A stretch of 64,000 bases of DNA from a bacterium (GCA_021814165.1 JAKAIX010000002.1:136501-200500); one strand, 5' to 3'. Counted from the stretch's first letter, positions 1-64,000 are shown. Notes: generated by a model not told the origin, from the letters alone. Numbers and translations are program-made.

Positions 1-1584
1 CTCGAAGCTTCTCATGGCATCCTGTAGTTGCCTTCTTATCTCGTCCGTCGCTTCTCTGGGTCGCCCGCTACTGACGGCCCTCTGCCAGTCGTTGTTTAAT
101 TTCAATATCTCGGTATTGACTCCCACGGTTTTCTCAAAGTCGTTATAAGCAGACGCCTGTCCAAAACGTTGGAAAAGCGTCTTTGTTTGGGGGTCTTGTA
201 TGTAGGAAGCGGCGCCATTTGCGACGTGGTCCAGCTCCTTGTTCTTGGTAAGCCGCGCAAGTGCCGCCACCCTTTCCTCGTCTTTCATAGTTGCAACACG
301 GAGCGCCAGCTGCTTATCGGATAAGTGAGCCTGTTTTTTTGTCGCTTCTTTTACGAGATTGTCGCCCTGCACCGCCCCCATGTTGCTTAGGACGTTTCCA
401 ACCCTGCCGAGAACGCCTCCTCTTGCCTGCAGCCGTTCGGTAAACTTCCTCCCGCCTTCTTCTCGGAGCGGCGAAGTCACTTGTTTATATGCCTTCTTTC
501 CCACCCACGTCGCGGACGCCTTCCCCGCTTTCTCACCAAGTTTGAGGGCGCCTGCCGCTCCCGCAATACCCATCTTCTGCGCCGCGATCACGCCCCCTAT
601 CAAGAATCCGCAAAGCGCCACCATCTGCATGCCCTGAGTTATAACCGTGCTGAGCCCCCCGAACACCCCTCCCCCCGACGGCGGTTGGGCCGTGTCCTTA
701 AGGAAACTCAGAGAGAGTATCGAAAGGTAAATAAAGAAGAGCATCGCGGGCTGGAAAAATACCCACTGGAAAAATGTATTCCACCACTTTGAGAAGAGAT
801 GTTTTAATGCGGGAAACGCCCAGAAAAGCCACACGATGGGCGCGATAATAAGGAGAAACGAGAGCACAATGAATCGTATCATTAGCATGCCCGCAAGGAG
901 GAACATCACCATGGAAGCGATAAGGGAGAACACGGTGATAAAAGTGAGATTTCCGATGCTTATAAGTATCGCGGCGGAAAATCCGGTCCATGCCCCCCCC
1001 TGCTCCGAGGGATCGGGCGGCGGCGGGTTGTCCGGAGGAAGGAATAATCGCTGCGGACCGAAAGCCGCCGCGAGCGATTGCGTGAACTCGGAGTAGTTGC
1101 CGCCCATTTTATCGAGAAACGATTGGGAGAGCGTGCCGGCGAAATTAATAAACACTCCGCCGATCGTCAGGCTGAAATTTACGATTATCGCGGCGCCGAT
1201 GAGCATAGGAAGAAGCTTCTTCGCGCCATAGCTCTGAATCCGGAGTATGGTCGCGAACGCAATGATAATAATAAGAAGCACGAAGCCGAGGTTCGCTACG
1301 TCTCTGGAAATTTTCCACCCCACCATAACGAGAGCATTCGATGTCGAAAGGATCTGACTGTTGAAATTCATCGCGATGCCCACGAAGAAGTTCGCGATCA
1401 TGAAGAGCACGCCGAAGATAAAGGAAAATACGTACGCGATCCCTCTCAAAACCGAGGTAAGGATCATGGTCGGAGAAAAGATGTCCCAAATTGCGGCGTG
1501 AGCGAAATGCGGCACGACGAAGAAAAGCACCGCGAGAATTCCGGCGAAGAGCATCATTTTCTTTTTCGTTAGCAAGTTCATATG
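1..1584 (-). CDS. Partial (C-terminus off the window edge) polytopic membrane protein, at least 527 aa. It has about 8 predicted TM helices, a Pro-rich linker (PPDNPPPPDP), and an Ala/Gly/Lys-rich hydrophilic tail. Possibly VirB6/TrbL-like.
   Basis: I translated the reverse strand from the ATG at 1584-1582 by hand (MNLLTKKKMMLFAGILAVLFFVVPHFAHAAIWDIF...). The frame stays open to position 1 and is absent from the ORF track only because it is truncated. Its architecture matches TrbL/VirB6-type proteins. It is first in a minus-strand run with two secreted or anchored proteins. Confidence 0.5.
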
Positions 1585-1605
1585 TCGGAACATTTCAAAT
1601 TGAAA

Positions 1606-3267
1606 TTATGGATAGACCTGGGAGCCCCCAACGCACGCGTTTAGTTTTCCTTGGGCGTCCTTCAGGGTTAGCTGAATTGCGGCAAGAAGTTGTGTGGCAT
1701 CTGACTTAATACTCGACGCCGAAGAGAGCGCAGCGGTTATGAGATCTCTAAACGATTGATCGATTGAAGGCATCTGCCCGCTACTAGCCTGGTTTTTTAA
1801 GAGCGAAGCGCGATCCTGGAGCTTCTGAATGCTGTCGGCTTGGTTGTTTAGGCTGTCTTGTATGGTCTTGATTTGCCCGGGATAGGTTGAGGTTGCGAGA
1901 ACAAGAGTGCTCGATGCCCAACTTATGTCAGTTGAAGAGGCGTTTGATCCCAGACAACTCAGGAGTGACTTGGTTGTAATATAAAGATTTCGCGTCGAAC
2001 TCGCCGCGGTTAAGAGCACATTTGAGGCGTCGTTCAGTGCTGTTTGAGCATCATCTAATGGCCTAAAAATTGCCGCAATTTGACTATTAGTCATGTTTTT
2101 TTGTGCTGTATCTGAAGAGGATGCTGCGTTTGTTATATCGGGGGTTCGCGTGATGCCCGAGTTTTGAGTGTTATCGGGTGAAAGTTTTGCGAGGCCGGTT
2201 TTTACTCCATTTATCCCCTCTTTCACCAATCGATTAAATGCCGCGTCGAGCACTGCGGCGAGCACATTTGTTATGTCGTCCGAGTTGACAATGAAGTCGA
2301 TGTTCGAGCCAAATGATTTGTTCAACCCCTCCGCGATGGTTCGTCCTGGCGTTGTGGTTTTTTTCTCCGTGCACCGGTATTCGAAATTAGGATCATCGCT
2401 CGTCGGTTGTGGCGCGGATCCGTCAGTTTTTACCACAAGAGGAAGACTGCCAGCATAAGTGGAGGCACCAAACTGGAAACCGGGTGTCAAAATATTGCCT
2501 CCAGATCCCTTATTATTCGCGGGCTGACTTGTCTTTACACTGTACATTGTCCAAGTGATACACGCCTCGCTGTTAAATCCGAGATTGATGTTTTGTTTCA
2601 AAACCGACTCCTGCTGTTTTTGCGCCACCGATTGTTCAAGCGCTTGCTGCGTGAGAATCTCCAGTCCGTACTGGTTATTTTGAGGTTTCAAGAGATCGGA
2701 ATAACCGAGCCATCCGCCGGTTTTGAAATCCCTTTTGAATGATTCCAAATTACTCACCACCTGAGAGAGCGTACAACTCACCTGCTTTTTTGTGGTATCC
2801 GGTTGAGCGAGATAGAAATTAACATTGAAGGGTATTCCACTGCATAATTGCCCCGCTCCTACTTGTCGGATTACCTCTCCGGCGGCCTCGTCTGCCGCCT
2901 GTTCAAATACCTTCCCCGGTTTTTGGAGAAAAAGTGGTTTGTCTCCGTTTTGTATCCACTGCACCGTTTCTCTCGTTATCTCATCAAGAAGCTGTTTTTT
3001 GAGTGTTGCGAGAAGTACTTTAAAAACCTTGTCTTGAATAAATCGCCACGCCTCCTCAAGAAAGCCAGCGGTGGTCGCTGTTGTTTGAGCGGCACCGGCA
3101 GCGGCTACGGCAGCGGCTACGGTCGGATCTATAACGAGTTGCGGAGTGACGTTGCTAAGAAGCCAAAACTGGGCTTTTGCTTTTGGCATAAGGAGGGCGG
3201 GATCTGAAATAAGAAAGATACTCAACACAAGAAATAATGAGACCACTCTGATTTTTTGTTGCTTCAT
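1606..3267 (-). CDS. Secreted protein of 553 aa with an N-terminal signal peptide; Ser/Thr/Ala/Asn-rich; unknown function.
   Basis: Complete ORF with N-terminus MKQQKIRVVSLFLVLSIFLISDPALLMPKAKAQ (signal-peptide-like). It is in an operon between an anchored protein and the polytopic membrane protein. Confidence 0.55.
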   Translation of the reverse strand: MKQQKIRVVSLFLVLSIFLISDPALLMPKAKAQFWLLSNVTPQLVIDPTVAAAVAAAGAAQTTATTAGFLEEAWRFIQDKVFKVLLATLKKQLLDEITRETVQWIQNGDKPLFLQKPGKVFEQAADEAAGEVIRQVGAGQLCSGIPFNVNFYLAQPDTTKKQVSCTLSQVVSNLESFKRDFKTGGWLGYSDLLKPQNNQYGLEILTQQALEQSVAQKQQESVLKQNINLGFNSEACITWTMYSVKTSQPANNKGSGGNILTPGFQFGASTYAGSLPLVVKTDGSAPQPTSDDPNFEYRCTEKKTTTPGRTIAEGLNKSFGSNIDFIVNSDDITNVLAAVLDAAFNRLVKEGINGVKTGLAKLSPDNTQNSGITRTPDITNAASSSDTAQKNMTNSQIAAIFRPLDDAQTALNDASNVLLTAASSTRNLYITTKSLLSCLGSNASSTDISWASSTLVLATSTYPGQIKTIQDSLNNQADSIQKLQDRASLLKNQASSGQMPSIDQSFRDLITAALSSASSIKSDATQLLAAIQLTLKDAQGKLNACVGGSQVYP

Positions 3268-3284
3268 AGGGATAAAAACAAAGG

Positions 3285-4091
3285 TTATTTCTTGTTTAGT
3301 GTGTTTGCTTGGTTAGAGAGAACGTTCTGGAGCATTATATTTTCTTCAAGTACCGAGCGAACATCGTTTAAGGCGATTGTCGCCTTCAGGGGATCGTTTT
3401 TAAAATCAAGAACGGCAGTGTATACTACTGACTTTTTCGCCCACAAATTCAGGTTCTGGAGATGCCACACCTTCCATTGGGGCGGTGCCTCGAGCGCCAA
3501 AAGGTCATTTACCTGCCCATTTATAATATTGATGTATTTTGCGAGCGGAGCAGAATCACTCTTATTGAAAAATGCGCTTAGAATATCCGTGGTCGACATA
3601 GAGAACGACCCGAAATTTTTCTGTGTGATCGAACCAATGGCGTTTAGATAATTGGTCTGCGCCTGGATCGAACCATCCTTCCCTGTCCTTATGTCTTTTT
3701 CAGAAAACGAGGGAAACGAGAGATCTTGCGATAGCGCCTGCGTAAGAAAATCATCCATTGATCCGGAAGGAGGCATTCTCAGCGTGTCGGTTGTATCGGT
3801 TGGGTTCCCGCTGTTCAGGTTATAGACCGACTCGACATAGTGCTGTGCTAATGTCTGCGTTAAGTTTCTGTCAGCTGCGGTGCTCGTGCCGATTCCCCAG
3901 GAATTGAGGTCCGAAAGCCCTCCCTCATTCTCAACTCCGTACCCGGCTTTTCCTGTGTTGGGATTTTGGACGACCGAGATGAACGGCTTTTCCCCGGACG
4001 ACGGGGAAATAACAAGGAGAAATGCGACAAGAATCCCCGCTCCGAGAATCATAAAAGCGGCAACCCTTCTTTTTTTGAAATATTGTTTCAT
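3285..4091 (-). CDS. N-terminally membrane-anchored extracytoplasmic protein, about 268 aa, unknown function.
   Basis: The ORF track gives 3285..4121. The internal ATG at 4091 (MKQYFKKRRVAAFMILGAGILVAFLLV) is preceded by an AGGGG-like RBS and avoids overlap with rsmA, so I prefer it. One TM helix, then a polar domain. Confidence 0.5.
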   Translation of the reverse strand: MKQYFKKRRVAAFMILGAGILVAFLLVISPSSGEKPFISVVQNPNTGKAGYGVENEGGLSDLNSWGIGTSTAADRNLTQTLAQHYVESVYNLNSGNPTDTTDTLRMPPSGSMDDFLTQALSQDLSFPSFSEKDIRTGKDGSIQAQTNYLNAIGSITQKNFGSFSMSTTDILSAFFNKSDSAPLAKYINIINGQVNDLLALEAPPQWKVWHLQNLNLWAKKSVVYTAVLDFKNDPLKATIALNDVRSVLEENIMLQNVLSNQANTLNKK

Positions 4092-4110
4092 CCCCTTTTT
4101 GTAATTGGAA

Positions 4111-4971
4111 TCACCCATCATAATTGTACAACATTTCTCCTATCTTTTTTATATCCTCGACACATAGGTTATGCGGGCGGTCGTTCGGTTTTACCCCGAT
4201 TTGTTTCAGACGTTCCGCAACACCATCTTTTTCTGCCTTGTTACACTTCTTTAACGATCGAAAGGCGAGTGTTATGTTGTTTACAATCGTTTTTCTGGGC
4301 TGCCCAAAGAGCGCATGCAGCGTGTCAAAATACCCCTGTTGTTTGCTCGGCGTCTCAACGGGTTGGTGTGTTTCAAGAAGAATGACGGCGGAATCTACTT
4401 TCGGTTTCGGAGCAAAATCATTCTTTCCGACGATCATCACCACCTTCGGTTTCGCCCATAATTGAATGCTTGCCGCAAGGAGATTCATATGAGGAGGCGT
4501 TGCCGTCGCGCGCAGCGCAACCTCTTTTTGGATCATGAATACTGCTCGCTTCGGGAGCATGGACAACCCGCTTATCGTACGGAAGAGGAATCCGGTGAGG
4601 TAGTAGGGAATGTTGCCTACCAGTTTGTAATTTCCAATTTCTAGTTTCCGATTTCTAATTAGTTCCGGAAGAACTTTCAAAACATCCCCATGGATAATTT
4701 CAATTTCGGATAAATTTTCCTTTCGGGGTTCAGAATTTATTTGAAGCTTGTCGTTTGTGATTTGGAATTTTTTTCTTAGAAAATCAACGAGGGCAGGGTC
4801 TTTCTCGATGGCTATGACTCTCACGGGGTAACGTAAAAGCTCCCCCGTGAGTTCGCCGTGCCCGGGACCAATTTCTATAATCACGTCACCGTCCTCCGGC
4901 GCGATGGCGTCGATTATTTTTTTCACCACCGTCTTGTTTTGCAGAAAATGTTGTCCGAGCCTCCTGGTCAT
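4111..4971 (-). CDS. rsmA: 16S rRNA (adenine1518/1519-N6)-dimethyltransferase RsmA/KsgA.
   Basis: N-terminus RLGQHFLQNKTVVKKIIDAIAPEDGDVIIEIGPGHGELT carries the SAM-binding motif, and VGNIPYYLTGFLF matches the KsgA signature. It has a C-terminal helical domain. Confidence 0.85.
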   Translation of the reverse strand: MTRRLGQHFLQNKTVVKKIIDAIAPEDGDVIIEIGPGHGELTGELLRYPVRVIAIEKDPALVDFLRKKFQITNDKLQINSEPRKENLSEIEIIHGDVLKVLPELIRNRKLEIGNYKLVGNIPYYLTGFLFRTISGLSMLPKRAVFMIQKEVALRATATPPHMNLLAASIQLWAKPKVVMIVGKNDFAPKPKVDSAVILLETHQPVETPSKQQGYFDTLHALFGQPRKTIVNNITLAFRSLKKCNKAEKDGVAERLKQIGVKPNDRPHNLCVEDIKKIGEMLYNYDG

Positions 4972-5501
4972 TGTAGTTGCGTTGTTTGTTTGAGAAATGT
5001 TTCGTCGTCTATTTCACCGATAACAATAAGACGCACGAACCCCGAGAGATTTTTTTCTTCGATGGTTTCGAAAATCATGCGCGGGATCGGGCGCTTTCCA
5101 AGAAACACGCTTCTTTGAACGAACGAATATCCCGCACTCGTAAGCGCACTCCGGAGCCAATCGCGTTCTCTCCTCCGTTTTTCGGGAATATCAAACGTGA
5201 TAAGACGCCACTTGCCGTCCCACGGTTCTTCGGGCGGACGCTCTCTTTGTCGAAGAAACTGAAACCCTCTTTCGGAAAGTTTTAGTTCACCTTGTTCCGA
5301 TCGTTCGACTAACCCCCTCTTCTCAAGCCGCCACAGCGTGGTACGGACACTCCCCCGTTTCGCGTGCCTTAGCGCCCCCAGACCGTCGTTTATAATCGCT
5401 TGAATCGGAGCAGATCCCCGTTCGGCAATACCCGACAGAATACCGAGGCCAAGCATCCCCATTCTCCGAGAAGATATATCTTTTTTGCTCCGCACTCGCA
5501 T
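4968..5501 (-). CDS. Small winged-helix regulator, PaaX-like. Its C-terminal half has a Cas2/VapD-like sequence pattern.
   Basis: The N-terminus (TTLWRLEKRGLVERSEQGELKLSERG) is wHTH-like. The C-terminus is WRLITFDIPEKRRRERDWLRSALTSAGYSFVQRSVF, i.e. a hydrophobic strand, D-x-P/E, an Arg cluster, then an SVF motif. It overlaps the rsmA stop by 4 nt. Confidence 0.45.
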   Translation of the reverse strand: MRVRSKKDISSRRMGMLGLGILSGIAERGSAPIQAIINDGLGALRHAKRGSVRTTLWRLEKRGLVERSEQGELKLSERGFQFLRQRERPPEEPWDGKWRLITFDIPEKRRRERDWLRSALTSAGYSFVQRSVFLGKRPIPRMIFETIEEKNLSGFVRLIVIGEIDDETFLKQTTQLQ

Positions 5502-5550
5502 AGTCTCTGTTTGAAATTATTATATCATAACACTTCATTCACGATCGTGG

Positions 5551-6672
5551 GTGAAGTGTTATGCGGTTCTTTTCTTTCCCAGCCTCTTTGCTATACTTAG
5601 TTTCATAAGTACGTTATTTTCCCACGTAAGAACCCTTTTTAAGAGGGGAGCTCCTAAGACGACCAGTTTCTGGTCGGTGCTTTTTGTAGTAATAATGGCC
5701 CTTTTTGGAGGGATTATAAGTGTCGGTGCGAGAGGGATAATCAGCGGTTATGAGGAGGGAAACAACTGGGGTTTTGGTGGGCCTGTTCAGAAACCGGAGA
5801 TGGTTGCCGCGTCAACGGGAGAAAAGAGCTCTTCCGAAGGAACGGGTTCTTCAAACGACGAACGACACACCCTTATCGCGGGAGACACGGCCGTGGTCGC
5901 TTCGTCGGACCCTTTAAGTGATCTTCTCCCCGTAAGCGGAGGGCTTAAAAGATATAAAGTGAAACGCGGCGACACCCTCCAGGGAATCGCCGATCGTTTT
6001 CACGTTTCCCGCGAAACGCTTCTATGGGCGAATCCGGGGGCCTCTTCGGTCCTTACGACGGGACAAACACTCCTGGTACCCCCCGTTTCCGGCGTCGTAT
6101 ACCAGGTTAAGCCGGGCGACACCCTTAAAGAAGTCGGCGGTACGTACGGGGTTGATCTTGAGCTTATAAAAAAATACAACGCGGATTATCAGAACGTACT
6201 AAGCGAGGGCGGAGTACTCATCCTCCCCTATGCGCGCCCGCTCGCTTCAAGCGGTCGCGGAACAACGTCCGCGGATGCCGATCTGCCGAATCTGAAAAAT
6301 TATTTCGCGCTTCCCGCTATCGGATGGAACTGGGGGCAGCTTCATAATTACAATGCGGTAGATATAGCGAATCAATGCGGCACGCCCGTTCATGCCGCGG
6401 CGGAGGGACTCGTGGTGATCGATGAAAATTTCGGGAGCGGCGCGGAAGGATGGAATGACGGATATGGAATCTTTGTTTTGGTCGAACATCCGAACGGAAC
6501 CAAAACTCGCTACGCGCATCTCGCAAAAGCTCTCGTGAAACCCGGCGATTACGTGAATCGCGGAGAAGAACTCGGTCTTATGGGAAACACCGGAAACACG
6601 CACGGACCGACCGGCTGCCACCTGCACTTTGAAGTATATGGAGCGAAGAATCCGTTTGCGGTCACGAAGTAG
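5551..6672 (+). CDS. Membrane-anchored peptidoglycan hydrolase with two LysM domains and a C-terminal M23 (LytM) metallopeptidase domain.
   Basis: The LysM repeats are GDTLQGIADRFHVSRETLLWANP and KPGDTLKEVGGTYGVDLELIKKYN. The M23 motifs are ...HLAKALVKPGDYVNRGEELGLMGNTGNTHGPTGCHLHFEV. Confidence 0.85.
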   Translation: MKCYAVLFFPSLFAILSFISTLFSHVRTLFKRGAPKTTSFWSVLFVVIMALFGGIISVGARGIISGYEEGNNWGFGGPVQKPEMVAASTGEKSSSEGTGSSNDERHTLIAGDTAVVASSDPLSDLLPVSGGLKRYKVKRGDTLQGIADRFHVSRETLLWANPGASSVLTTGQTLLVPPVSGVVYQVKPGDTLKEVGGTYGVDLELIKKYNADYQNVLSEGGVLILPYARPLASSGRGTTSADADLPNLKNYFALPAIGWNWGQLHNYNAVDIANQCGTPVHAAAEGLVVIDENFGSGAEGWNDGYGIFVLVEHPNGTKTRYAHLAKALVKPGDYVNRGEELGLMGNTGNTHGPTGCHLHFEVYGAKNPFAVTK

Positions 6673-6798
6673 TTTAGAAATTCTAAATCCTAACACCTAA
6701 ATCCTAAATAATAACTGAAATCCAAAATCGTAATAGTTGAAACCCGTGTTTGGAATTTTGAATTTTGTGCATTAGAATTTAGAGTTTCGAAATTAGAG
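6672..6798. repeat. Cluster of AT-rich heptamer-like tandem repeats (AAATCCT/GGAATTT/GAAATTA variants) between convergent genes.
   Basis: aaattctaaatcctaacacctaaatcctaaat...ggaattttgaattttg...ttagaatttagagtttcgaaattagag. Related blocks lie at 4621-4668, 21456-21532, 25141-25290, 29950-30032, 52651-52671, 53849-53886, 54688-54754 and 62617-62690. Confidence 0.7.
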
Positions 6799-6799
6799 C

Positions 6800-8338
6800 T
6801 TATTCGTTAGTCCTTATCCGATATTGAAACGCCTCTGCGAGGTGTTCTTTTGTTATTATCGGGGCGCTCTCGAGATCGGCGATGGTTTGTGCAACGCGGA
6901 GAATCCGATAGTACCCCCGCACCGACACGAAATTCCGCTCAATCATCTCCTTAAGAAATGACTCCGCATTTGTCTCGAGCGCGACCAACGCATCGACATT
7001 TTTTGACGACATCTCGTTATTGGTATAAATAGAAAGGTTATGTTTCAAGAAACGTTCCCTTTGAAGTACTCGCGCGCGACTCACGGATTCCTTTGCTGCT
7101 TCTTGTTCCCCTTCCGTGGGTTGGCTTCGTAAAACTTCTATTTTTACCCGCGGAACCTCGAGCTGGATATCAATCCTATCGAGAAGAGGTCCCGATATCC
7201 GCTTCTGGTATCGAAATACTCCGTGCGCGGTACAGGTACACTCGCGTTCCGCGTCCCCGAAATATCCACAGGGACAAGGATTCATCGCCGCCACAAGCAT
7301 GAATCGGGAAGGAAATATTGTGGCTTGTCTTGCGCGTGCAATGCACACCTCGCCTCCTTCGAGTGGTTGGCGAAGTGCTTCTAATGCATCGCGATGAAAC
7401 TCAGGGAGTTCGTCTAGAAAAAGAACTCCCCGATGCGCCAGGCTTATCTCCCCCGGCTTGGGGGTCTGACCCCCTCCAATAAGCGCGATTAACGATGTGC
7501 TGTGATGTGGTGACCTGAAGGGTCTGTGATGAATAAAGGGGAGCTCTTCATGAAGAAGTCCCGCGGCGCTCCAGATCGCCGTGGTTTCTATCTTTTCATC
7601 AAGTGAAGGGGGAGGAAGTACTGAAGCGAGCGCCTGTGCGAGCATAGTCTTTCCTGTGCCGGGCGGCCCCGAAAGAAGCAAATTGTGTCCCCCGGCGGCT
7701 GCGATTACGAGCGCGCGCTTTGCGGCTGATTGTCCTTTAATCTCACCGAAGGTCACGAGCGTGGTCGGATATGTCCCGGGAAATTCGGTGTGAGGTTGAG
7801 GAACAATCGGCTCAAGCTCTTCCAGGTGTGCGATGAGACGTGAAAGAGTCGCGACGGGGAATATTTTCACCTCTTTTACCGCGGCCGCTTCCCGTGCATT
7901 TGCCTCAGGAACAAAAAGCTCGGGAATTCCTTTCTCGCGGGCGAGGAGAGCTACATTAAGACAGCCGTTCACTGGGCGGAGGGATCCATCGAGGGAAAGT
8001 TCGCCGACGAACATCTTATTGTGCGTCGAAAACAAACCGAGTTGCTCGCTCGCCATGAGATATGCAAGGGCAATAGGAAGGTCGAATCTCGATCCGATCT
8101 TTTTCACGTCCGCGGGTGCGAGATTTATGGTAATGCGGCGATTTTCTTTCGTGGGTGGCTTGATGCCGGAGTTTTTAAGAGCGGAGTTCACGCGTTCCTT
8201 TGCCTCGCTGATCGCTTTATCCGCAAGCCCCACGATGTTAAACGCGTGAAGGCCGACGTTCAGGTCGGCCTCCACCTCAATAAGTTCTGCGGCAATCCCG
8301 TTAAGCTCCGCTGACAAGAGTTTCGGTACCGCGTGCAT
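6800..8338 (-). CDS. comM: YifB/ComM-family Mg-chelatase-like AAA+ ATPase.
   Basis: It has an N-terminal Lon-protease-like domain (RITINLAPADVKKIGSRFDLPIALAYL), a Walker A motif GPPGTGKT, and C-terminal ComM-like helices. Confidence 0.85.
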   Translation of the reverse strand: MHAVPKLLSAELNGIAAELIEVEADLNVGLHAFNIVGLADKAISEAKERVNSALKNSGIKPPTKENRRITINLAPADVKKIGSRFDLPIALAYLMASEQLGLFSTHNKMFVGELSLDGSLRPVNGCLNVALLAREKGIPELFVPEANAREAAAVKEVKIFPVATLSRLIAHLEELEPIVPQPHTEFPGTYPTTLVTFGEIKGQSAAKRALVIAAAGGHNLLLSGPPGTGKTMLAQALASVLPPPSLDEKIETTAIWSAAGLLHEELPFIHHRPFRSPHHSTSLIALIGGGQTPKPGEISLAHRGVLFLDELPEFHRDALEALRQPLEGGEVCIARARQATIFPSRFMLVAAMNPCPCGYFGDAERECTCTAHGVFRYQKRISGPLLDRIDIQLEVPRVKIEVLRSQPTEGEQEAAKESVSRARVLQRERFLKHNLSIYTNNEMSSKNVDALVALETNAESFLKEMIERNFVSVRGYYRILRVAQTIADLESAPIITKEHLAEAFQYRIRTNE

Positions 8339-8353
8339 GGATTTTCAATAACC

Positions 8354-8704
8354 CTAGTGTCTCTCGTTATGTTTGCAGCTTTTACAAAGCGCCGATTCCG
8401 GGTCTATATCGAGTATCTCTTGTTCGATCGGTTTTCCGCACCGCTCGCAGGAACCGTAGGTTCCGCTCTGAATCTTTTCGAGCGCCCGATTGATCGCTCC
8501 AAGCCGCGCATCCTGGGTTTTTTTGACACCGAGGTAGGTGCCCATTTCTTCGGACTCGTCGCTTTCTTCCTCGAGGTGATCGCTCTCGTCGCCAAAATCG
8601 AGCGTTTCCTTAAACTTCGCGAGCTCCTCTTCTATCTCTTTTTTCTCCGCTTCCAATCTCCTTTTTATTTCTTCCGTGTTTGCGTTGTCTTTTTTCATAA
8701 TCAC
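8354..8704 (-). CDS. DksA/TraR-family C4 zinc-finger protein.
   Basis: N-terminal coiled coil, then C-terminal C-x2-C...C-x2-C (GSCERCGKPIEQEILDIDPESALCKSCKHNERH). Confidence 0.7.
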   Translation of the reverse strand: MIMKKDNANTEEIKRRLEAEKKEIEEELAKFKETLDFGDESDHLEEESDESEEMGTYLGVKKTQDARLGAINRALEKIQSGTYGSCERCGKPIEQEILDIDPESALCKSCKHNERH

Positions 8705-8746
8705 AAAAAGTACCTACAGATTAGCACACTTTTTTGTTTATTTCCA

Positions 8747-8780
8747 GAAAACCCCGCTTTGTTCAGGCGGGGTTTTCTGT
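8747..8780 (-). terminator. Hairpin plus T-run between two minus-strand genes.
   Basis: AAAACCCCGC...GCGGGGTTTT stem followed by a T-rich tract. Confidence 0.45.
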
Positions 8781-8801
8781 TTGGTTTTATCCGAGCCGCC
8801 T

Positions 8802-9965
8802 CTATTGGAGATGCTGAAGCGCCGCCTTAAATCCGTCGTAGGAGCCGCTTACTATAAGAACGTTTCCGCTCCACCCGTAGTTGATGGAAAAACCGGAATT
8901 CGAGAATGTAAGATAGCGATTTTGAACGCCGCTCGTCTGCCCGTCTTTCCACGACCCCGGGGTTCCCGGATCGGCGGCAAACACACCGGCGAGTCCTTTG
9001 CTTGCTTCGAATGCTTGTGCGAAGGCGGTTTTGAGTCCGGCGAGCGAAGCGGCAGCGTCTGCCTTCGCAATGATGCCGAGCGCTCGGTTGCCGCTCGCGT
9101 TGGTGTAGATAAACTCGGAAACATTAGCGCTTGGAAATCCGTTTAGAAGCGCGCCAGACGAGAAATCTCCTCCGAAAATCGTTTGCATAATTGTCCCGAA
9201 TGAAACGAGATTACCCGTTGCGTCCTTATTTACCACTTCCGTGACGCTCGGCGCCTTAGGAGAAGAGAAGGTGACGCCCGAAAGTGAGGCCCCGGTTATG
9301 ACGGAAGTGCTTTCCGCCGAGACATCTGCTGGTGTTTTAAATACAGACACATGGGATGGCTTTTCAGGCGGAACGGCGGTCTCGGGTGTTGTTGTGGCCG
9401 TTGAGGTGGCCGTAGTCGTGGCGAGAGGCTCTTCTGCCGGAGGAGTTGTTGGAGGAACCTGCGGCTCCGGCGCGGTATTTACAATCGGTGTCGGCTCGCT
9501 CTTGCCGAAGAAAAGAGGATATACCACGAAATAACCGAGTGCCGCGAGCCCCACGACGATAATAAAGACAACCAACGCGACGAAGACGCCGTTTTTCTTT
9601 TTTACGGGCCCCATCGGTGTTTGTTGATTCATTCCTATGTCCATTTTTGGAAGTTCAAACGATTGAGGATTAACGCCGGCGGTTTTTTCCGCAGGCGCGC
9701 TTGGAGAAGCGGCGGCGGGCGCCTGCTGCGGCGTATAGGTTTTCGGCGTCGCGTCACCTGTTTGGATTGAAGAAATATCCGACCCCATCGTTCGCGCTTC
9801 AACGCGCGGGTTTTGTGCCGTATTAATCATCGGCGACTCCCCCTCACCGGTTCCGAGTGGTTTATTCTGTTGCCACTGGCCGGGATTTATAGTTTCGTTT
9901 CCCATGTGTTTATTATAGCACTTGGAGGTCGGGAGGCGTGTGGATAAAAAAAAGAAAATCCCCAA
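8802..9965 (-). CDS. Membrane-anchored Pro/Thr/Ala-rich extracytoplasmic protein of unknown function.
   Basis: One TM helix (VFVALVVFIIVVGLAALGYFVVYPLFF), then a PT-rich linker and a Gly/Ser-rich C-terminal domain. The start could instead be the ATG at 9905 (MGNETINPG). Confidence 0.5.
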   Translation of the reverse strand: MGIFFFLSTRLPTSKCYNKHMGNETINPGQWQQNKPLGTGEGESPMINTAQNPRVEARTMGSDISSIQTGDATPKTYTPQQAPAAASPSAPAEKTAGVNPQSFELPKMDIGMNQQTPMGPVKKKNGVFVALVVFIIVVGLAALGYFVVYPLFFGKSEPTPIVNTAPEPQVPPTTPPAEEPLATTTATSTATTTPETAVPPEKPSHVSVFKTPADVSAESTSVITGASLSGVTFSSPKAPSVTEVVNKDATGNLVSFGTIMQTIFGGDFSSGALLNGFPSANVSEFIYTNASGNRALGIIAKADAAASLAGLKTAFAQAFEASKGLAGVFAADPGTPGSWKDGQTSGVQNRYLTFSNSGFSINYGWSGNVLIVSGSYDGFKAALQHLQ

Positions 9966-10116
9966 ATCCGTATTGCTCTCAACTCGGGCGCTTGCTTACC
10001 AAATATACCAATATTAGAAAGATAGGACCGTGCTTGGTAAGCATCCCGAGGAGTTCACGACGAGGGGCTACTTCATTATTCGGTCTTACCCTCGTTCGAG
10101 CAATACGGATTTGGGG
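9960..10116. repeat. 157-nt element bounded by perfect 19-bp inverted repeats (ccccaaatccgtattgctc / gagcaatacggatttgggg), with an inner 9-bp inverted repeat.
   Basis: The terminal inverted repeats are at 9960-9978 and 10098-10116. The inner pair is gcttaccaa (9994-10002) with ttggtaagc (10035-10043). It lies immediately downstream of pnp. Confidence 0.7.
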
Positions 10117-10140
10117 TACGGAAAGGAAAGATAGGGTTGC

Positions 10141-12201
10141 TTAAGATTGAGGAGGCGCTTCCATCTGCTTTAGAGAAAGTCCGATCTTCCCTTCTTCAAC
10201 GCGGATGATTTTCGCTTTTACTCTGTCACCCACATGCACCACGTCCTCCACCTTTTTCACAAAGCCGTTTTTCAGTTCCGACACGTGAATCATCCCGTCT
10301 CGTCCTCCGCCCAGATCTACAATTGCTCCGAATTCGAGGATGCGAACCACGGGCCCTTCGACAACTTCCCCGATGTGATACTCGTGGAAGATCTGATCGA
10401 TAAACCCGATCGCTTTCGAAACGAGGGAGGCGTCGGTACCCGCGATAAATACGCTCCCGTCCTGTTCTATGTCGATCGAAACCTTGTTTTCAACCTGAGC
10501 GAGAATGCCGTTGATGGTCTTGCCGCCGGGACCGATAAGCTCGCCGATTTTTTCCGGATTTATATGAATCGTCGTAATCATCGGTGCAAATGGCGAGAGC
10601 TCCTTTCTGGGGGCGGCGAGTACCGCATTCATCACATCCAATATATGAAGGCGCGCCTTTTTCGCGGCAACGAGCGCTTCCTTGAATATTTGAAGCGTGA
10701 TGCCGCCGATCTTCACGTCCATCTGAATCGCGTTCACGCCGTCTTTCGTGCCTGCAACCTTGAAATCCATGTCGCCGTAGTGGTCTTCGGGCCCCTGAAT
10801 ATCGGTTAATATTTTATAACCCCCTTTCTCGTCGCTCATGAGCCCAATCGAGATTCCTGCGATTTGCCGCTCGATCGGTACGCCGGCATCCATAAGGGAA
10901 AGTGACGTCGCGCAAGTCGATGCCATCGATGACGACCCGTTCGAGGAAAGCGTCTCCGCAACGACGCGAATGGTGTAGGGAAAAGTGTCGGTTCCGGGAA
11001 GCATGGGACGTATCGCTTTCGCGGCAAGCGCTCCGTGTCCTATCTCGCGTCTCCCCGGCCCTCTGGATCGCCCCGTTTCTCCGACCGAGAAGCTAGGGAA
11101 ATTATAGTGAAGCATAAAGCGCTTTTTCTCCGTCGTTTCCATGGTCTCGACAATCTGCTCTGCCCCGGGGGTGCCGAGCGTAGTAACCGCAAGCACCTGA
11201 GTTTCTCCCCGTATGAAGAGCGCCGAGCCGTGCGTGCGGCGGAATAATCCCGTCTCTGCGAGAAGGTCGCGCACTTCGTCGAGCGCCCTTCCGTCGGCGC
11301 GCCTCCCTTTTTCGATTGCGAGAGCGTGCACGAAACGATCAACCTCTTCTTCAAAAACAATTTCCGCAATGCGAAGCGAGTCCTCGTTTTCTCCCAAGGC
11401 CTTTAGATGCTCGAAAAGTTTTCCGAGCAGTTCCTCAACTCGCTTTTCTTTGAGCGCCGTTTCAAGCTCGTCTTTCAGAAATTCACTCACCGTATGTCGC
11501 AGATTCGGGTCCGCCTCCGGGAGTGCGACGTCCGCCTTCGGTTTCCCAACCTCCTTTATGATGGTCGTCTGAAAGTCGATGAGTTTTTTTATCTCTTCGT
11601 GCGCTTCGGTAAATATGCGTTCCGCGTCGCTCTCAGGACGTTCTTTCCCCTCAAACTCAATCATATTCACAAACTCCTTCGTCCCTGAGAAAAACGCCTG
11701 ATATCCGTATGAATGATCCGTTTTCGGCTCGATCGCCTTCACGCCTGCGACGGGTCCGCTCCACGGCACATCGGAGATTGCGAGCGCCGTCGATGCGGCA
11801 AGAAGTGCGATCACGTCCGGATCGTTCTTCTCGTCATAAGCGAGGACGGTGATAACTACTTGCACCTCGCGCCGGAGGCGCGGATCGAAAAGCGGCCGGA
11901 GCGTTCTGTCGATAAGGCGGGCCGAAAGCGTCGCTTCATCGGATGGTCGTCCCTCGCGCCGCACAAAGCGGCTTCCGATAATTTTCCCCGCCGCGTAGAA
12001 ACGCTCTTCGTAGTCGACGGTGAGTGGAAAGAAGTTTCCCGACTTGTTTTCTCCCGACATTACGACGGTTGCGAGCACCGCCGTGTCCCCGTACTTTCCG
12101 ATAACCGCGGCATTCGCTTTGCTGGCAAGTTTCGAAATTTCGATTTGAACCGATTCGCCCTTGAGAGTTGTAGAATACGTTTTTTTCGCTAAATCCATAT
12201 G
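10141..12201 (-). CDS. pnp: Polynucleotide phosphorylase (PNPase).
   Basis: Two RNase PH domains, then KH and C-terminal S1 (GEVVEGPVVRILEFGAIVDLGGGRDGMIHVSEL). I placed the start at MDLAKKTYSTTLKG by alignment with bacterial PNPase N-termini. The ORF track start at 12249 is probably too long. Confidence 0.9.
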   Translation of the reverse strand, partial: HMDLAKKTYSTTLKGESVQIEISKLASKANAAVIGKYGDTAVLATVVMSGENKSGNFFPLTVDYEERFYAAGKIIGSRFVRREGRPSDEATLSARLIDRTLRPLFDPRLRREVQVVITVLAYDEKNDPDVIALLAASTALAISDVPWSGPVAGVKAIEPKTDHSYGYQAFFSGTKEFVNMIEFEGKERPESDAERIFTEAHEEIKKLIDFQTTIIKEVGKPKADVALPEADPNLRHTVSEFLKDELETALKEKRVEELLGKLFEHLKALGENEDSLRIAEIVFEEEVDRFVHALAIEKGRRADGRALDEVRDLLAETGLFRRTHGSALFIRGETQVLAVTTLGTPGAEQIVETMETTEKKRFMLHYNFPSFSVGETGRSRGPGRREIGHGALAAKAIRPMLPGTDTFPYTIRVVAETLSSNGSSSMASTCATSLSLMDAGVPIERQIAGISIGLMSDEKGGYKILTDIQGPEDHYGDMDFKVAGTKDGVNAIQMDVKIGGITLQIFKEALVAAKKARLHILDVMNAVLAAPRKELSPFAPMITTIHINPEKIGELIGPGGKTINGILAQVENKVSIDIEQDGSVFIAGTDASLVSKAIGFIDQIFHEYHIGEVVEGPVVRILEFGAIVDLGGGRDGMIHVSELKNGFVKKVEDVVHVGDRVKAKIIRVEEGKIGLSLKQMEAPPQS

Positions 12202-12321
12202 AATGATTGTGTGCGCTGCCCGATTATCGGCATATTCGCATACTCGCATCGTTATCGGGTTGCGGTACCGATGCCAATATACGAATAAACCGAATTATAA
12301 GAACAACGCCGTTACGACTTA

Positions 12322-12837
12322 TTATCGCTCCCTGATTTTTAGAAGCGCGCGCGGTATTTTTTCCACCTCGACGAAGGTGTCCGCCGCCTCCTTTATTTTT
12401 GCCGATGCCGTTCTCGAGAACGCCGCAACATGCACTTCTTTCCCGAGCCCCCATTTCAGGTACTCGATGAGTGGAACGAAGTCGCCGTCGCCCGTGATGA
12501 GCACGACCACGTCAAGCGAAGACGCCATCCGAATCGCATCGACTGCCATCCCGACGTCCCAGTCCCCCTTTTTCGTCCCGTCGGCGAAGATCTGGAGATC
12601 TTTGGTGCGGAGATCGAAACCGCTCTTCCTCAGGGCGTCGAAAAAGGTATCCTCTCTTGTCGCGGGATCGCTTTTCACGACGTACGCGAATGCGCGCACG
12701 AATTGGCGGGTCCCTATAACCGACCGAAGAAGTTCTTTAAAGTTCACCCGCGCACGGTACAAGTTTTTCGCAGAATGGTAAATATTCTGCGCATCAAGGA
12801 AGATGCCCACGCGCTGATTCGGATTCATGTGTGACAT
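12322..12837 (-). CDS. NYN/LabA-like (PIN-fold) domain protein.
   Basis: Sequence GIFLDAQNIYHSAKNLYRARVNFKELL...VVLITGDGDFVPLIEYLKWGLGKEVHV matches the NYN (DUF88) acidic-residue pattern. Confidence 0.7.
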   Translation of the reverse strand: MSHMNPNQRVGIFLDAQNIYHSAKNLYRARVNFKELLRSVIGTRQFVRAFAYVVKSDPATREDTFFDALRKSGFDLRTKDLQIFADGTKKGDWDVGMAVDAIRMASSLDVVVLITGDGDFVPLIEYLKWGLGKEVHVAAFSRTASAKIKEAADTFVEVEKIPRALLKIRER

Positions 12838-12840
12838 GCG

Positions 12841-13107
12841 TTACGCTCCGAGTTCGAGTTTCTTCGAAATTCTCGTGTACTTTTTCTCGTCGGTGTCGCG
12901 GAGATACTGAAGAAAACGGCGTCGCTTTCCCACCATCATTAAAAGTCCTCGGCGGGAGTGGAAATCCTTGGGGTGTTTCTTCAGGTGATCGGCGAGGAAT
13001 TTGATGCGCTTTGAAATAAGCGCAATCTGCACCTCGCTGGAGCCGGTGTCAGTTGTGTGCTCCTGGTGTTCTTTAATAACCGTTTGCTTCTGGCGCTTGC
13101 TAAGCAT
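12841..13107 (-). CDS. rpsO: 30S ribosomal protein S15.
   Basis: MLSKRQKQTVIKEH...GSSEVQIALISKRIKFLADHLKKHPKDFHSRRGLLMMVGKRRRFLQYL is S15-family. This is the classic rpsO-pnp neighbourhood. Confidence 0.9.
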   Translation of the reverse strand: MLSKRQKQTVIKEHQEHTTDTGSSEVQIALISKRIKFLADHLKKHPKDFHSRRGLLMMVGKRRRFLQYLRDTDEKKYTRISKKLELGA

Positions 13108-13147
13108 AATGCGCTGATTTTACTACAATGTTCGGGGATTGTAAAGT

Positions 13148-13295
13148 GCGATTGGTTCTTTTTCTCGTTCGCAGAAATCTTCGCTCGCACGTATTCTCCT
13201 TGCTCCTCCTTATTCCTATTTCCTGCGTCGTTGCTCGGGAATTCGTCTGCTCGCTCCGATATGCTTACGAGAAAAAAACCAATCGCACTTCTTTG
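13148..13295. repeat. About 148-nt element bounded by inverted repeats of about 25 bp (aagtgcgattggttctttttctcgt / acgagaaaaaaaccaatcgcactt), in the rpsO/xerC divergent region.
   Basis: The arms are at 13148-13172 and 13272-13295 with one mismatch. The interior is pyrimidine-rich. Confidence 0.65.
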
Positions 13296-13352
13296 GTTTT
13301 GTTGTTGGGCACGCCCCCGTTTTGCGACAGATAGTGATACAATACAAGTGAA

Positions 13353-14240
13353 ATGAGCGAGATCGAAAAATATTTGAAGGAATACCTCGATTATCTCGAG
13401 GTGGAAAAAAACCGCTCCCCGAAAACGCGCGAGAACTACGAGCGCTATCTCTCTCGGTTTGTGGCGACAATAAAAATTAAAACGCTCGGTGATGTCACCG
13501 AGGAGTCGATACGGGAATTCAGGGTGCGGCTCTCGCATGAGAATTTGAAGAAGATCAGCCAGAGTTATTATGTGATCGCGATCAGGAACTTTCTGAAATA
13601 TCTCGTGAAGCGGGGCGTTAAGGCGCTTCCGCCGGACAGAATCGAGCTTCCGAAGGTTTCGCGCCGCGATATCGAGACGCTTGAGTACGGGGAGCTTGAG
13701 CGGCTCGTCGCCGCGCCGAAGATATCAACATTCCGCGGACTCCGCGATAAGGCGATTTTAGAAACGCTTTTTTCGACGGGGCTTCGTCTTTCCGAGCTTT
13801 GCGCGCTCCCCCGCTATATCGATCTCGATCGCGGTGAGATCACCGTGCGCGGAAAGGGAGATAAACTTCGAATCGTATTTCTTTCGGACGCCGCGAAAAA
13901 GACTATTAAGGCATATCTCGAAAAACGGCCCGACACCAACGAAGCGCTCTTCGTAAGTTTGAGTAAAAAGGGGAAAGTGCTCGGACGGGTAACGCCGAGG
14001 TCCGTCGAGCGGCTCGTTTCATACTATGCGCGCGCCGCGGGGATTCCGAAAAGAGTGCATCCCCACCAGCTCCGCCACTCGTTTGCCACCGATCTTCTTA
14101 TAAACGGCGCCGATATCCGGTCGGTGCAGGCGCTTCTGGGACACGCGAACATCTCGACGACCCAGATCTACACCCATCTTACAAACAAAGAGCTCCGCGA
14201 GGTTCATAGAGCGTTCCACGGAAGGAGGAGGAAAAACTAG
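13353..14240 (+). CDS. Tyrosine recombinase, XerC/XerD-like.
   Basis: N-terminal SAM-like domain, then the catalytic C-terminus HQLRHSFATDLLINGADIRSVQALLGHANISTTQIYTHL carrying the R..H-x-x-R..Y motifs. Its codon usage is host-like. Confidence 0.85.
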   Translation: MSEIEKYLKEYLDYLEVEKNRSPKTRENYERYLSRFVATIKIKTLGDVTEESIREFRVRLSHENLKKISQSYYVIAIRNFLKYLVKRGVKALPPDRIELPKVSRRDIETLEYGELERLVAAPKISTFRGLRDKAILETLFSTGLRLSELCALPRYIDLDRGEITVRGKGDKLRIVFLSDAAKKTIKAYLEKRPDTNEALFVSLSKKGKVLGRVTPRSVERLVSYYARAAGIPKRVHPHQLRHSFATDLLINGADIRSVQALLGHANISTTQIYTHLTNKELREVHRAFHGRRRKN

Positions 14241-14296
14241 GTTCGGTATTGGAGGCTGAGCCTCCGCGAGTAGGAAGCTCAGCCTCCCTGTTTTAA

Positions 14297-14381
14297 TATG
14301 GTGCCCCCGAGAGGATTTGAACCTCTAACTCTTTCGAGACAGCGTCCTAAGCGCTGCGCGTATTCCAGTTCCGCCACGGGG
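14297..14381 (-). tRNA. tRNA-Leu, anticodon UAG, type II with a long variable arm; CCA is encoded.
   Basis: The reverse complement folds as acceptor GCCCCCG/CGGGGGC, anticodon stem CAGCG/CGCTG with loop CTTAGGA, T-arm AGAGG-TTCAAAT-CCTCT, discriminator A, then CCA. Confidence 0.85.
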
Positions 14382-14427
14382 GCTCTTTTTTCCTCATTCT
14401 ATGCGCTTTTTCGCCCCAAGACGAGGT

Positions 14428-14456
14428 TTGACAAAAAGCTGTTTTAGTGATAGAAT
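14428..14456 (+). promoter_or_regulatory. Near-consensus sigma70-type promoter (TTGACA-N17-TAGAAT) driving the downstream low-GC cassette.
   Basis: TTGACA at 14428-14433, a 17-nt spacer, and TAGAAT at 14451-14456. It lies about 95 nt upstream of the first cassette ATG, which has an AAGGTAGGAG RBS. Confidence 0.5.
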
Positions 14457-14553
14457 ACAGCCAAGTAAACTTAACAGCTTAATATTGGTTGCAACGCGGA
14501 ATGGCTGAAATGAAATTAAATTAATTGAATAAATAACTAAGGTAGGAGCCTTT

Positions 14554-15153
14554 ATGAAGGTATTAAAGAAAAAGATTTTTCCCGTAACCAGCCTAGCAAT
14601 AGACTGGGTCCTTACGGAGGAAAATCAGGTTGGCGATTTCTGGGAAATCAAGGGCATTGCTCTTGTAAAAGACCCCAGGAGAAAACCCGCCAAAGACATA
14701 AGTATCAAATTCTTCCTTGACGGGAAAGAATACGAATCTGCAGAAAAAACGGATAATGATGGCCGTGCTGTGAAAACTTTTTCCGGCTTGTCATCAGGAA
14801 GTCATTCGTTTGAAGTATTGATTGTAGGGACCGCAGTAAGAAAGGTCTGCTCAAAGGGTTTTAAGGGACAATCAAAAAGTCCCGCGAAGCTTCTTTGGAA
14901 GCAGTCTGGAAAAAGTGGAAATTATGTAATTTTCTTCCAGGTTCTCACCGCAGATAATAAACCGGCTAAGAATGCCGTTATCAAGATATTGGATAAAACA
15001 ATCGAAGAAAGTTTTTCCAAAAATCTTGATCCTACCGATAGTAACGGAACCGTATCCATGAAAGTGGACTTCTCCGAAGGAGAAAAAAGAAGAGACATCA
15101 TCGCTATGGTGATAGGTTCCGAAATTAGAGAAAAAATTCATTTATTCAATTGA
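14554..15153 (+). CDS. Hypothetical 199-aa protein, cassette gene A, with two beta-rich repeats and no recognisable domain.
   Basis: Complete ORF with a strong RBS. Its codons are A/T-ending, unlike its neighbours. Internal repeats are ...KFFLDGKEYESAEKTDNDGRAVKTFSGLSSGSHSFEV... and ...KILDKTIEESFSKNLDPTDSNGTVSMKVDFSEGE... Confidence 0.65.
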   Translation: MKVLKKKIFPVTSLAIDWVLTEENQVGDFWEIKGIALVKDPRRKPAKDISIKFFLDGKEYESAEKTDNDGRAVKTFSGLSSGSHSFEVLIVGTAVRKVCSKGFKGQSKSPAKLLWKQSGKSGNYVIFFQVLTADNKPAKNAVIKILDKTIEESFSKNLDPTDSNGTVSMKVDFSEGEKRRDIIAMVIGSEIREKIHLFN

Positions 15154-15165
15154 AGGAGATAAAAA

Positions 15166-15669
15166 ATGAGCTGGAATTGGAAAGAAATAGCCAAAGAAGC
15201 AGGCATCTCCCTTGGGTTTGACGTCCTGTTTCACGAGATACTTTCAAAGAAGGTACCGGAGTTCGCTGAAAAGGCTCTTCGCCGTATAACCGAGCACGAC
15301 CGCAACGGATTGTTCATATTTATTGCCGACATGAGCGATGAAACTGCAAGAGAAAATCTTATTCGTCGCCATCGCGAGTGCAAAGGGAAGGCTGGTAAAG
15401 AGGATCGTTTTGTGAACCTCTTAACGAGACTCTACTTAACGGTAAAAGATGATCCATCGAAACACTGGATATTTACATATCTCGGTCATTTATCAGATGA
15501 CGAGTTCGATCAGGCGCTGTACTTTTTCGAAAATGATGTAATAAAGCAGTGGTTCGATAAGGTCAGCGATTTCGGCGCTGATACCGCCGGATTCGTTAAA
15601 CAAACAATTAAGAAGATTGACGAGGGAGGGAAAAACTTCTTTGATCAATTCTTGAGAGAGGAGGCATAA
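15166..15669 (+). CDS. Hypothetical 167-aa cytoplasmic protein, cassette gene B.
   Basis: RBS GAAGGAGAT. No TM helix and no known motif. It ends 1 nt before gene C. Confidence 0.65.
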   Translation: MSWNWKEIAKEAGISLGFDVLFHEILSKKVPEFAEKALRRITEHDRNGLFIFIADMSDETARENLIRRHRECKGKAGKEDRFVNLLTRLYLTVKDDPSKHWIFTYLGHLSDDEFDQALYFFENDVIKQWFDKVSDFGADTAGFVKQTIKKIDEGGKNFFDQFLREEA

Positions 15670-15670
15670 A

Positions 15671-16783
15671 ATGATCGCAGGATTTTTTCATTGGCTAGGA
15701 AGACTCTTTCGCAGAGTCCTTGTATATACCATTATTGCAACGCAAGCTATAACTCCCCTTATTATTGATTTATGGGAGATAGGAAGCAGGATTGTGAGAG
15801 TAGCTCTATTCATTCTTCTCGCATTCCCTTTCCTGATTATGATCGTAGCATTTAGTGGCGTTCCCTGGTTAGTTGCTACAGTAACGATGCTTGTTCTTGT
15901 CGCGATGCTGTGCGCAGGGATTGTATTTATAAACCCCCTGCTTATCGGTATCGTAGCAATGAACTCTCATATTCGCAGCGGACTAAGAAGAATAGCTGAA
16001 ATATTGGCGATTGAATTATTGGTAGGCGTGTATTTTACGCTTATGTCTTCATTTTTAAGCGTAAAAGTGAAGATAATAATTCTTCTCCTTTTATTCACAA
16101 TACTTTTCTTATCACTCGCAGGACAGAAATTTGCCAAGGCGATGAGAACAGTTTTAGTTCTTGTGCTCATTTGTGTTTCGGCGCTATCCGTTGTTTCTTA
16201 TGTTATGCCGAGAATATTTGAAGGATTGCCTGATGGTTTATCAGACGTCGGTATTTCCTACAAACAGACAGATTCTGAGAAAGAACTCGTTTCTCAGGGC
16301 GACTGGTTACAGGGAAAGTGGGACGAAGAAACCCAATTGAAGTTGGAAGGAGTACGATCAGCTTACGAAAAAGGGAAGATAAGTCTGGACTCAGCTCTCG
16401 TGTTGACGAAGCTGATTCAGAGACGATCAGAGAGCTTCCGGAAGGAACTCTCCGAGAAATCTTCTTCCGATCCTTCTATGACAACAACTCCTGCTACCCC
16501 GGCTTCGTCTGGTTCATTCCAATCGTTTAATGGGATAAGAAGAAATTACTCTCTAAATGACAAAGAATGGACGAGAATAGAGATTCCTTTCGGAAAGTGC
16601 TACTGGGGAATAACCGGTACGGTGGTAATTAAGGGGTATAAAAAGGTTGGGAACAACCTTGTGCCCGACGATGTCACCTACACGGTAAAGCCCTCTGACG
16701 ATCTTGATCTTGGGAATAAATATCGCGCCCTCGACGTGAAAGCGGAAAAAGGGTTCTGTGATTTTACTCTGAAGGCTGGCTGA
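15671..16783 (+). CDS. Hypothetical 370-aa membrane protein, cassette gene C: about 6 N-terminal TM helices plus a roughly 170-aa soluble C-terminal domain.
   Basis: It is translationally coupled to gene B (RBS GAGAGGAGGCATAAA). The N-terminal 200 aa are hydrophobic and the C-terminal domain is polar with a PT-rich linker. Confidence 0.65.
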   Translation: MIAGFFHWLGRLFRRVLVYTIIATQAITPLIIDLWEIGSRIVRVALFILLAFPFLIMIVAFSGVPWLVATVTMLVLVAMLCAGIVFINPLLIGIVAMNSHIRSGLRRIAEILAIELLVGVYFTLMSSFLSVKVKIIILLLLFTILFLSLAGQKFAKAMRTVLVLVLICVSALSVVSYVMPRIFEGLPDGLSDVGISYKQTDSEKELVSQGDWLQGKWDEETQLKLEGVRSAYEKGKISLDSALVLTKLIQRRSESFRKELSEKSSSDPSMTTTPATPASSGSFQSFNGIRRNYSLNDKEWTRIEIPFGKCYWGITGTVVIKGYKKVGNNLVPDDVTYTVKPSDDLDLGNKYRALDVKAEKGFCDFTLKAG

Positions 16784-16818
16784 TACGCTGATACGGATTT
16801 ATTTGTAATTAATAAAAT

Positions 16819-16860
16819 GAAGGTCTTATTCGAAATTTGAATGAGACCTTCTTATTTTTT
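16819..16860 (+). terminator. Rho-independent terminator closing the cassette.
   Basis: GAAGGTCTTATTC-gaaattt-GAATGAGACCTTC is a 13-bp stem with one G.U pair, followed by TTATTTTTT. Confidence 0.65.
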
Positions 16861-16932
16861 ATACACATGACGACAACTAATATAGGGAGGCCGGACTTCC
16901 TGACGGAGGTCCGGCCTCCAGAGCCCCCATGA

Positions 16933-18486
16933 CTACAGTCCGTACGTGTAAGGGATAGCGATTAGAAAGCCCCACACAGAAAGAATTCCTATTACGCCAT
17001 ACGCGAGCATCCGCGTGCGTTTTGTTTTATTCTCGAGCCAGCGCGTAATAAGCGTTGCAAGGAGCGCAATTGCAAGAAGAAGTGCGGGAAAGTAGTGATA
17101 TAAAAACGTCGCGCGTGTTACAAAAGTGAAAAACGGAAGGAGCGCGAACACGTACCCAAAAAGAAGAATCGCGATCGGATTTTCCTTTTCATCATACGTC
17201 GCGCGCCGCGCGATTCGCTTAATATATTTAAAAAGCGTCCCAAGGACAACGAACGTACTCGCAACCCATATAAATATGTTTCCTATGAGCATAATATCGC
17301 CGCTACTCGTAAAACGCATTGGTTTCATCATAAAGGGCCAGAGATACCATGGGCTCATCATCGGGTTCGTGCCTCCCACGGTGTAGCCGGCGACCCCAAG
17401 AAGAAGCTGATACAACGATGCCTTCATAATCGAAGGATTCGCGGTTATGTTCGGAATATTAAAGAGCGACCCCATAACGGAAAGTTGTTCGCTGGGAGTA
17501 AAAAGCAAACCATTAATGCCGACGAAAAGAACAAGAAACACGGCTATTGCAAAGCCGAAGAAGCGGAGCATATCGCGATGCTGTCGTTCTCGCGTGAGAA
17601 TATTTTTTAGAACTAATGCGACGACGATCGGCCCCGCAAACACGACTGCGGTGAGTTTTATGCTTACGGCGAGGCCGAAGAAGATCGCAGATAGTAGTAA
17701 ATTGTGCGGCCAATACCACCGAGAAAATGTGCGCTCCGGGGCGCCTGCCTGCGCAGGCAGGCTTGGCAACGTCTTACCCACTTTTTCTCCCGCACCAATC
17801 CCTTGCCGCACGCCGGCATTTTTTTTGAAGAAAAAGTAGAGCGCGAGGAAACCTAATGAGAGATATATCCCATCCATAAGAATAAGGCGTGTATCGAGAA
17901 GAAGCGCGTTCTCGAGCGTGACGAAGAAAGCAGTAAGAAGCGCGGCGCTGTCACCCGCGAGCTCCCGGACAAAAAGGAACACGGAAAAAATAAGGAGGAG
18001 CCCGAAGAGCGCGCTCACCATCCTCTCCATTACATAAGGGAAGCGTTCATACGGCTTGTCAATTCCTTTTGTAGTGAACGATGTCCCATCGGGTGTTTTT
18101 TCATTTACTACATATGTAGCCTCTGTAAGATCGTTTTTGTCGTAGAAAAAAAGAGGGACGGAATAAAGGAATCTCCCGAGGGGAGGATGAATATCGAAAT
18201 AAGGAACATGAAGTGCGTTATCCGCGGCATATGTTGCGAAATACGCCTCATCGAAAACGGGGTGGCTGGGCGTACCAATACGCACGAGGTGCAACGCAGC
18301 GCTTAGGAGAAGGATGAGAGAGAGGATAAGAAACGGATGACGGACAAAACAAGGAGACCCGGCTTCCCCTGCCTGCGCAGGCAGGTCGCGGAGGCCGGGT
18401 TTCCCCGACGACAATATATGGAAGCCCGGCTTCCTCGCGGAGGCCGGGCTTCCTATGTTACTTTCCCTACTTTCCCTGGAGAACAT
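16933..18486 (-). CDS. GT39/GT83-family (PMT/ArnT-like) integral-membrane glycosyltransferase. Its N-terminal cytoplasmic tail is encoded by repeat elements.
   Basis: The first-loop motif is VFDEAYFATYA...HPPLGR, the DE-motif typical of PMT/ArnT. It has more than 10 TM helices. The first roughly 45 codons overlap copies of the GC-rich hairpin repeat and palindrome (GKPGLRDLPAQAGEAGSP). The real start may be a downstream in-frame TTG. Confidence 0.7.
   Translation of the reverse strand: MFSRESRESNIGSPASARKPGFHILSSGKPGLRDLPAQAGEAGSPCFVRHPFLILSLILLLSAALHLVRIGTPSHPVFDEAYFATYAADNALHVPYFDIHPPLGRFLYSVPLFFYDKNDLTEATYVVNEKTPDGTSFTTKGIDKPYERFPYVMERMVSALFGLLLIFSVFLFVRELAGDSAALLTAFFVTLENALLLDTRLILMDGIYLSLGFLALYFFFKKNAGVRQGIGAGEKVGKTLPSLPAQAGAPERTFSRWYWPHNLLLSAIFFGLAVSIKLTAVVFAGPIVVALVLKNILTRERQHRDMLRFFGFAIAVFLVLFVGINGLLFTPSEQLSVMGSLFNIPNITANPSIMKASLYQLLLGVAGYTVGGTNPMMSPWYLWPFMMKPMRFTSSGDIMLIGNIFIWVASTFVVLGTLFKYIKRIARRATYDEKENPIAILLFGYVFALLPFFTFVTRATFLYHYFPALLLAIALLATLITRWLENKTKRTRMLAYGVIGILSVWGFLIAIPYTYGL
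18355..18453. repeat. Composite of two GC-rich hairpin repeat units, one with the palindrome CCTGCCTGCGCAGGCAGG nested in its loop.
   Basis: gacccggcttcc-CCTGCCTGCGCAGGCAGG-tcgc-ggaggccgggtttcc, then gaagcccggcttcc-tcgc-ggaggccgggcttcc. Related copies lie at 14251-14289, 16885-16919, 18793-18897, 38995-39036, 43507-43525, 48032-48065, 54350-54386, 54932-54966, 62206-62261 and 63758-63776. The palindrome alone is at 17744-17761 and 50194-50211. Confidence 0.8.
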
Positions 18487-18760
18487 TGTACGTGAGGGGG
18501 TAGATTGCCGTTGCGAGGAGTGCTACCGCCGCGGCAATACAGGCGTAAAGCACCATTCTTTTTGCCTTCGTCACTCTTTCCCGGTCGCCGCCCGCAGTCA
18601 GGAAAAGAATGGCGGCCCAGATAAGCGCTCCTACCGCGAGTATCCAGAACGTGGTGTAAAGGAAGTTCACTATCCTATATACCGAGCTTTCAACTTGGGT
18701 GAGCGAAGTAAGCGAGGATTGTTGCGCATGCGCGACGAGAATTAATGGAATCAGTTTCAT
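18467..18760 (-). CDS. VirB2/TrbC-like pilin-family small protein, paralog 1: signal peptide plus two TM helices.
   Basis: 97 aa with a signal peptide, then TM1-LTAGGDRERVTKAKRMV-TM2. Its size and topology match T4SS pilins, and it shares a loop motif with three neighbours. Confidence 0.5.
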   Translation of the reverse strand: MKLIPLILVAHAQQSSLTSLTQVESSVYRIVNFLYTTFWILAVGALIWAAILFLTAGGDRERVTKAKRMVLYACIAAAVALLATAIYPLTYNVLQGK

Positions 18761-18792
18761 GATTTTATTGTACTACATGGCTTCTAAAATTA

Positions 18793-18897
18793 GGAGGCCG
18801 GGTCTCTGACCGAGTTTTCTCGCGGACAAAGTACTAGCAACTAGCCCGACCTCCATATATTAAGAAAGCCCGGCTTCCTCGCGGAGGCCGGGCTTCC
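18793..18897. repeat. GC-rich hairpin repeats in the spacer between pilin-like genes 1 and 2.
   Basis: ggaggccgggtctc...gcccgacctcc, plus gaagcccggcttcctcgcggaggccgggcttcc, the same unit as at 18421-18453. Confidence 0.75.
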
Positions 18898-18917
18898 ACT
18901 TTAAAAAACAAAAGAGC

Positions 18918-19292
18918 TTATGAGAGCGTTCCGCTCAAGGCGCTCTTCACAATCGTTTGTAATCCGGTTGAAAGAAGCGCAATCGCTGCGGCGATAATAG
19001 CGTAGATAACCCTGTTTTTTGCCTCCTTTATCTTCTCTTCGTTTCCTGCGCCGGTAAGATAAAGAACTGCCGCCCAGATAAGGAAGAGAACAGTCAAAAC
19101 CCAGAAGATGACAATCACCCAGTTTACGATAGTCGCCAAACTTGACGTCGCCCCCGACAAAGAGGAGACGGGCGCCTGGTTCTGAACGGTACCGCTAGGA
19201 CCGACAGGGCCCGTTTGCGCCAACGCTGCGAGAGGCGAGAGCATACTCACTGCGAGTGCTGTTGCGGCGATTGCTTGTAAAGTTTTTTTCAT
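18918..19292 (-). CDS. VirB2/TrbC-like pilin-family small protein, paralog 2.
   Basis: The ORF track extends to 19523. I prefer the ATG at 19292 (MKKTLQAIAATALAVSM...), which has an AAGGAAA RBS and leaves a signal peptide plus two TM helices with loop LTGAGNEEKIKEAKNRV. Confidence 0.5.
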   Translation of the reverse strand: MKKTLQAIAATALAVSMLSPLAALAQTGPVGPSGTVQNQAPVSSLSGATSSLATIVNWVIVIFWVLTVLFLIWAAVLYLTGAGNEEKIKEAKNRVIYAIIAAAIALLSTGLQTIVKSALSGTLS

Positions 19293-19324
19293 GTGTTTCC
19301 TTGTTGTTGCTCGACCTTTTGGAG

Positions 19325-19723
19325 CTACTGGACGTTCAGCACGTCTCTGATGATCGAAACCATGCCCCAACCTATCACGATTATAGCATACCCGATTGCG
19401 GTGTAAAGAATTGTCTTCTTTCCCGTTGCAAAACGTTCCGGATTCCCTCCCGCGAAAATCATCTGGAACGCTCCGATAAGCATCATGCCGACCGCGATGG
19501 GAGTTGCGATTGTAATGAGCCAATCGACGATATTTTTCAGAAGATCTTCAAAAGTCGAAGCGCCGAGCGGATTGGTTAGGGGAGCGGTAGGCTGGATGCA
19601 GTTGGTGGTTATGGTCGCGTCACACACGGTCGTAATCTCTGCTTGAGAAACGTTAGGAGAAAATAAAAAGATTCCCAGGCCAAACAACAAGATGAGCACG
19701 AATAGCGAAAAAAACCTTCTCAT
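19325..19723 (-). CDS. VirB2/TrbC-like pilin-family small protein, paralog 3.
   Basis: Signal peptide MRRFFSLFVLILLFGLGIFLFS, a Cys/Thr-rich segment, two TM helices, and loop FAGGNPERFATGKKTIL. Confidence 0.5.
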   Translation of the reverse strand: MRRFFSLFVLILLFGLGIFLFSPNVSQAEITTVCDATITTNCIQPTAPLTNPLGASTFEDLLKNIVDWLITIATPIAVGMMLIGAFQMIFAGGNPERFATGKKTILYTAIGYAIIVIGWGMVSIIRDVLNVQ

Positions 19724-19727
19724 ATTC

Positions 19728-20144
19728 TTATGTTATATTGTAGCATTGAATATCGGCCCACGGAAAGTCAACCTTGCCGGTAATAAGGTGAAGCACGGTA
19801 TTGATGATGAGCCATCCCGCGAGCACGATCACAAGACCTATCACGGCGCTCGTAATGATTCCCTTCCCCTTTCGTACTCGTTCTTCCGACCCGCCCGACA
19901 CCATAAGCATAATCGCTCCGTAGATGGTCATACCAACCGCAAGGATGATCGCGACCTCGGTCATTGTATTGATGATATTAGCCGCCACCTTGACGCCGTC
20001 GCAGAGCGAACACCCCGCAGCGGATTTGTTGCATCCCCCTCCCGACGTTCCTTTCCAGATGTCGATAAGGGCTGCGGAAGAAACGCCGAATGTCATAAAA
20101 AATAGGATCGGAGCGAGGACAAAAGATCTGACTTGCTTTTTCAT
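19728..20144 (-). CDS. VirB2/TrbC-like pilin-family small protein, paralog 4.
   Basis: I placed the start at MKKQVRSFVLAPILFF, immediately after the stop of the upstream gene (TAAcATG coupling). It has two TM helices and loop VSGGSEERVRKGKGII. The ORF track start at 20201 would overlap the upstream gene. Confidence 0.5.
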   Translation of the reverse strand: MKKQVRSFVLAPILFFMTFGVSSAALIDIWKGTSGGGCNKSAAGCSLCDGVKVAANIINTMTEVAIILAVGMTIYGAIMLMVSGGSEERVRKGKGIITSAVIGLVIVLAGWLIINTVLHLITGKVDFPWADIQCYNIT

Positions 20145-20145
20145 G

Positions 20146-21453
20146 TTAGTAATTTCGCTGAATGATTTGATTGATGGCATTTTGCGCTGCCACAAGCGCA
20201 TCTAACGGCCTTTCTTTGTCCGACACGACTGCGCGGACCATCTGCGAGAATACCCTTCTCGCGGCATTTTTGTCCCGTTCGTCCCACGATCGCGCGATCA
20301 ATGCCTGCCGGGCGAATACGCTGAGCGTCGGATCGTTTTGATATTGATAAAGAAGCGAATTTAATGCCGGAGGCTTCCCTGTTTGCGCCGGGTAACTGTT
20401 GGCAATAACGGCGTTTGTCGTCATTTGGAGGATAAAATCCCACGCAATCGTCGGATATTTGGTTTGCCGTGAGACAACATACCCCCAGTAATCGGGAAGC
20501 GCGATCGGCGTCACGGCATTTTTCGGCTGGGGCACCGGCGCGATCTCGAAATTCAGATATGCATTCCTTGCCTTGAGTTCTGGAATGGAAGAGGCATAGT
20601 CGAAAATCATGGTAACTTTTCCCTGACCGAATGCATCTCTTGCGTTCTGCATCGAATCGTTCCATGTGTAGGCCCTGGAGTTCGGATCGGCGAACTGCGT
20701 GTAGAACGTGAGCGCCTGAAGCCCGAGTTCTCCCGAAAACGAAGGCGCTCCGCGTTCCCCGATCTTGGATCCGTTTTGGAGCATGAGGAGCGAGAGGAGA
20801 TCCGAGCCGGTAGGAATAGTGTCGTCGGTTCCCCCGATGGCCGCTCCCGCCTGCGTAATCGCGCCTTTTGCATCTTTTGTTACGAGTTTCGGCACCGTAT
20901 TCAAGAAATCTTCCCAGCTCTGCCATGAATTAGGGAGCGGAACCCCCGCACGATCGAAGAGATCTCTGTTATAGATAAGCGCGAGCGTATCGATCGAGAG
21001 TGGCAGTCCGTATATGTTGTTTTGTTGATAGAAATCCTGCGTGACGACTTGTGGGAAAAGTTGTTTCAGTTGGAGCAAAGAAAGGGATGTCTGCGGCACA
21101 GGCATGATCTTGTTAATCTGTCTCGGTACGTCGGTGTTCCGTATCATGAAAATATCGGGGCCGGTCCCCGCCGCGAGCGCGTCAAGCAACGCCGCGTCGT
21201 AATCGGAAGGATTTGAAAATCCGCGGTACGTGATTTTTACATTCGGGTAGATGGTCGCGAAGTTTTGGAGTGCAGCCGAATAAGTTACCTCATTGTCGTA
21301 CACGCCCCACATCGTAAGCGTCGCCTTTGTCTGGTGCGGATCGTTCGTCGTGGTACGGAGCCCGGGGATAACGCCCAATAGTACGAGTACGATCGCAATC
21401 ACGACCGCACCGCCGATAAGGAGAACAACTTTTTGAGAATGAGTTAATGACAT
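20146..21453 (-). CDS. ABC-transporter extracellular solute-binding protein (family 1, sugar/oligosaccharide-type), N-terminally anchored.
   Basis: An N-terminal TM/signal anchor, then an SBP_bac_1-like sequence (...MWGVYDNEVTYSAALQNFATIYPNVKITYRG...). The overlapping ORF 20141..20926 is an alternative frame of this gene. Confidence 0.7.
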   Translation of the reverse strand: MSLTHSQKVVLLIGGAVVIAIVLVLLGVIPGLRTTTNDPHQTKATLTMWGVYDNEVTYSAALQNFATIYPNVKITYRGFSNPSDYDAALLDALAAGTGPDIFMIRNTDVPRQINKIMPVPQTSLSLLQLKQLFPQVVTQDFYQQNNIYGLPLSIDTLALIYNRDLFDRAGVPLPNSWQSWEDFLNTVPKLVTKDAKGAITQAGAAIGGTDDTIPTGSDLLSLLMLQNGSKIGERGAPSFSGELGLQALTFYTQFADPNSRAYTWNDSMQNARDAFGQGKVTMIFDYASSIPELKARNAYLNFEIAPVPQPKNAVTPIALPDYWGYVVSRQTKYPTIAWDFILQMTTNAVIANSYPAQTGKPPALNSLLYQYQNDPTLSVFARQALIARSWDERDKNAARRVFSQMVRAVVSDKERPLDALVAAQNAINQIIQRNY

Positions 21454-21530
21454 AAATTTTCAATTACCAATCAATTTTACAATTTCCAAAAACGTTTATT
21501 GAAAATTGATCATTGAAACTTGGAAATTCG

Positions 21531-24053
21531 TTAGAGACATACGATTCCCACCAACGTATCCCCCTTCTCGAGATTCATGATTTTCACCCCTTGTGTTGCG
21601 CGGCTCAAGATTCGTATATCCTTCAGGTTTGCGCGGAGTGCCTGGCCTTTTGAGGAGAATGCGAGCACCCCCTCCACTTCCTCGTCCACGATATGCGCCC
21701 CGATCACGGGGCCTGTCTTTGCGGTAATCTTTGCGGTTTTGATTCCCGATCCGCCCCGGCGCTGAAGTTTGTACTCTTTTATGGAAGTTTGTTTCGCAAA
21801 TCCGTTCGCCATTACCGCGAGCACCCGGAGTGAGATTTTGCTCCCCTTCTCCAAATCCTCTTTTCTTATTATATCAAGTCCGCTCACCGCATCTTGTTTC
21901 TTGAGGTTCAGCGCTCGCACTCCCGCCGCACTCCTTCCCATGCTCCGCACGTCTTTTTCTTTAAAACGGATCGCCTGTCCCATCGCCGTAACGAGTACGA
22001 TTTGATCATCGCCGCTTGAAAGGCGCACCCACTCCAAGAGATCTCCGCCTTGGAGTCTAACCGCGATGATGCCGGTCCTCCGCACGTTCCCGAAATCCTC
22101 GAGCGGCGTGCGTTTAATGATGCCTTGTCGCGTCGTCATGACGAGAAAGTGTTTGGCGTGTTCCGCCTTGTCTTCGATGTAGTGCTGGGGGTAGGTGACA
22201 ACCGCGCTCACCTTCTCGTTTGTGGGAATATCGAGAAAGTTATAGACCGACTTTCCCTTTGCGGTGCGACTTGCAACGGGAACCTCATACACTTTTGTTT
22301 GAAACACCCGCCCCTTCGTTGTGAAGAAAAGGATATTATCGTGAGTGTCCGCCGAAAGCAGTTCGTAAATCTGATCCTCCTCCTTCAAGTCAAAGCCGAT
22401 AAGCCCCTTTCCCCCGCGCTTCTGCACGCGGAACGTTCCCGGCGGCATGCGTTTGATGTAGCCGTCTTCGGTAAGAGTGATAAGCGCCTCTTCCTTGGGA
22501 ATCAGATCCTCTTCTTTAAATTCCTTGAGTCCGCCCGCGATAATGCCCGTGCGTCTCGGGTCGGGAAATCCTTTCTTCAGCTCTTCGAGGTCGCGCTTAA
22601 TTATACCGAGAATTCGTTTCGGTTCTTTAAGAATGAGTTTCAATTCCGCAATAAGTTTTTTCTTCTCCTTGAGCTCGTCCTCGAGCCTCTGCCGCTCGAG
22701 CGCCGCCAGGCTCTGGAGTTTCATCTCGAGGATCGCGTCCGCTTGAATGGGGGTAAGCTTAAAATTCTTTACCAGGTTTTCCCGGGCATTTTCTTTGTCC
22801 TTCGATTTTTTGATCGTGGCGATGATCTTATCGATTACGCCCAAGGCCTTCACAAGGCCTTCCAGAATGTGTGCCCGCTCCTCCGCCTTCCTCAGTTCAA
22901 ATTCCGTGCGGCGGCGGATCACGATCTTTCTATGGTCGAGATATGCGCTCAAAATATCTTTTAAGGAAAGAATCTCGGGTTTCAAGCCGTTCGTCAGAGC
23001 GAGCATATTGTAATGGAAATTCTTCTGAAGCTCTGTATATTCGAAAAGCTGGTTCAATATACGCTGTGCTCGCACGTCGTTTTTGAGTTCAATAACAATC
23101 CTCAATCCTTCTCGGTCCGATTCGTCCCGCACATCCTTGATCCCCTCGATTTTCTTTTCCTGCACGAGTTCCGCAATTTTCGTGATTAAGGTCGACTTAT
23201 TCACCTGATACGGGATCTCGGAGACGACGATCTGGAAACTTCCGTTCTTGCGCTCTTCTATCTCGGTTTTCCCTCTGGTGGTAATGGATCCCTTCCCTGT
23301 CGCGTAGGCCTCCTCAAGCGCGCGGCGGTCGTACACAATGCCGCCCGTCGGGAAGTCGGGTCCTTTCACAAACTGCATAAGTTCTTTTACGTCGCTCCCC
23401 GGGTGATCCGCGAGGTGAATGGTCGCATCGGCGATCTCGACGAGATTGTGCGGCGGAATGGAGGTTGTCATGCCGACCGCGATGCCTACCGCTCCGTTCA
23501 AGAGGAGATTTGGAAGTTTTGCCGGAAGGAATCCCGGCTCCTCGCGCGTCGCGTCATAGTTCGGTACCCACTCGACGGTTTCTTTTTCGATATCCGTGAG
23601 AAGTTCCTCGGAAATTTTCGAGAGGCGCGCTTCCGTGTATCGCATCGCTGCGGGGGAATCGCCGTCGATCGATCCCCAGTTCCCTTGCCCGTCGATCAGT
23701 GTGTAGCGAAGCGAGAAATCCTGCGCCATGCGCGCCATCGCGTCATAGACCGCCATATCGCCGTGCGGGTGATAGCGGCCGAGCACCTCCCCTACCACGT
23801 TCGCCGATTTTTTGAATTTCGCGCCGTGCGTAAGACCGGAGTCCCACATCGCCCACAAAATTCTCCGTTGCACGGGCTTCAATCCGTCCCGTACGTCGGG
23901 AAGCGCCCGCGAAACGATCACCGACATCGCGTAGTCGAGATATGATTCGCGGAGTTCTTCGGTAATCTCGCGCGGTTCAATGCGCTGATTCGGGGTATTG
24001 GGCTCTTCGTGTTGTTTGTTATGTGGCATAGTGTGTCGTTTCGATTGTAACAC
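21531..24053 (-). CDS. gyrA: DNA gyrase subunit A.
   Basis: [25 protein letters not shown]...[19 protein letters not shown] contains the catalytic Tyr region, followed by C-terminal beta-pinwheel repeats. Confidence 0.95.
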
Positions 24054-24059
24054 TCGTCT

Positions 24060-24524
24060 CTATGGTTGGGGAAGCGGCGTAGGTGGAACCGGGTCCGGCG
24101 TGGTCGTACTTTCAACCTGAGGTGTATTCTGTTTTTCGAGTTTATACGAGTTTGTTTTTGAGAATGCACCGATCCCCGTGTCCCATAATTCAACAGCCGA
24201 CGTTTCTATCGTGTGAAGGCCGCTTTTTGCTTCATTCCTCAAAACATGAAGCCCGCGCCAGAGCGTATCGAAGAATGAGGTACCGGGAGTATTCACTGCC
24301 GGCTCCGGTGCTTGTGCCTTTGCGGTTTCTTGGACTGGCATCGCCGTTTCTGCGACGCCGCCGGACGAAGGAAACGCTATGTTGAGATATATAATCCAGA
24401 GCGCCACAACAAGAATCATGGAAATACCCGAGAGACCTATGAGCCACCGCCTTCTTGTCGCGAGGTTGGCATTTTGAAGCCCGGCGACGAAGCGTTGAAT
24501 CTTGTGCAGGAACCCCCGCATCAT
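24060..24524 (-). CDS. Small N-terminally anchored membrane protein of unknown function with a Pro/Thr-rich C-terminus.
   Basis: One TM helix (WLIGLSGISMILVVALWIIYLNIAF). It sits directly upstream of gyrA on the same strand. Confidence 0.45.
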   Translation of the reverse strand: MMRGFLHKIQRFVAGLQNANLATRRRWLIGLSGISMILVVALWIIYLNIAFPSSGGVAETAMPVQETAKAQAPEPAVNTPGTSFFDTLWRGLHVLRNEAKSGLHTIETSAVELWDTGIGAFSKTNSYKLEKQNTPQVESTTTPDPVPPTPLPQP

Positions 24525-24526
24525 AG

Positions 24527-25105
24527 TTATGATTTTTTAGGCACGAGAGGGTGGATGGCCATCGCCTTGGCCGAGAGGTCCTTTTTCTTAAACACGAACT
24601 TTTCTTCCGATGCCGCTTTTTCTTGGCCGAACTCCTTCAGGAACGCTTTGTAATGCTCTCCGAGCGAAGGAATGATGACGCTCGGTTCGAGTTGGCGTGC
24701 GAGTTTTGCGGCGGCCTCGATCGGGAGAAATGGTTTGCCGCTCCCCGGAAGCAATAACACGTCGCATTCCTGGAGCAATTCCTGGACCTTCGATTCCGGT
24801 TCTTTCGCTGAGTAGCCGAGGACGCCGAAGATCACGTCGTCAAACACGATTCGGTACGCGGTTTTTTCTCCTCCTCCTTTTTCTTCCAGAGAAACCCCCG
24901 TGATGTGGATTCCTTGCGCTTCATACTCCCCCTGGTGATCAATCCAAAACCCCCCCTCTTCCGAAGGCTGGGTTCCCGCGGGGCGGACGGTGTTTATAAT
25001 CGCGGTAGCCCCCTTGAATGAACGCTGGTTCGTAGGATCGATGAGTACGGTAAACTGTCCCGACTGCAGCTTGAAGTAGTCGTCTCCCTGATAGGTGATG
25101 ATCAT
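24527..25105 (-). CDS. MBL-fold (Lactamase_B_3/UPF0173-like) protein that appears to lack the metal-binding His motif.
   Basis: The N-terminus MIITYQGDDYFKLQSGQFTVLIDP resembles the M-K-I-T-[WY]-L-G-H-[SA]-x-F...[IV]-L-I-D-P start of MBL-fold hydrolases, but the histidines are replaced (QGDDYF). Confidence 0.4.
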   Translation of the reverse strand: MIITYQGDDYFKLQSGQFTVLIDPTNQRSFKGATAIINTVRPAGTQPSEEGGFWIDHQGEYEAQGIHITGVSLEEKGGGEKTAYRIVFDDVIFGVLGYSAKEPESKVQELLQECDVLLLPGSGKPFLPIEAAAKLARQLEPSVIIPSLGEHYKAFLKEFGQEKAASEEKFVFKKKDLSAKAMAIHPLVPKKS

Positions 25106-25327
25106 TACCTACTATTATATGTCTCCGAGTTATTCTTTTCAATGAAATTACCCGCTTTCGGATGGAAATCGTATGTCTCTAAAACGAAATCCAATGGCAG
25201 AAATTCTAAATTCAAAACACGCGTTTCAGTCATTATGATTTCGTATTTTGGCCATTATTTAGGATTTAGGGATTAGATATTAGAATTTCGTTCGTCGTTT
25301 GGTCGGCTTGCATTCAGACCTTAAGCC

Positions 25328-26443
25328 GTGGTATCCTCCTCACGTGTTATGCAGAATATAAAGCCGGGAAATATGGCGGTGATAAGCCAGCTCCTTAAGG
25401 ACGAACCCTCTCTTTTCGCCACATTAAAAGTAGGTGATTTGGTACAGGGTACGGTACTCGAAAAGAGCTCGAAGATGCTCCTGGTTGATCTTGGAAAGCA
25501 CGGTACGGGAGCGGTATATCGCGGGGAACTCCAGAATGCGAGGGAACTGGTACGCGGACTTAAAGCCGGCGACCCCGTTCACGCAAAAGTGATTGATATC
25601 GATAATGATGAGGGATACATAGAACTCTCTCTTTCGGAAGCGGATAAGCAGCGAGCGTGGGCCGAAGTACAAGAACTTAAGGAAAAAGAAGAGGTACTGA
25701 AGCTTAAGATAAGCGGCTTCAATAAAGGAGGACTTATGGCGGATGTCCGCGGACTCCCCGGATTTCTTCCGGTATCGCAACTTTCGAACGAGCATTATCC
25801 GAAGGTGGGCGTCGATGAGAAAGGGAAAATTCTCCAAGCGCTCCAGATGCTCGTGGGACAAGAACTCGAAGTGAAGATTATCGACGTAAACCCGAGAACG
25901 AACAAGCTCATCGTCTCCGAGAAGGCGGCGCAGGAGTTGAGCGCGAAAGAGCTCGCGGAGCACTACAGCGTAGGACAGATAATCGAAGGGGTGGTTTCCG
26001 GCGTCGCCGACTTCGGTGCATTTATACGATTTACCGACAACCCCGTTGTTGAAGGATTTATTCATGTGTCGGAGATCGATTATCGTATCATCGACAACCC
26101 GAAGGAAGTGTTGAAGATTGATGACGTGATAAAGGCGCAGATCGTCGATATTAAGAACGGCCGAATTTCTCTTTCTTTGAAAGTGCTGAAGGAAAACCCT
26201 TGGGAGAACGCGGACAAGTTTTTCAAGGAGGGCGATGAAGTAAAGGGAGTGGTATATGCGTTCACGCAGTTCGGCGCGCTCGTAAACCTCGATCATGACC
26301 TGCAGGGCCAGGTGCATGTGACGGACTTCGGAGGCATTCCGGAGATGAAAAAAGAACTCGTATCGGGAGAATCAAGGGCATTTATCGTCCAGTCGGTGAA
26401 AGCAGAAGAGAAAAGAATCACGTTGAAGCTGAAAAAAGAGTAG
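25328..26443 (+). CDS. rpsA: S1-repeat RNA-binding protein, a short ribosomal protein S1-like with four S1 domains.
   Basis: Repeated S1 motifs: VGDLVQGTVLEKSSKMLLVDLG, GQIIEGVVSGVADFGAFIRF, GDEVKGVVYAFTQFGALVNL. Confidence 0.7.
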   Translation: MVSSSRVMQNIKPGNMAVISQLLKDEPSLFATLKVGDLVQGTVLEKSSKMLLVDLGKHGTGAVYRGELQNARELVRGLKAGDPVHAKVIDIDNDEGYIELSLSEADKQRAWAEVQELKEKEEVLKLKISGFNKGGLMADVRGLPGFLPVSQLSNEHYPKVGVDEKGKILQALQMLVGQELEVKIIDVNPRTNKLIVSEKAAQELSAKELAEHYSVGQIIEGVVSGVADFGAFIRFTDNPVVEGFIHVSEIDYRIIDNPKEVLKIDDVIKAQIVDIKNGRISLSLKVLKENPWENADKFFKEGDEVKGVVYAFTQFGALVNLDHDLQGQVHVTDFGGIPEMKKELVSGESRAFIVQSVKAEEKRITLKLKKE

Positions 26444-26509
26444 TATTCCGGTTGGTTCCGCCCGGAAGGGCGGTTTTCTTTTGCTTCAGAATTCAGATTG
26501 CGCTAGAAT

Positions 26510-28369
26510 GTGGTGTATTTGAAAACTATGGGAAAATTCGGAAAAAGTTTTTTAGGGATAGTAACGTTTCTTGTATTCATTGCGTTCGTGTTTTCGCTTC
26601 TGCTCGTGCCCTCGGGGGATTCCAATACCGTCTCCATCGGCGTCTTGGCGCAGAAGGTTGAAAGCGGCGCGGTAAAATCCATTGCGGTAAACGGTGATAC
26701 GTTAAACATAGAACTCGCGGATGGCACGAAGGCGGTATCGAAGAAAGAAACGGAGACCGGGGTCATAGAGACGCTCAAGAACTACGGCGTTTCGCCGGAG
26801 GCGCTCCAGAAAGTGGATGTGAGCGTCATGGATGAGAGCGGCGTACGCTACTGGGCCGGCATTCTGGTTCCGACGGTACTCCCCATTCTTGTTATGGTTT
26901 TGATCTTCTGGTGGATTTTCAAACAGGCAAAAACCGGAGCAAACCAGGCGTTCACGTTCGGGAAGGTGAACATAAAGCTTTTCTCGTCGAACCGCGATAA
27001 AGTGACGTTTAAAGACGTCGCGGGGCTCAAGGAGACGAAGGAAGAGCTCGAAGAAGTCGTCGATTTTTTGAAACATCCGAAGAAATTTTTGGATATCGGC
27101 GCTCGCATTCCCCGCGGCGTGCTTCTTATGGGTGCACCCGGTACGGGAAAGACGCTTCTCGCGCGCGCGACTGCGGGTGAGTCGAATGTTCCTTTTTTTC
27201 ATCTTTCGGCGTCCGAGTTTGTCGAAATGTTCGTGGGGGTTGGCGCTTCAAGAGTGAGAGATCTGTTCCAAACGGCGAAGCGCGCCGCCCCCTCGATCAT
27301 TTTTATCGATGAAATTGACGCGGTGGGACGGGAGCGCGGCGCGGGCTTGGGAGGAGGACACGACGAGCGCGAACAGACCCTGAATCAGATTCTGGTTGAA
27401 ATGGATGGCTTCGAGCGCGACTCGAACGTGATTGTGATGGCGGCGACCAACCGGCCCGACATCCTCGACCCGGCGCTTCTTCGTCCCGGGCGTTTCGACC
27501 GCCGCGTGGTGCTTGATATTCCCGATATAAAGGACAGGGAAGAAATTCTGAAAATCCACGCGAAAGGGAAACCGCTCGAGAAAAACGTTGACTTAAGGAT
27601 CATCGCCGTCCGCACCCCCGGATTCGCAGGCGCGGATCTCGCGAACCTCATGAATGAGGCGGCGATTCTTGCGGCGCGAAACAATAAAAAAGAGATATCT
27701 CAGCTCGATTTTATCAATTCGATTGAAAAAGTAATGCTTGGTCCCGCGCGGAAAAGCCGTACCATTTCCGACAACGAGAAGAAGATCACCGCATACCACG
27801 AAGCGGGTCACGCGTTGGTCGCCGCATCGTTGAAAGGAGCCGATCCGGTACACAAGGTTTCGATCGTGAGCCGCGGTATGGCGGGAGGGTATACTTTGAA
27901 ACTTCCGATCGAAGAGCGGCACCTGAAAACGAAGACGGAGTTTTTGGCGGATCTCGCGGTTTCGTTCGGCGGATTTATTTCCGAATCGGTGGTGTTTAAG
28001 GACGTGAGCACCGGCTCGTCGAACGATTTAAGACAAGCAACCGACATGGCGCATCGGCTCGTGACTGAATACGGGATGAGCGAGAAGCTCGGACCGAGGA
28101 CATTCGGAAAAACGCAGGATCTTATTTTCCTTGGAAGAGAACTTTCTTCCGCGAAGGATTATTCCGAGGCGACAAGTGGCGTGATCGACGACGAAGTGAA
28201 TCTCTTTATTAAGAAAGCGTTCGATGCCGCAAAGAAGATCATCACAGGCCACCGGAACGTGCTCGATAAAATTGCGCACGTCCTCATGGAAAAGGAAACG
28301 CTCGAGCAGGACGAGTTCAATGCAATCATAAAGGGCTTCAACTTGAAACAAGTGGTACTGAAGGCGTAA
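26510..28369 (+). CDS. ftsH: ATP-dependent zinc metalloprotease FtsH.
   Basis: N-terminal TM and periplasmic domain, Walker [12 protein letters not shown] region, and zinc motif HEAGHALVA. Confidence 0.95.
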
Positions 28370-28380
28370 AGTAATTCCGT

Positions 28381-28452
28381 GGGCATATAGCTCAATGGTA
28401 GAGCAGTCGTCTTATACACGACCGGTTCCAGGTTCGAGTCCTGGTGTGCCCA
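28381..28452 (+). tRNA. tRNA-Ile with anticodon UAU (reads AUA); no CCA encoded.
   Basis: Acceptor GGGCATA/TGTGCCC, D-arm GCTC-AATGGTA-GAGC, anticodon stem GTCGT/ACGAC with loop CTTATAC, T-arm CCAGG-TTCGAGT-CCTGG. Confidence 0.7.
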
Positions 28453-28459
28453 CAAGCAT

Positions 28460-28531
28460 GCGCGCTTAGCTCAGTGGTAGAGCGACTCGTTTACACCGAG
28501 TAGGTCGGGGGTTCAATCCCCTCAGCGCGCA
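28460..28531 (+). tRNA. tRNA-Val, anticodon UAC; no CCA encoded.
   Basis: Acceptor GCGCGCT/AGCGCGC, anticodon stem ACTCG/CGAGT with loop TTTACAC, T-loop TTCAATC. Confidence 0.85.
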
Positions 28532-28566
28532 CAAAATAAAAGAAGATGGTAAAAAATAACCATCTT

Positions 28567-29328
28567 CTAAGGATGTTTCACTACCTCGAATCTCTCGAGG
28601 TATTCGTCGTATGACGCAAGGGCCGTGCCAGCATAGGTACTGGTTTGGTGTGGTATTATCCTCATCTTCATTGCTTCCTTAAAACCGAAAGACAAGAAGA
28701 ATTGTTGTAATACCTGCTCGTGAACAAATGCCCCGCTCACACCACTCTCCAGGATCTCGTCTAACGAAGTTACTACCGTTATGGATTCGTTAGATAAATT
28801 TCCGAATTTTTTCTGGAGCCCGACGAGCGTCTTCCACTCATCCTCCTTGAGCGCCGTGGTCCAGTAACACGAAAGAGTTGAAAAGCCCTCTCTTGTGTTT
28901 TTTTGGTCCGCAGCATCCAGGGCTCTTTTTGTGATGAAATTAATCCACGTCCCGAATGGAGCGCATCTGGAGGTAAGTATATTTTTTATCTCCATCAGCG
29001 CACTTTCGTCATCTGTTGAAGGAACTACCCCGGTCGTCGGCACACTATAGAAGTTTCCCTCTGGCTGTAAACCGAGAAGACGAAGCTCCAGGGTCGAGGC
29101 AGTTGTTTTTCCAAATGATAATTCTTCTCCCACCTCCCGTTTGTAGGTGGCAAGAGGATTAAGATCATTCTTCGCCTGCTCCCCGATCCAGTTCCCGCCG
29201 ATACAACAAAGACCTCGGCGATAGAGTTTTATCGGATGACCGTCATCTTTCATCTCGATAAATATCTCTCGCGGATTTTCGGCTCGGAATATTATCCCGA
29301 CGCCGGAAATATTCGTTATCTTTTCCAA
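28567..29328 (-). CDS. Nudix-like hydrolase with an atypical (extended) Nudix box, plus a C-terminal domain.
   Basis: GGNWIGEQ...KREVGEELSF matches the REUxEExGU core of the Nudix box, but the spacer between G-x5-E and RE is about 13 residues rather than 7. Confidence 0.4.
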   Translation of the reverse strand: MEKITNISGVGIIFRAENPREIFIEMKDDGHPIKLYRRGLCCIGGNWIGEQAKNDLNPLATYKREVGEELSFGKTTASTLELRLLGLQPEGNFYSVPTTGVVPSTDDESALMEIKNILTSRCAPFGTWINFITKRALDAADQKNTREGFSTLSCYWTTALKEDEWKTLVGLQKKFGNLSNESITVVTSLDEILESGVSGAFVHEQVLQQFFLSFGFKEAMKMRIIPHQTSTYAGTALASYDEYLERFEVVKHP

Positions 29329-29428
29329 TATTTACCCCTTTTCAATTTGCAGATAAATTATACAGCAAAATTATGTTTTTGTCAATTATCCGGACTTGGT
29401 AGATTGACAAACAAAGACCTCGCGACCT

Positions 29429-29944
29429 ATGTTGGTACATATGCCGTTTACGTTTAATACTTCTTACGGTCTGCAGATTAACGTGCACCAGGTGGTGGAC
29501 GAAATCGTCGGGTTTATTAAAAGCAAACCAAACGCGGAGTATAAGGTTATTATTGGAAGCGATTCACTGCACCTCGAAGACAAGAGCGCCGACTTCGTGA
29601 CTGCTATCGTAGTGCACCGCGTGGGGAACGGCGGCCGGTATTTCTATCGCCGCGCGAAGATGGGGAAATTTTATAATCTTCACGATCGCATCATCCAGGA
29701 GGTGCTCCTCTCGCTTGATGTGGCGAACGTATTCATTACGGAAATGAAAGAGGTGACGAAGCAGATGGCCGAAGAAGGGATCGCGGCGAAGTGGGATTTT
29801 GAGATTCATGTGGATGTCGGGGATCGCGGCCCCACCAAGGCGCTCATTCAGGAGGTGGTGGGAATGGTGCGCGCACACAACTTCGAACCGAAGACGAAAC
29901 CCGAGAGTTATGCCGCCTCGAAGGTGGCGGATAAATATGTGTAA
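29429..29944 (+). CDS. YkuK/DUF458-like RNase H-fold protein.
   Basis: The N-terminal motif EYKVIIGSDS and overall size (about 165 aa) match the YkuK family. The start may be the ATG at 29441 (MPFTF...). Confidence 0.45.
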   Translation: MLVHMPFTFNTSYGLQINVHQVVDEIVGFIKSKPNAEYKVIIGSDSLHLEDKSADFVTAIVVHRVGNGGRYFYRRAKMGKFYNLHDRIIQEVLLSLDVANVFITEMKEVTKQMAEEGIAAKWDFEIHVDVGDRGPTKALIQEVVGMVRAHNFEPKTKPESYAASKVADKYV

Positions 29945-30015
29945 TTAATTATCAATTTCCAATTTTCAGTGAATTTCAAAATTTTAGAATTGAAAAATTA
30001 ATTGAACATTGATCA

Positions 30016-30609
30016 TTGGAAATTGAAAATTCTGCTAGTATGGACAGATTAGTTTTCGATATCGAGACCAAAAACTCGTTCGATGATGTCGGCGGGCGGG
30101 AGAATCTGAAGGATCTCGAAATTTCCGTGGTCGCCGCGTATTCTTACGATGAGGACAAATATTACTGTTTTGAAGAGCACGAACTCGCTTCGCTCGGGGC
30201 GCTCCTGAAACGCGCGAAACTGCTCATTGGTTTCGCGAGCAAGCGATTTGACGTTCCCATCCTCGCGAAATATTTCAATTTTAACGTCGCCTCCATCCCT
30301 CACTACGACATTCTCGAGGAGGTGGAATCAAAACTCGGGCGCCGTATCGGGCTCGGCATTCTCGCTGAAGCGAACGTCGGCGCGGGAAAAACCGGGCACG
30401 GGATGGAAGCGATTGATCTCTATCGTCGCGGGGAGATAGAGAAGCTCAAGGAATATTGTGTGAATGACGTTAAAATTACAAAGGCGGTATTTGATCTCAT
30501 CCGCGAGAAAGGATACCTTTGGATTCCCGAAAGAAACACTTCCCATATGAGGAAACTTGAACTACTTTATAAAGAGGAGGAAGAATCTCCTCAGGGTCAA
30601 CTTATTTAA
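30016..30609 (+). CDS. DEDDy-type 3'-5' exonuclease (DnaQ-like fold).
   Basis: Exo I is LVFDIETKN, Exo II is in ...LIGFASKRFDVPIL, and Exo III is YCVNDVKITKAVFD (Y-x3-D). The start may be the ATG at 30040. Confidence 0.6.
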   Translation: MEIENSASMDRLVFDIETKNSFDDVGGRENLKDLEISVVAAYSYDEDKYYCFEEHELASLGALLKRAKLLIGFASKRFDVPILAKYFNFNVASIPHYDILEEVESKLGRRIGLGILAEANVGAGKTGHGMEAIDLYRRGEIEKLKEYCVNDVKITKAVFDLIREKGYLWIPERNTSHMRKLELLYKEEEESPQGQLI

Positions 30610-30618
30610 TCTACTGCA

Positions 30619-30912
30619 ATGGAGAAACTGGCAAAAAACAAAATAGTGCTCGCAGTCGTCGTTGTGATCGTCGGTGTGGGGCTCATCGCGGCCTATATCC
30701 CGCTTCTTTTTATTCCTTCTTCGTATGAAGAGCAGCCCCCGACTGAGAACCAGAACGCGCAGCCGATTGCGGAAGCGACTTCGACCCCGCGATCTGCAAC
30801 CTCGACCCCGACATCAACCTCCGCTTCATCGAAAAAATCTCCCGACCCGTTTTCCGGCATCGGAGAGGAGCAGAAATCGTTGAATGATTTGGGGAACCTC
30901 CTGAACCAATAG
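30619..30912 (+). CDS. Small membrane-anchored protein of 97 aa with a Ser/Thr/Pro-rich tail.
   Basis: One TM helix (IVLAVVVVIVGVGLIAAYIPLLFI), then a low-complexity region. A terminator hairpin follows. Confidence 0.45.
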   Translation: MEKLAKNKIVLAVVVVIVGVGLIAAYIPLLFIPSSYEEQPPTENQNAQPIAEATSTPRSATSTPTSTSASSKKSPDPFSGIGEEQKSLNDLGNLLNQ

Positions 30913-30926
30913 CAAGCGAGGGGAAA

Positions 30927-30960
30927 CCGCCGTCATCCGATGGCGGTTTTTCTTCGGTTG
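30927..30960 (+). terminator. Intrinsic terminator upstream of glyA.
   Basis: AAACCGCCGTCATCCGATGGCGGTTTTTCTTCGG: stem of about 10 bp plus a T-run. Confidence 0.5.
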
Positions 30961-30978
30961 TTGTAGATTATAAGAGCC

Positions 30979-32232
30979 ATGAGAGATAAAGAGGTACGAA
31001 AACTTATCGGAAAAGAAGCAAAACGCCAGAATGACACGTTGAACTTGATTGCTTCGGAAAATTACGTCTCAAAAGACGTACGCGAAGCGTTGGGAAGCGT
31101 TTTTGTAAATAAGTATGCTGAAGGATACCCGCACGCGCGTTATTACGGCGGCAATACGTACGTGGATGAAGTCGAGGAGCTCGCAAAGAGAAGAGCGCTC
31201 AAACTTTTTTCCCTTTCTCCGAAGGCGTGGAGCGTAAACGTCCAGCCGTACTCGGGATCTCCCGCGAATCTCGCGGTTTTGCATGCGCTGGTGCCGGTAG
31301 GAGAAAAAATAATGGGGATGTCGCTCGCAATGGGAGGACACCTCACGCACGGACATAAGGTAAGCGTTACGGGGAAACTCTGGGAACAGATTCCTTACGG
31401 CGTGGACAGGGGTACGGAAAACATCGATTACGGGGAAGTAATGCGGATTGCCAAAAAGGAACAGCCGAAACTTATTATTGCGGGCGCGACTGCATATTCG
31501 CGGATAGTGAATTTTAAAAAGATGAAAGCGATTGCGGATGCGGTGGGAGCGTATCTTTTGGTTGATATGTCGCACTTCGCGGGGCTTGTCGCAGGCAAGG
31601 CATATCCTTCCCCTTTCCCCTATGCCGACGCGGTGACTACGACGACGCACAAGACGCTTCGCGGTCCGCGGGCGGCAATGATCTTCTCGCGTAATACCCA
31701 CCCCCCAATTCCCAATTCGAAATTCCTGATTTCCGAACTGATTGATAAAGCGGTATTTCCCGGGCTTCAGGGCGGGCCGCACGAGAACCAAATTGCCGCA
31801 ATTGCGGTTGCGCTTGAGGAAGCGATGAAGCCCGCATTCAAGAAGTACGCAGCGCAGATAGTAAAGAACACCCGTGCGTTTGCGGAAGAAATGAAACGTC
31901 TCGGCTGGCGCGTGATCTCGGGCGGCACTGACACCCACCTTTTTCTTCTCGACACCGCTTCTCGGGGTATCGGCGGGAAAGAAGCGAGCGACGCGCTTGA
32001 GGACGCAGGAATTATCGTAAATAAAAACACCATCCCCTTCGATGAACGGAAACCGACCGATCCGTCCGGAATACGCATCGGTACGGCGGCGCTCACAACG
32101 CGAGGAATGAAAGAAAAGGAAATGAAAGAAATAGCGTTTCTCATCAACGCTGTTTTAGGGGGAATTTCCAAGAGAAAGAAAAATGAGGCGCAAGGAAAAG
32201 TTGTACGGTTATGCAAAAAGTTTCCTGTCTGA
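30979..32232 (+). CDS. glyA: Serine hydroxymethyltransferase.
   Basis: LNLIASENYVSKDVREALGSVFVNKYAEGYP and the PLP-lysine region TTTTHKTLRGPR. Confidence 0.95.
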   Translation: MRDKEVRKLIGKEAKRQNDTLNLIASENYVSKDVREALGSVFVNKYAEGYPHARYYGGNTYVDEVEELAKRRALKLFSLSPKAWSVNVQPYSGSPANLAVLHALVPVGEKIMGMSLAMGGHLTHGHKVSVTGKLWEQIPYGVDRGTENIDYGEVMRIAKKEQPKLIIAGATAYSRIVNFKKMKAIADAVGAYLLVDMSHFAGLVAGKAYPSPFPYADAVTTTTHKTLRGPRAAMIFSRNTHPPIPNSKFLISELIDKAVFPGLQGGPHENQIAAIAVALEEAMKPAFKKYAAQIVKNTRAFAEEMKRLGWRVISGGTDTHLFLLDTASRGIGGKEASDALEDAGIIVNKNTIPFDERKPTDPSGIRIGTAALTTRGMKEKEMKEIAFLINAVLGGISKRKKNEAQGKVVRLCKKFPV

Positions 32233-32260
32233 TCACGTAATTGAGATATTGCCGCAGGTA

Positions 32261-32289
32261 TTGACAGAAGAACATGCGGCAGTTACCAT
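32261..32289 (+). promoter_or_regulatory. Putative promoter TTGACA-N17-TACCAT upstream of the amidoligase-like gene cluster.
   Basis: TTGACA at 32261-32266 and TACCAT at 32284-32289. A similar TTGACA-N16-TACCAT occurs at 44224-44251 upstream of nusA. Confidence 0.3.
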
Positions 32290-32539
32290 AAAAAATAATC
32301 ATGAATATCAATCAGAAGAACATTAGCCTCCTTATGCACTATTGCGCCGAGCTCCGTGTCGCGATTGTTACGATTTTTTGGATGCAGGGTTCGGGGGTTC
32401 ATCTAAGTTCTTCTTTCATGAAATAAACAGTGACTAAAGAAGTATTGAGATAAGCCTCCGAACGAAACGGAGGCTTATTAATTTGCTCTTTCATAAATAA
32501 ATAAACTCATTCATTCATAAATAACGATGGAGGTAGCAC

Positions 32540-34321
32540 ATGCTACGGATTGATCAATCTCTTGCGGAGCAGAAATTCACTGTTCCAAACATCTTCTTCA
32601 CCTTGGCGGGGAACGTAAAAAGCCAGGAAGTTATAGCCGCTCTTACCGGTATTCTGGGGGATAAATGCCGCGTCTTTAAAGACCGGGATGAAATAAAAGA
32701 AGCTTTTCTTGACGGGCACAGTCCCGATGCGGCGGTTGCGATATTCGACGGGTCTCTCTCGAGAGAGTTTTCACCGAAGTCTTCGTCCCGCTCCGTTGAT
32801 AAAGGAGTCATCCCTTCTTGGGCGGGTGGCGCAGAGTGGGGTGTGCTGGTATCGACGAGAATATTGAACACGGAAAGATGCGCGAGGCAGATCGCCGCAG
32901 ATTTCTATAAAAAGTTCAAGGACCGTCTCGACGAAGGAAACTTCCCCTGGGGTTTTCCCAAGAAAAACGAATCGGGACCGAAGCATATACGTCTCTCCGA
33001 CGAGAAGATGGACACTCTACTGGGTAAGTTAAATTCGGTTTCTGCTCCTAATCTATCGGAGATAATTTCGGATACGTCGAAAGCGGTCGAGATCCCGACA
33101 GGATCAAAAATCAGCTGGATTCGTGTCCCGTCATCGCCGATCGGTGTAGAAGGGAATTATCTTAATAGGGTTGTAAATGCCCTCGAGAAGTTCCAGTCCG
33201 CCGGGGCGAAGCTCTTGGTTAAAGACGAAGACGTGAGGAACATGATCCTTGCAGGTGTTGATCTCCCAAGCGATCCGCGTCTCAGTGATTTATACCTGTT
33301 TCCTCCGACCGACCGTTTCTCCGTTTCCCGCCCCGATCTGCATTTCACCGGTTCCGGGCTCTTCGCATCGGAGAACGATGAGATGCCCGGAGGATTTCCC
33401 GAAGCGGTCCACATCGACGAATCGTATGGATTGCACCAGGAAGAATGGCGGCAAACATTCGACTGGCTTACCGAAGAAGGCCCCCTTCTCTTTCTTGTCT
33501 CTCACGAGTGGAGCGGTTGCTATGTGCAAGAAATGAAATGGCTTGCAGATTATCTGGAGAAGAAGGGCTATCCGGTGCTTTTCACCACCACGGAAGATCT
33601 CTCCGGTCTTGTAATAGACAAAGATGAGGTTTCCTATCAGGGTGAGCACGTCGGTACGGTGTGGCGTCAGTTCCCCATCTTTGAGACCACGGGAAAATTA
33701 GCGGATGTAGTTGACGCGGCAAACAAAGGAATCGTTCGTCTGGTTCCCGAGTTCGCTCACTACGGCAATAAGACGTGGTTTTCCGTATTCAGAAGCCACG
33801 CGGGGTACTTCAAGGAGGTCTTGGATACAGAAGAGTTTAACCTCCTTCTCAAAGTGCTTCCCGATTCCCACCTCGTGCTACCGGAGAAACCCGACAATTC
33901 ATTTCCTTTGAATATTGCGGGAATGACGATTGGTTCACTGGGCGCCCTGAAACGCCTCCCTCTTGGTAAAAGGGACGAGTTGGTGATGAAGGTCGCCGGC
34001 GCGAATACGAAGTCGGCAAGGTCGTACGGCGTACTTATGGGGCACGGATTGAAAGACAAGGATTGGATTAATTGGATTGACGAACGTCTTGAGCTTAAGC
34101 AGCCCTTCATCGTGCAGCAGAAACTGAAAACGGAAGTCATAAAACTCCCAGTAAGGAATATTTCCGAAAAGAAAGATGAGCTGTTCCGCTGCAGAGTGCT
34201 GGTTCGTCCTTGGATTGTGAGTGGAAGAGTTGTTTCGGGAATGGCGACAGCGGTTCCATACACTACCGAAAGGGTTCACGGTATGGTAGATATGGCTATG
34301 TCACCTATTTACCTGTATTAA
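32540..34321 (+). CDS. Large (593-aa) cytoplasmic protein, tentatively an amidoligase related to GspS-type circularly permuted ATP-grasp enzymes.
   Basis: No clean signature. I see weak resemblance to YgiC/GspS-like segments (VWRQFPIF...KGIVRLVPEFAHYGN versus LWEMFP...KYVVKPIFSREGAN). It forms a co-directional cluster with a DmpA aminopeptidase and a racemase. Confidence 0.3.
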   Translation: MLRIDQSLAEQKFTVPNIFFTLAGNVKSQEVIAALTGILGDKCRVFKDRDEIKEAFLDGHSPDAAVAIFDGSLSREFSPKSSSRSVDKGVIPSWAGGAEWGVLVSTRILNTERCARQIAADFYKKFKDRLDEGNFPWGFPKKNESGPKHIRLSDEKMDTLLGKLNSVSAPNLSEIISDTSKAVEIPTGSKISWIRVPSSPIGVEGNYLNRVVNALEKFQSAGAKLLVKDEDVRNMILAGVDLPSDPRLSDLYLFPPTDRFSVSRPDLHFTGSGLFASENDEMPGGFPEAVHIDESYGLHQEEWRQTFDWLTEEGPLLFLVSHEWSGCYVQEMKWLADYLEKKGYPVLFTTTEDLSGLVIDKDEVSYQGEHVGTVWRQFPIFETTGKLADVVDAANKGIVRLVPEFAHYGNKTWFSVFRSHAGYFKEVLDTEEFNLLLKVLPDSHLVLPEKPDNSFPLNIAGMTIGSLGALKRLPLGKRDELVMKVAGANTKSARSYGVLMGHGLKDKDWINWIDERLELKQPFIVQQKLKTEVIKLPVRNISEKKDELFRCRVLVRPWIVSGRVVSGMATAVPYTTERVHGMVDMAMSPIYLY

Positions 34322-34418
34322 TTTCCTGCGGGTCGGTTCTTCCAACGACCGACCCACAGATATATTTCGTGTTGTTATATGAATACTTGAGGATAAGGTC
34401 GAGTATTCATAACACAAC

Positions 34419-35483
34419 ATGAGTAATAATAAAAAACGTTTTTACGAGTACGGTCTCAACGAGGCCTCTTTTCCGCGTGGGGAAAGAAATAAAATAAGCG
34501 ACGTTTCCGGCGTCCGCGTGGGACACGTAACGAAAGTCGAGGGGGAAAATGTGCGCACGGGGGTGACGATCGTCGATCCGGGAATCAAAGAGCTTTTCAA
34601 AAACAAGATTCCGGGAGCGATCGCGGTCGGGAACGGATACGGAAAACTCACGGGGATTACCCAGGTCGAGGAACTCGGGACGATCGAGGCGCCCGTAGGA
34701 CTTACCAGCATTCTTTCGGTTGGTGCGGTGCTTCAGGGAATCATCGGAGCAGTTTCCGGCCGGGAAGCGCTGGGCTCGATCGATGGCCCGAACGTGATTG
34801 TAGGCGAGGTGAACGACGGATTCTTGAATGGTATACATAAGGGTTCTATCGGAACGGAAGACGTGAAAAATGCTTTTTACAGCCTCACCGAAGATTTTTC
34901 TCTCGGAAATGTGGGCGGCGGAACGGGATCGCGGGGCTTCTCGTGGAAAGGAGGCATCGGAAGTTCTTCAAGAATCGTGGAAGCAGGAGGTAAAAAATAT
35001 ACGCTCGGCGTTTTGGTGCAAACAAACTACGGCGGCTCGCTTTCCATAACAGGCGTTCCCGTTGGAAAGTTGCTCGGGAAGACGGACTTTGACGAATTTC
35101 TCCCCGGCAATTCCGGAGGGTCATGCATGATTGTGCTCGCGACCGACGCGCCTTTTTCCGCGCGGCAATTAAAAAGGATTGCGGAGAGGACGTTTCTCGG
35201 CCTCGCGCGTACGGGATCCGTCATCTCCCCCACGAGCGGAGATTATACTATCGCGTTTTCTACGAATCGAGCCGGCATCGAAGGCACAAACACGAAGGAA
35301 ACATTACTTCCTGATGCGATACTCTACAGGTTTTTTCTTGCTGCGGTAGAGGCCACAGAAGAAGCGGTGTATGACGCTTTATTTGCCGCGGAAACCATGA
35401 AAGGCAGGGACGGGAATGTCCGCGAAGCAATACCGATTGAACGCGTGGTCGAAATTATAAGGTCGTACCGCCATGCCGCGTGA
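34419..35483 (+). CDS. DmpA/BapA-family (peptidase S58) Ntn-hydrolase aminopeptidase.
   Basis: VSGVRVGHVT..., LVQTNYGG, and the autoprocessing/nucleophile region NSGGSCMIVLATDAPFSARQLKRIAE match the DmpA family. Confidence 0.7.
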   Translation: MSNNKKRFYEYGLNEASFPRGERNKISDVSGVRVGHVTKVEGENVRTGVTIVDPGIKELFKNKIPGAIAVGNGYGKLTGITQVEELGTIEAPVGLTSILSVGAVLQGIIGAVSGREALGSIDGPNVIVGEVNDGFLNGIHKGSIGTEDVKNAFYSLTEDFSLGNVGGGTGSRGFSWKGGIGSSSRIVEAGGKKYTLGVLVQTNYGGSLSITGVPVGKLLGKTDFDEFLPGNSGGSCMIVLATDAPFSARQLKRIAERTFLGLARTGSVISPTSGDYTIAFSTNRAGIEGTNTKETLLPDAILYRFFLAAVEATEEAVYDALFAAETMKGRDGNVREAIPIERVVEIIRSYRHAA

Positions 35484-36165
35484 ACGAATAGGAATTGTAG
35501 GCGGCATGGGACCGCTTGCGGGAGTTCATTTTCAGAAACTCATTGTTGAAGCTACTCCCGCGAAAAAAGATCAGGATCATCTTGAGGTGGTTTGTTATAC
35601 CAATCCCGGAATTCCGGATCGTACCGCGTCCCTTTTTGAAGACGGAGGTCAAAGGTTTGTCGACGGGATAACAAAAACCCTGCAGGTGTTAAGCGGCGCG
35701 GGAGCGACGCTGGCGGTTATGCCTTGCATCACGGCCCACGCGAAGTTTTCCGATATTTCGGATAGTTCCCCTCTCCCTGTTCTGAACGTTATTCACGCTC
35801 TTGATGAGTATGTAGTCGGCAGATACGGAACGGGGGCAACCGTAGGTATTCTTGCAACGGACGGGACGGTGAAAGGGCGCATATTCGAGATGTCGGGGAA
35901 TATAAAGTGCATATATCCCCCTTCGGAATATCAGCGTGAGATTATGAAATTGATACTCGATATAAAAGCGGGAATGAATTTAACAAAGGCGGCCGATCAA
36001 CTTCTGGAATATGCAAAACACTTCAAGAAAGATAACGTCGATGCGGTGATATTGGGATGTACCGAGTTTTCTCTTTGTCTCGGAGACATCAAAGATCGCT
36101 TGGATATTCCCGTGGTGGATCCTCTTGAAGTTGCGGCAAAAGAAATCGTGAGGCGCTGCTCCTAA
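35473..36165 (+). CDS. Asp/Glu/hydantoin racemase family enzyme, likely aspartate racemase.
   Basis: IGIVGGMGPLAG, and the two catalytic Cys motifs MPCITAH and ILGCTEFSL. It overlaps the DmpA gene by 11 nt. Confidence 0.8.
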   Translation: MPRERIGIVGGMGPLAGVHFQKLIVEATPAKKDQDHLEVVCYTNPGIPDRTASLFEDGGQRFVDGITKTLQVLSGAGATLAVMPCITAHAKFSDISDSSPLPVLNVIHALDEYVVGRYGTGATVGILATDGTVKGRIFEMSGNIKCIYPPSEYQREIMKLILDIKAGMNLTKAADQLLEYAKHFKKDNVDAVILGCTEFSLCLGDIKDRLDIPVVDPLEVAAKEIVRRCS

Positions 36166-36194
36166 TCGTTTACCCTCCTTTGCAGAACGTAATG

Positions 36195-36358
36195 GATGTA
36201 AATCCAATAAATAAATATAGGAGGAGGGTATCCTTCGTAGCCTTGGCGAAGAAGGATATGCTTCGGAGGATTTCGCCCGACGAAGCACGTGAAGTGACAC
36301 CACGGCCTTATGGCCGTGGGGCTTCACATCGTTTTGCTTTGTTGCTACGATTGAGCCG
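36195..36358 (+). promoter_or_regulatory. Structured 5' leader upstream of folD with nested stems; candidate cis-regulatory RNA.
   Basis: The stems are accctcct...aggagggt, ggcgaa(gaagg-auaug-cuuc)...uucgcc, and gugaag-ugacaC-CACGGCC-uuau-GGCCGUGg-ggcuucac. There is no SD in front of the folD ATG. Confidence 0.3.
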
Positions 36359-37183
36359 ATGGTGATAGACGGCAGGAAAATCGCGGACGAGCTTCTTCAA
36401 ACGCTTAAAGCAAAGCAGAAAACCGGAAAGTTTCTTGCGGGAATCCTCATCGGCGACGACCCGGCATCATTGAGTTTTTTGATGCAGAAACAGAAAGTTG
36501 CCGAGGAGCTCGGCGTCGATTTTAGGTTATACAAACTTGATACGAGCCTGGGAAACGACAAACTTCGCGAGGAGGTGGGAAAAATCGCACGCCTTGGGAT
36601 GTGCGGCGGCGCGCTCGTCGAGCTGCCGCTTCCCGCTCACCTGAACCGTCATTACATTTTAAATGCCGTACCCCGCGAGAAGGACGTGGATGTCTTGGGA
36701 GAGCGCGCTCTCGGGGCATACTATGCCGGAAGAAATCCGGTTCTTCCGCCCGTTGCGGGAGCCGTCGATGAAATCCTCCGTCGCGCGAACTCCGAACTTA
36801 AGGGAAAACGAGTTGCGATTGTCGGAACCGGATTCCTTATCGGGCGCCCAATTGTGACATGGCTCATGAATAGGGTTGAAGAAATATTCGTGGTACACAA
36901 GGGCAGTGACTTCTCGATTTTGAAAAAAGCGGATCTTGTAATTTTGGGGACCGGCCAGCCGCTCCTTATAACGCCCGACATGATAAGGGAAAAAGCGATC
37001 GTGATCGACTTCGGGTACGGGAAGATTGATGGAAAAATGTACGGCGACTTCGATGCATCGTCGTTGGAAACAGGGGATTGTAAGTTGAAGATCGATTATA
37101 CCCCCGTGCCGGGCGGAGCCGGGCCTATTTTAATCGCCAAACTCTTCGAGAATTTTTTTACACTCGTTGAGCGGCAAAAGTAA
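36359..37183 (+). CDS. folD: Bifunctional methylene-THF dehydrogenase/methenyl-THF cyclohydrolase.
   Basis: KDVDVLGERALG (the KDVDG-like motif) and PVPGGAGPILIAKL (the PGGVGP motif). Confidence 0.9.
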   Translation: MVIDGRKIADELLQTLKAKQKTGKFLAGILIGDDPASLSFLMQKQKVAEELGVDFRLYKLDTSLGNDKLREEVGKIARLGMCGGALVELPLPAHLNRHYILNAVPREKDVDVLGERALGAYYAGRNPVLPPVAGAVDEILRRANSELKGKRVAIVGTGFLIGRPIVTWLMNRVEEIFVVHKGSDFSILKKADLVILGTGQPLLITPDMIREKAIVIDFGYGKIDGKMYGDFDASSLETGDCKLKIDYTPVPGGAGPILIAKLFENFFTLVERQK

Positions 37184-37189
37184 CTGCCG

Positions 37190-37222
37190 CAAAAAACAAA
37201 AACCCCCGTAGAGGGGCTTTGT
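37190..37222. terminator. Bidirectional hairpin between convergent folD and recA.
   Basis: AAAAACCCCCGTAGAGGGGCTTTGTT. Confidence 0.5.
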
Positions 37223-37234
37223 TCTATTGGCTTG

Positions 37235-38281
37235 CTATTCGGTTTCAGTGCCGCTCATTGTTCCTTTCTTTTCGGCGGTCTCTTTTGTTTTTCTCTTGAT
37301 TGTTTCCAGGAGTTTTTTGTCCTCCTTTAATTTTTCTCGCACGTTGTCGAATCCGACGCCGAGTTTTTCTCCCTCGAAACTGTAGCTCGCGCCGTTCTTC
37401 TGGATGGAGCCGTACTTGATACCGGTATTCAATACATCTGCCTCGTAGGAAATTCCCTCGCCGTACATAATATCGAACTCGGCTACCTTGAAAGGCGGAG
37501 CAACCTTATTCTTCACTACTTTCGCCTTTACCCTGTTCCCTATTACATCCTCCCCTTTCTTCACTTGCGCGATGCGGCGGATGTCGATTCTGATCGAAGC
37601 ATAGAACTTAAGTGCCATGCCGCCCGTCGTCGTCTCGGGATTTCCGAAAACAATGCCGATCTTCATGCGGGTCTGGTTGATGAAAATGACGATTGTACCC
37701 GACTTGTCCGCGATTGCGGTGAGTTTTCGGAGCGCTTGGGACATAAGGCGCGCCTGGAGCCCCATATGAGATGCGCCCATTTCCCCCTCTATTTCCGCCT
37801 TGGGGGTTAGTGCCGCGACAGAGTCAACGACCACGATATCGATGATCCCCGATCGGACGACGCTTTCTAAAATGTTCAACGCCTCCTCTCCGCTGTCCGG
37901 CTGGGAGATGATAAGATCTTTTACTTTTACCCCGATCCGCGCTGCGTACTCGGGATCGAGCGCGTGCTCGGCATCGATAAACGCCGCCTTGCCGCCTTTT
38001 TTCTGCACCTCGGCAACCGCATGGAGCGCAAGCGTCGTTTTTCCCGAGCTCTCGGGTCCGAAGATCTCGATGATTCTTCCTTTCGGGAACCCTCCCGCTC
38101 CGAGCGCAAGGTCAAGCGAAAACGATCCGGAAGACACCGTTTCTATTCTTTTCGTGTGCTGCGCCTCCCCAAGCTTCATAATGGAGCCCTCGCCGAAGCG
38201 CGACTGAAGCGACTCGATCAAGGAATCAATCGAATCGCCCACCTGTTCCTTTTCTTTTGTTTTTTTATTGTGTACCGCCAT
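37235..38281 (-). CDS. recA: Recombinase RecA.
   Basis: [10 protein letters not shown], Walker [14 protein letters not shown], and the L2 loop region. Confidence 0.95.
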
Positions 38282-38990
38282 AATTGTTTACCGTTGATGT
38301 TTCATAAAATATCTGCCTCGTAACCGTGTATGAACTACCGAGCAGCTTCTTAACCTCAAAGGTGAATGTATTAAACCCGGGTTGGAGCGAAACGTCTTTC
38401 TTGAACCCCCCGTCCTTATCGGGATAAATTGTTTCGCCGTTTATCGCAAGCTTGTCGGCGGAATCAATCGACCCTTCAATGGAAAATCGGGGCGATGTTA
38501 CAATGGTCTGATTTTTGTCGAGACCCCGGAGATTCAACTCCGGTTTCCCGAGAAGCGACGGCAGACGGAGGATAAAATACCCCCCGATCACGATGATGCA
38601 TATCGCAATAATCACGACCTTTTTGTCGACGTGCGGCGTGATAAAACGATTGGGAGGAAGCGTATCTTCTCTTCCGGAGCGGCGCAGCTCTTCGTTGTTT
38701 TTGAGATAACGCCGCCATAATTCTTTTCCGTCGATATTCAAAACCTCGGCAACCTTCATAAGGTATCCGTGGATATACGGTGCGGAAGGGAGCTTGTCGA
38801 ATCGCTCTTCGAGAAGCAGTTCGAGCGCCCCTTCGGGAACGCCGCTCAATTGAGAAAGCTTCTCAAGCGTCATTCCTCTTGCTTTGAGGACTTCCACGAT
38901 AAATCCGGAGAGGTTTTTTTCTTCCTGCGCCATATGCGTTGGTCGCCAAAGACCATTATAGAACAGGTCGCTCTTTAGGTCGAATAACAA
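38265..38990 (-). CDS. RodZ-like HTH (XRE-type) membrane protein.
   Basis: An N-terminal HTH ([24 protein letters not shown]), a single TM ([19 protein letters not shown]), and a C-terminal beta-rich domain. The start may be the ATG at 38933. Confidence 0.55.
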
Positions 38991-39037
38991 AATTATCGAG
39001 GCCGGGCCTCGATAGATTGAAGCCCGGTCTCGGGGTT

Positions 39038-41137
39038 CTACTCTTCGGATCCGTCCGAAACGAAAACTTCTCTCGGTTTTGCACCCTCGCCTGGGCCAAC
39101 AATGCCGCGTTCCTCCATCAGATCAAGAAGCCGCGCCGCGCGTGCGTACCCGACCTTCAGTCGTCGCTGGAGAAGCGATGCGGAGGCCTTCTTTGCCGCT
39201 CGCACCAGTTCGATCGCTTCGTCCAGAAGTTCGTCGCCGTCCGACATATCCATGTTCTCAAGATCGAGATTTGCCTGCGATCCATTCCCGCCGTTTTCTA
39301 TTTTTATTTCGTCGGTCGAGATAACCTCGTTGTTCTTTTTAATGAAAGAAGTAACCTTCTTGATTTCTTCTTCCGAAAGATATGCTCCTTGTACGCGCAT
39401 GGGCTTCGAGATGTCAGCCGCGATGAAAAGCGCATCCCCGCTTCCGAGGAGTTTTTCCGCGCCCGGAGTATCGAGGATGGTGCGCGAGTCGATCTGACTC
39501 GCGACCTGAAGCGCAATTCTCGTCGTAATGTTCGCTTTGATGAGTCCTGTGATTACCTCCACTGAGGGACGCTGGGTCGAAACGACGAGATGGATGCCGG
39601 TCGCACGCGCCATTTGCGCAAGACGAATAATCGATCCCTCGACTTCTTTTCCGAAAGAGGTCATAAGGTCCGCAAGTTCGTCGATCACGATCACAATGTA
39701 CGGCATCGATTTTCCCGATGAGTTATAGCTCTTAATGTCGCGCGCTCCCGCTCCGAGTAAAATCTCGTATCTTCGGTCCATCTCCTGGATCGCCCATCGC
39801 AAAACCCCGATCGCCTTTTTATTTTCCGTAATGACGGGCGCCAAAAGATGAGAGATGCCGTCATAAACGGAGAGTTCCACGCGTTTCGGGTCGATCATAA
39901 GAAAACGAAGCATGTCCGGAGAATTTCTGTAAAGAAGCGACATAATGATCGAGTGAATCATGATGGATTTTCCCGATCCGGTCGCGCCCGCAACCAAGAG
40001 GTGCGGCATCTTTGCGATGTCCTTGAACATCGGCTCGCCGCTCACATTCCTTCCCAAGGCGAACGCGAGCTGGCCGCTTTTCTGAAAATCCGGATAGAGG
40101 AGCAAACTTCCGAGGCGGACGAGCGCCGCCGCCTTGTTCGGCACTTCGATTCCCACAAGCGACTTCCCCGGAATGGGGGCTTCGATGCGGATGGGATGTG
40201 CGGCCAAAGCGAGTGCAAGATCCTGGTTCAGAGTCGTAATGCGCGAGAGTTTGACGCCTTCGGCCGGCTTCAGAGTATAACGGGTGACGGTTGGTCCTAC
40301 GTTTATCTCTCCCATCTCGACCATGATGCCGAAGCTCTCAAGCGTGCGTTTGATGATATTCGCGTTCGCCCTGAGGTCGCCGATCGTCGGTTTTTCGGTC
40401 GTCGAGTTCAGAAGCGACAAGGGAGGCGCCACGTAATTTTTGATCGGTTTGAAGGAAGAACCCTTCGGCAACTCCGTATCCATCTCCGCGATCGTCCCCT
40501 CCTTCTTTCGCGGTGTTTCTTTTTCTTTCGGAGCGGGCGGCGTTTCGGGAAGTATAACCTTCATTTCTTTTTCCTCTTCCTTATTGTCCCCATCCTCCTC
40601 TTTGTCCCCCTCGTCTTTTTTGAAAAGCTGCCCCAGGTGGAGCGGGCGGTTCACTACAATAAGAAGAGAAACAACGAGCGCGGCAACGGTGATTACGAGC
40701 GCCCCGGGAACGCTAAAGGGGTTTTTGAGGAGTCCTACAAACGTTCCGATCGCTCCCCCGTTTCCCGGCGCCGCGATATCGATAAAGCCGAGTGCGGCGA
40801 GGATAAATACACCTCCGCCGATAAGCGAGGTAGGAAGGAGTTTCTTCGCATCGGAGGTAAGAAGCGTAAAGGCGATAAGGAGTGCCATGATGGGCAGAAG
40901 ATAATACCCCCACCCGAAGAGCAGGTCGAAGAAATTATAAATGCCGTTTCCCCAAGGGCCCGCAACGCCCCACGCGGCGAGGAGTAAGATCACGGCGAGA
41001 GCCGTAAAGACGACGATCCAGATGCTTTTCTTTGTTTCGGGGTGAAGCGCACTCTCTCGTGTTTCTTGTTTCCTCTCGGGAATCCGTTCCGTTTTTTTCT
41101 CCTTGCCGTTCCCCTTCTTCTTTTTGTGTCGGGCCAT
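39038..41137 (-). CDS. ftsK: DNA translocase FtsK/SpoIIIE.
   Basis: Four N-terminal TM helices, a charged linker, and a motor domain with Walker A GATGSGKS. The C-terminal gamma winged-helix is ASASLLQRRLKVGYARAARLLDLMEERGIV. Confidence 0.9.
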   Translation of the reverse strand: MARHKKKKGNGKEKKTERIPERKQETRESALHPETKKSIWIVVFTALAVILLLAAWGVAGPWGNGIYNFFDLLFGWGYYLLPIMALLIAFTLLTSDAKKLLPTSLIGGGVFILAALGFIDIAAPGNGGAIGTFVGLLKNPFSVPGALVITVAALVVSLLIVVNRPLHLGQLFKKDEGDKEEDGDNKEEEKEMKVILPETPPAPKEKETPRKKEGTIAEMDTELPKGSSFKPIKNYVAPPLSLLNSTTEKPTIGDLRANANIIKRTLESFGIMVEMGEINVGPTVTRYTLKPAEGVKLSRITTLNQDLALALAAHPIRIEAPIPGKSLVGIEVPNKAAALVRLGSLLLYPDFQKSGQLAFALGRNVSGEPMFKDIAKMPHLLVAGATGSGKSIMIHSIIMSLLYRNSPDMLRFLMIDPKRVELSVYDGISHLLAPVITENKKAIGVLRWAIQEMDRRYEILLGAGARDIKSYNSSGKSMPYIVIVIDELADLMTSFGKEVEGSIIRLAQMARATGIHLVVSTQRPSVEVITGLIKANITTRIALQVASQIDSRTILDTPGAEKLLGSGDALFIAADISKPMRVQGAYLSEEEIKKVTSFIKKNNEVISTDEIKIENGGNGSQANLDLENMDMSDGDELLDEAIELVRAAKKASASLLQRRLKVGYARAARLLDLMEERGIVGPGEGAKPREVFVSDGSEE

Positions 41138-41180
41138 TGTTCTGTTTCATTAAATCTTAAATTCCGTTAAAATTCAATTC

Positions 41181-42479
41181 ATGAACGAGCGCATATTCAA
41201 AGCGTATGACATTCGCGGGATATATCCCTTGGAGATAAACGATGAGGTTGCCGCGGAAGTCGCGCGAGGATGTTCGGCGCTCTTTCCGGGAGGAAAAATG
41301 ATTGTGGGAAGAGACGTGAGAATCGGCTCTTCCGAGCTTGCGCAGGCCATCGTAAAAAACCTCCTCCTCAACCCGAAGTACGAGGTTATCGATGTGGGTA
41401 TATGCAGCACCCCGCTCTTCTACTTTGCGGTGAATGCGCTCGGGGCGGCCGGTGGGATTATGGTTACTGCTTCCCATAACCCCCCCGAATGGAATGGGTT
41501 TAAGGTGGTCGGTCCGAAGGCGGTCATGATCGGCGGGGATGCGGTCAAAGAAGCGATACGGAACGCCGGACCCGCGGGACAAGGAGGCGGACGTTATGAA
41601 AAACGCGAGATGGTGGAAGAATATGTCTCTTTTTACAAACAGCAATTTAATGTTCGAAAGCCGCTCCGCGTAGTATGTGATTTCGGGAACGGTGCCACGG
41701 GGCGGATTTGCTCCGCGCTTGTGCCGGTTTTCGAGAACATCACGTTCAGCTTTTTGAATGATGTTCCGGACGGAAGATTCCCCTCAAGAGGTCCCAATCC
41801 CCTTATCCCCGGAGCATTGGATGGTTTGAAAAAGGAAGTGGTGAAGACCGGCGCCGAGCTTGGTGTAGCATTCGATGCCGACGGAGACAGAGCGTTCTTC
41901 GTAGACGGGCACGGCGACGAGATTCCCTATTATGTCGTCGCTTTTCTTCTTGCGGAACAGGGGAAGGAAAGACTTGTTGCGGAGGTGCAGACATTTCATG
42001 TCCTGAAACATATCGGATACAAAGGCGAGCTTTATGAATCGCGTGTGGGAACCCGCTTCATGAAAGAGAAAATGAAAGACGTTGACGCGGATATAGGCGC
42101 CGAGTACTCGGGGCATTATTACTTCAGGGAGTTTTTTGATACGGACTCGGGAATATTCGCTTTTATGAGGCTGCTCCAAATCATCTCGGGGCTGCCCTCT
42201 TCTTTCCAGGAATTTCTTGAGCGTATTCCGAGACGCGAAACAACCCAGTGGGACGTTCGGGTTGAAGATCCCGCGGAGTCAATTCGGAAGATTTCCTCAA
42301 TATATGAAGGGAAAAACGAGCTCCAGAAAGACACCACGGACGGCGTCGTGTTTGCCTCGAGGGATTGGCTCTTCGGTATGAGGCCGTCAAACACAGAGCC
42401 GCTCCTCCGGTTTTGGGCGGGTGCCGACTCAAGAGAAACACTTGAGAAGCTTGTACGGGAGATACAGTCGAATTTCTAG
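41181..42479 (+). CDS. Phosphohexose mutase of the PGM/PMM family (GlmM/ManB-like).
   Basis: The active-site Ser loop is TASHNPPEWNGFK, with a Mg loop (FDADGDR) and a sugar-binding loop. Confidence 0.85.
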   Translation: MNERIFKAYDIRGIYPLEINDEVAAEVARGCSALFPGGKMIVGRDVRIGSSELAQAIVKNLLLNPKYEVIDVGICSTPLFYFAVNALGAAGGIMVTASHNPPEWNGFKVVGPKAVMIGGDAVKEAIRNAGPAGQGGGRYEKREMVEEYVSFYKQQFNVRKPLRVVCDFGNGATGRICSALVPVFENITFSFLNDVPDGRFPSRGPNPLIPGALDGLKKEVVKTGAELGVAFDADGDRAFFVDGHGDEIPYYVVAFLLAEQGKERLVAEVQTFHVLKHIGYKGELYESRVGTRFMKEKMKDVDADIGAEYSGHYYFREFFDTDSGIFAFMRLLQIISGLPSSFQEFLERIPRRETTQWDVRVEDPAESIRKISSIYEGKNELQKDTTDGVVFASRDWLFGMRPSNTEPLLRFWAGADSRETLEKLVREIQSNF

Positions 42480-42943
42480 TCCCCTCTCGGGGGCTTTTTT
42501 GTTGCGCCGAGTTTCTCCGGTTTTAATTCTCGTATTTCATCCATTATCTTTTTCACGAGCGTCGTAATTTGTTCCCGCGGCATCCCCCTTTGTTCCGCAA
42601 CACCGAGTACGAATGCTTCCGTTTTTTCGAAATTATTTTTGAATTTCGCGTTTATCTTTTTCCATTCGGTCTTTTCGAGTGATTTCGCGATCGCTTCATC
42701 GAAAGAAATAATTTTTTTCTTCATAAGGAACGCTATCGAGGGATAGCCGAGGTATCCCTGCCAATACGATCCGTTATCGTTTGCGGTAATTGCATGCGTG
42801 CCGGATTCATAACGCACCTCGTAGTGTTTGTCTCCGCTCGAAGAGGTTACGACTGCGGCATCCCCCTTCACCTTAATGCGCTTGTCCGCGATGGTTCCGA
42901 GCGCTTCATATACTTTTATTGCGGGCGGCAGTTTCCATTTCAT
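42476..42943 (-). CDS. Hypothetical 155-aa protein.
   Basis: Complete ORF overlapping its neighbours by 4 nt at both ends, so operonic with the DEDDh exonuclease. No motif recognised. Confidence 0.45.
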   Translation of the reverse strand: MKWKLPPAIKVYEALGTIADKRIKVKGDAAVVTSSSGDKHYEVRYESGTHAITANDNGSYWQGYLGYPSIAFLMKKKIISFDEAIAKSLEKTEWKKINAKFKNNFEKTEAFVLGVAEQRGMPREQITTLVKKIMDEIRELKPEKLGATKKPPRGD

Positions 42944-43467
42944 AACTCCTGATCGATTTCAAAAAATTTCATAAACACCTCTCTTAAGAGCCTTGCGTCA
43001 TACAGCGCGTGATGCGGCGGATATTTGTTGGTATTGATACCGAGCGACTTTGCGAATTTCAGATATTTTTCAGGATTGTATCCTTCCGCGAAAAGGATCG
43101 AGGCGAAGTCGATCGGAATCCAGTAGAGCGGTTGTTCGCTTACCCCGAAGAGTTTGTAAAAATAGAGCGTGTCGTACTGGTTGATGAGCCCGACCATGTA
43201 CGGTTCCTCGTCCCCTACAAATTCTCTTATCTTCGTCTTCGCTTCTTCCCGCGAAACCTTATTTTTCGAGAGCGTCGGGAGAATGTGTTTTTTTACAAAA
43301 TCGCTTGTCTCCCCTTCATATTCAAGTTCGAGATACAGTTCTTCGCCGTTCAGTTTTATAAGTCCGATCGAAAGTATTTCCCCTTTATAAGGATCGAGCG
43401 TCGAGAACTCAGTGTCGACAAAGATAAGGTTCTTGGAGAAGAGCCGTTCCGGGGGAATTTTTTCCAT
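42940..43467 (-). CDS. DEDDh-type 3'-5' exonuclease (oligoribonuclease/DnaQ-like).
   Basis: Exo I is LIFVDTEFSTLD and Exo III is HHALYDARLLREVF (H-x4-D). Confidence 0.65.
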   Translation of the reverse strand: MEKIPPERLFSKNLIFVDTEFSTLDPYKGEILSIGLIKLNGEELYLELEYEGETSDFVKKHILPTLSKNKVSREEAKTKIREFVGDEEPYMVGLINQYDTLYFYKLFGVSEQPLYWIPIDFASILFAEGYNPEKYLKFAKSLGINTNKYPPHHALYDARLLREVFMKFFEIDQEL

Positions 43468-43569
43468 ACAGACCCATTAAAGCAGAAAAATGAACACATC
43501 CCAATCTATCGAGGCCGGGCCTCGATAAAAAAGTGGATAACTTCAAGAAGCCAAACCACTTTTGTTTGT

Positions 43570-43760
43570 TAGAGTTAGAAAAGAGATTTATTAGAAAAAA
43601 CAGGAAAACAAGGAAAAACTGAAAAAGCTGAAAAACCTGATAATGCGATGAAACCTAGATTTCCGCATAAACACTACAAAATTTTGGCTAAAAAACAGAG
43701 AAGCTGATAGTGCGATGAAACCTACATTTTTTCAAAAATAGGCCTTCAAAATGGCAAAAT
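43570..43760. repeat. AT-rich spacer with an imperfect 27-nt direct repeat (c/gctgata(a/g)tgcgatgaaaccta(g/c)attt) about 60 nt apart, plus GAAAAA(C/G)CTGAAAAA iterations.
   Basis: cctgataatgcgatgaaacctagattt occurs at about 43636, and gctgatagtgcgatgaaacctacattt at about 43696. The block is upstream of yraN. Confidence 0.55.
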
Positions 43761-43844
43761 TGTTTGTCGACAAACAATTTGAAACAGATTTTCGATGCAG
43801 ATTTTGGGTTTTTTCAAGAAGTTAATGAGACAATTTTAAAAGGT

Positions 43845-44210
43845 ATGGAGATAAATTCATCAGAATTAGGAAAAATAGGAGAGGATTATGCCGTGAATTA
43901 TCTCAAAAACAGGAAATTCAGGATTATTGGCAGAAACTTTAGGCAACCATGGGGTGAACTGGATATAGTTGCGGTGGCATCGGATAAGACACTTGTCTTT
44001 GTTGAAGTGAAGACTATGAGAGAGGGGGAGCTAAAACCGGAGGACCAGATGAGTTCATCAAAGATGAAGAAATTCAAGAAGGCGGCCTCGCTCTATGCCG
44101 GTCGGCACCAAGATCTGATCAATGACGAGAGGGGATGGCGACTCGATGTGATAGCATTGACAAAAGTTAAAAATAATTTCGTAGTAAATCACTACGAGAA
44201 CGTAGAATGA
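43845..44210 (+). CDS. YraN/UPF0102-family endonuclease.
   Basis: GEDYAVNYLKNRKFRIIGRNFRQPWGELDIVAVASDKTLVFVEVKTM is the YraN signature. I chose the start at MEINSS, which has an AAAGG RBS; the ORF track starts at 43764. Confidence 0.7.
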   Translation: MEINSSELGKIGEDYAVNYLKNRKFRIIGRNFRQPWGELDIVAVASDKTLVFVEVKTMREGELKPEDQMSSSKMKKFKKAASLYAGRHQDLINDERGWRLDVIALTKVKNNFVVNHYENVE

Positions 44211-44326
44211 AACCTTTATATGGTTGACAGTAAATGAAGAAGTAGTACCATTGAATTATTCCTGACCGCTCCATAGAGAGCGGTAAACTTTTAAACGAAA
44301 GGGCGATAAGAATGTATTAAAAAAAA

Positions 44327-45592
44327 ATGATGGATTTAAAATCATTGAGCGGTGCGGTGGAGCAAATTGCCACCGAGAAAGGAATTCCTCCCGAGAAGGT
44401 GATGGGGGCGATCGAAGCCGCCATCGCGGCCGCATATAAGAAGGAATATAGGAAGCGATCCGAAATTATCCGCGCGAAAATCGATTCGAAGACGGGAGAA
44501 ATAGGGTTTTTCCAAGTGAAGACCGTGGTGGATCCTTCAATGGTACGCATTGTCTCCGAAGAAGAGGAGACGAAGGAACCGACTCCGGCGGAAGAAGCGG
44601 AAGGGGTGCTTCCGCGCTATAATCCGGATCGGCACATCTTTTTAGAAGAGGCGAAACAATTTAAAAAGAATGCGGCACTCGAAGAGGAACTCGAATTTCC
44701 CCTCGAAACTCACGAGGACTTCGGTCGCATTGCGGCGCAAACCGCGAAACAGGTTATTTTGCAAAATCTCCGCGAGGCGGAGCGATCCTCGATTCGCGAT
44801 GAGTTTGCGGACAAGGAAGGGGAGATCGTGAGCGGCGTAATCCAGCGGTTTGAACGAGGGAACGTTTACGTGAACCTCGGCCGCGCGATGGGCATCATGT
44901 ATCCGAACGAAAGCATTCCCGGCGAACACTATCGCATGGGTGACCGGATGCGTTTTTTCGTATTTGCAGTCCAAAATGACGTGCGTCGGCCCGGTATCGT
45001 GCTTTCGCGATCGCATCCGAGCTTTGTCGCAAAACTTTTTGAACTCGAAGTTCCCGAGATCGCCGATGGGACGGTGGAAATAAAGCAAATCGCGCGGGAG
45101 GCGGGGAGCCGCACAAAAATCGCAGTGTATTCGAATGAAGAAGGCGTCGATCCGGTGGGATCGGCGGTAGGCCAGCGCGGCACGCGCGTCATGGCGGTGA
45201 CGAACGAGCTCGGTAACGAAAAGATCGATATTATCGAATGGTCGGAAGATCCCGAGAAGTTCATCGGGAATGCGATCTCTCCCGCAAAGGCGAAGCTCGT
45301 CGAGATTCTCCCGCGTCGCGAAGCGCGGGTTCTCGTCGCGGAAGACCAGCTGAGTTTGGCGATCGGCAAAGGAGGACAGAACGTCCGGCTTGCGGCGAAG
45401 CTTACGGGATGGAAGATTGACGTCAGATCGCAGTCGAATCCGGACGAGGTGCAGGAAGGAGGGATTGCCTCCGCGGAAGAAGAAGCGGGACCTCCTCCGG
45501 CGGAAGAGGAAAAGAAGGAGAAAGAATCCGGGAACGTGGAATCACAAGAGGAACAGAAAGAGTTGGAAAACAAAAACGTCGAAGAAAAATAA
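44327..45592 (+). CDS. nusA: Transcription termination/antitermination factor NusA.
   Basis: N-terminal domain, S1, and two KH domains (LAIGKGGQNVRLAAKLTGWKIDV), plus an acidic C-terminal tail. Confidence 0.9.
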   Translation: MMDLKSLSGAVEQIATEKGIPPEKVMGAIEAAIAAAYKKEYRKRSEIIRAKIDSKTGEIGFFQVKTVVDPSMVRIVSEEEETKEPTPAEEAEGVLPRYNPDRHIFLEEAKQFKKNAALEEELEFPLETHEDFGRIAAQTAKQVILQNLREAERSSIRDEFADKEGEIVSGVIQRFERGNVYVNLGRAMGIMYPNESIPGEHYRMGDRMRFFVFAVQNDVRRPGIVLSRSHPSFVAKLFELEVPEIADGTVEIKQIAREAGSRTKIAVYSNEEGVDPVGSAVGQRGTRVMAVTNELGNEKIDIIEWSEDPEKFIGNAISPAKAKLVEILPRREARVLVAEDQLSLAIGKGGQNVRLAAKLTGWKIDVRSQSNPDEVQEGGIASAEEEAGPPPAEEEKKEKESGNVESQEEQKELENKNVEEK

Positions 45593-45607
45593 AAAAGAAA
45601 TACAAAC

Positions 45608-48013
45608 GTGTTTAAAAAGATAAAAACGAAATTTATAGTAGCGGGAGCCGCGCTCGCATCGTTCGTGGCGCTCGCACCGAGTGCTCATGCGAGCGAGGCG
45701 GACCTTCTGCTCCCCGATCTGAAATCGGTCTCGTTTCTCGGCATGACCGGCCACGGACTCCTGCTCGCCGGCATCGTGATGTGTCTTTTGGGAATGCTCT
45801 TCGGGCTTGTGATGTTTATGAAGACGAAGAGGCTCCCGGTACATCGCGCGATGAAGGAGGTTTCGGAGCTTATTTATGAAACCTGCAAAACCTATCTCAT
45901 CACGCAGGGAAAGTTTCTAATAATCCTTGAGGCGTTTATCGGCATTATTATTATCGTTTATTTCGGGCTGCTTCAGCACTTCGAAGCGATCAAGGTAATC
46001 GTCATTCTTCTCTTCAGCATACTGGGCATCCTGGGAAGCTACAGCGTGGCGTGGTTCGGCATCCGTATCAATACATTCGCTAATTCGCGAACGGCGTTTG
46101 CGGGACTCAAGGGAAAACCCTTTCCGACGTACGAAATTCCGATGCGGGCGGGGATGAGCGTAGGGACTCTTCTCATCAGCACGGAGCTCTTGGCGATGCT
46201 CGCAATTCTTCTCTTTATACCCGGCGACTACGCGGGTCCGTGCTTTATCGGGTTCGCGATCGGTGAGTCTTTGGGCGCTGCGGCGCTTCGCGTGGCAGGC
46301 GGCATCTTTACGAAGATTGCGGACATCGGTTCCGACTTGATGAAAATCGTATTTAAAATAAAAGAGGACGACGCGCGGAATCCGGGCGTCATCGCGGACT
46401 GCACGGGAGACAACGCGGGAGACTCGGTAGGACCCACCGCCGACGGATTCGAAACCTACGGCGTGACGGGCGTAGCGCTCATCACTTTTATTCTCCTCGC
46501 GGTGGCAAGCGCGATTACGCAAGTCCAGCTTCTCGTGTGGATTTTTGCGATGCGTATCATGATGATCGTAACAAGCATCCTTTCGTACGCGCTGAACGAG
46601 ACATTTGCGCGATCGAAATACAAAACGGTTGATAAAATGAACTTCGAAACGCCGCTTACGACTTTAATCTGGCTTACGTCATTTATCTCGATCGGTATCA
46701 CCTATCTCACATCATATCTTCTGATCCCCGGCGTGGGTGACGGATCACTCTGGTGGAAACTCGCGACGATCATCAGCTGCGGCACGCTCGCGGGCGCTCT
46801 GATTCCCGAGCTTGTAAAAGTGTTTACTTCGACGAAATCAACGCACGTGAAGGAAATTTTAAGTTCATCCCGCGAAGGAGGAGCGTCCCTGAATATCCTC
46901 TCGGGGCTTACCGCCGGCAATTTCAGCGCGTACTGGATCGGACTCGCGATCATCGCGCTCATGGGAGTCGCGTTCGGCGTGAGCACACTTGGGTTGGGCG
47001 AACTTATGATTGCGCCATCCGTCTTCGCATTCGGTCTCGTGGCGTTCGGGTTCTTGGGACTCGGGCCCGTTACGATCGCGGTTGACTCGTACGGTCCCGT
47101 GACGGACAACGCCCAGTCGGTCTACGAGCTTTCGATGATCGAAACGCTTCCGAACATCAAGGAAGAGATCAAAAAAGATTACGGATTCGAACCCGATTTT
47201 GAACGGGCGAAAGAATATCTCGAAGAGAACGACGGCGCGGGGAACACCTTTAAGGCGACCGCGAAGCCGGTATTGATAGGTACGGCGGTCGTAGGTGCGA
47301 CGACCCTGATTTTCTCGATTATCATGCTTCTCACGGAAGGACTGAAGCCGGAGCTTGTAAGCAACCTTTCGCTTCTGAACCCGCTTTTTCTCCTGGGACT
47401 TATTACCGGAGGCGCGATTATCTACTGGTTCAGCGGCGCCTCGATGCAGGCGGTCGTGACCGGATCATACCGTGCGGTTGCGTTCATTAAGGAAAAGATA
47501 AAACTCGACGGAAGCTCCGAAAAGGCGTCCATTGAGGACTCGAAGCGGGTGGTAGAAATCTGCACGCAGTTTGCACAAAAGGGGATGTTTAACATCTTCC
47601 TTGTGGTATTTTTCAGCGCGCTTGCCTTTGCCTCGCTCGATCCGTACTTCTTTATCGGATATCTTGTTTCGATTGCAATTTTCGGGCTCTATCAGGCGAT
47701 TTTTATGGCGAACGCGGGGGGCGCATGGGACAACGCGAAGAAGCTCGTGGAAACCGAACTCAAAGAGAAAGGAACCGAGCTTCACGCGGCGACCGTTGTG
47801 GGGGATACGGTAGGAGATCCTTTCAAGGATACCTCGTCCGTCGCTATGAATCCGATCATTAAATTTACGACGCTCTTCGGGCTGCTTGCGGTTGAGCTAG
47901 CGATTACCCTGCCGCGCTCGACGAGCGCAGTCCTCGCGGTTGTCTTTTTCCTGATCTCCACAGTATTCGTCTGGCGCTCGTTCTACACTATGAGAATCAA
48001 GGCGAATAGCTAA
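45608..48013 (+). CDS. hppA: Membrane-bound proton/sodium-translocating pyrophosphatase.
   Basis: GGIFTKIADIGSDLMKI...DCTGDNAGDSVGPTADGFETYGV (the conserved PPase motifs) and about 16 TM helices. Confidence 0.9.
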   Translation: MFKKIKTKFIVAGAALASFVALAPSAHASEADLLLPDLKSVSFLGMTGHGLLLAGIVMCLLGMLFGLVMFMKTKRLPVHRAMKEVSELIYETCKTYLITQGKFLIILEAFIGIIIIVYFGLLQHFEAIKVIVILLFSILGILGSYSVAWFGIRINTFANSRTAFAGLKGKPFPTYEIPMRAGMSVGTLLISTELLAMLAILLFIPGDYAGPCFIGFAIGESLGAAALRVAGGIFTKIADIGSDLMKIVFKIKEDDARNPGVIADCTGDNAGDSVGPTADGFETYGVTGVALITFILLAVASAITQVQLLVWIFAMRIMMIVTSILSYALNETFARSKYKTVDKMNFETPLTTLIWLTSFISIGITYLTSYLLIPGVGDGSLWWKLATIISCGTLAGALIPELVKVFTSTKSTHVKEILSSSREGGASLNILSGLTAGNFSAYWIGLAIIALMGVAFGVSTLGLGELMIAPSVFAFGLVAFGFLGLGPVTIAVDSYGPVTDNAQSVYELSMIETLPNIKEEIKKDYGFEPDFERAKEYLEENDGAGNTFKATAKPVLIGTAVVGATTLIFSIIMLLTEGLKPELVSNLSLLNPLFLLGLITGGAIIYWFSGASMQAVVTGSYRAVAFIKEKIKLDGSSEKASIEDSKRVVEICTQFAQKGMFNIFLVVFFSALAFASLDPYFFIGYLVSIAIFGLYQAIFMANAGGAWDNAKKLVETELKEKGTELHAATVVGDTVGDPFKDTSSVAMNPIIKFTTLFGLLAVELAITLPRSTSAVLAVVFFLISTVFVWRSFYTMRIKANS

Positions 48014-48125
48014 TTATCAGATCGTGTGTTTAGAGGCCCGGCTTCATTTGGGAAGCCGGGCCTCCTTATTTTGAATAAAAATAAACAAGCGCCGATCTCA
48101 AAACTCGAGATGGCGCTTGTTGATG

Positions 48126-48695
48126 TTAAAATTTCGCTTCTACCGCGCGGGATTCAATGCTAAATTCCTTCGTTTCGTATCTCTCTATCCTAACCGCCTT
48201 GAGATCAGAATAGGAAGAGTGTATAGATGTCCACCCATAGCCGAGATATTTCTCCTCTATTCTCGGTAACGGTAGCACCCAATCTCTTACTGGGAACGCA
48301 ACCTTGAGGTTCCCGACACAATCAGTATGAATCATTAGCGTTACATACTTTGTGGTGTCACCGGAATTGGAAAATAATTCGGTGATCATCGGAGGTTCCG
48401 CGATTGCATACCAGCCATCAGCGAGATTCAATCGATTAGCCAACAACTCGAGATTTTCATAAAACGAGACGGTTTTATCACTTGCTTCTCGCTCAGCTTT
48501 TTCAATTGAAGTTTCAACAGAGTTGATAAGAGGAATCACCACAAGGAAACTTATAAATCCGAGACTACTGGCAATTATAGCTCTCTTGTTGCGCGGCATC
48601 TGCTTTTGTGTTGCGACAGCTCCTGCAACCAAGGCCAATGAGGCAAAAAATGATAACGAAAAAATCCATATTAATGGGTCAACGTGGGTGTGCAT
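48126..48695 (-). CDS. Hypothetical membrane-anchored protein of 189 aa, low GC.
   Basis: Two N-terminal TM helices. A/T-ending codons contrast with the flanking hppA and murD. It is bounded by hairpin repeats. Confidence 0.45.
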   Translation of the reverse strand: MHTHVDPLIWIFSLSFFASLALVAGAVATQKQMPRNKRAIIASSLGFISFLVVIPLINSVETSIEKAEREASDKTVSFYENLELLANRLNLADGWYAIAEPPMITELFSNSGDTTKYVTLMIHTDCVGNLKVAFPVRDWVLPLPRIEEKYLGYGWTSIHSSYSDLKAVRIERYETKEFSIESRAVEAKF

Positions 48696-48793
48696 ACATG
48701 CTCCTTTTGAAAAAATTCTGGACGAATTCTACCACTTTTTTGCATTTAGGTCAATCCTCCTCGAAATCCCGTAAAACCTGTATTATTTGATGT

Positions 48794-50350
48794 GTGAAAG
48801 CTCTCGACTTCAAAAATAAAAAGGTGCTTATCATGGGTCTCGGGACGCTCGGCGGAGGAATCGCAAGCGCGAAGTGGTTCGTCTCGCAGGGCGCAAAAGT
48901 AACGGTGACCGACTTGCGTACAGAGAAGAGATTGAAAAATTCTCTTGAAAAGCTCGGGTATTTTAAGAATCGAGATCTTAAGGGGGGCACTATGACGCGT
49001 CATAGTGCGCATAAGGAAGTTGTAGAATTTGTGTTGGGGAGGCATAGGGTTCAAGATTTTAAAAATAACGATATTATCGTCGTGAACCCCGCCGTACCGC
49101 GGGAGAGTAAGTATCTCGCAATAGCGAGAGAAGAGGGGAAAGTTATTGTGAACGACGCGAGAGTATTTTTCGATTCGGCACGGAATCCGATTATTTCCGT
49201 AACCGGTACAAGGGGAAAAACCACTACTACAAACTGGATTGCGCATTTCCTGAAATCGAAGTATCCGGATACGATCGCGGGAGGCAACTCGTCGAAGGAA
49301 GCCCTCCTCTCTCTTGTCGAAAAACTGAAAAACAAAAGAGCGCCCGTCGTAGTTGAGCTTTCCTCATGGCAGCTTGAACTTTTAGATAAATCGTCTCGTG
49401 GCCCCGATGTGGCGGTCATTACCAATATCTACCCCGACCATCTGAATCGTTATAAGAACATTCGGGACTACGCCTCGGCGAAGGCAAATATTTTTTCAAA
49501 CCAGACGAGATCGCAAAAGCTCGTTCTGAATCTCGATAATCCGTGGACGAAGTTCTTTCTCTCGAAAAAACCAAAGGCGAGAGCGTACTTCTTTTCCCTG
49601 AAACCGCTTTCAAAAGGTAAGCAGGGGATATTTGTTTCGAACGATCGCGTGATCTTGAAAATCGGCAGGCAGGAAAAAATTGTCCTTGGAGAAAAAGAAT
49701 TTAAGATATTACGGACCAGGGGAGAACACAATGTGCAGAACTTCCTCGCGGCGTCGCTCGCGGCGTCGCTTATGGGGATTTCGAATGATGCGATACGAAA
49801 GAGAGCGAGAACGCTTCCCGAAATCCGGTACCGGGAGGAAATCGTGTTTAGGGAAAAAAAACTCCTCGTGGTAAACGATTCGGCAGGCACCTCTCCCGAT
49901 GCGGTAATCGCGGCGATCAGGCGTTTTAAAAACCGGGGAGATTTGATATTAATTACCGGCGGTACGGACAAGAATCTTGAATTCAGTCCGCTCGCGAGGG
50001 AAATAAAGAAGACGCTGAAACCCAAGCAGGTATTTTTTTTGAATGGCAGCGCAACAAAGAAACTGATTAAAGAATTGAGAGCGCTTCGATACTTCCCGAA
50101 AACTGGTCCAAGGATTTTCGAAAGCCTACCCGAAATCTTGAAGGGAATCAGGGATAGAGAATTAGGTATTAAAAAACGGGAATCAGGAATTAGCCTGCCT
50201 GCGCAGGCAGGGAATCAGGAATTAGGGACGCGATTTGTAATTCTTTTCAGCCCGGGGGCGGCGAGCTTTGAAAAGTTCAAAAACGAATTCGACAGAGGTG
50301 AGAAGTTTGATATATACTTGAAGAAACTTTTCGAGGTGGGTGGTGTTTAA
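48794..50350 (+). CDS. murD: UDP-N-acetylmuramoyl-L-alanine--D-glutamate ligase.
   Basis: N-terminal Rossmann MKALDFKNKKVLIMGLGTLGGGIASAKWF, the Mur ligase P-loop VTGTRGKTTTTNWIAHFL, and the C-terminus FSPGAASFEKFKNEFDRGEKF. It carries in-frame repeat insertions. Confidence 0.8.
   Translation: MKALDFKNKKVLIMGLGTLGGGIASAKWFVSQGAKVTVTDLRTEKRLKNSLEKLGYFKNRDLKGGTMTRHSAHKEVVEFVLGRHRVQDFKNNDIIVVNPAVPRESKYLAIAREEGKVIVNDARVFFDSARNPIISVTGTRGKTTTTNWIAHFLKSKYPDTIAGGNSSKEALLSLVEKLKNKRAPVVVELSSWQLELLDKSSRGPDVAVITNIYPDHLNRYKNIRDYASAKANIFSNQTRSQKLVLNLDNPWTKFFLSKKPKARAYFFSLKPLSKGKQGIFVSNDRVILKIGRQEKIVLGEKEFKILRTRGEHNVQNFLAASLAASLMGISNDAIRKRARTLPEIRYREEIVFREKKLLVVNDSAGTSPDAVIAAIRRFKNRGDLILITGGTDKNLEFSPLAREIKKTLKPKQVFFLNGSATKKLIKELRALRYFPKTGPRIFESLPEILKGIRDRELGIKKRESGISLPAQAGNQELGTRFVILFSPGAASFEKFKNEFDRGEKFDIYLKKLFEVGGV
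50180..50225. repeat. 18-nt palindrome CCTGCCTGCGCAGGCAGG inside murD, flanked by a 14-nt direct repeat (gaatcaggaattag).
   Basis: gaatcaggaattag-CCTGCCTGCGCAGGCAGG-gaatcaggaattag. It translates in-frame as SGISLPAQAGNQELG. Confidence 0.8.
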
Positions 50351-50498
50351 CAAATTAAAAAGTTTCTTAGGAAGACCCAGAAGGAGCACAAACCACGATT
50401 GGTGGAAAATGTTCTATTTGGGCATTATGAAATTCCCCTCGCTCTAATTGAGGAGTACAAAAACCCCGTTGGCAGTATTTGCAACGGGGTGAAGCTTT

Positions 50499-50978
50499 TT
50501 AGTCAGCTGTCTTTACTTTCAGTTTTTTCGTCTTCTGGCGGTTCAGGCGCGGCATCTTAATGGTGAGCACACCGTTTTTGAGCGTCGCTACCGATTCCTC
50601 CGGATCCACCTCATGGGGAAGAATAATGGACCGTGAGAACGTTCCCCAGAAAAGCTCTTGGTAGAAGTAATCCTTGTCCTCGATTTCTTTCCTCCGTTCC
50701 CGGGTCCCCTTGATTGTTACGGATTCGGTCGTAATGTTTACTTCGAGATCGTCGTCATCGACGCCCGCTACCGTCGATTCGACAACGACATAGTCGCCGT
50801 CCTGATATACGTCCACGGTGAGCGTGCCCTCCCCCTCATCGGCAGGATTGTCCTCCGCGAGATTCTTTTCGGTAACCTTAAGCGGCATGGGTTGGCTTTT
50901 TACCTTCGCAAGCTCGACGAAGATATCTTTTTTTTCTTCTTTTTCCATAGACATAAGAAAAGTATACCACTTTTTCAT
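50499..50978 (-). CDS. Hsp20/alpha-crystallin small heat-shock protein.
   Basis: ACD domain ...LTVDVYQDGDYVVVESTVAGVDDDDLEVNITTESVTIKG...PHEVDPEESVATLKNGVLTIKMPR. Confidence 0.85.
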   Translation of the reverse strand: MKKWYTFLMSMEKEEKKDIFVELAKVKSQPMPLKVTEKNLAEDNPADEGEGTLTVDVYQDGDYVVVESTVAGVDDDDLEVNITTESVTIKGTRERRKEIEDKDYFYQELFWGTFSRSIILPHEVDPEESVATLKNGVLTIKMPRLNRQKTKKLKVKTAD

Positions 50979-51031
50979 TTATCGCTCTACCGCGGATATT
51001 TCCCGATAGCGAGCTTTTCGGGAAATCGCCG

Positions 51032-51730
51032 TTAGGTTTTCTTCAGTTTCTCGAAGTCGGTAAGAATAATAATCGCCGCTATCATAAGGAAGAATGTGGG
51101 ATAAAAGACGTGAGAATTCTGGAACTGATATACAAGAAGATTAAAAACCGCATGGATTGTCGTTGCGAGAAGTATACCGATGCCGATCCGGTGTTCCATG
51201 TGCTCAAAGTGTCCCAGAGCCCAGTAATATCCCAAGGCACCTGAAGCAATCGCGTGGAGAAGCGTCGCGCCGATGAAACGAAGTCCAAGCGTGCTCACCG
51301 CGGTGAAAATTCCGGCAAAACTTGCGAGAGGAAGATTGCTCCAGGTGATGAAAAAATTCTCCACCGTCGCGAACCCGAGCGCCGCGACGATCATGTATAT
51401 CATCGCGTCGACCGGCTCGTTAAACGCCTTATTGTGCCCCACCGCGAGGTGCGCGGCCGTGAATTTGAATATCTCCTCGATAAACGCAAGTCCTATTACG
51501 GTAAACAGCAGATTATTAATCGAGGGGGAAAGAACATTTTGAAAAAGAAGCTGAAGCGAGAGTACCGGTATGCTGATAAGGGCGCCCGCAAAAAACGTCT
51601 TTACGACGAGCGTCTTCGGTTCCGGGTGGTCGTCCTCTTTCAGGAAGAAAATGAGCCACACGATTGCGGGAATCGCGGAAAGGATAAATATGACGAGAAA
51701 GTGAAGAAAGGAATCCATGTAGCTCTTCAC
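51032..51730 (-). CDS. PrsW-family intramembrane metalloprotease-like protein.
   Basis: The PrsW motifs E-E-x-x-K (FIEEIFKF), EP (DDHPEPK) and the His region (HAIASGALGYYW), with about 7 TM helices. Confidence 0.5.
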   Translation of the reverse strand: MKSYMDSFLHFLVIFILSAIPAIVWLIFFLKEDDHPEPKTLVVKTFFAGALISIPVLSLQLLFQNVLSPSINNLLFTVIGLAFIEEIFKFTAAHLAVGHNKAFNEPVDAMIYMIVAALGFATVENFFITWSNLPLASFAGIFTAVSTLGLRFIGATLLHAIASGALGYYWALGHFEHMEHRIGIGILLATTIHAVFNLLVYQFQNSHVFYPTFFLMIAAIIILTDFEKLKKT

Positions 51731-51753
51731 TCATTATACACCAGGGAAGACCC

Positions 51754-54000
51754 CTACCACTTCTCGATCATAAGGAGTGATGACGTGTCGGGGAATTCCC
51801 GATAGATTGTTTCGGTGATGAAAGGAAGAAAGGGATGAAGCAGCTTCAATGATTCTCTGAGCGTATAAAAAAGGATCGCCTGCGTATTTTTCTTGAGTTT
51901 TTCGTCTTCCATCTGTTTTTTGGATATCTCGAGATACCGATCGCAGAACTCGTGCCAGAAGAAGTCATAGAGTTCATGGAGCGCTCTTGAAAACTGGAAC
52001 GACTCGATGTATTTCCCCGTGTTCTTTTTCGTTTTTTCGAGCGCTTTCAATATCTTTGTGTCCGCCTTTGTTTTTGCGGTTGGTTTCTTGTTCAAATTCG
52101 CGGACTTCAGATCTTTCGTTTGTTCCAGAACAAACCGGCTCGCGTTCCAGATTTTGTTGGTAAACTTTCTTCCTGCAATGACAGCCGCCTCGTCCCATCG
52201 GATGTCCTGTCCCGATGCCTGCCAGATGACGGCAAACCTTGTTGCGTCCGCGCCGTATTCGTCAACATACTTCAGGGGATCGATCCCCGTTCCGAGCGAT
52301 TTTGACATCCGTTTCCCGTCCTTTGTAAGCACCGTTCCGTGAATAAGCACGTTCCGGAAGGGGATATTTCCCATAAACTCGAGTCCGGAGAAAATCATGC
52401 GCGTATCCCAGAGATTCAGGATTTCGCGCGCATTCGAGACGAGATTTCCGGGATAGTATTTCTTCCGATCCTCTTTCGAAAGTCCCGCGAAAGGCCAGAG
52501 CGCAGATGAAAACCAGGTATCCAGAACGTCAGGCGATTGCTCCATGTCACATTTTTTACAGAACGGACACGTCTTCGGCTTTTCTTTTGCCACAACAAAT
52601 CCTCCCGTGTTTTGAGTTTCGTTTTCAGAATTTCGCGTTTGTTTATCATTTGGAATTTGGAATTTGGAATTTGCTTCCTGTTTATTTTTACAAAAATAAA
52701 CAGGAAGCTGGTGCCCCCACCAAATCTGTCTCGAAATCGTCCAGTCCTTGATATTCGAAAGCCACGAGCCATATGTTTTTTCGAAATTTTTCGGTTGAAT
52801 AATCACCTTTTTCTTCTTCACAACATCCAGCGCCTCTTTCGCGAGTCGCTCCATCTTCAAAAACCACTGTGTCGAGGGGATCGGTTCGATCGCGTGTCCG
52901 CAACGGTAGCACACCGCAAGGTTGTGCCCATATGACTCTTCTTTTTCGAGAAGCCCGACCGTCTTCAGATCTTCCACAATCTTCTTTCGTGCATCCTCCG
53001 TTTTCATCCCCGCATACTTTCCAGCCTTCTCGTTCATTCTTCCGCGTTCGTCGATCACCTGCACGAGCGGCAGGTCGTGCCGATTGCCGATCTCGAAGTC
53101 GGTCAGGTCGTGCGCGGGGGTAACCTTTACCGCGCCCGTACCGAATTCCCTGTCAACGGCTTCATCGGCGACCACGGCAATCTTATTTTTCTTTTTTACG
53201 GGCGTGTCGAGCGAACCGTCCACCGAGAGCGACTCGATTTCGAGTTCTTTCCCGACATACTGTTTATACTTGGGGTCGCGCGGGTGAACCGCAATTCCCG
53301 TATCGCCGAACTTCGTCTCGGGACGAGTCGTCGCAAGCGTGAAAGGGCCGTATTTGATGTAGTAGAGCGTCGTCTGTTCCTCCTTATACTCAAGTTCGAG
53401 ATCCGACAAACTTGTCTGGCATCGCGGACACCAGTTTACGGTGCGGAGACCGCGGTAGAGCATACCCTTCTCGTAGTAGTGAATAAACGCGTCGATAACA
53501 TCCGCGGCATAAGCATCGTCCATCGTGAAGCGCGCGCGCGACCAGTCGGCCGAGAGCCCGAGTTTTTTAAGTTGTTCCAGGATCTTCCCGCCGTACTCCT
53601 TCTTCCATTCCCATACGCGCTCGATGAACTTCTCCCGTCCCAGATCGAAACGCGTTTTACCTTCTTTCTTCAACTGTTTTTCGACGACATACTGTGTCGC
53701 AATGCCCGCATGGTCCGTACCGGGAAACCAGAGCGTTCGTACTCCTTTCATTCGGTAATACCGAATGAGAATATCAGGAGTCGTGTTATCCAAGGCATGT
53801 CCCATATGAAGCGTTCCCGTGACGTTCGGGAGGGGCATGTACACAACATAATTTTCAATTTTCAATTTCCGATTTCCAATTTTGCGAATAGGAAGATTGT
53901 CCGGATTGAAATAGCCGGATTTTTCCCATAGGTCATAGATTTCCGATTCGGTTTGTTTTGGATCGTAGGGTTTCGAAAAATCAGCGCCCATAGCCCACAT
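51754..54000 (-). CDS. valS: Valyl-tRNA synthetase, compact and without a long C-terminal coiled coil.
   Basis: MPLPNVTGTLHMGHALDNTTPDILIRYYRMKGVRTLWFPGTDHAGIATQ aligns with ValRS. The KMSKS motif is present (RMSKSLGTG). It carries two in-frame repeat insertions. Confidence 0.85.
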   Translation of the reverse strand: MWAMGADFSKPYDPKQTESEIYDLWEKSGYFNPDNLPIRKIGNRKLKIENYVVYMPLPNVTGTLHMGHALDNTTPDILIRYYRMKGVRTLWFPGTDHAGIATQYVVEKQLKKEGKTRFDLGREKFIERVWEWKKEYGGKILEQLKKLGLSADWSRARFTMDDAYAADVIDAFIHYYEKGMLYRGLRTVNWCPRCQTSLSDLELEYKEEQTTLYYIKYGPFTLATTRPETKFGDTGIAVHPRDPKYKQYVGKELEIESLSVDGSLDTPVKKKNKIAVVADEAVDREFGTGAVKVTPAHDLTDFEIGNRHDLPLVQVIDERGRMNEKAGKYAGMKTEDARKKIVEDLKTVGLLEKEESYGHNLAVCYRCGHAIEPIPSTQWFLKMERLAKEALDVVKKKKVIIQPKNFEKTYGSWLSNIKDWTISRQIWWGHQLPVYFCKNKQEANSKFQIPNDKQTRNSENETQNTGGFVVAKEKPKTCPFCKKCDMEQSPDVLDTWFSSALWPFAGLSKEDRKKYYPGNLVSNAREILNLWDTRMIFSGLEFMGNIPFRNVLIHGTVLTKDGKRMSKSLGTGIDPLKYVDEYGADATRFAVIWQASGQDIRWDEAAVIAGRKFTNKIWNASRFVLEQTKDLKSANLNKKPTAKTKADTKILKALEKTKKNTGKYIESFQFSRALHELYDFFWHEFCDRYLEISKKQMEDEKLKKNTQAILFYTLRESLKLLHPFLPFITETIYREFPDTSSLLMIEKW
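52651..52708. repeat. Three TGGAATT heptamers plus a perfect 16-17-bp hairpin (gcttcctgtttattttt / aaaaataaacaggaagc) inside valS.
   Basis: catttggaatttggaatttggaatttGCTTCCTGTTTATTTTTacaAAAATAAACAGGAAGCtgg. The minus-strand translation is ...FCKNKQEANSKFQIPNDKQ..., lying between Cys pairs of ValRS. Confidence 0.75.
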
Positions 54001-54043
54001 TATGACGTATTTTCTTCACAAAAGGAAGTAATTTGTTGAGAAA

Positions 54044-55177
54044 CTATAAGTTTAAATTCGCTTGCGCGGTGATCCTTTTATTCTTTTTTCGAAGATAGGA
54101 GATATATCCCGCGACGCCGATCATAACGCCGTTGTCCGTATTGAAGTCCATTGGAGGCGCGATAAAACCAATCCTCATTTTTTTACTCGTAGCTTCCAAC
54201 TTCTCGCGGAGCGAGGCGTTCGCCGCGACGCCGCCGGAAAGAAAGATCGATCTTGCTTCATATTCTTTTGCCGCACGCGTCGCCTTCGTGACGAGCACAT
54301 CGAGCGCCGCTTCTTGAAATGAAGCAGCGACATCCGCTTTCAATTTCCTGGAGGCTGAGCCTCCTACTCGCGGAGGCTCAGCCTCCTTTCTATCTCGCAG
54401 GTAATAAAGTACAGATGTTTTGAGGCCGGAGTAGCTGAAATCATAACTCTTGTCATGAATCATCGGTCGCGGAAATTCAATCGCATGAGAATTTCCTTGT
54501 TTCGCGAGTTTCTGAATTTCCGGACCGCCGGGATAGGGAAGGTCGAGCATTTTTGCGACCTTATCGAACGCCTCGCCGACCGCGTCGTCTCTTGTTTCCC
54601 CGAGTTTCTTCCACTTCGTGAGTGAATCCATCTTTAGAAGTATAGTGTGCCCCCCGCTTACGATAAGCGCAATTGCTGGAAAAAGTTTTCGTTTTGAAAA
54701 TTGAAAATTGTCCTCCGAAGGAGGATCCGCCTCCGGTGGAAAAATTGAAAATTCAGCTTTTTGCTTCAGTAAAAAGCTGTAGAGATGTCCCTCCAGATGG
54801 TTGACGCCGATAAGTTTGAGTTTCGAGTTTTTCTTCTTTAGATTTTTGTACAGCTCTTTTGCAAAATTGACGCCCGTCCAGAGTGCCGGTTCAAGGCCGG
54901 GACCGACAGTGACGGCGATCGCGTCCAATGCGAGGAGGCCCGGCTTCTTACCGGAGGCCGGGCCTCCAACTAATTCCTCAAGTACGACCGGAAGATTCTT
55001 CAGGTGTTCCCGTTTTGCGAGATTCGGTACCACGCCACCCCACGGACGGTGTACTTCAATTTGAGATGAGATTACGTTCCCCAGAATCTTGAATTGCGGC
55101 GCACTAAGCCCCCCCGTCGCTTCGAGTAATGCGAGAGCTGTTTCGTCACAACTGGTCTCTATGGCTAAGATTCTCAT
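54044..55177 (-). CDS. tsaD: tRNA N6-adenosine threonylcarbamoyltransferase TsaD (Kae1/YgjD).
   Basis: MRILAIETSCDETALALLE, the HLEGH metal site, and ...VSGGVAANASLREKL. It carries three in-frame repeat-derived insertions. Confidence 0.9.
   Translation of the reverse strand: MRILAIETSCDETALALLEATGGLSAPQFKILGNVISSQIEVHRPWGGVVPNLAKREHLKNLPVVLEELVGGPASGKKPGLLALDAIAVTVGPGLEPALWTGVNFAKELYKNLKKKNSKLKLIGVNHLEGHLYSFLLKQKAEFSIFPPEADPPSEDNFQFSKRKLFPAIALIVSGGHTILLKMDSLTKWKKLGETRDDAVGEAFDKVAKMLDLPYPGGPEIQKLAKQGNSHAIEFPRPMIHDKSYDFSYSGLKTSVLYYLRDRKEAEPPRVGGSASRKLKADVAASFQEAALDVLVTKATRAAKEYEARSIFLSGGVAANASLREKLEATSKKMRIGFIAPPMDFNTDNGVMIGVAGYISYLRKKNKRITAQANLNL
54350..54386. repeat. GC-rich hairpin repeat (ggaggctgagcctcc-N8-gaggctcagcctcc) embedded in-frame in tsaD.
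   Basis: It is the reverse complement of the intergenic copy at 14251-14289, and encodes EAEPPRVGGSAS inside TsaD. Confidence 0.75.
54688..54754. repeat. AT-rich direct repeat (gaaaattgaaaatt, two copies) flanking a small GC hairpin, in-frame inside tsaD.
   Basis: ttttgaaaattgaaaattg-tCCTCCGAAGGAGGatccgCCTCCGGtgg-aaaaattgaaaattcagc. It encodes EFSIFPPEADPPSEDNFQFSK on the minus strand. Confidence 0.7.
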
Positions 55178-57854
55178 TTTTCACATTGTTAATCGAAGAG
55201 GGGAAAGAGTCAAAAGCAGGGATGTCATGCCGTGTCAAAACGTTGCCGTCTTTTTCTTTCCTTGCAGAGAAAAAATCGAGGAGCGAGACCGTAATAACGC
55301 AGAAACTCGGGAAAGAGAGGATGAGTAATATAATCACCCACATAACCGCGTCCCTATGCAGAAAGCCGTAAGAATAAAGAAGAACAATCACACTCGCGGA
55401 GAACCACAGCGCCAAGAAAACATGGATCCACATCCTTTTTAGAAGTGAAATAAAGGTCGTGAGAGCCGTACCATTTCCTTCCTGGGCGATTCGCGTGCGC
55501 AAGAACGGTTTTTTGGGAAATAGGAATCCTTCCCAGATTGCGAGAGAAATAGTCGGCGTAAGCGCCGCCCCGGAGACCATCGCTGCAATTATCTGGAAAA
55601 TGTTTTTTGTGACCCGTTCCCTGTATACAAGGAAAATGGAGAGAAGGAGGAACAGAAAATAGAATATCGAGGGGTAAAGGAATTGCGACGGCGGAAAGAA
55701 TCTTTGATCAAAAATAACAAGAGCGCTTCCCAACATTCCGAGGAAAATAAAGAGCGGATAGAGCGCTTGTGCGAACCACACCGCCCATTCGCCGACAAAA
55801 TAGAAAGTCTGCGTCGGCGTGAACGCGGAATTGATCCCGAAAAGTTTTTTGAAATGCCGCAGCACGATGCGCACCGCTCCGTACACCCACCTGAATCGTT
55901 GCCTCCGGTATGCGGAAAAAGTATGTGCGGGATCTCCCACTCCCAGCGTCTTGTGCACGTAATACATGGAGTATCCCTCGGCGAGAATGCGAACGCCCAG
56001 TTCCGCATCCTCGGTGATGGATTGTTCGCTCCATCCTCCCATTTTTTCCAGTATGTTTCTTCGTATAAGCGTCATTGTCCCATGCTGTATGATCGCGTTC
56101 CTCTCATTGCGCTGCACCATCCCGATCTCGAAAAAACCGGCGTATTCGTGGTGTATAAATCGTTTAAAGAGATTTGAATCCTGCGTCCTGTGAACCTGCG
56201 GCGCCTGGACCACGGCGATATGCGGATCGGAGAAATATCCCGCGGTTTCCGTAAGCCAACTCGGAAATACTTCGTAATCCGCATCCACAACCCCGATGAT
56301 TTCCGCATCCGGGGCGGTCTGTGACAACCCGAAGTTGAGCGCGCCCGCCTTGAATCCCGGGCACGAATCAAGATGAAAAAACCGCACGATACCGGGATAC
56401 CGCTCTGAAAATTCAAAAACCGGCTTCCATAAACGTTCGTCGCTCGTGTTGTTGTCGATGACAATTATCTCCTTATTGGGATAATCAAGCGAGAGCAGGC
56501 TTCGAATCGCGCGGATGACGATACGGGGATCCTCGTCTCTCGCGGGAACATGAATGGAAACCTTCGGCGTGTTTTCTCGCGGAGGAAGGGGGATTACGTT
56601 TGTTAATCTCCTTTTTCCTATAACCTCAACAACTTCCACGGTTTGGATGAGCGTGAGAAAAAGAAGAAAAAACTGCGTGGGAAGCACGAAAAGCCACAAA
56701 AATGGCCTTCGCACCATGTACTCGCTTATCGCCGTTTGGCTTATAATGCTCGCGATGAGGGAAGATGCGGCGATGATCGAGATGCCGAAGAGAAGTCCCG
56801 CGGCGGAAAGATCGCGGAAAAGGTAAAGGAATATCGCGCCCAATAGTATGATGACGGCGGTCGTGCCCATGGCCCAATACTCCCAATTCCGGTCGTTCGT
56901 GACGGATCCGGTCAGCGAAAACTTTATCTTTTTCCCGGAATCGAACAGCCCCCAGTGAGCTCCCACTCTCCCTTCGTCGTACATCTTCCACGGTTGGTCA
57001 AAGGCCTCGAAAACATTGTATTGGATGCCCTCGCTCTTTGCTTGGGACGAGAACGCTCTTATGAAATAAGCCTGACCTACCAGGCTCGGAATTGATTCCC
57101 CGCGCTGTGCGCCGAGAGAGGGCCACCCGGTTTCTGTCACGAACACCATTTTCCCTCCGGCGATCTTCTGCGCTTCTTTATATTCTTCGACTGTCCACTT
57201 CACCGAATCTTCTATCGGAACGGAGGCCCAGTAAGGGAGCGCGTGGAGTCCCACCACGTCCACCGCCCCGAGGAGATCCTGATTATTGCGCCATTCGGCG
57301 AGCCGCTCCGACGCTCCCACCGGTATTGCCACCTGTTGCCTTACGCGTTCGATGTAGTCGATCAGTTTCTGTTTGGAAATTCTGTTAAATTGCAGAACCT
57401 CGTTTCCCACGAACGCCATCGTTATATTCCTGTTTTTCGCTATCGTCTGGATGAGCGTATCCACTTCTCTTTTATCCTCGTTTTCGTCTTTCCCTTCAAT
57501 CCACGCGCCTCCTATCACCGTCATGTTGAATTCCTTCGCAATCTGCGGCACCAGCTCCATCCCGTGAGTCGCGTGATATATCCGCACGCAGGGGGAAATT
57601 TGTGAAATAAGACGGAGATCGCTTCTAATCTGCTCCTCCGTAACGGCGAAGTTCTTTTTCGTAATGTCCCCCTCGAAGATATACCGGGGATCGTAGCTTA
57701 TACATTGGAATTTCGTCGCCGAAGCGACTATGCTCTTTTCCAAAAATAAAAATCTCCACACCAGCACCATCGCCGCGGAGAGTACTACGAGAAATAGAAT
57801 CCCTATGATTATGCCGCTCTTCCGTCCCGCGACGCGATGAACCATATCACCCAT
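55146..57854 (-). CDS. GH17 (beta-1,3-glucanosyltransferase-like) and GT2 fusion membrane protein; beta-glucan synthase-like, NdvB-type architecture.
   Basis: The GH17 catalytic motifs are AFVGNEVL and VFVTETGWPSLG. There are about 6 TM helices. The GT2 domain has D,D,D...Q-x-x-R-W (RRQRFRWVYGAV). Confidence 0.75.
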   Translation of the reverse strand: MGDMVHRVAGRKSGIIIGILFLVVLSAAMVLVWRFLFLEKSIVASATKFQCISYDPRYIFEGDITKKNFAVTEEQIRSDLRLISQISPCVRIYHATHGMELVPQIAKEFNMTVIGGAWIEGKDENEDKREVDTLIQTIAKNRNITMAFVGNEVLQFNRISKQKLIDYIERVRQQVAIPVGASERLAEWRNNQDLLGAVDVVGLHALPYWASVPIEDSVKWTVEEYKEAQKIAGGKMVFVTETGWPSLGAQRGESIPSLVGQAYFIRAFSSQAKSEGIQYNVFEAFDQPWKMYDEGRVGAHWGLFDSGKKIKFSLTGSVTNDRNWEYWAMGTTAVIILLGAIFLYLFRDLSAAGLLFGISIIAASSLIASIISQTAISEYMVRRPFLWLFVLPTQFFLLFLTLIQTVEVVEVIGKRRLTNVIPLPPRENTPKVSIHVPARDEDPRIVIRAIRSLLSLDYPNKEIIVIDNNTSDERLWKPVFEFSERYPGIVRFFHLDSCPGFKAGALNFGLSQTAPDAEIIGVVDADYEVFPSWLTETAGYFSDPHIAVVQAPQVHRTQDSNLFKRFIHHEYAGFFEIGMVQRNERNAIIQHGTMTLIRRNILEKMGGWSEQSITEDAELGVRILAEGYSMYYVHKTLGVGDPAHTFSAYRRQRFRWVYGAVRIVLRHFKKLFGINSAFTPTQTFYFVGEWAVWFAQALYPLFIFLGMLGSALVIFDQRFFPPSQFLYPSIFYFLFLLLSIFLVYRERVTKNIFQIIAAMVSGAALTPTISLAIWEGFLFPKKPFLRTRIAQEGNGTALTTFISLLKRMWIHVFLALWFSASVIVLLYSYGFLHRDAVMWVIILLILSFPSFCVITVSLLDFFSARKEKDGNVLTRHDIPAFDSFPSSINNVKNENLSHRDQL

Positions 57855-58325
57855 AACATATCACATAACCGTTGGCATATGAAATTGCCGTATCCATGCC
57901 TGATGCTCTATACTCTTACTATGATTCAATTCTTATATGTGTTCAGTGATTGGGGGCTTCTCGCATTACGTCTCGTGCTCGGTCTTATCTTTCTCGTGCA
58001 CGGATGGAGGAAGGTCAAAAACCTAAGCGGCGCCGTCTCGTCGTTTGAAGCAATGGGATTCAAGCCTGCGAAATTTTGGGGTCCGTTTGTAGCATTCCTT
58101 GAATTTGTAGGAGGCATTGCGCTTATCGTCGGAATTGTCACACAGGTGTTCGCGGCGCTCTTTTTCGTCCAGTTCGTTGTCGCAATCCTCAAGGTAACCG
58201 GAAAGAAAGGATTTGCGGGAGGATACGAATTTGATCTCCTTATCCTCGCCGCGCTCCTAGCGCTTGTGGTGCTCGGCAGCGGATCTTTCTCCGCCGACTC
58301 AATGCTTGGACTCCTCCTCTATTAG
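57837..58325 (+). CDS. DoxX-family small membrane protein.
   Basis: LALRLVLGLIFLVHGWRKV...GGIALIVGI has DoxX topology with 4 TM helices. The start may be downstream (MKLPY or MIQFL). Confidence 0.55.
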   Translation: MNHITHNISHNRWHMKLPYPCLMLYTLTMIQFLYVFSDWGLLALRLVLGLIFLVHGWRKVKNLSGAVSSFEAMGFKPAKFWGPFVAFLEFVGGIALIVGIVTQVFAALFFVQFVVAILKVTGKKGFAGGYEFDLLILAALLALVVLGSGSFSADSMLGLLLY

Positions 58326-58342
58326 AAAGAGCATCTTCTTGT

Positions 58343-59839
58343 ATGACCCGCTTTTGGGAAATATTACCTGGTGCCGCCGCGTGGGGCACCCTTCTTCTTC
58401 TGGTGGCGCTTTCATGGCAGGCACCGGTCGTGGTGGTCGTATTTATTCTCCTTTACGACTTATATTGGCTCCTAAAGCTTGTTTATCTCTTCTTCCATCT
58501 TCGCTTCTCGTTCGCGAGGATGCGGGCGAACATGAAGCTGGACTGGCTTGAGAAGCTAAAGTCGGAAGAGCGGGGGAAGTGGGAGGATGTTCATCACCTT
58601 GTGATATTCCCCATGTATCACGAGCCGCACAACCTGGTGCGCGAGAGTTTCTTAAGCCTGATACATTCGAATTATCCAAAGGACAGACTGTTTGTAGCGC
58701 TTGGAGTCGAAGAGCGTGGCGGGGCGGGCGACGCGGAAGTCGCGGAAAAAATCAAGGAAGAATTCGGTTCGTCCTTTAAGTCGTTTTCTATCGTAACCCA
58801 TCCCGATGCCATCGAAGGGGAGCTCAAGGGGAAAAGCGCGAATGTCACATGGGCGGCGCGGCACATAGTGAGGGAGGTGATCGATCCGTCCGGCGTTCCT
58901 TACGCACGCATCATCGTCTCGGTTTTCGATATGGATAGCCGCACCGAACGCGACTACTTCGGAGTGCTTACGTACGCGTTCCTTACCTCACCGCATCCGG
59001 ATCGCTCAAGTTACCAGCCGATTCCGCTTTTTATCAATAATGTTCACTATGCGCCGTTCTTTGCGCGACTCGTCGGATTTTCCTCAAGTTTCTGGCAGCT
59101 GATGCAGGAATCCCGCGAGGAGCAGCTTGTCACTTTTTCTTCCCACAGCATGCCGCTCCAAGCCGTCGTCGATATCGATTATTGGGATACGAACATCGTA
59201 TCCGAGGACTCGAGAATTTTTTTCAAATGTTTTTCGCATTATGGAGGCGACTGGCGCGTCGTTCCGCTTTTCTACCCGATCTATATGGATGCTATTGAGG
59301 GAGCGACGCTCCGCCAGGCGGCGGCAAGCTTGTATAAACAGCAGCGTCGCTGGGCATGGGGAGCGGAAAACATCTCGTACCTTGCCCGTGATTTTAGGGA
59401 AAAAGGGAAAACCATTCCGCGGCGCACCAAGTGGTTCTGGCTCTGGACGCTTTTTGAGGGATCGTACTCGTGGGCGACCAGCTCTTTCGTTATCTTCTTT
59501 TTCGGATGGCTTCCGAATTTGATAGGGGGAAGCGCTTTCACGAGTTCGGTGCTCTCCTACAATCTTCCGCGGTTCACGGGATGGATTCTGAACATAGGAT
59601 CGGTCGGCATAATTGCTTCCGCGTTTTTCTCCGTGATACTTCTCGCCCCGCGAATAAAAGGATTCAAGGCGTGGCATTACACCTTATACCTCCTGCAATG
59701 GATCGCTACGCCGGTTATTTTCGTGTTTTTCAGCTCGCTTCCCGCGATCGACGGCCTGACGCGTCTCATGCTCGGAGGAAAATTCCGTCTCGGATATTGG
59801 AAGACGCCAAAAGCGGGGGCGCGCCCCGTAGCGCAGTAA
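58343..59839 (+). CDS. GT2-family processive glycosyltransferase (cellulose/chitin-synthase-like) membrane protein.
   Basis: DxD (SVFDMDS) and Q-x-x-R-W (KQQRRWAWG) motifs, with N- and C-terminal TM helices. Confidence 0.7.
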   Translation: MTRFWEILPGAAAWGTLLLLVALSWQAPVVVVVFILLYDLYWLLKLVYLFFHLRFSFARMRANMKLDWLEKLKSEERGKWEDVHHLVIFPMYHEPHNLVRESFLSLIHSNYPKDRLFVALGVEERGGAGDAEVAEKIKEEFGSSFKSFSIVTHPDAIEGELKGKSANVTWAARHIVREVIDPSGVPYARIIVSVFDMDSRTERDYFGVLTYAFLTSPHPDRSSYQPIPLFINNVHYAPFFARLVGFSSSFWQLMQESREEQLVTFSSHSMPLQAVVDIDYWDTNIVSEDSRIFFKCFSHYGGDWRVVPLFYPIYMDAIEGATLRQAAASLYKQQRRWAWGAENISYLARDFREKGKTIPRRTKWFWLWTLFEGSYSWATSSFVIFFFGWLPNLIGGSAFTSSVLSYNLPRFTGWILNIGSVGIIASAFFSVILLAPRIKGFKAWHYTLYLLQWIATPVIFVFFSSLPAIDGLTRLMLGGKFRLGYWKTPKAGARPVAQ

Positions 59840-59843
59840 TACC

Positions 59844-60362
59844 ATGCAGGAATATGTGACCGACGCAATCGTGCTTTCCGTGCATCCGCGCGGTGAAGCG
59901 GACCGCGCGATCGATTGCTACACGGAGCAGCTGGGGAGAATCGAAGTACGCATGATAGGAGGGAGAAAGCCGCTTTCAAAACTTTCTCCTCATTGCGACG
60001 TGGGCAGCCTGGTGGTGATCCGTCTTGTTGAAAAAAACCAATTCACTCTTATTGATGCGCTACGAGCGATGCCTTCCCGCATTCTTTCTCCGGCCGCACT
60101 CCGCGTGATCGGGCTCATCCGCGCGCTTGCGCCGAAGGGAGTTTCCGACGCGCGTCTCTGGGAAGCGCTGAAGCGAGTCGTATGCGGGAGCGGGGAGAGT
60201 ATCGCGGTGTTTTTCAAGCTATTGGGATATGATTCGACGTCCGCATCCTGCGAAGCGTGCGGGGAAAACCCCGTTTCACTGTTCTCGCTCCCGCACCATG
60301 AATTTTTCTGCGATCAATGCGGCGCTCGACTGCCCGAGAGCGACATAGTATATTGTTCATAA
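59844..60362 (+). CDS. recO: DNA repair protein RecO-like: short, with an OB fold and a C4 zinc finger.
   Basis: N-terminus VTDAIVLSVHPRGEADRAIDCYTEQLGRIEV (OB fold), and C-terminal C-x2-C...C-x2-C (CEACGEN...CDQCG). Confidence 0.55.
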   Translation: MQEYVTDAIVLSVHPRGEADRAIDCYTEQLGRIEVRMIGGRKPLSKLSPHCDVGSLVVIRLVEKNQFTLIDALRAMPSRILSPAALRVIGLIRALAPKGVSDARLWEALKRVVCGSGESIAVFFKLLGYDSTSASCEACGENPVSLFSLPHHEFFCDQCGARLPESDIVYCS

Positions 60363-60366
60363 CGCG

Positions 60367-62190
60367 ATGACACTTCGTGATCTCGAAAAAAGAATCGAGG
60401 CGTTTCAGAAACGGCAATCGAAACGCGCCGTTTCGCGGAGGAGAAAAAAGACGAACGATGCTCCGCCGAACTGGCTCAAGAAAACGCTTCTTATAGGAAC
60501 GGGGATAGGGTTCGGCATCATCGCACTCGGCGCGCTTTTCATTGTCATGTATATGAGCGCACCGAGGGGGGTGAGCGTTGACGTATACACGGAACGCAGC
60601 GTAACGCGCGGAGTGCCGTTTGAGGTGTCGGTGAGCGTAACGAATAACGCCAGCATGACGCTTCAAAACGGGAGCATTACCCTGAATCTCCCGGACGGTA
60701 TTGTTGCTGCGGGACCGGGCGCGGATCCCTCGATAGTGACCGATACGATCGGAGAACTGAAATCGGGAGGCCTCAATAAAAAAACGTACACGCTGATACC
60801 GGTAGCGGAACAGGGAAACGAAATGAAAATCACCGCGGTATTTTCTTATGAGACGAAACCGGGATCGCGTTTTGATGCGAAGAATGACGCGACAGTAGCG
60901 GTGGGCGACTCCGTAATCGCGCTCTCGGTGAAAAAACCCGATCAGGCACTCGAGGGATCCACCTTTTCGTTCGATGTTGCTTATGTCAATACGTCGGACT
61001 CCGGACTCAAGGATGTCTCGCTTGAAGCGGATTACCCCGATGGATTCCGTTTTGATTCATCCTCGATCCCTCCCTCGTCGTTTACGAACTACTGGGATCT
61101 TGGCGATCTTCCCGCGCACGCCTCAGGAACGCTTACGATCTCGGGGCGGTTCGGAAACGGTTCCCAGCCCGACTTTTCGATTCCTTTGAAGATTTCCGCG
61201 AAATTCGGCGAAAAGGAATATCCCTTAGGGACAACGTCGGCCGACTTCACGCTTGCGCCCTCGCCGTTGGGACTCGAGGTCGGGATCAACGGGCAAGAAA
61301 ATTACGTAGCGCATGTGGGCGATACGCTTGAGTATTCGGTACGGTATCAGAATAACAGCGGCATTGCTCTTGCAAACCTCGCTCTGCACGCGGTCCTTGT
61401 GGGAGAACTCTTTGATTTTTCTTCGCTCTCCGCGCCGGATGCTTCATATAACGCGACCACGCACACGCTTACATGGAACTCGGCGAACAATCCCTCATTG
61501 CGGTTGGTGGACCCGGGAATATCCGGCGAAGTTCATTTTTCAATCTCGCTTAAGAACCAGTTTAAATTAAATCGCATGAATGACAGAAACTATTCCGCGC
61601 GCGCGACGATAGGCGCCGAATCGCCTTCTGTGCCGTACTACCTCTCCGCGTCACGCACATATGCGGAACGTATCATGGATACAAAAGTATCCGGAGCGGT
61701 TTCGGTCGCGTCACGGGCCTATTACCGCGACGCGTTGAGCCAGATCGCGAATGCGGGATCGCTTCCCCCGAAAGTGGGGCAGGGAACGCAGTACACGGTA
61801 CACTGGCTTCTTTCCAGTTCCGCGAACGACATAAATAACATCGAGGTGCGCGCTGCGCTTCCGGAGGGAGTGAAATGGACGGGGGTCGTGAAGAGCAACG
61901 GCGATTCCGATCCTCAATTCGATTCCGCCGCGAACGAGGTGGTATGGAATATCTCGAAATTATCCGCGAATCGCGGCGTACTCACGAGCCCGCTTGAAGC
62001 GGTATTCCAGATAGAAGCCACGCCGGGCGAAGCCCAAGTGGGCCAATACCAAACGATCCTGGGAAAGACGCGTCTTTCGGCAACCGACAGCTTTACCGGT
62101 TCCGCGCTTCAGGCGAGTGCGAATCCTTTGACGACCGCGCTTCCGTTGGACGACACCGTAAGCTCCGCGCAGGGGATAGTCGTGAAATGA
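60367..62190 (+). CDS. Membrane-anchored surface protein with repeated beta-sandwich (DUF11/CARDB-like) modules.
   Basis: A cytoplasmic basic N-terminus, one TM (LLIGTGIGFGIIALGALFIV), then a long Ser/Thr/Asn-rich repeated ectodomain. Confidence 0.5.
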   Translation: MTLRDLEKRIEAFQKRQSKRAVSRRRKKTNDAPPNWLKKTLLIGTGIGFGIIALGALFIVMYMSAPRGVSVDVYTERSVTRGVPFEVSVSVTNNASMTLQNGSITLNLPDGIVAAGPGADPSIVTDTIGELKSGGLNKKTYTLIPVAEQGNEMKITAVFSYETKPGSRFDAKNDATVAVGDSVIALSVKKPDQALEGSTFSFDVAYVNTSDSGLKDVSLEADYPDGFRFDSSSIPPSSFTNYWDLGDLPAHASGTLTISGRFGNGSQPDFSIPLKISAKFGEKEYPLGTTSADFTLAPSPLGLEVGINGQENYVAHVGDTLEYSVRYQNNSGIALANLALHAVLVGELFDFSSLSAPDASYNATTHTLTWNSANNPSLRLVDPGISGEVHFSISLKNQFKLNRMNDRNYSARATIGAESPSVPYYLSASRTYAERIMDTKVSGAVSVASRAYYRDALSQIANAGSLPPKVGQGTQYTVHWLLSSSANDINNIEVRAALPEGVKWTGVVKSNGDSDPQFDSAANEVVWNISKLSANRGVLTSPLEAVFQIEATPGEAQVGQYQTILGKTRLSATDSFTGSALQASANPLTTALPLDDTVSSAQGIVVK

Positions 62191-62205
62191 CAAAGTTTGA
62201 AAATC

Positions 62206-62261
62206 GGTCTGAGGCCCGGCCTCCGAGACCTGCCTGCGCAGGCAGGGGAAGCCGGGCCTCA
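62206..62261. repeat. Hairpin repeat with the nested palindrome; it doubles as the terminator downstream of the 607-aa surface-protein gene.
   Basis: ggtctgaggcccggcctcc-gaga-CCTGCCTGCGCAGGCAGG-ggaagccgggcctca, followed by TCGGTTTTTATTC. Confidence 0.7.
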
Positions 62262-62314
62262 TCGGTTTTTATTCATTCGTTGTAAGTTTCGGGTTATTTG
62301 TTTAGAATCTCCTT

Positions 62315-63691
62315 ATGGATTCGTTCGAAAAAATTGCGAGCCTAGCGAAGAGAAGAGGGTTCATCTATCCCGGTTCCGAAATTTACGGCGGGCTCGCGGG
62401 TACGTGGGATTACGGCCCGTTGGGTGTTGAGCTGAAACGGAATCTCAAGAACGAATTTTGGCGATCGATGGTGCAGCTTCGCGATGATGTGGTGGGTATC
62501 GATGCGGCAATCGTGATGAGCCCGAAAGTATGGGAGGCATCCGGACACCTTGAGTCATTTGCCGACCCGCTTGTGGAGTGCAAAAAATGCCACCATCGAT
62601 TTCGTCCGGACGAAATCGCAAATTCTAAATCCGAAGCACCAAATCCTAAACAAATTCGAAATTCAAAATCGGAAATTAAAAACAAAAACGAGGAACTGCG
62701 ATGCCCCGAATGTGGCGGCGAACTTACTGAGCCGAAGCAGTTTAATCTGATGGTTGAGACGTACCTCGGTGTCGTCGAGGGAGAAAAGCTAAAAACGTAT
62801 CTCCGCGGCGAGATTACGCAGGGCGTACACGTGAATTTCAAGAACGTGCTCTCCTCGACGCGCGTAAAGCCGCCGTTCGGGGTCGCTCAGATCGGGAAGG
62901 CGTTCAGAAACGAAATCACGCCGGGCGGATTTACCTTCCGATCGCGCGAATTCGAACAAATGGAGCTCCAGTTCTATACGAAACCGGACGAGGAAGAATC
63001 AATGAAGTGGTTCGAGTACTGGAAAGAGGAACGTCTTACGTGGTATCTCTCCCTCGGCGTTAAAAAAGAAAACCTTCATTTCAAAGAGCACGCGAAAGAC
63101 GAGCTCGCGCACTATGCGCGCGCCGCATTCGACATCGAATATCGGGTGGACGGCGTATGGAAAGAGATGGAAGGAATCCATCATCGCGGCGATTGGGACG
63201 TGAAACGCCATCAGGAGTCTTCGAAAGAAGATATGACATACTTCGATGAAGAGACGAAAGAGCGTTACCTGCCGTACATCGTCGAAACGTCGGGGGGGGT
63301 GGACCGGGCGGCGCTTTTTCTTCTCATCGACGCCTACGAAGAGGAGAAACTCGAAGGAGGGGACGAACGAACGGTGTTGAAGCTTCACCCGAAACTCGCG
63401 CCCTACAAAGCGGCGGTGTTTCCGCTTCTCGCAAACAAGCCGGATCTGGTAAAACTCGCGAAGACGATTTACGACGATTTGAAGAGAGAGTTTATGGTAA
63501 CGTGGGATGATCGCGGTAATATCGGAAAGCGTTATCGAGCGCAGGATGAAGCCGGAACCCCCTTTTGCGTTACCGTGGACTTCGACAGCTTGGAAAAGCA
63601 CGACGTCACCGTCCGCGACCGCGACTCGATGAAACAGGACAGGGTTTCCATTAAAGAACTCAAGAGTTATTTCTCAAAAAAATTGGAGTAG
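62315..63691 (+). CDS. glyQS: Glycyl-tRNA synthetase, alpha2 dimeric type.
   Basis: RRGFIYPGSEIYGGLAGTWDYGPLGVELKRN (motif 1), a zinc-knuckle insertion, and a C-terminal anticodon-binding domain. It has an in-frame AT-rich repeat expansion. Confidence 0.9.
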   Translation: MDSFEKIASLAKRRGFIYPGSEIYGGLAGTWDYGPLGVELKRNLKNEFWRSMVQLRDDVVGIDAAIVMSPKVWEASGHLESFADPLVECKKCHHRFRPDEIANSKSEAPNPKQIRNSKSEIKNKNEELRCPECGGELTEPKQFNLMVETYLGVVEGEKLKTYLRGEITQGVHVNFKNVLSSTRVKPPFGVAQIGKAFRNEITPGGFTFRSREFEQMELQFYTKPDEEESMKWFEYWKEERLTWYLSLGVKKENLHFKEHAKDELAHYARAAFDIEYRVDGVWKEMEGIHHRGDWDVKRHQESSKEDMTYFDEETKERYLPYIVETSGGVDRAALFLLIDAYEEEKLEGGDERTVLKLHPKLAPYKAAVFPLLANKPDLVKLAKTIYDDLKREFMVTWDDRGNIGKRYRAQDEAGTPFCVTVDFDSLEKHDVTVRDRDSMKQDRVSIKELKSYFSKKLE

Positions 63692-63818
63692 TTGGGGGCC
63701 TAACCCCGTTGTTTGTTATTTATAACACTTCCCTTCCGATCGTAGCATGAGTGTTATATCGAGGCCGGGCCTCGATAGATTTGGTGTTCCCCAAAAAAGA
63801 GGGTATGATGCTCGTTAT

Positions 63819-64000
63819 ATGAAAGAAGTGAAAAGAATCAAGTTGAAAAACGGGCTTCGGGTGATCCTCGTGCCGAAAAAAGGAAGCCTGGCGACGACCG
63901 TAATGGTGATGGTTGAAGCGGGATCGAAGTACGAGACGAAGGAGATAAACGGCATTTCGCATTTTCTGGAACATATGTGCTTTAAGGGCACGAAGGATCG
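63819..64000 (+). CDS. M16-family (insulinase/pitrilysin-like) peptidase, N-terminal fragment running off the window edge.
   Basis: MKEVKRIKLKNGLRVILVPKKGSLATTVMVMVEAGSKYE...GISHFLEHMCFKGT. The inverted zinc motif H-x-x-E-H is present. Confidence 0.6.
   Translation, partial: MKEVKRIKLKNGLRVILVPKKGSLATTVMVMVEAGSKYETKEINGISHFLEHMCFKGTKD

Follow-up and report, generated by a model that had tools for sequence, protein, structure and literature searches.

The window analysed here is a stretch of 64,000 nucleotides of bacterial DNA (GCA_021814165.1, JAKAIX010000002.1:136501-200500), in which glyA, ending at position 32232, is followed by a leader region and three genes (Table 1). That these genes are co-directional, lie behind a 307-nt upstream gap and end in an 11-nt overlap had been predicted originally, and the coordinates of the open reading frames (ORFs) agree. 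They encode a 593-residue putative ligase, a family S58 peptidase and an amino-acid racemase; as read from their sequences, none of the three carries a signal peptide. The predicted attenuator in the leader, the N-terminal domain of the ligase and a deacylase gene found in a related clade were not part of the original prediction.

Table 1. Positions of genes, domains and leader elements in the window
Feature	Position	Strand	Description
Gap between glyA and ligase gene	32233-32539		307 nt
Promoter-like site	32261-32289	+	sigma-70 type, TTGACA-17-TACCAT; 10/12 consensus matches; ends 11 nt 5' of leader ATG
Leader ORF	32301-32426	+	41 codons + stop; near-leaderless; MNINQKNISLLMHYCAELRVAIVTIFWMQGSGVHLSSSFMK
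Trp codon of leader ORF	32379-32381		single
Antiterminator 5' strand	32391-32405	+	TCGGGGGTTCATCTA; complementary to terminator 5' arm
Intrinsic terminator	32449-32489	+	12-bp stem GATAAGCCTCCG / CGGAGGCTTATT, 7-nt loop, U-rich tail; -18.2 kcal/mol
Shine-Dalgarno of ligase gene	32529-32533	+	GGAGG, read from the sequence
Putative ligase ORF	32540-34321	+	593 aa
Ligase N-terminal domain	32540-32989	+	aa 1 to ~150; alpha/beta; conserved loop FT21LxGNxxS28, plus D70, W94, W100
Ligase catalytic part	33044-34321	+	aa ~169-593; circularly permuted ATP-grasp
Peptidase S58 ORF	34419-35483	+	354 aa
Overlap of S58 and racemase genes	35473-35483		11 nt
Racemase ORF	35473-36165	+	230 aa
GlmM-type phosphoglucosamine mutase	41181-42479		Pfam domains; same contig
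murD	48794-50350

A putative ligase of the permuted ATP-grasp type

The ligase of the window yielded zero matches in Pfam, NCBIfam and the PDB sequences in phmmer and profile searches. None of 37 family members matches an ATP-grasp Pfam model, and neither the window protein nor its 37 relatives significantly match the curated GSP_synth, GSH_synth_ATP or CP_ATPgrasp models. The original prediction likened the protein to the circularly permuted ATP-grasp enzymes of the GspS/YgiC type, and a high-confidence structure model with its fold matches has confirmed this resemblance: the fold is the three-domain permuted ATP-grasp of that type, and not a non-enzymatic scaffold, with Cp1B as the top structural neighbour. 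As for the expected ATP/Mg site, residues R264, D266, E278, D280, K411, K484 and Q526 do not vary throughout the superfamily, making up an R-x-D, an E-x-D, two Lys and a Gln/His position, and they align with the R-x-D/E-N-N-A-D-T-P and K-P...V-Q-Q motifs of YgiC at a level below significance (hhalign E = 0.06-0.08). From this model and these motifs, the protein may be an ATP-dependent carboxylate-amine ligase, an assignment that belongs to an overall explanation of the locus which we rate at a little under an even chance.

The GspS/YgiC/YjfC group comprises glutathionylspermidine synthetase and peptide-spermidine ligases. The present protein shows no significant sequence similarity to this group, to eukaryotic glutathione synthetase or to the fungal E-64 ligase Cp1B. 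It also differs from the GspS group in that a small alpha/beta N-terminal domain, with no recognisable catalytic residues, takes the place of the CHAP cysteine amidase domain, which is absent, and in that its Mg motif is E-x-D instead of the usual E-x-N. No homology was found between the N-terminal domain and either the M20 deacylase described below or a 131-residue protein encoded upstream of the Eremiobacterota homologue, and the apparent stand-alone N-terminal domains returned by an exhaustive search look like cut-off fragments. In the same search, the ligase branch comprised 341 representative clusters; a distant sister family, found mainly in Eremiobacterota, has at least 8000 sequences. 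The substrates that Cp1B joins are epoxysuccinate, which is a C4 dicarboxylate, and amino acids (PMC12568646).

Peptidase and racemase

Ntn hydrolases of family S58 act on N-terminal D-Ala or beta-amino acids. The proposal that gene 2 encodes such a DmpA-type aminopeptidase holds, with a Pfam Peptidase_S58 match of E = 4.1e-95 (319 bits against a cut-off of 23.9). The closest solved structure is Pyrococcus PH 2drh (250 bits), followed by DmpA and BapA, and the protein is a clear member of their family: it has retained the nucleophile, the amine-binding Glu and the oxyanion Ser-Gly, the Gly-Ser self-processing site is present with cleavage predicted between G234 and S235, and conservation among 43 S58 sequences is at least 93% for S235, E130, N132, D133 and S273-G274-D275.

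Gene 3 matches Pfam Asp_Glu_race (6.5e-34) and scores 144.6 bits on the NCBIfam asp_race model (TIGR00035, cut-off 93.1). Both Cys motifs, MPC85xTAH and GC196TE, are present, with a conservation of 93% or more among 40 racemases linked to the cluster. Its best PDB match is the Pyrococcus aspartate racemase 1jfl, and the conserved R50 and K165 align with R48 and K164 of Pyrococcus AspR, which we take to bind the side-chain carboxylate. In contrast, the MurI glutamate racemase model (TIGR00067) gave only 33.3 bits against a cut-off of 146.65. An enzyme making either D-Asp or D-Glu had been expected; judged from its sequence, gene 3 is a PLP-independent racemase of the Asp and not the MurI Glu type. 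An Asp-type enzyme fits an acidic D-amino acid, which is probably D-Asp. The window racemase falls closely below the cut-off of the cysteate-racemase CuyB equivalog (NF052483; 181.8 against 190 bits), and the racemase of the short-ligase clade scores 179 bits on that model, so the acid could also be cysteate, another amino acid or an Asp isostere.

Conservation of the three-gene unit

The unit is almost confined to the ultra-small Patescibacteria. Among 43 distinct loci with enough downstream sequence, the ligase-S58 pair is kept in 41 and the full order ligase-S58-racemase in 37, with overlaps or short gaps between the genes and unrelated flanks; such clustering is far more than chance, and the original expectation of a unit conserved in relatives was correct. 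The racemase gene is absent beside the ligase in five of the 43 loci, where no replacement enzyme follows and housekeeping genes come next; supply of the D-residue may thus be dispensable for the core pair. No transporter is linked to the cluster, and no fourth gene is conserved in the long-ligase loci. The short-ligase clade, however, adds an ArgE/DapE-like M20 N-acyl (succinyl-type) deacylase in all four of its loci. A succinyl-type deacylase fits an aspartyl, that is, amino-succinyl, amide.

The three genes might simply be unrelated neighbours, with the racemase as the cell's source of D-Glu or D-Asp for MurD and the cell wall. Indeed, murD lies in the window and needs D-Glu, and no MurI-type racemase was seen within the window. 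However, the constancy of gene order and orientation among differing flanks and the low glutamate racemase score speak against this, as does a nearby gene for the MurL epimerase in one cluster-bearing relative, which provides a route avoiding free D-Glu, so that free D-Glu is probably not needed there. The idea that the racemase feeds MurD is left without support, and we regard a chance neighbourhood as very improbable.

The closest precedent for a racemase beside a ligase comes from the operons RacD-AslA of L. lactis and Racfm-Aslfm of E. faecium, which serve peptidoglycan cross-bridges. As in the present unit, an Asp-type racemase and an ATP-grasp ligase share one operon in both; in L. lactis, racD-aslA encodes an Asp racemase and a D-Asp ATP-grasp ligase (PMC4155827). 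AslA, however, is a classical non-permuted ATP-grasp enzyme unrelated in sequence to the ligase described here, and its system has no S58 peptidase, deacylase or leader-peptide attenuator. By analogy, the ligase could be a non-homologous counterpart of AslA, attaching D-Asp from the racemase to the Lys of the stem peptide in a UDP-MurNAc-peptide, with the S58 enzyme trimming or editing beta-D-aspartyl precursors. Apart from this direct precedent, MurJ, GlmS, BacA/MurL or GlmM genes occur near some loci, and the TxxGNxxS loop of the N-terminal domain could hold a phosphate or carboxylate group. Yet the nearby cell-wall genes are not kept from one locus to another, and the gene neighbourhood gives the originally suggested peptidoglycan link no support. 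The statement that murD was the only other peptidoglycan enzyme in the window is also not quite right, as a GlmM-type phosphoglucosamine mutase is encoded there too. A role in cross-bridge synthesis appears improbable to us.

A predicted transcription attenuator in the leader

The 307-nt leader carries a promoter and a near-leaderless ORF of ~40 codons, together with an antiterminator and an intrinsic terminator, and this architecture recurs in divergent loci. In ~25 of 37 divergent loci, a TTGAC precedes the leader ATG by 36-42 nt, and the stretch between the two has no Shine-Dalgarno sequence. An ATG ORF of 31-43 codons whose stop is 18-37 nt before the terminator is found in 20 of 23 loci, compared with 2 of 23 on the reverse strand, and the pattern of leader ORF and terminator is also seen in metagenome loci and in the short-ligase clade. 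In nearly all loci, including with a divergent upstream gene, an equivalent hairpin and U-tract precede the ligase gene. For the antiterminator duplex of the window, the computed energy is -15.6 kcal/mol, which corresponds to z = -3.2 when compared with shuffles. In the set of 37 loci, z against dinucleotide shuffles averages -2.4 and falls below -2 in 24. The antiterminator site covaries with the terminator arm of its own locus and, in most loci, lies at a distance of 1-40 nt from the end of the ORF. Among the alternative folds computed for the window leader, pairing of an anti-antiterminator (segment 1) is clear, although over the set of loci its mean z is -1.0, a weak signal.

The leader peptides contain Trp in 32 of 37 cases against 17 expected (P = 3.5e-7), as a single residue and not in a run; 35 of the 37 also have an internal Met. 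This lone Trp is the only recurrent rare codon of the ORF, and its neighbours are mostly aromatic residues or Met. A T-box, brought to mind by the conserved UGG, was discarded, as there is no Rfam match and the UGG lies outside the antiterminator. In Rfam searches, the window leader gave nothing at E <= 10 except sub-threshold Phe_leader matches caused by the terminator hairpin, and ten relatives gave only tRNAs. The leader is most likely a ribosome-dependent leader-peptide transcription attenuator that would gate transcription of the operon. Like the trpL, pheL and hisL attenuators, it has a short translated ORF and an intrinsic terminator, and the 3' part of the ORF contains the 5' strand of an antiterminator that cannot coexist with the terminator. 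Unlike them, it is near-leaderless, lacks a Shine-Dalgarno sequence, has a long ORF with a single conserved Trp instead of a codon run, belongs to no Rfam family and precedes genes that do not form an amino-acid biosynthesis operon.

LysX (ATP-grasp), LysK (M20) and LysW provide a precedent for a carrier peptide, and a gene for a ~40-residue peptide, a partial terminator and an ATP-grasp gene are the usual layout of a peptide-modification cluster. The leader ORF could therefore encode a substrate or scaffold, either a RiPP precursor or a LysW-type carrier, that the ligase modifies and from which the S58 or M20 enzyme releases the product. In the short-ligase clade, the presence of an ArgE/DapE-type M20 deacylase beside the ATP-grasp ligase does recall LysX/ArgX-LysW-LysK, and the M20 enzyme weakly matches the [LysW]-lysine hydrolase model; yet no carrier protein is conserved here and the ligase belongs to another ATP-grasp branch. 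The leader peptides, moreover, have almost no common sequence and no conserved C terminus, they are depleted of Asp and Glu, and the covariation of the 3' part of the ORF with the terminator arm is a constraint at the RNA level. Substitutions show no preference for any of the three codon positions and the peptides align poorly, which suggests little selection on the amino-acid sequence: the ORF is kept, not its sequence, and a conserved functional peptide was rejected as a candidate. A carrier or precursor role of the leader peptide is thus highly unlikely.

Discussion

The explanation that we consider most likely, if still slightly short of an even chance, is that leader, ligase, racemase and S58 peptidase are the four functional parts of a single regulated operon, in which an amide-linked acidic D-amino acid would be formed at the expense of ATP and removed by the S58 enzyme under control of the transcription attenuator. 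The promoter would drive the near-leaderless ORF, whose 3' part is able to base-pair with the terminator's 5' arm. Ribosomes within the ORF, or stalled on it, would favour the antiterminator, and RNA polymerase would read into the genes; with the upstream RNA free, the antiterminator strand would be sequestered and the terminator would form. The racemase would provide the acidic D-amino acid, most likely D-Asp. The ligase would work through an acyl-phosphate intermediate, as do GspS, glutathione synthetase and Cp1B, with its additional N-terminal domain serving in substrate binding. The S58 enzyme would act on a free N-terminal amino group in D- or beta-linkage, removing or transferring the residue from the ligase product. 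The unit may thereby build and dismantle a conjugate of the form D-Asp-(alpha or beta)-CO-NH-acceptor. Of this explanation, the folds, the catalytic residues, the conservation of the operon and the layout of the attenuator are shown by the analysis, whereas the substrates, the action of ligase and peptidase on one bond and the signal that would stall the ribosome are inferred. A ligase and hydrolases that act on one bond within an operon look futile unless they are regulated or work in sequence.

Leader-peptide attenuation is a classic answer to scarcity of charged tRNA, and Patescibacteria are auxotrophs. These features would suit a salvage pathway induced by starvation, in which the S58 enzyme, together with M20 where present, frees residues in D- or beta-linkage from peptides that the cell has scavenged, for instance pieces of host cell wall, the racemase converts the released acidic D-amino acid to the L form and the ligase re-uses or traps a product. 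The short-ligase clade has two hydrolases, and S58 is the best-conserved member of the cluster (54-60% identity, compared with 40-49% for the ligase), as might be expected in that case. However, the first and largest gene encodes an ATP-consuming ligase, needless for a purely catabolic route, and the cluster has neither signal peptides on its proteins nor a linked transporter. We consider salvage unlikely.

To our knowledge, S58 and racemase genes are not operon partners of GspS/YgiC/YjfC, glutathione synthetase or Cp1B. No paper naming both 'aspartate racemase' and 'DmpA' was found, and a fixed partnership of an S58 peptidase with a ligase and a racemase is not described in the literature searched, which likewise yielded no translation-coupled transcription control in the Patescibacteria lineage. 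It is conceivable, though we would sooner doubt it, that the explanation preferred above extends to a Patescibacteria-specific beta- or alpha-linked D-aspartyl (or D-cysteate-like) conjugate, perhaps a novel bridge in the cell wall, perhaps a small metabolite, made and recycled by a unit that uses a ligase family unrecognised by the databases and is under a near-leaderless, Trp-containing leader peptide. In that case, no earlier description of a ribosome-dependent attenuator from this radiation would exist.

Patescibacteria have tiny genomes with almost no biosynthesis, so that a conserved, tightly regulated operon that spends ATP is likely to be important for the way they live. The ligase represents an unannotated branch of the ATP-grasp enzymes; once its reaction is assigned, thousands of 'hypothetical proteins' could be annotated. 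The leader is a concrete example on which translation-coupled transcription control can be tested in these bacteria, and the fixed partnership of ligase, S58 peptidase and racemase points to a D-amino-acid chemistry in Patescibacteria that extends beyond D-Ala and D-Glu.

Conservation of the gene unit

The three co-directional genes lie exactly where the original prediction had placed them, with a 307-nt gap between glyA and the ligase gene and an 11-nt overlap between the peptidase and racemase genes; the second gene was likewise confirmed as a peptidase S58. The proposal in that prediction that the neighbourhood be compared among relatives was followed up with exact-protein look-ups, a one-genome-per-species scan and a metagenome scan. 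These yielded 52 distinct loci, of which the 43 with at least 2.3 kb of downstream sequence were used to count arrangements. The order ligase, S58 peptidase, racemase was found in 37 of the 43; four carried the ligase and S58 only, one the ligase followed by the racemase, and one the ligase alone. In one more locus the racemase lies upstream. These counts speak against the alternative, which we considered, that the three genes are merely co-located. The flanking genes vary between lineages: glyA and folD, both of one-carbon metabolism, flank the unit only in the closest relatives of the window (loci L009-L011), and the unit looks as if it had been inserted between them. All-against-all clustering of neighbouring ORFs gave no fourth conserved gene, and in loci lacking the racemase unrelated housekeeping genes come next.

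Features of the unit and its surroundings in the window
Feature	Position	Strand	Remarks
glyA	30979-32232		Upstream flank of the unit
Promoter-like site	32261-32289	+	TTGACA-17-TACCAT
Leader ORF	32301-32426	+	Conserved, 41 codons
Ligase gene	32540-34321	+	ORF, 593 aa
Peptidase S58 gene	34419-35483	+	354 aa; Pfam 4.1e-95
Racemase gene	35473-36165	+	230 aa; Asp/Glu/hydantoin racemase, NCBIfam aspartate-racemase subfamily
folD	36359-37183		Downstream flank; own promoter-like site at 36323-36351

We also considered that the unit might be a peptidoglycan-bridge ligase system. L. lactis and E. faecium offer a functional precedent, the racD-aslA operon, in which a racemase and an ATP-grasp ligase are encoded together (PMC4155827), yet the ligase of that operon belongs to another ATP-grasp branch, and nothing seen here links the present unit to peptidoglycan. 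Envelope genes occur near some loci but show no conserved association with the unit, and the link to peptidoglycan raised by the original prediction finds no support in the gene neighbourhood. In one relative, the unit is followed 2.7 kb downstream by a gene for MurL (UDP-MurNAc-L-Ala-L-Glu epimerase; L008 12560-13839), which suggests that this genome reaches D-Glu by the MurD2/MurL route and argues against a need of the racemase for D-Glu. The MurD-like ligase of the window itself (48794-50350) has 518 aa; a typical MurD is shorter, at about 440-450 aa.

The ligase family and its fold

As the original prediction had noted, the 593-aa protein lacks any canonical signature: searches of Pfam, NCBIfam and PDB sequences with the protein alone and with a 37-sequence profile gave no match. 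Its relatives make up a separate family of 134 clusters at 90% identity, whose members are 40-77% identical and all annotated as "hypothetical", and whose source organisms, where named, are Patescibacteria/Paceibacteria (Sungbacteria, Uhrbacteria, Liptonbacteria, Staskawiczbacteria and others). An AlphaFold2 model built from 37 relatives was confident (pLDDT 91.8, pTM 0.80), and Foldseek supported an ATP-grasp fold (E = 1e-13 to 1e-8, probability 1.00) with Cp1B as the nearest structural neighbour, bearing out the earlier guess of a circularly permuted, GspS/YgiC-type ATP-grasp enzyme. Two independent, weak hhalign alignments with E. coli YgiC (E = 0.06 and 0.08) place the conserved residues on canonical motifs: R264-x-D266 on R-L-D, E278-x-D280 on E-N-N-A-D-T-P, K484 on V-K-P and Q526 on V-Q-Q. 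The window ligase is also rich in Trp, with 13 residues (2.2%) where 18 other proteins of the window have 1.24%; the majority of the 13 are invariant.

When 1.84 billion representatives were searched exhaustively with a profile, 341 related clusters emerged, none of them with a Pfam domain. About 20 are full-length and about 10, of some 450 aa, lack the first ~160 residues; the remainder fall into a large, more distant family of ~470 aa with at least 8000 sequences, the majority from Eremiobacterota. Homology of this family to the ligase spans the 400-residue catalytic part (hhalign probability 99.6), and no S58 or racemase neighbours were found for it. Across the whole superfamily R264, D266, E278, D280, P283, G284, R376, K411, K484, Q526 and H580 are invariant. 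At two of two loci of the distant family an unannotated 131-134-aa gene precedes the ATP-grasp homologue (L064 6460-8434, L065 6461-8422), without similarity to the N-terminal domain of the ligase. That domain is fused to a different, unrelated C-terminal region in one 557-aa protein (P0245) and to an ScpA-like N-terminus in another of 296 aa (P0238), which may reflect genuine domain shuffling or gene-call artefacts.

Where the ~450-aa ligases without the N-terminal domain occur, the order is ligase, S58, racemase, M20 (4/4 loci), the M20 protein being an ArgE/DapE-type deacylase that scores below the family cut-offs (149-170 bits versus 217.6). Absence of the domain goes with presence of M20, but the coincidence may stem from just one evolutionary event. 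The short-ligase unit always lies directly upstream of rplJ-rplL (L066 7001-11404; also L067, L068 and L070).

The peptidase and the racemase

The best match of the window S58 protein is the Pyrococcus "D-aminopeptidase" 2drh (250 bits), with DmpA and BapA next (~150 bits). At its self-cleavage site G234|S235, at E130-x-N-D and at S273-G-D, conservation among 43 cluster-linked sequences is 93% or more. Enzymes of this family require a free N-terminal amine and prefer D- or beta-linked residues. In one locus (L020 2187-3391) the S58 gene matches as two pieces, query residues 6-184 (2187-2726) and 167-354 (2828-3391), which suggests that this MAG carries a frameshift, an insertion or an assembly error.

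With 144.6 bits the racemase clears the cut-off of 93.1 for the NCBIfam aspartate-racemase subfamily; its score stays slightly below the cut-off for the cysteate-racemase equivalog (181.8 versus 190) and far below that for glutamate racemase (33 versus 147). It is closest to the Pyrococcus aspartate racemase 1jfl. In 40 sequences, C85, C196, R50 and K165 each show conservation of 93% or more; the last two align with R48 and K164 of AspR, the residues that bind the side-chain carboxylate.

A translated attenuator in the leader

The gap before the ligase is long (~250-500 nt or more) in all loci examined, irrespective of the upstream gene or its orientation, and no Rfam family matches the leader. 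About 25 of 37 loci carry a TTGAC(A) box, followed by a -10-like hexamer, 36-42 nt ahead of the leader ATG, which has no Shine-Dalgarno sequence before it; a near-leaderless mRNA is therefore implied. In 20 of 23 loci the leader ORF (median 39 codons, range 31-43) stops 18-37 nt short of a strong intrinsic terminator, compared with 2 of 23 in a reverse-strand control, and the same pattern recurs in metagenome loci and the short-ligase clade. Public gene calls place a 39-aa minus-strand ORF inside the leader (window 32283-32402; L001 7744-7863), which is probably spurious, since the conserved ORF is on the plus strand.

The leader peptides can scarcely be aligned, and substitutions among close relatives are about as frequent at first and second as at third codon positions (9/8/12 in one example), indicating that selection maintains the open reading frame and not the peptide sequence; the possibility that the small ORF encodes a substrate or scaffold was considered in this context. 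Trp is the exception: 32 of 37 peptides contain it, against an expected 17 (P = 3.5e-7), usually as aromatic-W-[M/L/F]. All but two of the 37 have an internal Met, and Asp, Glu and Pro are depleted.

Within its last 1-40 nt the leader ORF holds a segment complementary to the 5' arm of the terminator of the same locus (mean z -2.4 against dinucleotide shuffles; z < -2 in 24/37 loci). This antiterminator covaries with the terminator arm across loci: CGGGAGCTGGTCTGA pairs with CAAACCAGCTCCT in L033, and ACGGAGACGGGC with CGCGTCTCCGG in L024. In the predicted fold of the full window leader, 32391-32405 is hidden within a 5' domain, and the terminator forms alongside it (-18.2 kcal/mol). With the 5' part removed, as under a ribosome, 32391-32405 is predicted to pair with 32447-32461, a fold of -28.0 kcal/mol for 32391-32492 that persists with the 3' arm of the terminator present. 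An anti-antiterminator shows up only weakly when the loci are compared (mean z = -1.0). The logic is the same as in attenuation of the trp, phe and his type, and the ribosome could stall through a hungry Trp codon, through nascent-peptide arrest involving Trp, or in response to general translation status. That the unit serves as a starvation-induced salvage route was among the explanations considered.

A possible pathway

Beyond the folds, catalytic residues, operon conservation and attenuator anatomy established here, we propose that the racemase would provide a D-amino acid of acidic type, with D-Asp the likeliest candidate, that the ligase would form an acyl phosphate from a carboxylate and couple it to an amine, and that the S58 enzyme would remove or transfer a D- or beta-linked residue. 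A related role would fall to the DapE/ArgE-like deacylase in the short-ligase clade. An aspartyl amide can be written as an amino-succinyl amide, which fits both a DapE-type (N-succinyl) deacylase and the likeness to Cp1B, which joins epoxysuccinate, a C4 dicarboxylate, to amino acids (PMC12568646). A beta-aspartyl linkage, formally that of a beta-amino acid, falls in the substrate class of BapA. The idea of a D-amino-acid conjugate, advanced in the original prediction, is a reasonable hypothesis.

The ATP-grasp ligase, S58 peptidase, Asp racemase and leader-peptide attenuation are parts of known kinds; their arrangement and the ligase family are undescribed in the databases and literature searched. 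In that literature no paper was found on leader-peptide transcription attenuation in the Candidate Phyla Radiation, and the leader, as a conserved translated attenuator, is the most concrete new result.
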